Below, in pieces: positions 1 to 21,917 of a stretch of DNA of 21,917 nt (positions within the stretch are counted from its first letter, which is position 1; the number at the start of each line of letters is the position of its first letter). The translations under genes were made by a program, and so were the position numbers. The notes beneath the pieces are model-generated. The model made no database searches, was not told where the DNA came from, and worked only from the letters and a program-made list of their open reading frames with translations. This DNA is from Parcubacteria bacterium GBS-2 (GTDB lineage: Bacteria; Patescibacteriota; Minisyncoccia; Minisyncoccales; GBS-2), in assembly GCA_001443025.1 (NCBI GenBank), contig LEKP01000007.1:1-21917 (forward strand), given 5' to 3'.

Positions 1-1
1 A

Positions 2-397
2 ATAAAACAAGTTCTCTCAAGGTTTAATGCAAAATTGGCAAATGAAGGATCGCTTAAATGGATGTTTGAAAGAAAGGGGTGTATTACAGTAAATTTAAAA
101 GATCAAGATCCAAATTTAAAAAAGGATGATTTAGAGCTGATTGCCATAGATGCGGGAGCGGAAGATTTTTATTGGTACAATGATAGCTTAGATATTTATT
201 GTGAATTAAAAGATATTGAAAAAGTAAAGGAGAGGTTAACAGCAAAGGGAGTTAAAATTGAATCTGCCACCTTAGATTGGAAACCAAAAGAATTAATAGA
301 TTTGGATGAAAAAAAGAAAGAGGAGTGCTTAAAATTATTCGAGGCCCTCGATGAATTAGACTCAGTCCAGGAAATTTTTTCAAATCTTAAAGTTTAA
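2..397 (+). CDS. yebC: YebC/PmpR (TACO1) family protein, C-terminal part; 5' end lies outside the window
   Basis: The reading frame is open from position 2 with no stop. Translation ...GSLKWMFERKGCI...LDELDSVQEIFSNLKV matches the conserved C-terminal region of YebC-family proteins. The track ORF 35..397 begins at an internal TTG. Confidence 0.72.
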   Translation: MKQVLSRFNAKLANEGSLKWMFERKGCITVNLKDQDPNLKKDDLELIAIDAGAEDFYWYNDSLDIYCELKDIEKVKERLTAKGVKIESATLDWKPKELIDLDEKKKEECLKLFEALDELDSVQEIFSNLKV

Positions 398-403
398 CTC
401 TTC

Positions 404-431
404 TTGACAGAATTTTTGATCAAATTATAAT
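404..431 (+). promoter_or_regulatory. Sigma70-like promoter: TTGACA, 16-nt spacer, TATAAT
   Basis: TTGACA at 404-409 and TATAAT at 426-431 are read directly. It lies just after the yebC stop and upstream of the mini-ORF and PBP gene. Confidence 0.5.
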
Positions 432-476
432 TTTTTTTAGATTTTTTAAAGGTCGTGTTGTAAAAGGTTTAAAAAT

Positions 477-533
477 ATGTTGTTCGAAGAAGAATTGGAA
501 GAAGAAATTGAAGAAGAAGAAATTGAAGAATAA
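477..533 (+). other. 18-codon mini-ORF encoding MLFEEELEEEIEEEEIEE, built from GAA repeats; candidate leader peptide
   Basis: ATG at 477, TAA at 531-533. Pure GAA/ATT/TTG codon run. Weak AAAGG about 10 nt upstream. It sits between the promoter and the hairpin. Confidence 0.25.
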
Positions 534-540
534 AGACTAC

Positions 541-568
541 ACCCCTCCTTTGGAGGGGTATATTTTTG
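541..568 (+). terminator. GC-rich hairpin ACCCCTCC-TTT-GGAGGGGT followed by ATATTTTTG; intrinsic terminator or attenuator, or an SD-sequestering stem
   Basis: Perfect 8-bp inverted repeat at 541-559, followed by a U-rich run. The 3' arm contains GGAGG, 9-15 nt upstream of the PBP TTG/ATG start. Confidence 0.5.
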
Positions 569-571
569 ACC

Positions 572-2557
572 ATGCATTTTTTAACTCAACCTATAAAAAA
601 AATAATTTTATTGCTTTTTAAATTTTCTTTTTTGGTATTTTTTATTTCCTTTTCTATTTTATTTTTTTTATTCCTTTTCTATCTAAAAGATTTGCCACGA
701 CCGGAAGTTTTTATTGAAAGAGAAATCCCTCAATCAACAAAGATTTATGATAGAACCGGAAAAATTTTACTTTATGAAATATATGGAGAAGAAAAAAGAA
801 CTTACGTTTCGCTCTCTCAAATCCCAAAACATTTAAGAGACGCTGTAATTTGTGCGGAGGACTCGAATTTTTATCACCATTTTGGAGTAGACCCTAAAGC
901 ATTAATCCGAGCTATTCTTTCTGATTTAAAAATTTTAAAACCGGTTTATGGGGCTTCAACTATCCCTCAACAACTTATTCGGTCAACTTTTTTATCTTTG
1001 GAAAAAACCCCAGAAAGAAAAACCAAGGAAATAATTTTAGCAATCGAACTAGATCGAAGATATTCAAAAGATCAAATTTTGGAATGGTATTTAAATCAAG
1101 TTCCTTTTGGTCAGAATGCTTATGGAGTAGAAGCTGCCGCCCAAACTTATTTTGGAAAACATGTTTGGGAAATAGATTTAGCAGAGTCAGCTATTTTAGC
1201 AGCTTTGATTAAAGCACCTTATGCGCTTTCACCTTACGAGAATAATTCAAAAGAAAAACTTTTGGCAAGAAAAAATTACATTTTAGACAAAATGGCAAAG
1301 GATGGGTATATCTCAAAAGAAGAAGCAGAAGAGGCAAAAAAGAAAGAGATTTTTTTTAAAGAAAAGAAAGTTGAACTTTTAGCTCCGTACTTTAGTCTTT
1401 GGGTAAAAAGTATTTTAGAAAAAGAATATGGAAAAGATCATTTATTAATTAGCGGTTGGAAGGTGTATACTTCTTTAGATTATGAAATCCAAAAGATTGC
1501 GGAGGAGGAAGTAAGGGAAGGAATAAAAAGAAATAAACAATACAATGCTCACAATGCTGCATTGGTGGCGATTTCTCCTAAAACGGGGGAGGTGTTAGCG
1601 ATGACGGTTGGAACAGGAAACTATTATGAAAATCCTTATCCTGAAGGATGTAATCCAGGAATTGATTGTCTTTTTGACCCAAAATTTAATATTGCAGTAG
1701 GAACCAAAAAAGCGCCAGGAAGACAACCAGGATCTGCTTTTAAACCATTTATTTATGTAACTGCTTTTAAAAAAGGTTATAATGATAAATTTTTGGTATT
1801 GGATTCGCCCACAAACTTTGGTATTTGGGGAGGAAAAGAATACATTCCTCAAAACTATGATGGACAGTTTAGAGGTTTGGTAACTTTAAGATCTGCCTTA
1901 GCTCAATCTCTCAACATTCCTTCAATAAAGCTCTTGTATGCTATTGGTTTAAACGAAAAAATTGAAAGTTTAGAAATTTCAAATTTTAGAGGAAAAGAAA
2001 AAATTCTCTTGGAAGGATTGAAAGAGAGTTTAAAAACCGCTAAAGATCTTGGAATTACTACCTTAACTAAAGATATCTCAAACTACGGTCCATCTATTGT
2101 TTTAGGAGGGGGAGAAGTAACTCCGTTGGAAATGGCTTATGCATATTCTGTTTTTGCAAATGGTGGCTTAAAAGCTCCTCTTTCTCCAATCTTAAAAATT
2201 GAAGATTCAAAGGGAAATATAATTTTTGAAAAGAAAAATGATCAAATTCGAGTTTTAGATGAAAAAGTGTCTCAATTAATTACAGATATTCTTTCAGATA
2301 ACGAGGCTAGAGCACCAATGTTTGGGTTAAGATCTCATTTATATTTCGATAAATATAAAGTGGCAGCGAAAACAGGAACTACCGATAATTTCAAAGATTG
2401 TTGGATTGTTGGTTATACACCAGAAATCTCAGTAAGTGTTTGGGTTGGAAATAACAATAATGCTCCGATGATAAAAAATCAACCTGCAGCAACTATTGCA
2501 GGACCAATTTTTCATTCTTTTTTAGAAAGAGTTCTACCAAAACTCACGTCGATTTAA
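572..2557 (+). CDS. Class A penicillin-binding protein (bifunctional transglycosylase/transpeptidase, PBP1A-type)
   Basis: N-terminal TM helix. GT51 transglycosylase motifs (EDSNFYHHFGVD, RKTKE). Transpeptidase motifs SAFKPF (SxxK), SLN (SxN), KTGTT (KTG). ATG at 572; the track uses TTG at 566. Confidence 0.9.
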   Translation: MHFLTQPIKKIILLLFKFSFLVFFISFSILFFLFLFYLKDLPRPEVFIEREIPQSTKIYDRTGKILLYEIYGEEKRTYVSLSQIPKHLRDAVICAEDSNFYHHFGVDPKALIRAILSDLKILKPVYGASTIPQQLIRSTFLSLEKTPERKTKEIILAIELDRRYSKDQILEWYLNQVPFGQNAYGVEAAAQTYFGKHVWEIDLAESAILAALIKAPYALSPYENNSKEKLLARKNYILDKMAKDGYISKEEAEEAKKKEIFFKEKKVELLAPYFSLWVKSILEKEYGKDHLLISGWKVYTSLDYEIQKIAEEEVREGIKRNKQYNAHNAALVAISPKTGEVLAMTVGTGNYYENPYPEGCNPGIDCLFDPKFNIAVGTKKAPGRQPGSAFKPFIYVTAFKKGYNDKFLVLDSPTNFGIWGGKEYIPQNYDGQFRGLVTLRSALAQSLNIPSIKLLYAIGLNEKIESLEISNFRGKEKILLEGLKESLKTAKDLGITTLTKDISNYGPSIVLGGGEVTPLEMAYAYSVFANGGLKAPLSPILKIEDSKGNIIFEKKNDQIRVLDEKVSQLITDILSDNEARAPMFGLRSHLYFDKYKVAAKTGTTDNFKDCWIVGYTPEISVSVWVGNNNNAPMIKNQPAATIAGPIFHSFLERVLPKLTSI

Positions 2558-3662
2558 TCGGCATTAAAATATAGAAAAATTCTTCAGATGGTTTTAAAAT
2601 AGCTGGTCCATCAGGTTCTGTGAAAAGAAAATCAAACTCTTTTTCATCGATTGAGGATATCCCTTCAATTAAAAATCTGTAATTAAAAGATATTGAAATA
2701 TTTTCTCCTTCAATTACTGCTGGAATTTGACTTTTAAATTCTCCAAAATCTGGATTTTCACTTAAAATTCCAATTTTTGAGCTCTTTTTATTAATTTCTA
2801 ATTTTACTTCGTTTATTTTTCCACTAAATAAGCTAGCAGTTTTAATTTGAGATAAAAACTCGTCCTTATTTACACGGACCTTTGTTTTAAATTTTTTCGG
2901 AATTATCTCTTGATAATTAGGGTATTCACCCTCAATTAATCTTGAAGTAAATAATATTTTTGGGTGTGGTGATTCTTTTGCTAAACTTTCAATGAATATT
3001 TGGTTTGGAGTTAAGTAAAAATTTATTTCCTCATCTTCTTTTCGAAAAATTCCTATTATTTCTTTAGCTGCATTTTGAGGTAAAATTAGAGAATAAATTT
3101 TATTTTGTTTAGTTGATAATTTAATTTTCTTTTCTGCTAACCTAAAACTATCAGTTGCCACTAATTTTAATACATCACCCTCGAATAAAAAATAAATTCC
3201 AGAAATTTCGGGTCTTCCTAAAGAGGGGGATGGGATGTTTATTATTTGGCTTAATGCGCTACAAAGTTTTTCACTTGGAACAGGAATTTTTTCTAAAGAA
3301 TCTTTCTGAGGAATAAGAGGAAATTCTTCTGGGTTTACCCCTTTAATTTTTAAGGAAACGTTTTCGTCGTTTATTTTTAAAATATTATCTTCAGATGATA
3401 GAATAATAGTTTCTTCTTTAAGATGAGTTATTACATTTGAAAAAAGTTTAGCATCAACACAAATTTTTCCATGCTCTTCTACTTTTGCTAATCCCCACCA
3501 AATAATTCCAGATTCTAAATTTGTAGCAGAAATTTTTAAAAAGTTTTTTTCAGTTTCAATTAGACAAGTTGAAAGAATGGGTAAAGAAACTTTTTTTAAT
3601 GAAATTTTTGTTACAATTTCCAATCCTTTAACTAAATTGTCTTTTAAAATTTTTATTTTCAT
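2544..3662 (-). CDS. dnaN: DNA polymerase III beta subunit (sliding clamp)
   Basis: 372 aa; MKIKILKDNLVKGLEIV... is typical of beta clamps. It lies directly downstream of dnaA on the same strand. Its stop overlaps the PBP stop convergently by 14 nt. Confidence 0.88.
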   Translation of the reverse strand: MKIKILKDNLVKGLEIVTKISLKKVSLPILSTCLIETEKNFLKISATNLESGIIWWGLAKVEEHGKICVDAKLFSNVITHLKEETIILSSEDNILKINDENVSLKIKGVNPEEFPLIPQKDSLEKIPVPSEKLCSALSQIINIPSPSLGRPEISGIYFLFEGDVLKLVATDSFRLAEKKIKLSTKQNKIYSLILPQNAAKEIIGIFRKEDEEINFYLTPNQIFIESLAKESPHPKILFTSRLIEGEYPNYQEIIPKKFKTKVRVNKDEFLSQIKTASLFSGKINEVKLEINKKSSKIGILSENPDFGEFKSQIPAVIEGENISISFNYRFLIEGISSIDEKEFDFLFTEPDGPAILKPSEEFFYILMPIKST

Positions 3663-3714
3663 TGTTGTAGTTTTATTTTAACTTAATTTTTAATCTAAAA
3701 AAACTGAGAATCTT

Positions 3715-3723
3715 TGTGGAAAA
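3715..3723. promoter_or_regulatory. DnaA-box-like 9-mer TGTGGAAAA (one mismatch to TGTGGATAA) in the dnaA-dnaN spacer
   Basis: Read directly from the sequence. The surrounding 74-bp spacer is very AT-rich. Confidence 0.3.
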
Positions 3724-3736
3724 AATGTAAATTATT

Positions 3737-5101
3737 TCAGGAAAAAATTCTTTCATAAATTTCCTTCAACTCTTCCACTAATTCTTCATTAGTTTTTAAA
3801 CTATTTTCAACCTTGTTATATGCATGAATTGCAGTAGTATGATCTTTCCCCCCAAATTTACGTCCAATAAAAGGAAAAGAACATTTTAATTCTTTCCTTA
3901 AAAGATACATTGCAATTTGTCTAGGTTTTACATACTCTTTTCTTCTTGAGTTTGAAAGCAAATCTTTCTCTGAAATTTCGTAAAATTCAGCAACTGTTTT
4001 AATTATTTTTTTAACACTAGAAATTTTATTAAAAGGAGAAATTAAATTTTTCAAAAGCATCTTTGCGGTTTGGAAATCTGGTACCTTTTTATTTAATTTT
4101 TGGTAAGTTACAAGAATATTTAAAGCTCCCTCTAGTTCTCGAATATTCTTTTTTATATTTGTAGCAATATAATTCAAAATTTCATCAGAAAAACTTACCC
4201 CTCTTTCTTCAACCTTTGCTTTTAATATAGCTAATCTGGTTTCAAAATCAGGTAAAGAAATATCCGCAATTATTCCTCCTTCAAACCTCGATCTTAATCT
4301 TTCAGCTAAAGCGGGAATTGCCTTTGGGGGTCTATCAGACGAAATAACTATTTGTTTATTTTTTTCATAAAGAGTATTAAAAATGTAAAAAAATTCTTCT
4401 TGGGTTTTTTCTTTTCCAGATAAAAACTGGATATCATCGATTAACAAAACATCAAAATTCTGATAGAAGGTTTTTAAATCTTCGATTTGGTGATTTTTAA
4501 TTGCTAAAATTACATCCGATACGAATTTTTCACAAGGTACATACCTTACCTTCTTTTTTGGTAAATTTTTAATAATCTCATTCCCAATTGCTTGAAGAAG
4601 ATGAGTTTTTCCCAAACCTACACCTCCGTAAACAAAGAAGGGATTGTAAACTTGTCCTGGGTTTTTTACCACTGCCATTGCAGCAGCATATGCCAATTCG
4701 TTAAAAGATCCAACTACGAAATTTGAAAAAGTATACCTCGGATTTAAATTAGTTTTTTTGTCAATTTCTAACTCTTGAAAAGTTAATTGACCAATAGATA
4801 ATAGTTCTCTAGGTTTTTTTTCAATCACTTTTAAACCTCCTTTTTCTATTTGATAAGATACCTCTTTAGTTTCTGGCACTAAATTTTTTAAAATTTTTAA
4901 AATCGTTTTATTATATTTTTGTTGAAGCCACTCTTTAACAAAAGAATTTGGGACAGAAATTACAACTTTCCCATCTTCAATAGATGAAATTTTAGTATTT
5001 TGGAACCAAGTAGCAAAATTAGCGGGAGAGGTCATTAGTTGAATTTGAGCTAAAACTGATTGCCAAATTTCTTCCTTTTCCATAATTTTATTATACTCCA
5101 A
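3737..5101 (-). CDS. dnaA: Chromosomal replication initiator protein DnaA
   Basis: Walker A GGVGLGKTHLL, Walker B LLIDDIQFL, sensor motifs, and a C-terminal DNA-binding domain (...GGKDHTTAIHAYNKV). Confidence 0.93.
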   Translation of the reverse strand: MEYNKIMEKEEIWQSVLAQIQLMTSPANFATWFQNTKISSIEDGKVVISVPNSFVKEWLQQKYNKTILKILKNLVPETKEVSYQIEKGGLKVIEKKPRELLSIGQLTFQELEIDKKTNLNPRYTFSNFVVGSFNELAYAAAMAVVKNPGQVYNPFFVYGGVGLGKTHLLQAIGNEIIKNLPKKKVRYVPCEKFVSDVILAIKNHQIEDLKTFYQNFDVLLIDDIQFLSGKEKTQEEFFYIFNTLYEKNKQIVISSDRPPKAIPALAERLRSRFEGGIIADISLPDFETRLAILKAKVEERGVSFSDEILNYIATNIKKNIRELEGALNILVTYQKLNKKVPDFQTAKMLLKNLISPFNKISSVKKIIKTVAEFYEISEKDLLSNSRRKEYVKPRQIAMYLLRKELKCSFPFIGRKFGGKDHTTAIHAYNKVENSLKTNEELVEELKEIYERIFS

Positions 5102-5201
5102 ATAGATGATGTCAAAAATCCGAAAAAACTAGAAATACTGTTAATAACTTGTGAATATTTTGTGAATTGACTAAAAAACAAAAAAAATATAAGATAAAAG
5201 A
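5102..5201. promoter_or_regulatory. Candidate oriC / divergent promoter region between dnaA and rpmH
   Basis: AT-rich 100-bp spacer between divergent dnaA and rpmH. Degenerate DnaA-box-like 9-mers TGTGAATAT (5150-5158) and TGTGAATTG (5161-5169). A possible rpmH promoter TTGACT(5167-5172)-15 nt-TATAAG(5188-5193). Confidence 0.35.
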
Positions 5202-5330
5202 ATGTCAATAACTTATCAACCAAACAAAAGAAAACGAAAAAAAACTCATGGATTCCTCGCGAGAAAAAAAAGAAAGGGGAAGATTTTAAAAAGAAGAAGA
5301 AAAAAAGGAAGATGGCAACTTACCCCCTAA
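5202..5330 (+). CDS. rpmH: 50S ribosomal protein L34
   Basis: Manual translation gives [42 protein letters not shown] (42 aa), a clear L34 signature. It is absent from the ORF track because of its size. Its 3' end overlaps the rnpA start. Confidence 0.82.
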
Positions 5331-5671
5331 AAAAATATAGGTTAAGAGGAAAAGAATTTAATGAAGTTTTGAAAAAAGGGCAAAGTTTTAGAATAGACGA
5401 TCTTCTTTTAAAACTACTTCAAAAAGAAAAAAATAAAAAAATTGGATTTCTAATAAGAAAAAAAATTTTAAAAAAAGCAGTTCAAAGAAATAAACTGAAA
5501 AGAAAATTAAGAGAGTTAGCCAGAGAAAAAATAGAACATATAAAAGAAGGAATAAGAATCATTTTCATTCCTTTACCGGGTTTCGAAAAGAAAGATCAAG
5601 GAGAAATTAAGATGATTTTTAATAGTTTGCTAAAAAAAGCCAAAATTTTAAAAAATGAACCCAATTGTTGA
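5312..5671 (+). CDS. rnpA: Ribonuclease P protein component
   Basis: 119 aa, basic, with an RnpA-like core (...[10 protein letters not shown]...[26 protein letters not shown]). Canonical rpmH-rnpA-yidC order. Confidence 0.85.
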
Positions 5672-6275
5672 TATTTACAATTTAGTTTTTTTTCAACCTG
5701 TTTATTATGGGCTTTTATTACTCTATAAATACTTAAAAGACTTTGGTCTCTCAGTAGTAGTATTGACAGTAATCATTAAGCTGATTCTTTTTCCTTTAGA
5801 TTATAAAAATTCAAAAGAACAAGAAAAATTTTTAAAAATTAAAAAGGCAATCGAGCAAATAGGAAAAAAACTAAACGGAGAGCAAAAAGTAAAAGAAATA
5901 GCAGCAATTTACCAAAAAGAAAAAATTAACCCTTTTTTTAGTTTAATTTCTTTAATTATCCAGCTTCCTATTTTAGTAGCTCTTTATCAAGTTTTTTTAA
6001 AAAGTACAAATCAAATTAATCCATTTTTTTTCGGTGTTTTAAATCTTTCGGTGCCAAATCCTATCTTGGCTAGTGTGGCTATTTGTTTTCAAATTTTTTA
6101 TTTATGGTTGAGCGCGAGAATGAATAAAGAAATTTCGCCTTTAAAAAATCCAATTACCCTTCTTTTAATCCCTTTCACTTTAATCATTTTAATTAAATTA
6201 CCCTCCGTGATTTCGCTTTATTTCACAGTTACCTATCTCCTTTTAATAGTGCAAAAATATTTTTTCCATGTCTGA
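5655..6275 (+). CDS. yidC: Membrane protein insertase YidC/Oxa1 family (short form)
   Basis: 206 aa, polytopic. Conserved YidC region (...LPILVALYQVF...). Position after rnpA. Start overlaps the rnpA end. Confidence 0.75.
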   Translation: MNPIVDIYNLVFFQPVYYGLLLLYKYLKDFGLSVVVLTVIIKLILFPLDYKNSKEQEKFLKIKKAIEQIGKKLNGEQKVKEIAAIYQKEKINPFFSLISLIIQLPILVALYQVFLKSTNQINPFFFGVLNLSVPNPILASVAICFQIFYLWLSARMNKEISPLKNPITLLLIPFTLIILIKLPSVISLYFTVTYLLLIVQKYFFHV

Positions 6276-6723
6276 AGAAATAATTAAAAAAATTGAAAAA
6301 AAAGTAAAGGAATTTTTTGGAAAGATGGGGTACGAAATAGAGCTAAAAATTTCAAAAAAAGATAATATTTTTAAAATTGATATTCAAACGAAAGATTTTA
6401 CAGATCTAATAGGTGAAAAAGGAAAAACTTTATCTGAAATTCAACACATTTTGAATGCAATTTTAAAAAAAGAAATAAAAGAAGAGTTTTATCTTGATTT
6501 AGATATTGGAGGATATAAAGAAAGAAAGATTAAATATTTAAAAGAATTAGCTAAATCAGTTGCGGATGAAGTTGCTTTAACAAAAAAAGAAAAAATTTTA
6601 GAACCAATGCCAGCTTATGAAAGAAGAGTTATTCATTTAGAACTAGCCTCGAGGCCAGATGTGACTACAGAAAGTATTGGAAGAGAGCCAAAGAGAAGAG
6701 TGGTAATTAAACCTTATCCATAA
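6268..6723 (+). CDS. jag: Jag/KhpB-type RNA-binding protein (KH + R3H domains)
   Basis: 151 aa. C-terminal R3H-like segment (...YERRVIHLELASRPDVTTESIGREPKRRVVI). Canonical position after yidC, with an 8-nt overlap. Confidence 0.78.
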   Translation: MSEEIIKKIEKKVKEFFGKMGYEIELKISKKDNIFKIDIQTKDFTDLIGEKGKTLSEIQHILNAILKKEIKEEFYLDLDIGGYKERKIKYLKELAKSVADEVALTKKEKILEPMPAYERRVIHLELASRPDVTTESIGREPKRRVVIKPYP

Positions 6724-6728
6724 ATTAC

Positions 6729-7031
6729 TTATTTTCCAACCGCTCCAACTAAATTTGCGATTATTTCCGCAAGCGCAATGATTACAAGACCGAAAATTGC
6801 TGCATAGATTCGGTCTTTAGCGTTTGAAATTTGTGATGGATTTCCACCTGATGTCATCCATAAAAAACCTCCAATGACAATCATTAAAACCGCACCAGCA
6901 ATAGCAATATTTCTGATTAAATCACCAATTTCTTCTAAAACACCAATTCCACTTGTTGTGGTCGCTCCGCTTGCGGTAAAAGCTGAAAAAGAAAAATAAG
7001 TCAAAAAAAAGAAAAGGAAAATTTTTTTCAT
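6729..7031 (-). CDS. Small secreted two-helix membrane protein; TrbC/VirB2-like pilin candidate
   Basis: 100 aa: N-terminal signal peptide, then two hydrophobic helices separated by the TSGGNPSQISNAKDR loop. It is the last gene of the VirB4-containing operon and is related to the C-terminus of the 1375-aa protein. Confidence 0.4.
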   Translation of the reverse strand: MKKIFLFFFLTYFSFSAFTASGATTTSGIGVLEEIGDLIRNIAIAGAVLMIVIGGFLWMTSGGNPSQISNAKDRIYAAIFGLVIIALAEIIANLVGAVGK

Positions 7032-7042
7032 AAAAGTCTATA

Positions 7043-8839
7043 TTATCCTATACCTTTTTCCATTTTTATTTTCAAGATTTGTTCAGGAGAACTTGTTACT
7101 ATTTGATCTTCAGTGTACGAAGCAACAACTTTCATTAAAACATGTTTTTGACCTGCAAAAATTATTCCTTCACCAACCTCTGTTTCTAACAAAAGATATT
7201 TTTCTTCATCAGTTAAGTTGAAGGTTTTCTGGACAATATCAATAGTTGCTGGAGATTGTTTAAAAAGAACAACAATTGAAGAGTTAGTAATAATTGGCTG
7301 TCCATAGGCAGATTTCATAAAATCTCCTACATCTTGGGTAATAGTTGTGACTCCCAACCAATATTTTCTGCATCTTTTTACCATTCCGTACAAGAACGAT
7401 GCTCCATCTTCTTCTTTCATTATCCACCAAGCTTCATCAACTATTAAAATCCTCTTTTTTAATTCAGATCTTACTTTATTCCAAATGTACCTCATAATGA
7501 TAAAACTTGCGATTGGCCTCAATTCATCTTCCATATCTCTTATTCCAAAAACGACTAATGGTTTATCTAATTCTACATTGGTTCTTTGATTAAAGAATTG
7601 GGCAAAAGTTCCTTTTGTAAATCTTCTTATTCTTCTAACTAAAGACTCAGCCCCCTCCATTCCTTCTAATACTTTTTCTAAATCTTCCATAATTGGTATT
7701 CTTTCCTTCCAGAATTTTGGATTGGTGTGAGGGGTAATATCCTTCGCTGCATAAGTTTCAGTTATTGCCTTATCCATAATTGAATCTTCTTCTGGGGTTA
7801 GTCCACCGAGCATCATTCTCATTAAACCAACAAGGTTAATTACATTCGATCTTAGCACATCTCCTGGACTTTCATCTTCTCTTGGAGTTGGCAAATCAAA
7901 GGGATTAATATGGTGAGGGGACCCCAAAGAGATATTCAAAAACGATCCTCCAACTGCCTCAGCCAACATTTTGTATTCATTTTCAGGATCGATAACTATC
8001 ACATCAATTCCTTGCATTAAAGATCTCAAAATTTGTAACTTCACATAATAAGATTTTCCAGAACCTGAAGTACCAAAGACTACTTCATTTGCATTTTGCA
8101 TAGAAAACCGGTCAAAAAGAATTAAAGAATTGTTATGGCGGTTGAGTCCATACAAAATTCCTCTATTAGAACTTAGGTCTAAAGAGACAAACGGGAAGAT
8201 TGTCGAAAGAGGAGCTGTGTTCATTGGAGTTAAAACCTGAATCTGGTCTAATCCATATGGGATACTAGAATGAAATCCTTCTTTTTGCCTGAAAGTTGCA
8301 GGCTTTATATAAATAAGTTTTGATTCAAAAATAGACCTTAAAACATTTTCAATTTCTTTCAATTCTTTTTCGGAATTTCCATACACATTCAAATAGATTC
8401 CAACTTTAAACATCTTTTCTTGAGCGGTAATTAATTTATCCCTTAACTCTTCTAAATCCCTATAGGCTATTTCTAATTGCGGATCTCTAATCAATCCTTT
8501 CTCTTCTTTTTCGTGAATTTCAGCTAAAATTTCAGTTAGTCTTTTTCTAATTTGTTTTAAAATCATCTCTGAGGAAAATGGATAAATATGAATGCCGATG
8601 TCGAAAGGAACATCAAGGTTTATTATCGAAGAAAGCCAGGCGGTGCTTAAATACCTTGGATAAGAAAAGAGAAAATAAGATTTAGAAAATCTTTTCCCAA
8701 TTCTTAAAAAGTTACTCCCCAAATAAATTGAAGAAGGAGCAACTATATCCTTTGTTGTAATTTCTTCTCTCTCAAAAATCTTTTCAACTTCTATATCCTT
8801 TTTAATATCCTTTTTGGAAAACAAAAATGGAATTTTCAT
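7043..8839 (-). CDS. VirB4/TraC/CagE-family type IV secretion ATPase, central plus ATPase portion
   Basis: 598 aa. Walker A FGTSGSGKS. Walker B ILIVDEAWW, with the family-typical DEAW. Central segment YPRYLSTAWLSSIINLDVPFDIGIHIYP resembles the conserved VirB4 region of Gram-positive conjugative ATPases. Confidence 0.7.
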   Translation of the reverse strand: MKIPFLFSKKDIKKDIEVEKIFEREEITTKDIVAPSSIYLGSNFLRIGKRFSKSYFLFSYPRYLSTAWLSSIINLDVPFDIGIHIYPFSSEMILKQIRKRLTEILAEIHEKEEKGLIRDPQLEIAYRDLEELRDKLITAQEKMFKVGIYLNVYGNSEKELKEIENVLRSIFESKLIYIKPATFRQKEGFHSSIPYGLDQIQVLTPMNTAPLSTIFPFVSLDLSSNRGILYGLNRHNNSLILFDRFSMQNANEVVFGTSGSGKSYYVKLQILRSLMQGIDVIVIDPENEYKMLAEAVGGSFLNISLGSPHHINPFDLPTPREDESPGDVLRSNVINLVGLMRMMLGGLTPEEDSIMDKAITETYAAKDITPHTNPKFWKERIPIMEDLEKVLEGMEGAESLVRRIRRFTKGTFAQFFNQRTNVELDKPLVVFGIRDMEDELRPIASFIIMRYIWNKVRSELKKRILIVDEAWWIMKEEDGASFLYGMVKRCRKYWLGVTTITQDVGDFMKSAYGQPIITNSSIVVLFKQSPATIDIVQKTFNLTDEEKYLLLETEVGEGIIFAGQKHVLMKVVASYTEDQIVTSSPEQILKIKMEKGIG

Positions 8840-9453
8840 GAAATTATTTCTGGAGGAATTTCAGGATAGTAGCCGACTTCAGCTTCTTCGGGATGATAGA
8901 TTGACCAGAAAAGCTCGATTAACTCCTGAGTATTAAGAGGAGCGCAAAAAAGCCCACAATTTCGCAAACCATGAGCAACAAATTCCAATCTTTGCCAAAG
9001 TTGAGTTTTCGCTCTTTCAAACTCCTCATCGCTTAAATCTCGAGTTTTTCTTTTAGCACTCGGTATTAGTACCGGAAAGAAGGGAACCACAACGTAAAAA
9101 TTTTTATTCATAATAAAACCACTTCCAACTAAACTTTTTATAAAATCTATGTAAGATCGAGTTTGAATTTTTAAAAGTTCGTTTGGCTGTTTTCTTTCTA
9201 ATTCCTCCAACTCTTCTAAGTAACCAGTTAAGTTTAATCTTCTTGATTGAACGTAAATTTGAATTTGGAAATCTAAAGAATTTAAAAAATTTTGAAATTG
9301 ATAAATTATTGCGTTTTGTTCTTCTTCAGATTTCAAGGAAAAATTTAAAGAAGAAACAGCTAAAACTCCTCTCAATGATTTATCTTTCAAGATTAAAACT
9401 CCCTCTTTAATTTCTTCTATTTCTAAAAATTGTTGAGTAGTTAATTGTGGCAT
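8836..9453 (-). CDS. VirB4-family N-terminal domain protein, a separate ORF coupled to the ATPase ORF
   Basis: 205 aa. LAVSSLNFSLKSEEEQNAIIYQFQNFLNSLDFQIQIYVQ resembles the N-terminal region of Gram-positive VirB4-like proteins. Its TGA overlaps the next ATG as ATGA at 8836-8839. Confidence 0.5.
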   Translation of the reverse strand: MPQLTTQQFLEIEEIKEGVLILKDKSLRGVLAVSSLNFSLKSEEEQNAIIYQFQNFLNSLDFQIQIYVQSRRLNLTGYLEELEELERKQPNELLKIQTRSYIDFIKSLVGSGFIMNKNFYVVVPFFPVLIPSAKRKTRDLSDEEFERAKTQLWQRLEFVAHGLRNCGLFCAPLNTQELIELFWSIYHPEEAEVGYYPEIPPEIIS

Positions 9454-9852
9454 TTATTTTTTTGTTTCAAGATTTTCAATTAAATTTCTCAACGCTCCTT
9501 CTTTTTTAAGTTTTATTTTTTCTCCGCCCATTTTTTTTATTTCCATTTCTCCCACAAATAAAGTCTGGGTTCTTTTTTTTCCCCATAAAATTACCTTTGG
9601 CGAAAAAAGAAACTTTAGCTGTGCCAGAATATAAGCATAAAGAGGAAGCTCTTCTTTTTTCATAGCAATTAAAAATATTGCAATTACAAAACATGAAAAA
9701 GAAACTGGAAAAGCGATTGAGCGAGGAAGGGAAGTATAAAGTAAAAGACAAATCATTCCAATTGTTAAAGCATAAATTAATTGTTTAAACGTTAAAGGAC
9801 CAACAATTTTTGCCTCAGTTTCGGTAAATTGTGGAAGAGTCACCAGAGGCAT
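9454..9852 (-). CDS. PrgI/VirB3-like small membrane protein
   Basis: 132 aa. N-terminus LPQFTETEAKIVGPLTFKQLIYALTIGMICLLLY followed by a second TM helix. It sits directly upstream of the VirB4-like ORFs with no gap, as in Gram-positive T4SS operons. Confidence 0.5.
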   Translation of the reverse strand: MPLVTLPQFTETEAKIVGPLTFKQLIYALTIGMICLLLYTSLPRSIAFPVSFSCFVIAIFLIAMKKEELPLYAYILAQLKFLFSPKVILWGKKRTQTLFVGEMEIKKMGGEKIKLKKEGALRNLIENLETKK

Positions 9853-9918
9853 ATTTTTATTATAGCATTTTTGTATACAAAGCGAAACATCATTTTTTGC
9901 TTCTGGATCACCAGATGA

Positions 9919-9947
9919 TTGACAAATTTTTTCAAATTTGATATAGT
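9919..9947 (+). promoter_or_regulatory. Sigma70-like promoter TTGACA-17 nt-TATAGT for the SPFH gene
   Basis: TTGACA 9919-9924, TATAGT 9942-9947, then AGGAGG at 9961-9966, 8 nt before ATG 9975. Confidence 0.5.
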
Positions 9948-9974
9948 TTAATTAGCTCATAGGAGGTGAAGAAA

Positions 9975-11111
9975 ATGTGGTGGATTGGGATTGGAATCTT
10001 AGTGATTGGAATACTGTTTGTTTTGTGGAAATCCTTCACAATAGTGGAAGAAGGTACAGCTAAGGCAGTGATGAAGCTAGGTAAATTCGATAAAATAATC
10101 TTTCAATGGGAAGGACATTGGATGGACAAAGACTGGAGTATTTGGTACGAGGGAGAAGAAGGGGCGCCAGATAGGAAAAAGGCCGAAAATAAAGTGTGGG
10201 GGAGAGTTTTCGGGAGTCTTTGGTTTTATGGAATTTGGCCAATTCACAGAATTTATGAATATACTCTGCGGTGGACGGACTTTCATAGAGTAATCGAAAA
10301 GGAAGGAAGCATTGAGAAAGTCCAATTTCATGAAGAAAAATTAGACCATGTACTTCTAAAGCCCGCTGTTTACTGGACAAAGATTTTTTCCGCTGAAACC
10401 ACACCTCCAGAGAGAATTCCAGTAAATATCGAAGTGTTAGTGACAATGAGAGTTTTTAATCCTTACCGCTTTCTATTCATTGCTCCACCGACGCCTATTG
10501 AAGATGTATTGGCTCGAATAGATGCTTTGATCAGAGAAAGAATCGCTCATTTGACAGTCGATAAAATTCTTCGGATAAGAACCGAAACTTTATGGGAAGG
10601 GTGGGAAACAGAAGATGAAAAAATTCCAGGATTAAAAGAGGAAAAACTAATCAAAGAAACCCTCCAGAGATGGGGAATGAAGATTGCTGAAAAAGGAGTG
10701 GATGTAAAAAAAGTTGAATTCCCCAAAGGATACGCTGAGGCTTTAGCAAGACGAAGGCAACTTGAATTAGAAGCAGAAGCAAAGAGAACAGAGTTTAGAA
10801 TATTATCAGAAGCAAGAGCAGCTGAGATTATGGGAACTATAATCGAAGCTATAGTAGTCGCTACTGGACTGCCAAAAGAGGAAATTCAAAAAGAATTTAC
10901 AAAGGATCCCGAAGCTTTTTATGAAAAACATAAGACCATTATCGATAATGTAATGACAAAGCTTTCAATGGAAGAGAGAGCATATTTGAGGATAGAAACG
11001 CCAGGGGCAACTGGAGCATTAGGAGATCTCATTAGACTTATTGGGGCCTGGCAAAGAATGCCAACAGGAAAAAAAGAAACTGAAACTACAAGAGGAGATT
11101 TGTTTTATTAG
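9975..11111 (+). CDS. SPFH/band-7 (stomatin/HflK-like) domain membrane protein
   Basis: N-terminal TM helix then FTIVEEGTAKAVMKLGKF. Later IPVNIEVLVTMRVFNPYRFLF...IEDVLARIDALIRERIAHLTVDKIL is typical SPFH core. A strong RBS favours ATG 9975 over the track's GTG 9966. Confidence 0.5.
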   Translation: MWWIGIGILVIGILFVLWKSFTIVEEGTAKAVMKLGKFDKIIFQWEGHWMDKDWSIWYEGEEGAPDRKKAENKVWGRVFGSLWFYGIWPIHRIYEYTLRWTDFHRVIEKEGSIEKVQFHEEKLDHVLLKPAVYWTKIFSAETTPPERIPVNIEVLVTMRVFNPYRFLFIAPPTPIEDVLARIDALIRERIAHLTVDKILRIRTETLWEGWETEDEKIPGLKEEKLIKETLQRWGMKIAEKGVDVKKVEFPKGYAEALARRRQLELEAEAKRTEFRILSEARAAEIMGTIIEAIVVATGLPKEEIQKEFTKDPEAFYEKHKTIIDNVMTKLSMEERAYLRIETPGATGALGDLIRLIGAWQRMPTGKKETETTRGDLFY

Positions 11112-11129
11112 TTTTTTACCTCCTCTTTT

Positions 11130-11564
11130 TTATTCTATTGGCTCTCTGTAAATATCCTCTTTTGGTGGAGTTGTTGGTTTTTCTAAAATTTTCTTTTTCT
11201 CTTCTGGTGCTATTAAGAACACTCTTTCTTTAATTTCTTTTGCAATTTTTTCTGCCATAAAGAGAGATAAATTCAAATCCTTTCTTAAAAGAGAAGATAG
11301 GTCTTCAAGAGAACTTTTACCCGTTAAAATTTCTTCAAGCCTATCCATTATTTTGTTAAAAGGCAAATTCTCTATTATTTTCGTTGCTTCTTCTGGAGTT
11401 TTTGCACTCTTTAACATTTCCTCTAATTCTTGATTATCAAATAAATCGGTTGGCCCAAGGTTATATTTTTTAACTATTTCAACGATTACATCGATATCCT
11501 CAGATGAAAGAAATTTTTTTTGATTTGGATTGTATTTGATCATGCTTATAACCTTCTTTGCCAA
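11130..11564 (-). CDS. Hypothetical acidic soluble protein (144 aa) within the T4SS-like block
   Basis: Clean ORF with no TM segments. It overlaps the upstream VirB6-like gene by 19 nt. I recognise no motif. Confidence 0.4.
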   Translation of the reverse strand: MAKKVISMIKYNPNQKKFLSSEDIDVIVEIVKKYNLGPTDLFDNQELEEMLKSAKTPEEATKIIENLPFNKIMDRLEEILTGKSSLEDLSSLLRKDLNLSLFMAEKIAKEIKERVFLIAPEEKKKILEKPTTPPKEDIYREPIE

Positions 11565-13747
11565 ATAGCATCACCTATTTTTTTTATTATTTCTGCTTTA
11601 TTTACATCCAATGGATCAGATGATTCTCTTAGCGTGTCAATTGTGTTTCGAATTTTTTCATGATTTTCAGATACATCTTTTCTGAGGTTTTCTCGCGTAG
11701 AAGTTGTCAGAGTAATTCCGGTCTTTTCTGCTATTATTTTTGTATAACTTTCTACCAGGGCATCTTTTTGTTTTATAGTTCCTGCTCTTATTATTCTCTC
11801 AATGTGGGTGGGTGACATTGCCGAAACTACTTCAGGATCCATGATGGCTTTCGGTCGGATTTTTATTACATCCTTTGGAGTTATTTCATCAAGGATATCT
11901 TTTGGGGTGAAGGGTCTATTAGTTTTAGGATTAATAAATTCAGGAGCCAAGTCAACTCTTAATTTTAGAACATCATTTAGATACTTACCACCTTCTTTAG
12001 TTCTGAGGAATTTTTTAAATTCATCCTTTTCTATTAAATCATCAGAAAGTTTTCCTTCCTCAAGTAATTTCTTTGTTGCCTCTCCTTTTGCAATTTCACT
12101 TGTCCATCTTGACCTTATCATTTTTTCTAACCCTTCTTTTCCGTGTTTTTTGTAAACTTCTTCTATTTCTTCCCTAGCCCTTTTCCTTTCTAATTCTTCC
12201 ATCCTTGCCTCCATCTCTTTTTTAATTCCTTCTCTTCCTAAGACTACCATTCTCTTTGTCCAACCCACTCCTTTTTTAATGGATTCCACAGTCTCTATTC
12301 CAGGTTTAAATGGTTCAGGCATTATTTTCCCCAATTCTGGTGGAATCTCCGATAATGCCATAGATAATGCACTTCTTCCTATTCTCGGTCCTACTCTTGC
12401 CCACTCTTTTCCGAATGCTTTAACGCTAGCTCCAAAAGCACTTCTTCTGGAGACCCCCGCTAGACGAGCTGCTCCCCAGGCACGAGTAGCTGCTCCTACG
12501 CTTGCCATTGCACCTCCTAATGCAAAGGTTCCAGCAGTAATAGCGACAGTCGTTGCAAGTTTTACCATTCCAATGGCTGATTCTACAGCCTGCTTTACAA
12601 CTCCAGGAGAAGTTTTTACTCCAATGTGAATGGCAAGCGCAAAAGTTAAAGCGGGTAAAAATTTAATTAATTGTTCTGCAATGAAACCTATTTCTTGATT
12701 ACAAACATTATTGATATCCGTATCTTCCACATTACACGAGGTATTTAATTTAAAATCTAGTTCCTTTGTGATTCCTAATAATAATACTCCTACTTTCAAC
12801 CAAATCAACAAAATAACTCCAATAAAAACCCACTCTAAGAAAGTGGCCCACCACCCATCCCAATTTAAAAACCCACCAAAAATCTGTCTAATTTCTCTAG
12901 TTCGCAATCCTGCAGTTAAAAAGGCAATTGGCGAAACTATTACAAGACAAGTTAAAAAAACTAACCTTAGCACAAAGACTATCCCTAAGGCCAAAAGAAC
13001 AAAGGAAATGTAGATACTTATTAATCCTAAAATCAAGGTTGAAAGCGAAATCAGAGCAAAAATTACATTATCTTTTGTAAAAAGCGTTTGGAGATCTGTA
13101 AATGTAATAAAACGATCAAAAGTGGTTGAGAGGTGGCTTATTAGTGCATTTAAAAGAGTATCATAAATTTCAGTTAAATCTGTTCCTAAATACCCCTCCG
13201 TGCTTCCTCCAACTCCTAATGCAGTACTTATAAAATTTGTTAAAGCATTTCCCCAAGAGATTAATGTTGTTGATATGGGGAAAGAAAATGAAACTAACAG
13301 AGCTGATATTATTAACGGAACTAAAGTTTTCCGTGCGTCATATTCAAATATTCTAAAAATTGTCGCCACACCTATTAAAAGTAAAAAAATTCTTACAAAA
13401 CTCAAGGCGAAATCTTTTACAATTTCCCAAGTTCCCAGGAAACCTTTAAAAACCGTTTGGTTTAACCCCAAATCTATCAATGCATTTACAAAAGGAGGGA
13501 CAATTAAACCTCCAACGAAGATAGCGATTACACCGATAAAGAAACCTACTATAGCTAAAAAGAGAAACGGAAGCCTAAAAAGAAAAGAAATTAAATACCC
13601 AATGGGTGCGCCCAAGCCAAGTGTACTCAAGAGAGAGATGATTATTTCACCAAAATCAGAAACATTAAACGCCTTTACAACTTTGGGGAAAAGGAAAAAT
13701 ATAAAAAGAGTGAAAAAGAAGAAAAGTTGTTTAATGGTTCTTTGCAT
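11546..13747 (-). CDS. Polytopic membrane protein with Ala/Gly-rich and coiled C-terminal domain; VirB6/TrbL/TcpH-like candidate
   Basis: 733 aa. Signal-like N-terminus, at least 6 predicted TM helices in the first ~400 aa, then GTFALGGAMASVGAATRAWGAARLAGVSRRSAFGASVKAFG and a charged helical tail. Its position relative to the VirB3/VirB4-like genes follows the Gram-positive T4SS order. Confidence 0.4.
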   Translation of the reverse strand: MQRTIKQLFFFFTLFIFFLFPKVVKAFNVSDFGEIIISLLSTLGLGAPIGYLISFLFRLPFLFLAIVGFFIGVIAIFVGGLIVPPFVNALIDLGLNQTVFKGFLGTWEIVKDFALSFVRIFLLLIGVATIFRIFEYDARKTLVPLIISALLVSFSFPISTTLISWGNALTNFISTALGVGGSTEGYLGTDLTEIYDTLLNALISHLSTTFDRFITFTDLQTLFTKDNVIFALISLSTLILGLISIYISFVLLALGIVFVLRLVFLTCLVIVSPIAFLTAGLRTREIRQIFGGFLNWDGWWATFLEWVFIGVILLIWLKVGVLLLGITKELDFKLNTSCNVEDTDINNVCNQEIGFIAEQLIKFLPALTFALAIHIGVKTSPGVVKQAVESAIGMVKLATTVAITAGTFALGGAMASVGAATRAWGAARLAGVSRRSAFGASVKAFGKEWARVGPRIGRSALSMALSEIPPELGKIMPEPFKPGIETVESIKKGVGWTKRMVVLGREGIKKEMEARMEELERKRAREEIEEVYKKHGKEGLEKMIRSRWTSEIAKGEATKKLLEEGKLSDDLIEKDEFKKFLRTKEGGKYLNDVLKLRVDLAPEFINPKTNRPFTPKDILDEITPKDVIKIRPKAIMDPEVVSAMSPTHIERIIRAGTIKQKDALVESYTKIIAEKTGITLTTSTRENLRKDVSENHEKIRNTIDTLRESSDPLDVNKAEIIKKIGDAIWQRRL

Positions 13748-13760
13748 TTTTATTACTTTT

Positions 13761-16700
13761 TTACCATCCTGGTAAATTGAGAGTTTTTCCGATTAAATTA
13801 ATTATCGTCCAAGAAAAAAGCATGATCAACCAACCAATTCCTACTGCTTTCCAAATTGATTTTGCTCTTTCTATTTCTTCAGAAGATCCAAACGAAAAGT
13901 AAAATCTTATTCCAGTATACAAAAGCAAAAAGACTACAGCAATGGGAGAAAGCGTCCATAAAATACAATTTAAAATATTTGCCACGACCTTTGGAATGTC
14001 AGCAAAAGTACAATTTGAGCAATGAATGAAATTTTTGCAAGTTCCAAAACCTACTTGGGCAGATTCTCTTTTTTCGTATTTTTTAGTTACAATCTCAAAC
14101 GATGCTAAATAAGACCAAGCTCCTGCTTCTTGGCATTCTGAAGAATAATAACAATCAACACAATCTAAATAACAATTTCCATAATCTTCTTTTCCTTTAC
14201 ATTCTGTTTCACACTCTGCGGGGGGTTTGCATTCTTCTTTTCTTTTGCCACAATTTTCACCGGTACAGTATTGGATTTGGTAATAATAATTTCCAAGGCA
14301 TACATTTGTACTTATTCCCGTTTTTTCGTCTTTAATAATTTCAGTGGAGGTGGGTAAAAGAGAATTATCAAGCGTATATTTCCCATTTTCAGCCAAATCT
14401 TCCTTTGTTAGAATTTTGTCAAAGACGAGAAAAGAACTTTTCGCTTTCTCTATGCAATCTTTTCTTTTTTCAAACATTCCTCCTTTGTAAAAAATTTTTA
14501 AATGAGTACAATCTGCTCCTTTTGGAATCGGAGCCCACGAAAGAGATATTTCTTCATTAGGAAGAAATTGAACTGATCCTAAAAGTTGATTAGGAGGATC
14601 TAAATAGTAACCAAAAACAGGACCAAATTTTTCACTCCATTCTCCACACTGTAAATAAGAAGGGTCATCTTTGCTACACATATCAGCGCAAGTTTTTACT
14701 TGCCAGTAATACGGAGTATCCTCTTCTAACCAATCAACCCAAAGGTTGGATTTAAGAATAGCTACTTGAGTGAGATCTGGATGAAAAATTGTTTTAACCT
14801 CATTTTCATTTTTAAAAAATTTAATCCAATAAGAAGCTGCGCCCAAAGATGCATCCCAGTTGAAATAATGAGGAATTTTTATCTTTTTGGGCGGAGGGGG
14901 ACCTGAAATTTCTTCTTTGAAAGGAGACTGGGGAGGTTCTCCAGTGATTTTTACTTTTTGATCAACATGATCACTTAAGCAGTAAAATCCCATCTCATCT
15001 GAACAAGGGTAAAAGTAAAATGTGAATTCTTTCTTCAGTCTTGAAATTGCATCATTAAGTGGTGGAAGAGAATTCCAAAATTCCCATACTTTGAAGTTAA
15101 AAGAAGTAGATTGGGTTGAAGATTTTGGGAGATATTCCACAAAAGATTTTTCATTTTCATCTTTAATTTTTAATCTTACTGATAAAAATCTCTCAATTCG
15201 TGGAAGTTGAAGAGCCTGGGTTCTATAGATTCCGAATCTTTTGTTTTCTTTGTCAAATTCTTTTTCTGGAGCTAAATATCCCTTAACAGATTTTTTGATC
15301 ATTTTATATCCCACCGGATACTGATCTTCTCTTTCTCCAAAACAACTATCTTGCTCATAATTGCACAAGTGGGTTTTTGGAAGAGTTGTTATATAAAAAT
15401 CCCACCTTAATCCTGAACCTTTATTTGGCACTCCAACAATTACGCTATTTGGAATAAAAGAAGAAAATATTGGTGAGAATTTATCTTCTTCCCACCAGGG
15501 TTGAGGTGTCCAAGGAGTTCCAGTTTTTAAAGAAAAAGGGACCCAATAAGTTTTCTTGCTACCGTAGTCTCCGAATTCTGCGTACACATCCCTTACTACT
15601 TCTAATTCTTCAACCTTATATCTTTTAGTAGAGACTAATTTGTTGTTTTCAAATTTATCATAAAATCCTAAAGGAACAGCCCCAATACAGGTGGTGGTTT
15701 GATAAGGAGGTGAGAGGGCACATTCAAAAGAAGAGAAAGGAAAACTTGCAGAAGTATCTGTTGAAATTCTAAAAGTTGGATATTGAAAGAACTTGTCGAC
15801 GATTAAAGATGACTGGCAAGCAGAAGTTTCTGTTCCGTCTTTTTGATATTTGTAACAATTACAGGGATTCTCTTGACAAAGAGAGGTAGATGTTACGTTT
15901 TCACATTCTTGTTTGGGTTTTTCTTGAAAGAAAGATTGAAGAGGAAATGCTTGATCTTCTTTCCCTTTATAAAAAGGCGCTACAAACGAGTCAGGGTAAG
16001 AACACCATTCAACATCTACATAGTCAACTTTATATTTACACCGTTTGCATTTCTCACAAATCTCTCTTTTTCCTTGATTATTCAATTTGTGACATTCTCC
16101 ACGAAGAGCAATTAAGTCTAACTCTGGGTTTTTACCACAAAGATCTTGGCAATTATCATCAGGACCTTCATCATATTGATCAAACTCTACACCCCACATA
16201 TAAAAGGAATTGAGCCCAAATTTTTCTCTGACAACTTTACTTGGCCAGACTCTATCCCAATCAACATCAATGAAACGATAAATTTTGCCCCTTTCTTTAA
16301 TGATTTCTTTGGAATCATAAGAAGTCGTTGCAATTTCTTTTATTCTAATTCCCAAAATTGACTTTATTTCAGGGCCTAAAGTATAAAAGTTCCAATCTGT
16401 TTCATTCGGTTCTGTAGGGGCAATAGGAGAACAGTTTTCAGGATCAAGCCCACAACAAGGATAAACTTTCAAGCGATAATTTTGGAAGGGAGATATTTTA
16501 CAAGGCCCTTGAATTCCTGGTTTGGTAAGTTGAACCTCTTTTGTTAAATCGTTTTCATTTGGATCTTTATACTCTATCCAACGGTAAGTTCTTTTGCTAT
16601 CTTGGGAGGGAGAGTAGACATAGAGATAATAGTTTTTTCCTTCATGTTGAAAATATCCTGGAAAACCGTAATTACGCATTTCCCTTGGATAAAATTTTGT

Positions 16701-17888
16701 ATCGCTCAAAAAATAATAATCAAAGTAATCATACATATCTTTTCTTGAGAAAGAAGAGTATAAAGGTTTTTGCCACTCTGGGAGACTCTTTCCTTCCGCA
16801 ACATACAAATGTCTAGTGAGATAGTCTGCTCCGTTTTTCTCAATTTTGAAATAAAAAGACCCCACCCCTAACCCTCTAATCAAAGAATACGTGTTATCAT
16901 CAGTTTCAAATTCAAATAATTTAAACCTTCTATCAAATTCCTTTTCCCCTAAAACTTTTTCTTTTAAGATTTTTTTAGCTTTTTTCTCATCGAGTTGAGA
17001 ACAGTAAGTACAATCTCCACCTCTTCCTTCTTTACAATTTTTACATTCTTCCTTTGCCTTTTCTATTGCCTCTTCCCATTCATCTATTCCTGTCTTTTCT
17101 TTTTTAAATTCCCAACCAAACTTAGCTGGCAATCTTAAAGCAGAGGGATTTTGTTCTTCGTTCTCTATCCTTCCTTCCCATTCTCTTTTTGGATTTATTG
17201 AACCACCGAAATAATGAGGATATTTCACCGGATCTAAACATTTCCCCCAACAAGTTACTTGTACGATGTCAAAGAAACGAGAGTCTCTGTACACGTGCCA
17301 ACAATCTTCTCCGCAATCTTCACTTCTAACTTGTCGAGAAGTATAGGCATAAAAATCGCCATATTCATCATCATCATCAAAAATCGGAGGGAACCAAACT
17401 ACTTCATCCACCTCAGGGCAGTCCCCTTCAGTACATTTAATTTTTGAATACGGATAATTTAAACTCCCCCCTGCTTTTTTAATTCTCTCTTTCTCTGTAG
17501 AGGTCAATTTGTCATACCTGTAAGTGCAAACTAACCAAGGAGTTTGGGAAGTATCGAAATTTTTTTTTGTTGGAGAAGAAGAGGACCAACTTCCACAACT
17601 CCACTCAGTACACCCTACACCACAAGTACAGCAACTGCGGGAACAACTTCTCGTTACCTCTCTTTCTAAAATTGTAATTACTCCACCACAAGCTCCTAAT
17701 GTGCACTTGTGTTGGATTACTGTTTGTTTTTCTGTTTCTGTCCAGCACACAACTGTACATCCTCCATTTCCTTCACCTCCATCACCTCCATCACCTCCTC
17801 CACCACCGTTTTCAGCAAAAACAAAGTGAGAATTGAGTAGGAATAGTGCAAAAGTGAAAAACAGTATTAGAAAAATTCTATTTTTCAT
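13761..17888 (-). CDS. Giant secreted cysteine-rich protein (1375 aa) with C-terminal pilin-like two-helix membrane domain
   Basis: Signal peptide MKNRIFLILFFTFALFLLNSHFVFA. Poly-Gly/Asp linker. About 60 Cys by manual count. The C-terminal ~75 aa form two hydrophobic helices around GSSEEIERAK and are similar to the 6729-7031 protein. Its start overlaps the rsmA stop. Confidence 0.75.
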   Translation of the reverse strand: MKNRIFLILFFTFALFLLNSHFVFAENGGGGGDGGDGGEGNGGCTVVCWTETEKQTVIQHKCTLGACGGVITILEREVTRSCSRSCCTCGVGCTEWSCGSWSSSSPTKKNFDTSQTPWLVCTYRYDKLTSTEKERIKKAGGSLNYPYSKIKCTEGDCPEVDEVVWFPPIFDDDDEYGDFYAYTSRQVRSEDCGEDCWHVYRDSRFFDIVQVTCWGKCLDPVKYPHYFGGSINPKREWEGRIENEEQNPSALRLPAKFGWEFKKEKTGIDEWEEAIEKAKEECKNCKEGRGGDCTYCSQLDEKKAKKILKEKVLGEKEFDRRFKLFEFETDDNTYSLIRGLGVGSFYFKIEKNGADYLTRHLYVAEGKSLPEWQKPLYSSFSRKDMYDYFDYYFLSDTKFYPREMRNYGFPGYFQHEGKNYYLYVYSPSQDSKRTYRWIEYKDPNENDLTKEVQLTKPGIQGPCKISPFQNYRLKVYPCCGLDPENCSPIAPTEPNETDWNFYTLGPEIKSILGIRIKEIATTSYDSKEIIKERGKIYRFIDVDWDRVWPSKVVREKFGLNSFYMWGVEFDQYDEGPDDNCQDLCGKNPELDLIALRGECHKLNNQGKREICEKCKRCKYKVDYVDVEWCSYPDSFVAPFYKGKEDQAFPLQSFFQEKPKQECENVTSTSLCQENPCNCYKYQKDGTETSACQSSLIVDKFFQYPTFRISTDTSASFPFSSFECALSPPYQTTTCIGAVPLGFYDKFENNKLVSTKRYKVEELEVVRDVYAEFGDYGSKKTYWVPFSLKTGTPWTPQPWWEEDKFSPIFSSFIPNSVIVGVPNKGSGLRWDFYITTLPKTHLCNYEQDSCFGEREDQYPVGYKMIKKSVKGYLAPEKEFDKENKRFGIYRTQALQLPRIERFLSVRLKIKDENEKSFVEYLPKSSTQSTSFNFKVWEFWNSLPPLNDAISRLKKEFTFYFYPCSDEMGFYCLSDHVDQKVKITGEPPQSPFKEEISGPPPPKKIKIPHYFNWDASLGAASYWIKFFKNENEVKTIFHPDLTQVAILKSNLWVDWLEEDTPYYWQVKTCADMCSKDDPSYLQCGEWSEKFGPVFGYYLDPPNQLLGSVQFLPNEEISLSWAPIPKGADCTHLKIFYKGGMFEKRKDCIEKAKSSFLVFDKILTKEDLAENGKYTLDNSLLPTSTEIIKDEKTGISTNVCLGNYYYQIQYCTGENCGKRKEECKPPAECETECKGKEDYGNCYLDCVDCYYSSECQEAGAWSYLASFEIVTKKYEKRESAQVGFGTCKNFIHCSNCTFADIPKVVANILNCILWTLSPIAVVFLLLYTGIRFYFSFGSSEEIERAKSIWKAVGIGWLIMLFSWTIINLIGKTLNLPGW

Positions 17889-18702
17889 TTTTGAAAGTTT
17901 TTGCTAATTTTTTCCAATCTTCCACAGATAAAGATTCCGCTCTTTGTGTAGGCAAAATTTTATTCTGTAAAAGCCAGGCCTTTACTTTATTTTTATCAAA
18001 GCCCAACGTTTTTGATAAGTTATTTATCAATTGTTTTCTAGGGCGAGAAAAACCTGCTTTTACGATTTTAAAAAACAAATCACGAAAGTGTGATTGATAA
18101 AATTTCTTTGTGGGGTTGATTTTTATTATCGCAGAATCAACCTTTGGAGGTGGCCAGAAAGATTTTTTTGAAACAAAAGAAATAATTTCTGGTTTTGCAT
18201 AAAACTGAACAGCAACCGCTAATAAACTCATTTTGGGAGGCTTTGCACAAATTCTCTGAGCAACCTCTTTTTGTACCATTAGCACAATAAGTTTTGGCTT
18301 ATTTTTAATTTCCAAAAGGTTTCTAATCAATCGCGAAGTCAAATAATAAGGAATATTTGCCACTACTTTGTAAGGGGTGGCCAATTTAAAAAAAGAAAGA
18401 AATTTTAAAATATTCTCGTTTACGATCTCCACATTTTCTATCCCTTCTTCCTTTAATCTTTCTTTTAAAATTTCAATCATTCTTTTGTCTTTTTCTACCG
18501 CAATTACTTTTTTTACTTTCTTTGCTAATTCAACGGTTAAATTCCCAATTCCAGGACCTATTTCTAGAACAAAGTCTCTTTTCGTAAGTTCAGCAGATTC
18601 TACGATTTTTTTCAATACTTTCTTGTCAATTAAAAAATTTTGTCCTAATCTTTTCAATGGATGGACTTGATATTTTCGCAAGATTTCCTTGACATTTGAC
18701 AT
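17878..18702 (-). CDS. rsmA: 16S rRNA (adenine1518/1519-N6)-dimethyltransferase
   Basis: 274 aa. LGQNFLID, SAM-binding VLEIGPGIGNLT, typical KsgA length. Confidence 0.9.
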   Translation of the reverse strand: MSNVKEILRKYQVHPLKRLGQNFLIDKKVLKKIVESAELTKRDFVLEIGPGIGNLTVELAKKVKKVIAVEKDKRMIEILKERLKEEGIENVEIVNENILKFLSFFKLATPYKVVANIPYYLTSRLIRNLLEIKNKPKLIVLMVQKEVAQRICAKPPKMSLLAVAVQFYAKPEIISFVSKKSFWPPPKVDSAIIKINPTKKFYQSHFRDLFFKIVKAGFSRPRKQLINNLSKTLGFDKNKVKAWLLQNKILPTQRAESLSVEDWKKLAKTFKNEK

Positions 18703-18732
18703 TTTTTAAAAAATTTAGGAAGCTGAATAATA

Positions 18733-19683
18733 ATGAGTAAAAAGAAAACCTTTTTGATTTTGATAGCCTTTTTCTTATTTTTACCTCTAATTTTTAGTTT
18801 AAGGAAAAAAGAAGTTAAAACAGAAAAGGAAGTTTACGTTGCTCCGCCCTTTGCTTCTTCGAAAACCTGGCAGAACCTTCCAGATTTTATTTTTATTGGG
18901 AACAATTTCTTAAAGTTTTCTCTACCACCCGCCTTTGTGAATGGAAAAACGTTGGCAGCGATTGTTGAGGATTCTGAACAGAGAAAAGAAATTCAAGAAT
19001 ATATTGTCGAAGATGGAGATACCCTTTCTTCAATTTCTCAAAAGTTCAAAATTTCAATTGAAACAATTGCATGGGCAAACAATCTTAGCAAAAGATCAAC
19101 TCTTAAGCCCGGCCAAAAGCTAATAATTTTGCCAGTCGATGGAATTTTGCACGAAGTCAAAGCAGGAGATACCATTTCTGAAATTGCAAAGAAATATCAA
19201 GCAAAGATTGAAGATATTATTTCTTTTAATGAGCTTGAAAGTCCAGATGATATTTATATTGGCGATATTTTAATCATTCCTGGTGGGAAAATGCCATCTC
19301 CAAAACCTACTCCGCAACCTTTGACTCCCCTAGCCCAGGGCTATTTCATTTGTCCAGTTGCTGGAGGTTGCAGAATTACTCAGGGGCTTCATTGGTACAA
19401 TGCAGTCGATTTTTCAAACGGAAAATGTGGAGAAGCAATTTTGGCAGCTGCAGGAGGAACTGTTTTGAAAGCAGGATGGAATAGGACAGCAGGAAACTAC
19501 ATTAAAATTTTGCATCCAAACGGAATAGTCACAATGTATGGTCATTTGCAAGCAATCTTTGTTTCTCCTGGAGAGAAAGTTTCTCAAGGGCAAATTATTG
19601 GAACAATGGGGGCAACTGGCAGGGCAACAGGTTGCCATTTACACTTTGACGTTTTCGGAGCAAAAAATCCTTTTGCTAAATAG
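18733..19683 (+). CDS. LysM-LysM-M23 family peptidoglycan endopeptidase
   Basis: N-terminal anchor or signal. Two LysM repeats (YIVEDGDTLSSISQKF..., HEVKAGDTISEIAKKY...). M23 core with HxxxD and HLH motifs (HWYNAVDF...GCHLHFDVF). Confidence 0.85.
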   Translation: MSKKKTFLILIAFFLFLPLIFSLRKKEVKTEKEVYVAPPFASSKTWQNLPDFIFIGNNFLKFSLPPAFVNGKTLAAIVEDSEQRKEIQEYIVEDGDTLSSISQKFKISIETIAWANNLSKRSTLKPGQKLIILPVDGILHEVKAGDTISEIAKKYQAKIEDIISFNELESPDDIYIGDILIIPGGKMPSPKPTPQPLTPLAQGYFICPVAGGCRITQGLHWYNAVDFSNGKCGEAILAAAGGTVLKAGWNRTAGNYIKILHPNGIVTMYGHLQAIFVSPGEKVSQGQIIGTMGATGRATGCHLHFDVFGAKNPFAK

Positions 19684-21190
19684 TTTCTTCTTTCACTCTA
19701 TAACTCAAAGCCTCAGACACATGATCGAATAAAATTTTTTCTTTTCCTTCTAAATCAGCGATTGTCCTGGCAACTTTTAAAATTCTATGGTACCCTCTCA
19801 CTGATAATTTCCCAGAGTCTACATATTTTCTCAACAAATTTTCAGATTTTGAGTCAATCTCACAATATTTTTTAATCTCTTGAATTTCCATTTCAGAATT
19901 TGTTTTATCCTTTTTAAACCTTTCTTTTTGAATTTTTCTTGCCAAGATTACCCTTTCTCTTACTTTCTCACTACTTTCTTCATCAGGAGCAACCAATTCT
20001 TCATATTTTACATTAGGAACATTGATTAAAAGGTCCATTCTGTCTATTAAAGGTCCAGAAAGTTTTCTTTGATAATTTCTGATTTGAGAAAGAGTGCATT
20101 TGCATTCCTTTTCTGGATCTCCATAATATCCGCAAGGGCAAGGGTTTGATGCTGCAACCAAAATAAACCTGGCTGGTAATTCTACAGAATGCCTTGCCCT
20201 AGAAATGATAATTTTTCCTTCTTCTATTGGTTGTCTCAAACTTTCCAAAACATCTCTGTGAAATTCCGGGAACTCATCTAAAAACAAAACTCCCCGATGA
20301 GCCAAAGTAATTTCTCCAGGCCTTGGCGGATTTCCACCGCCAATCAGAGCAGGTTCAGAACAAGTATGGTGGGGGGCTCTAAAGGGTCTTTTAGTGATTA
20401 AAGGATTTTCTTTTGGTAAAAGCCCAGCAATGCTATAGATTTTTGTAACTTCTAGAGATTCTTCAAAAGACAAAGGAGGCAAAATTGTTGGAATTGCCTT
20501 TACCAAAAGAGTTTTCCCAGCCCCAGGAGGACCGAGCATTAAAACGTTATGACCTCCTCCAGCACAAATTTCCAAAGCCCTTTTTGCAAATCTTTGTCCT
20601 TTAATAAAAGCAAAATCAATTTGATAATTCTCTCTTAAATTTTTAACATCAACTTTTTCAGGTTCAATCTTTTTTCTTTTCTCAAGATATTCAATCGCCT
20701 CTTTCAAAGAAGAAACCCCAATTGCTCTTACTCCTTCAATCAAAGCAGCTTCTTTTGCATTTTCTTTTGGCAAAATTATTTCAGAAAATCCTCTTTCCTT
20801 TGCCAAAATTGAAAAACAAATTGCCCCTTTTATTGGCCTCAATTTTCCATCTAATGCCAATTCTCCAAAAATTAACTTATACTTTGGATTAAAAAATATT
20901 TCTTTTTCTGCTAAAAGATAACCTAAAGCAATTGGCAAATCATAAATTGAACCTTCCTTTTTCAAATCAGCAGGAGCCAAAGAAACCAAAATCCTAACAG
21001 GCTTTTTAAAAGGAGATTTAAAACCAGAACTTTCGATTGCCGTCCCTACTCTTTCTCTTGATTCATTGATTGCCTTATCAGGAAGCCCAACGATTTCAAA
21101 ATGTCTTAGCCCATAGGAAGTTGAAACCTCAATTTCAATTACTCTTGCTTCCAATCCCAAAATTCCAGCAGAGAAAACCTTTGCTAACAT
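19676..21190 (-). CDS. comM: YifB/ComM family Mg-chelatase-like AAA+ ATPase
   Basis: 504 aa. N-terminal Lon-protease-like domain MLAKVFSAGILGLEARVIEIEV. Walker A GPPGAGKT. Walker B LFLDEFPEF. Typical C-terminus. Confidence 0.9.
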   Translation of the reverse strand: MLAKVFSAGILGLEARVIEIEVSTSYGLRHFEIVGLPDKAINESRERVGTAIESSGFKSPFKKPVRILVSLAPADLKKEGSIYDLPIALGYLLAEKEIFFNPKYKLIFGELALDGKLRPIKGAICFSILAKERGFSEIILPKENAKEAALIEGVRAIGVSSLKEAIEYLEKRKKIEPEKVDVKNLRENYQIDFAFIKGQRFAKRALEICAGGGHNVLMLGPPGAGKTLLVKAIPTILPPLSFEESLEVTKIYSIAGLLPKENPLITKRPFRAPHHTCSEPALIGGGNPPRPGEITLAHRGVLFLDEFPEFHRDVLESLRQPIEEGKIIISRARHSVELPARFILVAASNPCPCGYYGDPEKECKCTLSQIRNYQRKLSGPLIDRMDLLINVPNVKYEELVAPDEESSEKVRERVILARKIQKERFKKDKTNSEMEIQEIKKYCEIDSKSENLLRKYVDSGKLSVRGYHRILKVARTIADLEGKEKILFDHVSEALSYRVKEETI

Positions 21191-21414
21191 TCTTTCAGTA
21201 TATCAATAAAACAGTGAGCATTAAAACAAAGAGCAATAATGGCTCTTCAATCCCCAAAAATCTAATCTCTTACAGATTTTTGCCATGGCAAAATTATGTA
21301 AGAGAATTCGTGAATAAAATTTGGTACAATATTTTTCCAATTTATCAAAGCCAAAGAACAATTATGAGGTATTGACAAAGATTTCAAAAGAACACTAAAC
21401 TTAAATAAAGAAGC

Positions 21415-21672
21415 ATGATTTCCAAAAAATTTTTAAAAAAATCTTTAATTGGAGTTTTAATAGGAGTTTTTGTTGTTTTGGTAATTTCTGGAATATATTT
21501 TCTTCTCTCTCAAAAGAAATCTCAGCCAACTCAATTACCTTCTCCAAAAGAAGAAGTTAAAGAAAAAACTATCGAAGAAACTCTCCAAGATTTGACACCA
21601 AAAGAGCAACGACCTTTAACTGAAGAGGAAAAGAAAGAAATCGAAGAAGCTTTGAAAAATTTGACCCCCTGA
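21415..21672 (+). CDS. Small N-terminally anchored charged protein (85 aa), hypothetical
   Basis: One N-terminal TM helix then a Lys/Glu-rich tail. TGA stop, with in-frame sense continuation for 20 more codons to a TAA. Confidence 0.35.
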   Translation: MISKKFLKKSLIGVLIGVFVVLVISGIYFLLSQKKSQPTQLPSPKEEVKEKTIEETLQDLTPKEQRPLTEEEKKEIEEALKNLTP

Positions 21673-21917
21673 AATGCAAAAACCAAAGACTCTGAAGAAA
21701 TAGAAGAACTTTTAAATAAATCAATCCAGTAAAGGTCAAAATTGGGATAAAACACGGAGCAAATAGAGAAACTTATAATAGCGTCACAATGTTGACGTCT
21801 GACATCAACATAGGGGTCAATTCCAATAATTTTGCTTTTTATTTATTGATTAAAATTTCCTATAATTCCAAAAAGGCAAATAAAGGTTGGAAAAATTAAT
21901 AAACAATGAACAATATG

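Follow-up and report, generated by a model that had tools for sequence, protein, structure and literature searches.

The window analyzed here, a 21.9-kb stretch of DNA from a low-GC, Paceibacteria-type genome, carries a block of conjugation-like genes beside dnaA, which raises the question of whether these genes belong to a mobile element or form a fixed apparatus of the chromosome. An initial annotation, made from the sequence alone, favored a fixed, Gram-positive-type, T4SS-like apparatus that is non-conjugative, and this reading is supported by the gene families, the gene order, codon usage, and synteny in 80 related loci. The block is very probably a vertically inherited chromosomal T4SS of Patescibacteria (CPR), located beside the origin-proximal dnaA/dnaN-rpmH/rnpA/yidC/jag cluster. 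Such a locus is not new, as a chromosomally fixed, relaxase-free cluster beside dnaA has already been published for ultra-small Patescibacteria (CPR). Quinonero-Coronel et al. 2025 (PMC12102498) and Wang et al. 2023 (PMC10633639) described the Patescibacteria T4SS as derived from MPF_FATA, possessing TrsD and VirB2-like pilins, lacking a relaxase, and lying close to dnaA, rnpA, and ksgA. The present observations comprise the gene families, their order, their fixed synteny, and a window free of conjugation-specific genes, and the published conclusion on these systems agrees with ours (PMC12102498, PMC10633639, PMC12857230).

Organization and gene families of the block

All minus-strand ORFs of the initial annotation were recovered in place by an ORF check. 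They had been presented as a single block and are indeed co-directional, but they form two operons divided by a plus-strand SPFH gene, which had been overlooked. Operon 1 (minus strand) comprises rsmA and the genes for a giant pilin-anchored protein, an extended VirB6, and a small tail-motif protein, and operon 2 (minus strand) comprises prgI/virB3, trsD, virB4, and the gene for a VirB2-like pilin. The features are as follows:

6729–7031, minus: VirB2-like T4SS pilin, 100 aa (signal peptide, TM1, short basic loop, TM2)
7043–8839, minus: VirB4-family ATPase, 598 aa (Walker A GTSGSGKS, Walker B ILIVDEAW)
8836–9453, minus: TrsD-like protein, 205 aa, a homologue of the N-terminal domain found in long VirB4s
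9454–9852, minus: PrgI/VirB3-like membrane protein, 132 aa, two hydrophobic segments
9853–9965: divergent intergenic region between prgI (minus) and the SPFH gene (plus)
9966–11111, plus: SPFH/Band-7 membrane-scaffold protein, 381 aa (PF01145 Band_7, 1.6e-9), N-terminal TM segment
11130–11543, minus: small soluble protein, 137 aa counted from Met8 of a 144-aa ORF (11130–11564)
11546–13747, minus: extended polytopic membrane protein resembling VirB6, 733 aa (TM domain as far as about aa 380, disordered linker rich in Ala and Gly at aa 383–507, then a helical C-terminal domain)
13761–17888, minus: giant Cys-rich secreted protein, 1375 aa with 62 Cys (4.5%) (signal peptide, ectodomain, C-terminal pilin hairpin)
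13791–13988, minus: T4SS_pilin (VirB2-like) domain of the giant protein, aa 1301–1366 (PF18895, 3.7e-6, 27.3 bits, cut-off 26.6)
17878–18702, minus: RsmA/KsgA 16S rRNA dimethyltransferase (TIGR00755, 1.1e-75, 254 bits, cut-off 171)
18733–19683, plus: LysM-LysM-M23 peptidoglycan endopeptidase with a signal/anchor segment (LysM 3e-28, Peptidase_M23 1.3e-27)

The 598-aa protein exceeds the cut-off of the CD1110-family VirB4 model NF045971 (7.1e-116, 388 bits, cut-off 325), shows P-loop_TraG and AAA_10 domain matches in Pfam, and in the PDB matches VirB4 (4AG5, 1.5e-40) and TrwK (6e-6). It has more than 8000 homologues; among the best 120, at 72–100% identity, those few with a named source are of CPR/Paceibacterota type. 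With a VirB4 profile, 80 GTDB loci were recovered, all from Patescibacteria MAGs, with 58–80% VirB4 identity. The adjoining 205-aa protein matches the TrsD model NF041427 (9e-6), aligns to positions 2–171 of NF045971 (CD1110 VirB4) and 104–233 of VirB4_plasma, and carries a precomputed PF26593 TraC-like assignment on identical contigs. The end of trsD overlaps the start of virB4 (ATGA), and the two had been read as a split VirB4. A frameshift is ruled out, since trsD forms an ORF of its own in 78 of the 80 related loci, and the two genes are instead an ancestral TrsD + VirB4 pair.

The 132-aa protein belongs to PrgI (PF12666, 5.3e-8, 33.7 bits, cut-off 27), with a further match to TcpE (6e-4), and PrgI is present in 43 of the 47 loci with enough upstream sequence. 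Thus, the VirB4 and PrgI assignments of the initial annotation both stand above profile cut-offs; the 733-aa protein of the window, read as VirB6, gave no direct profile match and Foldseek found nothing for it, and a comparison of the VirB6 profile with pCF10 PrgH by hhalign detected no similarity. The Patescibacteria T4SS is recognized by a VirB3/PrgI homologue near virB4, a TrsD homologue adjoining it, and a VirB6 homologue nearby, and the window contains all of them.

Directly downstream of virB4 lies the pilin gene, whose 100-aa product bears out the additional VirB2-like pilin that had been claimed (PF18895 T4SS_pilin, 1.4e-13, 51.1 bits, cut-off 26.6). Its score against TrbC/VirB2 (PF04956, 1.5e-5, 25.6 bits) falls just under the cut-off of 27.9, and it matches weakly the Mycoplasma ICE pilin-like family NF045849. 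With TM segments at aa 35–63 and 73–100 separated by the loop TSGGNPSQISNAKDR, it has the VirB2/TrbC-type layout of a signal peptide and then a pair of hydrophobic helices connected through a short basic loop. A second pilin domain terminates the giant protein, which had been described as Cys-rich and secreted, while this C-terminal T4SS_pilin domain had been missed. Its N-terminus carries a hydrophobic, signal-like segment and its C-terminus two TM helices, and its Cys residues occupy conserved positions across 15 homologues of 1110–1741 aa, in which the T4SS_pilin domain was also precomputed or found. In an AF2 model of aa 579–1375, a β-sandwich region (pLDDT 80–90) precedes two long terminal helices at the pilin domain, and Foldseek matched the model to FN3 arrays (E 1e-7 to 1e-5). 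The ectodomain is probably disulfide-rich and built of tandem FN3/Ig-like domains. Relatives commonly fuse pilin domains to large, often Cys-rich proteins, an arrangement for which no description was found in the literature.

For the small soluble protein, the gene called in identical contigs encodes 137 aa. An alignment of homologues revealed an invariant C-terminal tail, D-x-Y-R-E-P-I-E, of which no description was found in the literature. There are 75 representative homologues at E < 1e-3, all of 72–203 aa, and ORFs with the tail motif number 43 among the 8273 ORFs of the loci, almost one for each locus, and are positioned between the VirB6-like gene and prgI. The protein matches no family in Pfam, NCBIfam, or the PDB, nor does it resemble pCF10 PrgF; it represents an uncharacterized family linked to the Patescibacteria T4SS. 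The SPFH gene is a variable accessory gene, occupying this position with this orientation in 12 of the 80 related loci. Neither it nor the tail-motif protein is discussed in the published Patescibacteria T4SS accounts (PMC12102498, PMC10633639). The intergenic region at 9853–9965 is likely the promoter region of the prgI-trsD-virB4-pilin operon; on the plus strand, 5′ of the SPFH start, a strong promoter-like site at 9919–9947 (TTGACA, 17-nt spacer, TG, and TATAGT, 11/12 matches) is a consensus match only.

Comparison with known systems

Nothing essential differs from the published Patescibacteria T4SS (PMC12102498, PMC10633639), with which the window shares an MPF_FATA-type VirB4, an adjacent TrsD, PrgI/VirB3, VirB6, and a VirB2-like pilin, along with the absence of a nearby relaxase or T4CP and a position beside dnaA, dnaN, rnpA, and ksgA. 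Saccharimonadia carry 6-pilin arrays, whereas the window encodes one minimal pilin and one giant pilin-domain fusion. The order VirB6-VirB3-VirB4 corresponds, as originally proposed, to PrgH-PrgI-PrgJ of pCF10 (Enterococcus faecalis Prg/Pcf, the MPF_FATA prototype), which likewise has a CD1110-family VirB4. In contrast, none of the PrgK hydrolase, PrgL (VirB8-like), the PcfC coupling protein, and the PcfG relaxase of pCF10 occurs in the window. The pCF10 relaxase and coupling protein lie within about 12 kb of prgJ, whereas the 21.9 kb analyzed here contain no relaxase, oriT, or VirD4/TcpA coupling protein; pCF10 has LPXTG adhesins and no pilin, whereas the window has VirB2-like pilin domains; and the VirB4 N-terminal domain is encoded in the window by a separate trsD gene.

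The Mycoplasma ICE (NCBIfam Mbov_0395 pilin-like and Mbov_0397 VirB4) is likewise monoderm, with a pilin-like protein adjoining VirB4. PrgI, TrsD, and VirB4 of the window map consecutively onto the 894-residue VirB4_plasma model (30–117, 104–233, and 280–892), whereas Mycoplasma has these three parts fused into a single protein, encoded by a mobile ICE, and the window proteins score below the cut-offs of the Mycoplasma families (VirB4, 282 vs 590 bits; pilin, 17.9 vs 40). Relative to the Gram-negative T4SSs R388 Trw and Agrobacterium VirB, no VirB5, VirB7–VirB11, or VirD4 was recognized in the window, whose organism has a single membrane, and the sequence identity obtained with TrwI is 8%.

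Chromosomal fixation and alternative readings

The 80 loci represent GTDB species representatives, and counts out of 53 or 47 refer to those with enough sequence (53 downstream of VirB4, 47 upstream). Their common order is ComM, LysM-M23, RsmA, [variable], VirB6, PrgI, TrsD, VirB4, [pilin], Jag, YidC, RnpA, DnaA, DnaN, with Jag, YidC, and DnaA each counted in 50 of the 53 loci and RnpA in 49. In the window, rsmA runs in the same direction as the giant gene, whose start it overlaps by 11 nt, as read at the junction and as first described; rsmA is conserved on the upstream side of the block in 34 of the 47 loci. The LysM-M23 gene adjoins the block in 30 of 47, and this conserved adjacency, together with an N-terminal Peptidase_M23 domain in one giant-protein homologue (P0155), hints at a candidate wall hydrolase analogous to VirB1; inside the block itself, no VirB8-like or VirB1-like gene was recognized. 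Each scanned ORF of the window encodes a T4SS component, a housekeeping protein (YebC, PBP1A, DnaN, DnaA, L34, RnpA, YidC, Jag/KhpB, RsmA, LysM-M23, or ComM), or a product without any family match. We infer proximity to oriC, as had been proposed, solely from the dnaN-dnaA/rpmH-rnpA-yidC-jag arrangement; these neighbors are present, but DnaA boxes of the E. coli consensus are not enriched in the window.

A VirB4 score above the cut-off of the CD1110 conjugal-transfer family and a gene order like that of pCF10 and Tn916-type elements would suit an ordinary ICE, or its decaying remnant, with relaxase and integrase just beyond the window. This reading is extremely improbable and effectively refuted. 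Profile scans of the ORFs agree with the initial annotation in detecting no relaxase, VirD4 coupling protein, VirB11, or integrase in the 21.9 kb, which also contain no tRNA. The comparison of composition that it had called for revealed no break (codon usage of block versus flanking housekeeping genes, r = 0.983; GC3 0.25 vs 0.21), all genes are intact and conserved across species at the VirB4 identities given above, and a published survey found relaxases near virB4 in just 15 cases (PMC12102498). Universal housekeeping genes occupy both flanks, and dozens of species share their order; because this synteny recurs in the 80 relatives and codon usage matches, the block is not an ICE, and its description as chromosomally fixed rather than mobile holds.

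What a fixed T4SS does in these organisms has been called "completely unknown" (PMC11665869). One idea raised there is that it works inward, like H. pylori ComB or archaeal Ced, scavenging host DNA for an organism unable to make nucleotides. ComM, of a transformation-associated helicase family, is a conserved neighbor in 15 related loci, although this adjacency may be plain chromosomal synteny; T4SS loci of the ABY1 class adjoin comF, recG, and radA (PMC12102498); and VirB4 weakly resembles the DNA-import ATPases CedB (1.2e-14) and CedD (1.3e-8), but far below cut-offs and in a manner reflecting general VirB4 homology. Since the block also lacks a DNA-binding or ComEC-like component, and deletion of comEC in S. 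epibionticum ends competence but not viability whereas the T4SS is essential (PMC12857230), we regard DNA or nucleotide import as quite unlikely. Somewhat less doubtful, if still unlikely, is an effector translocator that co-opts a host, whether bacterium or archaeon, by injecting proteins into it, in the manner of pathogen T4SSs and as proposed for Saccharibacteria (PMC11665869, PMC10633639). The missing relaxase speaks against DNA export, and Ptl and Brucella VirB work without a coupling protein (PMC12102498); however, the window contains neither a coupling protein nor a recognizable effector, and its sole conserved soluble candidate, the small tail-motif protein, might just as well serve as an adaptor.

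In Southlakia epibionticum, where the locus is SEML1_0006-0019 (PMC10633639), both the T4SS and its pilins are essential (PMC10633639; reviewed in PMC12857230). In the apparatus that we envisage for the window, PrgI and TrsD would tether a hexameric VirB4 ATPase to a channel based on VirB6 in the single membrane. In Gram-negative pilus biogenesis, VirB4 acts as a pilin dislocase, extracting pilins from the membrane. By extrapolation from those Gram-negative systems, VirB4 may here pull VirB2-like pilin hairpins out of the membrane to build a pilus or other surface structure, which would include or present the giant Cys-rich FN3-stalk protein. Rather than exporting DNA by conjugation, the vertically inherited T4SS would mediate contact with the host cell and the transfer of material to or from it.

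Gene content, layout and conserved synteny

The window is AT-rich (GC approximately 0.26-0.39), and every ORF named in the initial annotation was recovered on the minus strand at the position assigned to it. Its other genes are housekeeping genes encoding YebC, PBP1A, DnaN, DnaA, L34, RnpA, YidC, Jag/KhpB, RsmA, a LysM-M23 peptidase, and ComM. As the initial annotation had also reported, no relaxase, coupling protein, VirB11, or integrase was detected among the window genes by profile searches. The window contains no tRNA genes and no Rfam families, and its terminator and promoter counts equal the shuffle expectation. Exact protein matches gave no wider flanking sequence: those of ComM and VirB4 lie solely on contigs of 6.5-11.6 kb contained within the window, and the PBP1A product has no database entry. 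Two further genes bear on the layout of the T4SS block:

5202-5330, plus strand, ribosomal protein L34 (rpmH), a 42-aa ORF between dnaA and rnpA that overlaps the rnpA start
9966-11111, plus strand, SPFH/Band-7 membrane-scaffold gene of 381 aa in the middle of the block, on the strand opposite to the T4SS genes

The rpmH ORF completes the classical origin-proximal gene set. The block had been placed next to oriC, and the sole basis on which we infer this proximity is the classical gene arrangement dnaN-dnaA / rpmH-rnpA-yidC-jag; nowhere in the window are E. coli-type DnaA boxes enriched. The T4SS genes are indeed co-directional, but the plus-strand SPFH gene had been overlooked, and the best promoter-like site of the region (9919-9947, plus strand, 11/12 extended -10) lies right upstream of it. 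The block therefore consists of two co-directional units, one comprising rsmA, the giant Cys-rich protein gene, the virB6-like gene, and a small-protein gene, and the other prgI, trsD, virB4, and the pilin gene. Within the former, the start codon of the giant gene lies inside an 11-nt overlap with rsmA.

Scanning the GTDB species representatives yielded 80 related loci, all from Patescibacteria MAGs (Nealsonbacteria, Staskawiczbacteria, Minisyncoccales, and 'Parcubacteria'), with VirB4 identities of 58-80%. When the window proteins were mapped onto these loci, the common order was ComM, LysM-M23, RsmA, a variable large protein, the VirB6-like protein, a small protein and/or SPFH, PrgI, TrsD, and VirB4, followed by pilin proteins, Jag, YidC, RnpA, DnaA, DnaN, PBP1A, and YebC; the SPFH gene occupies the identical slot in 12 of the 80. 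Where a locus extends 8 kb or more beyond VirB4 on the downstream side (n = 53), Jag, YidC, and DnaA were each present in 50 and RnpA in 49, and where it extends as far on the upstream side (n = 47), PrgI was present in 43, the VirB6-like protein in 36, RsmA in 34, and LysM-M23 in 30. TrsD and VirB4 are separate ORFs in 78/80 loci, so what had been described as a split VirB4 is an ancestral pair rather than a frameshifted gene. The proposal of a chromosomally fixed apparatus is supported by synonymous codon usage, which is closely correlated between the T4SS genes and the flanking housekeeping genes (r = 0.983), with GC3 values of 0.25 and 0.21, respectively. Taken together, the conserved housekeeping synteny, the ancestral TrsD/VirB4 pair, and the matching codon usage exclude an ordinary ICE.

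Many of the related MAGs ('binchicken' co-assemblies) are titled 'uncultured Candidatus Saccharibacteria' despite Paceibacteria-type synteny, and their VirB4 proteins are 60-76% identical to those of Nealsonbacteria and Parcubacteria MAGs; the title looks like a generic or wrong label.

Assignment of the T4SS components

The 598-aa VirB4 matches the NCBIfam model of the CD1110-family VirB4-like conjugal-transfer ATPase (388 bits versus a cut-off of 325), as well as R388 TrwK and, at 1.5e-40, 4AG5, the solved C-terminal domain of a Gram-positive VirB4. Its strong homologues number more than 8000, of which the best 120 are 72-100% identical, and the few source-named proteins among these 120 are of CPR/Paceibacterota type (Candidatus Paceibacterota, Candidatus Nealsonbacteria). 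The TrsD-like 205-aa protein aligns with the first 171 positions of the CD1110-family model and also matches the TrsD/TraD family, and the 132-aa protein matches PrgI (33.7 bits versus a cut-off of 27). The 100-aa pilin encoded at 6729-7031 matches Pfam T4SS_pilin (PF18895; 51.1 bits, gathering score 26.6), and its TrbC/VirB2 profile match falls slightly under threshold.

The polytopic 733-aa protein encoded at 11546-13747 gave no direct match in Pfam, NCBIfam, or PDB profile searches or in an hhalign comparison with pCF10 PrgH, and a Foldseek search with its AF2 model (mean pLDDT 65; TM region approximately 70-80) was likewise negative. Orthologues occupying the same slot in related loci are tied to it by BLASTP at E < 1e-5, and when these were scanned singly, four of 41 matched TrbL/VirB6 (best 1.8e-8) and three matched TrbL_4. 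By transitivity, we accept the protein as a probable VirB6 homologue, which is the weakest of the family assignments. An Ala/Gly-rich segment (aa 383-507; 12227-12601, minus strand; …GAMASVGAATRAWGAARLAG…) with predicted disorder (pLDDT < 50) sits between the TM domain and a confidently predicted helical C-terminal domain (aa 510-733).

Pilin-domain fusions and the small tail-motif protein

The giant protein, with its 62 cysteines, has a signal-like segment at the N-terminus and two transmembrane helices at the C-terminus; the members of its family are 1110-1741 aa long, and their cysteine positions are conserved. Its single Pfam domain is T4SS_pilin at the extreme C-terminus (aa 1301-1366; 27.3 bits versus 26.6). 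BLASTP found no similarity between this domain and the 100-aa pilin (E 1.7), each of which matches PF18895 independently. The AF2 model of aa 579-1375 shows consecutive β-sandwich domains, predicted with confidence and matching FN3/Ig arrays at E 1e-7 to 1e-5, then a Cys-rich segment, and finally the two-helix pilin hairpin. At the N-terminus of one 1741-aa homologue, P0155, there is a Peptidase_M23 domain (1.1e-24), which echoes the separate LysM-M23 gene at 18733-19683, a neighbour conserved in 30/47 loci. In the manner of a Rosetta stone, the fusion and the conserved neighbour hint that the T4SS cluster is linked to a wall hydrolase.

In related loci, one to four proteins of 350-2075 aa are often encoded in the slot downstream of virB4, and in each a signal peptide and an N-terminal pilin-like domain precede a long, frequently Cys-rich (up to 6.9%) extension. 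In proteins encoded in the slot upstream of virB6, the pilin domain is C-terminal. Examples include L062:6655-12915, L049:12298-15966, and L032:12167-13921 downstream of virB4, and L007:1924-4065 upstream of virB6; in the window, these slots are taken by the 100-aa pilin and the 1375-aa giant. With either fusion topology, the extension ends up outside the cell. Among pilin-fusion ORFs of at least 300 aa, a direct phmmer search with the 100-aa pilin matched 49 of 93, and the rest were detected only after iteration, with a purpose-built iterated HMM. A Pfam re-scan of large N-terminal-pilin proteins reached PF18895 in one of six, so the N-terminal-pilin architecture rests mostly on the phmmer and iterated-HMM matches, themselves good evidence, and for the same reason the generality of such predicted fusions among relatives is suggestive rather than proven. 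One 1813-aa stop-to-stop ORF (L028:5359-10797) combines an N-terminal pilin-like domain with a weak YebC/TACO1 match (aa 1384-1468; 28 bits), which could reflect random read-through or faulty assembly.

The protein encoded at 11130-11543 (minus strand), annotated as a 144-aa hypothetical, is 137 aa long and represents a genuine family with 75 representative homologues. Its N-terminal domain is helical, and a variable linker connects this domain to D-x-Y-R-E-P-I-E, which is invariant and forms the extreme C-terminus. This ending is found in 43 of 8273 locus ORFs, approximately one per locus, between the VirB6-like and PrgI genes (for example, L008:8484-8927 and L044:6553-6999). No Pfam, NCBIfam, or PDB relative was detected, nor any similarity to PrgF. 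Such conservation at the tail of a soluble protein suggests a putative docking motif.

Published counterparts and proposed function

As a kind of system, the T4SS of the window is already known; the initial interpretation was thus correct and amounts to an independent rediscovery of the system described by Quinonero-Coronel et al. 2025 (PMC12102498) and Wang et al. 2023 (PMC10633639). The former, a survey of 3,035 Patescibacteria genomes, reports a monophyletic Patescibacteria VirB4 clade nested in MPF_FATA, with TrsD as the most abundant associated component alongside PrgI/VirB3 and VirB6 homologues, VirB2-like pilins (PF04956, PF18895) near virB4 in 1,135 assemblies, a near absence of relaxases, and enrichment of dnaA, dnaN, rnpA, ksgA, and rpmH around virB4 in Paceibacteria and Microgenomatia. 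No mention of pilin-fused giants or the tail-motif protein was found in the main text and supplement captions of the published description. In Southlakia epibionticum, Tn-seq showed that the SEML1_0006-0019 T4SS cluster, which includes pilins and has no recognisable coupling protein or relaxase, is essential for epibiotic growth (PMC10633639). According to a 2025 review, no other monoderm systems share with these the property of being essential and the potential for making conjugative-type pili (PMC12857230). The order VirB6-VirB3-VirB4 corresponds to prgH-prgI-prgJ of pCF10, which, unlike the window, also has PrgK, PrgL, PcfC, and a relaxase. The view that pilins are foreign to monoderm systems needs softening, since NCBIfam holds a Mycoplasma ICE family of 'pilin-like conjugal transfer protein' that the window pilin matches weakly. 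Furthermore, the Mycoplasma VirB4 model is covered consecutively by PrgI, TrsD, and VirB4 of the window.

Whereas the set of components, the order and conservation of their genes, and the absence of conjugation genes from the window are direct observations, the mechanism proposed here is inferred. PrgI and TrsD would anchor a VirB4 hexamer to a VirB6-based channel in the cell's single membrane, and VirB4 would pull pilin hairpins out of the membrane into a pilus or surface structure, yielding an apparatus that would serve to contact a host and exchange material with it, and not to conjugate. Compatible with the same sequence data are two rival functions, import of DNA or nucleotides and injection of effectors; a 2024 perspective, which calls the function 'completely unknown', mentions both DNA uptake and effector delivery (PMC11665869). 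A further reading, which we consider rather unlikely, is that the pilin hairpin serves as a portable module for export and anchoring, the main task of the T4SS in this lineage being to display giant adhesins or enzymes fused to pilin domains. VirB4, acting as a dislocase, and VirB6 would then extract and display large, fast-evolving, disulfide-rich proteins carrying the pilin domain as an N- or C-terminal fusion, such as the 1375-aa FN3-stalk protein of the window and the M23-peptidase version in a relative. The outcome would be a host-specific surface structure for attachment or wall attack, with the small cytoplasmic D-x-Y-R-E-P-I-E protein as an adaptor docking onto the ATPase.

The window presents no new kind of system, and offers a compact Paceibacteria example bearing on the function of a T4SS that is essential in the sole genetically manipulable Patescibacteria species (PMC10633639, PMC12857230). 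Relevant to that function are the pilin domains fused to giant Cys-rich ectodomains with FN3-like stalks, the conserved small protein with its invariant C-terminal peptide within the cluster, and the wall peptidase, whose link to the cluster rests on conserved synteny and on a domain fusion in a relative; each bears on the question of how these epibionts engage their hosts.

Follow-up and report, generated by a model that had tools for sequence, protein, structure and literature searches.

The C-terminus of a giant cysteine-rich protein, encoded in the 21,917-nucleotide stretch of DNA analysed here (the window), is confirmed, at the level of sequence, as a T4SS_pilin (PF18895) hairpin homologous to a stand-alone pilin encoded in the same type IV secretion system (T4SS) block. 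The protein is no isolated oddity: fusions of its class are frequent at Paceibacteria T4SS loci, and the giant is an enlarged example.

A type IV secretion block headed by a giant gene

This locus, adjoining dnaA, is the type IV secretion cluster already known from Patescibacteria. The source of the DNA is an ultrasmall hot-spring bacterium (Patescibacteria). The cluster and its flanks comprise the following genes.

18733..19683, + strand: LysM-LysM-M23 peptidase of 316 aa, a divergently oriented neighbour and candidate wall hydrolase of VirB1 type, from the Pfam domains of the syntenic L001 and L003 genes
17878..18702, - strand: rsmA/ksgA, directly upstream of the giant gene and overlapping its start codon
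13761..17888, - strand: giant ORF, 1,375 aa, 62 Cys; first gene in the T4SS block; 15 full-length homologues share the architecture
11546..13747, - strand: polytopic membrane protein of 733 aa with ~8 hydrophobic segments and no Pfam match; only its position makes it a candidate VirB6/PrgH analogue
11130..11564, - strand: soluble protein of 144 aa that the cluster conserves; its L001 and L003 counterparts have 136 aa
9454..9852, - strand: PrgI/VirB3-like protein, 132 aa (PF12666, E 5.3e-8)
8836..9453, - strand: TrsD/TraC-like protein of 205 aa, equivalent to VirB4's N-terminal part (PMC12102498)
7043..8839, - strand: VirB4-type ATPase, 598 aa (NF045971, E 7e-116; PF19044)
6729..7031, - strand: small free-standing pilin, closing the block; 100 aa, with a signal peptide followed by the PF18895 hairpin (residues ~26-98, nt 6738-6956)

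The block is thus ordered rsmA, fusion protein, polytopic protein, then PrgI, TrsD, VirB4 and pilin, with VirB4, TrsD and PrgI on the giant's strand and within 10 kb. With its TrsD and PrgI and its location near dnaA/dnaN/rnpA/ksgA, the locus fits the MPF-FATA-like T4SS cluster of Patescibacteria (Quinonero-Coronel 2025, PMC12102498), and the nearest relatives of its VirB4 belong to Paceibacteria/Parcubacteria MAGs. VirB1 homologues with M23 and LysM domains have been associated with virB4 in Paceibacteria (PMC12102498). No relaxase or coupling protein was found in the cluster, and VirB5, VirB7/9/10 and an outer membrane are absent here.

The fusion gene is the conserved first member of the Paceibacteria T4SS block, and its synteny with VirB4 is kept in loci L001, L003 and L004 as well as in 15 GTDB loci. 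Between its ATG and the stop of rsmA/ksgA there is an 11-nt overlap. Downstream, a gap of 13 nt separates the giant gene from that of the polytopic protein, and the two genes overlap in L001 and L003; they are probably translationally coupled. In 9 of 20 loci, the gene right after the C-terminal fusion encodes a homologue of the polytopic protein. A promoter and terminator scan of the block returned no more sites than in shuffled sequences and is uninformative on operon structure.

The C-terminal hairpin is homologous to the small pilin

The giant protein can be divided into the following segments.

17814..17888, - strand: signal-peptide-like N-terminus, residues 1-25, MKNRIFLILFFTFALFLLNSHFVFA; hydropathy peak at 5-23, cleavage site inferred
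15039..17813, - strand: distal Cys-rich ectodomain, residues 26-950, the fastest-evolving part
14244..15038, - strand: membrane-proximal beta-sandwich (FnIII-like) modules, residues ~951-1215
14007..14243, - strand: juxtamembrane module, Cys-rich and partly helical, residues 1216-1294, with conserved Cys 1284, 1290 and 1293
13782..14006, - strand: T4SS_pilin (PF18895) helix-loop-helix hairpin, residues 1295-1369, hydrophobic cores 1305-1323 and 1345-1363
13761..13781, - strand: conserved end of the protein, a short tail (KTLNLPGW), with the stop codon; 13 nt further downstream the next ORF begins

Both proteins are matched by PF18895 over the same profile positions (8-71 of 71). The match covers residues 31-95 of the small protein (E 1.4e-13, 51.1 bits) and residues 1301-1366 of the giant (E 3.7e-6, 27.3 bits), the latter lying just above the curated cut-off of 26.6 bits. 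The same annotation is already precomputed on the giant's protein family in a public protein collection. The hallmarks of the domain, namely two long hydrophobic helices, a short polar loop and a putative export signal ahead of them, are all present in the giant. Moreover, hhalign aligned the C-termini of the giant family with the small-pilin family over 73 columns (96.9% probability, E 1.3e-10), in the register that had been proposed from the two sequences. An HMM of the small-pilin family scored the giant's C-terminus at 41.6 bits, a value reached by none of 3,000 shuffles in which the two helices and the loop each kept their composition (mean 0.6, sd 1.5, maximum 16.2); the similarity therefore clearly exceeds that of shuffled hydrophobic helices. 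The reverse HMM test was marginal (11.0 bits, reached by 1 of 3,000 shuffles). Since pairwise BLASTP was not significant (E 2.9, in a different register), the pair alone is insufficient to establish homology; the profile evidence suffices.

These comparisons bear out the original prediction that the giant ends in a pilin-like domain paralogous to the gene at 6729-7031, and that both domains are helix-loop-helix hydrophobic hairpins. The ungapped 24-residue alignment described after the AK motif is indeed present, with 8 of 24 residues identical including the terminal NL[IV]G. Only the extent has to be revised: positions 13761-14000 cover the domain save its first ~2 residues, but the domain spans ~75 residues and both helices (13782-14006), not ~40 residues. 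The small protein gave no match to a holin or any other non-pilin family in Pfam, NCBIfam or PHROGs.

The two hairpins share just 25% identity, which points to an ancient paralogy and not to a recent duplication. With PF04956 (TrbC/VirB2), the giant gave no match at E <= 1; the small pilin scored 25.6 bits (E 1.5e-5), below the cut-off of 27.9. A PDB sequence search with the pilin profile returned no match, and because no structure of a PF18895 protein has been solved, profiles are the basis for placing these proteins in the VirB2 structural class.

A distinct subfamily of hairpins in Paceibacteria

We scanned 80 VirB4 loci of related Paceibacteria with an HMM and identified 91 pilin-domain ORFs. 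The hairpin is N-terminal in 61 of these and C-terminal, as in the giant, in 15, while 12 are stand-alone small proteins, so that fusions outnumber free pilins by about 6 to 1 in the surveyed lineage. Every C-terminal-fusion locus with intact flanks carries a second pilin-domain gene. Hairpins of the C-terminal class share 42% identity with one another and 22-23% with the other classes; for 16 of 18, the closest hairpin belongs to the same class. As judged from sequence, the C-terminal-fusion hairpins, including that of the giant, are a distinct conserved subfamily.

Other searches were less productive. The best 150 matches of a pilin-domain profile in a representative library were dominated by multi-copy "poly-pilins". 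A profile search of the contigs of GTDB species representatives with the giant-family alignment returned no relatives, and a word-indexed search with the 96-residue C-terminus of the giant retrieved six contig-end fragments and nothing else.

A conserved hairpin carries a fast-evolving ectodomain

Hydropathy analysis of the giant revealed a segment resembling a signal peptide at the N-terminus and, at the C-terminus, exactly two hydrophobic helices, a topology that supports the proposed location of the fused ectodomain outside the cell. AF2 places the two helices at residues 1295-1331 and 1336-1369 with moderate confidence (pLDDT 54-66). An LPXTG sorting signal is absent from the C-terminus, which reads ...INLIGKTLNLPGW.

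Within the giant family, the hairpin shows the highest pairwise identity (78%, versus 48-62% elsewhere in the protein); W1346 and K1347 are invariant and the loop is conserved. When the same genomes are compared, the giant hairpin is 74% conserved, versus 62-67% for the small pilin's own domain. That the hairpin is the best-conserved part, above the small pilin itself, argues for specific protein contacts and not for mere hydrophobic anchoring.

The distal ectodomain, with 48-60% pairwise identity in the family, has no recognisable fold: no match was found in Pfam, nor in the PDB by a sequence search with the family profile. The AF2 model of residues 26-705 has a pLDDT of 39.6, and values remain below 50 for residues 696-~990. 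In the same genome pairs, ectodomains are 45-59% identical versus 85-87% for VirB4, showing that the ectodomain diverges much faster. The membrane-proximal part of the ectodomain is an FnIII-like stalk, a feature typical of adhesins and receptors. Overall, hairpin-bearing proteins span 152 to 1,741 residues, with ectodomains highly variable in size and sequence; in the short members, of 152 and 242 residues, the ectodomain is nearly absent. One family member, P0015, carries an M23 peptidoglycan hydrolase directly after the signal peptide, that is, at the distal tip. This domain is catalytically complete (HxxxD and HxH motifs) and the architecture was found in two independent samples.

Possible roles of the giant protein

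We tentatively propose, giving this reading slightly less than an even chance, that the giant is exported by Sec to the cell surface, is rich in disulfides and is held to the T4SS by its C-terminal VirB2-type hairpin, and that it acts as a minor or tip subunit contacting the host. After export and signal-peptide cleavage, the hairpin would sit in the cytoplasmic membrane as VirB2-type pilins do, its two ends facing outward and its loop inward, and would be handled along with the small pilin by the machine made of VirB4, PrgI and the polytopic protein. The ~1,270-residue ectodomain would then project outward from the filament, because the termini of VirB2-type pilins lie on the filament outside and the loop in the lumen (PMC5018250). 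Owing to the bulk of its ectodomain, the giant would be restricted to a minor subunit, either first-in (tip) or sparse; with 1,375 residues, we infer, it cannot be a regular repeating subunit. It could be a functional analogue of the VirB5 tip protein/adhesin absent from these systems, and would touch the host cell envelope. One model has VirB5 dock on VirB6 and finish at the tip of the pilus (PMC12857230); the location of the fusion gene before the polytopic-protein gene, in 9 of 20 loci, echoes this VirB5-VirB6 pairing. The role of minor or tip pilin-adhesin put forward in the original prediction is plausible and consistent with the topology deduced above. Nevertheless, the label "adhesin" is a guess from architecture, since neither a fold nor a binding domain can be recognised in the distal ectodomain. 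In addition, the giant's hairpin, diverged to 25% identity, may not co-polymerise with the small pilin and may play a different role at the machine.

More generally, the hairpin could be a display module of Paceibacteria T4SSs, an extension that we consider speculative and rather doubtful. Hairpin proteins would be extracted from the membrane into a short filament whose subunits or tip carry fast-evolving host-binding or wall-cutting ectodomains, the C-terminal subfamily serving as tip, nucleator and adhesin, in replacement of VirB5, and setting the host range. If true, this would be an adhesive organelle derived from a conjugative pilus, not known in other bacteria.

Alternatively, the hairpin could be a mere membrane anchor, the giant being a stationary cell-surface, wall-spanning or S-layer-like protein that forms no filament and resides in the T4SS block for co-expression or by loose association. 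Many surface proteins are indeed held by C-terminal hydrophobic anchors, and the giant's ectodomain is far too big for a regular filament subunit. The identity of just 22-25% between its hairpin subfamily and the small and N-terminal classes also fits this explanation, which we regard as possible though not probable. However, an anchor should keep its hydrophobicity and not its sequence, yet the hairpin is the most conserved part of the giant, down to invariant residues and the loop. Besides, it is a bona fide PF18895 domain, two-helix hairpins are unusual for simple anchoring, and the place of the gene in the VirB4 block is kept across many species.

Less likely still, the giant could be a structural part of the secretion channel, either a wall-spanning stalk or a nucleator at the machine, docked for instance on the polytopic VirB6-like protein, with host recognition left to others such as type IV pili. 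Its gene is the conserved first one of the block and is closely adjacent, with probable translational coupling, to that of the polytopic protein, but this adjacency is seen in fewer than half of the 20 loci. Short members retain the hairpin without the ectodomain, and the M23 domain of P0015 could cut the cell's own wall, like VirB1. On the other hand, an ectodomain so variable in size and sequence is easier to reconcile with an interaction surface exposed to diversifying pressure than with a fixed part of the channel.

Finally, despite the BLASTP result and the marginal reverse test, it is highly improbable that the similarity reflects chance resemblance of hydrophobic helices, which the profile and shuffle tests refute, or that an assembly or gene-calling artefact joined a pilin to an upstream gene, which is ruled out by conserved synteny and by the 15 full-length homologues, from different samples, that carry the hairpin in one uninterrupted ORF, the architecture recurring in 15 further GTDB genomes.

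Comparison with known systems

The giant shares with the VirB2-like pilins of Patescibacteria (S. epibionticum SEML1_0014-0019, TM7x "Sec-secreted array") the PF18895 domain, a VirB4/TrsD/PrgI cluster near dnaA, a monoderm envelope, and the combination of signal peptide and hairpin. Unlike these small pilins encoded in tandem arrays, its hairpin ends a 1,375-residue Cys-rich protein and belongs to a separate subfamily. The helix-loop-helix hairpin following a signal peptide is also reminiscent of the diderm VirB2, TrbC and TraA pilins, the small pilin weakly matching PF04956. Terminal fusions are topologically possible, as solved pili have the loop facing the lumen and the two termini exposed outside. 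In contrast to the diderm pilins, the giant lacks a PF04956 match, and it occurs here without outer membrane, VirB7/9/10 or VirB5. We know of no VirB2-type pilin that bears a large ectodomain.

By analogy, the proposed role resembles that of VirB5/TraC tip proteins (nucleation on VirB6, tip location, adhesion; PMC12857230), and the giant gene directly precedes the gene in VirB6 position. However, the giant has no sequence similarity to VirB5 (no Pfam match), which is small, soluble and helical and has no pilin hairpin. Like the PrgB-type adhesins of Gram-positive T4SSs, the giant is a large secreted surface protein of a monoderm T4SS cluster that could make cell-cell contact, but it lacks an LPXTG sortase signal, shows no homology to them (Pfam, NCBIfam) and is anchored by a pilin hairpin. 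The 2025 survey found no PrgB-like adhesins in Patescibacteria (PMC12102498).

An extra domain on a pilin module is also found in CofB and TcpB, large minor type IV pilins that prime assembly and are present as one copy per filament, at the tip. The resemblance, a pilin module with a large extra domain, is by analogy only: pilin fold and assembly machine are unrelated, and the pilin module is N-terminal in CofB and TcpB.

VirB2-like pilins and a possible pilus have already been described for the monoderm Patescibacteria T4SS beside dnaA (Wang 2023, PMC10633639; Quinonero-Coronel 2025, PMC12102498; FEMS review 2025, PMC12857230). The original statement that the architecture is not described for monoderm T4SSs thus has to be narrowed: pilins and a possible pilus were published in 2023-2025, whereas the searchable papers yielded no description of large ectodomain-pilin fusions. 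The 2025 survey labelled every PF18895 match "VirB2" and detected no adhesins (PMC12102498). The experimentally studied pilins of S. epibionticum are small, the pilin domain ending by residue 99-185 (SEML1_0019, 417 nt, ~138 aa). T4SS genes, including pilins, are essential for epibiotic growth in this organism, and in other Patescibacteria, genes with a T4SS-pilin domain rank among the most strongly expressed of those with unknown function. Pilin-fused surface proteins are common and essentially undescribed parts of such T4SS clusters.

Implications for Patescibacteria

The T4SS of Patescibacteria is essential to the epibiotic lifestyle in the one system tested, and no adhesin, VirB5 or coupling protein has been found so far. 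Hairpin fusions to large, fast-evolving ectodomains, one of them (P0015) bearing a peptidoglycan hydrolase at its tip, are concrete candidates for the component of this system that contacts the host. Surveys that score all PF18895 matches as "VirB2 pilin" merge at least three architectures. The finding yields a testable prediction on filament composition and host-range determinants across a large uncultured bacterial diversity.

The giant protein ends in a T4SS pilin hairpin

The C-terminus of the giant Cys-rich protein was predicted to be paralogous to a stand-alone small pilin encoded nearby. The ungapped 24-residue alignment following an "AK" motif is indeed present in the two sequences, with 8 identities, and pairwise BLASTP of the giant protein against the small pilin is not significant (E 2.9). 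PF18895 (T4SS_pilin), a helix-loop-helix hairpin, matches both proteins over profile positions 8-71 of 71, at E 1.4e-13 for the small pilin and at E 3.7e-6 for residues 1301-1366 of the giant protein (27.3 bits, barely over the 26.6 cut-off). Profile-profile comparison of 11 giant-family C-termini with 14 small-pilin relatives gave 96.9% probability (E 1.3e-10, 73 columns) in the register originally proposed. For shuffling, residues were permuted separately inside each of the two helices and inside the loop. An HMM of the small-pilin family scored 41.6 bits on the giant C-terminus, versus a mean of 0.6 for the shuffles (sd 1.5, max 16.2; 0/3,000 matching the real score); the reverse HMM test was marginal (11.0 bits, equalled by 1/3,000 shuffles). 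Because of these Pfam, profile-profile and shuffle results, the likeness stands well above that of shuffled hydrophobic helices and goes beyond "two hydrophobic helices".

No competing family, such as a holin, was found for the small pilin in Pfam, NCBIfam or PHROGs; it weakly matches the NCBIfam "pilin-like conjugal transfer protein" model for Mycoplasma ICEs. The pilin domain of the giant protein spans about 75 residues (1295-1369, nt 13782-14006). By these profile tests the giant protein belongs to PF18895, without being demonstrably a subunit of VirB2 filaments, a VirB5 or an adhesin of the PrgB type.

Genomic context

The window has a low GC content (~32%) and covers a replication-origin region with genes for a PBP, dnaN, dnaA, rnpA, yidC and jag, followed by a minus-strand block running from 17888 to 6729. 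The relevant features are:

18733-19683, LysM-M23 gene, a separate gene adjoining rsmA
13761-17888, minus strand, giant protein, 1,375 aa, first of the block
11546-13747, minus strand, polytopic membrane protein, 733 aa
11130-11564, minus strand, 144-aa protein
9966-11111, plus strand, SPFH/Band-7 gene, breaking up the T4SS block on the opposite strand
9454-9852, minus strand, PrgI/VirB3-like protein (PF12666, E 5.3e-8)
8836-9453, minus strand, TrsD/TraC-like protein, 205 aa
7043-8839, minus strand, VirB4-type ATPase, 598 aa (NF045971, E 7e-116)
6729-7031, minus strand, small pilin, 100 aa

This block is the T4SS cluster that Quinonero-Coronel et al. 2025 (PMC12102498) described in Patescibacteria close to dnaA/dnaN/rnpA/ksgA. 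The ATG of the giant gene overlaps the rsmA/ksgA stop by 11 nt (17878-17888) and its own stop lies 13 nt ahead of the polytopic gene (13748-13760), which suggests that it is co-transcribed and translationally coupled with the origin-adjacent housekeeping gene. VirB4 is split into the 205-aa TrsD/TraC-like N-terminal protein and the 598-aa ATPase, the stop codon of one gene overlapping the start codon of the other; this arrangement is reported as typical for Patescibacteria (PMC12102498). The sole near-consensus sigma-70-like promoter site of the region (9919-9947, TTGACA-17-TATAGT with an upstream TG) lies at the SPFH gene, which is present in related contigs L003 and L004 and missing from L001.

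Among GTDB species representatives, the nearest VirB4 relatives belong to Paceibacteria/Parcubacteria MAGs (Paceibacter normanii, Nealsonbacteria, Wildermuthbacteria). Since an identical small pilin occurs on three contigs (L004, L006, L007) from Great Boiling Spring samples at 77 °C (GBSCECS77c, GBSSSed77C, GBSCSSed77C), the organism is probably a thermophilic Patescibacterium. In the L004 assembly, the giant protein is called at only 1,034-1,040 aa and dnaA in two pieces, suggestive of frameshifts in the assembled sequence.

Anatomy of the giant protein

By hydropathy, the protein has a signal-like segment at residues 5-23 and no other hydrophobic helices than 1305-1323 and 1345-1363, from which the ~1,270 intervening residues are expected to lie outside the cell. 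Homology and topology support the original interpretation in part; the filament display and adhesin function that it adds are putative. The protein contains 62 Cys, which may relate to thermophily through disulfide stabilisation. Its distal ~900 residues have no match in Pfam and none in a PDB sequence search, and the structure model of the distal part is unusable (pLDDT 39.6). Structure models were built on database protein P0001, reported as 100% identical to the giant protein, yet differing from it in one or more residues (ERIEKAGG where the window encodes ERIKKAGG).

Fusion architectures in related loci

All ORFs of 80 VirB4 loci of GTDB species representatives were scanned with a pilin-domain HMM, and the window's own lineage was set aside for counting. 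The counts come from mechanical ORF calls in loci picked by likeness to the window's VirB4 and thus apply to its lineage rather than to all Patescibacteria. Among 91 pilin-domain ORFs, the commonest architecture (61) is an N-terminal signal peptide and hairpin followed by a long hydrophilic tail of up to 1,708 aa. A C-terminal hairpin behind a long ectodomain, encoded upstream of VirB4 as in the giant protein, was found in 15 (242-948 aa in total), while 12 are stand-alone (≤200 aa) and 3 have other arrangements. Pfam found PF18895 in 7/10 sampled survey proteins, 4 of them above cut-off. Beta-sandwich domains also scored above cut-off: a Rha78A-like Ig domain in 2/5 sampled C-terminal-class proteins and a lamin-tail domain (LTD) in one N-terminal-class protein. 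Ectodomain-pilin fusion is thus a common, largely unremarked architecture in the surveyed lineage.

With phmmer, the giant protein matches the C-terminal class over its FnIII-like stalk (residues ~950-1140) and over a Cys-rich module plus hairpin (1244-1368), at E 1e-9 to 1e-26, which makes it an enlarged orthologue of a component that these clusters conserve. Hairpins of the C-terminal class are a subfamily of their own, with 42% identity within the class and 22-23% to other classes, a nearest neighbour within the class for 16/18, and a distinct consensus (NIlDF.LW...TG..YFS.G......KSiWKaaGIGY...lSW.IiNL). Short members have 152 and 242 aa. Every C-terminal-class locus with intact flanks encodes a second pilin-domain protein, and in 9/20 cases a gene homologous to that of the polytopic protein comes next.

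N-terminal fusions (L013-L086; e.g. L016:12374-14857, L074:11846-16972, L062:84-3224) have tails without further hydrophobic segments, some of them bearing a lamin-tail beta-sandwich domain, their genes often lying two or three in a row near VirB4. Outside the window, "poly-pilins" (P0040, P0043, P0052) are single polypeptides in which one signal peptide precedes a tandem series of 2-17 PF18895 hairpins with short linkers between them, without internal signal peptides (e.g. 8 copies in 820 aa, 4 in 386 aa). Altogether 110 cluster representatives reach E ≤ 1e-30; the whole domain family has 83,670 at E ≤ 1e-3.

Conservation and possible role

The giant family is small, with 18 matches among 5.8 billion clusters and no relatives found among GTDB representatives; 15 of the 18 are full-length (1,345-1,741 aa) and share the C-terminus. 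Contigs 310-350 kb long keep the gene order (rsmA / giant / polytopic / 136 aa / (SPFH) / PrgI / TrsD / VirB4 / small pilin / jag, yidC, rnpA, dnaA). In one member, P0015 (1,741 aa; L089:1705-6930 and L090:481-5706, from two independent samples, same rsmA context), a Peptidase_M23 domain (E 1.1e-24) directly follows the signal peptide and therefore lies at the opposite end of the protein from the membrane hairpin. With its HxxxD (HIGID) and HxH (HLH) motifs intact, it is apparently an active peptidoglycan hydrolase. In Paceibacteria, the VirB1-like proteins that accompany virB4 are of the M23/LysM kind (PMC12102498).

Within the family, mean pairwise identity is highest in the hairpin (78%) versus 48-62% in ectodomain regions, a conserved hairpin beside a fast-evolving ectodomain. 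Across the same genome pairs, identities are 85-87% for VirB4, 74% for the giant hairpin, 62-67% for the small-pilin domain and 45-59% for the whole giant protein. That the giant protein is only a stationary anchored protein is somewhat less likely than the role proposed below, as its slowest-evolving region would not be expected to be a mere membrane anchor. Less likely still is that it serves the machine as a structural stalk or nucleator devoid of adhesin function, and chance or artefact can hardly account for the likeness to the small pilin.

The cluster and its VirB2-like pilins were already known (Wang 2023, PMC10633639; Quinonero-Coronel 2025, PMC12102498; FEMS review 2025, PMC12857230), so the original view that no monoderm T4SS with a pilin has been described is outdated and the novelty narrows to the fusion, a class for which we found no discussion in the searchable literature. 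Pilins have been reported for Patescibacteria T4SSs, VirB5 or an adhesin has not (PMC12102498; PMC12857230); the 2025 survey enters every PF18895 hit as VirB2 (PMC12102498). The pilins of the experimental model, S. epibionticum, are small. A metatranscriptome study places T4SS-pilin-domain genes among the most highly expressed of unknown function and terms them adhesion-related (PMC10936435).

Solved structures of F-type pili place the two pilin termini on the outer face and the inter-helix loop along the lumen (PMC5018250). Pili are extended at their base, and a VirB5 pentamer docks on VirB6 and finishes at the tip (PMC12857230). We tentatively propose, at somewhat less than even confidence, that the T4SS treats the hairpin of the giant protein as a pilin. 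A pilus-like structure would then bring the ectodomain into contact with the host envelope, the giant protein being a minor subunit or the first to enter, at the tip.
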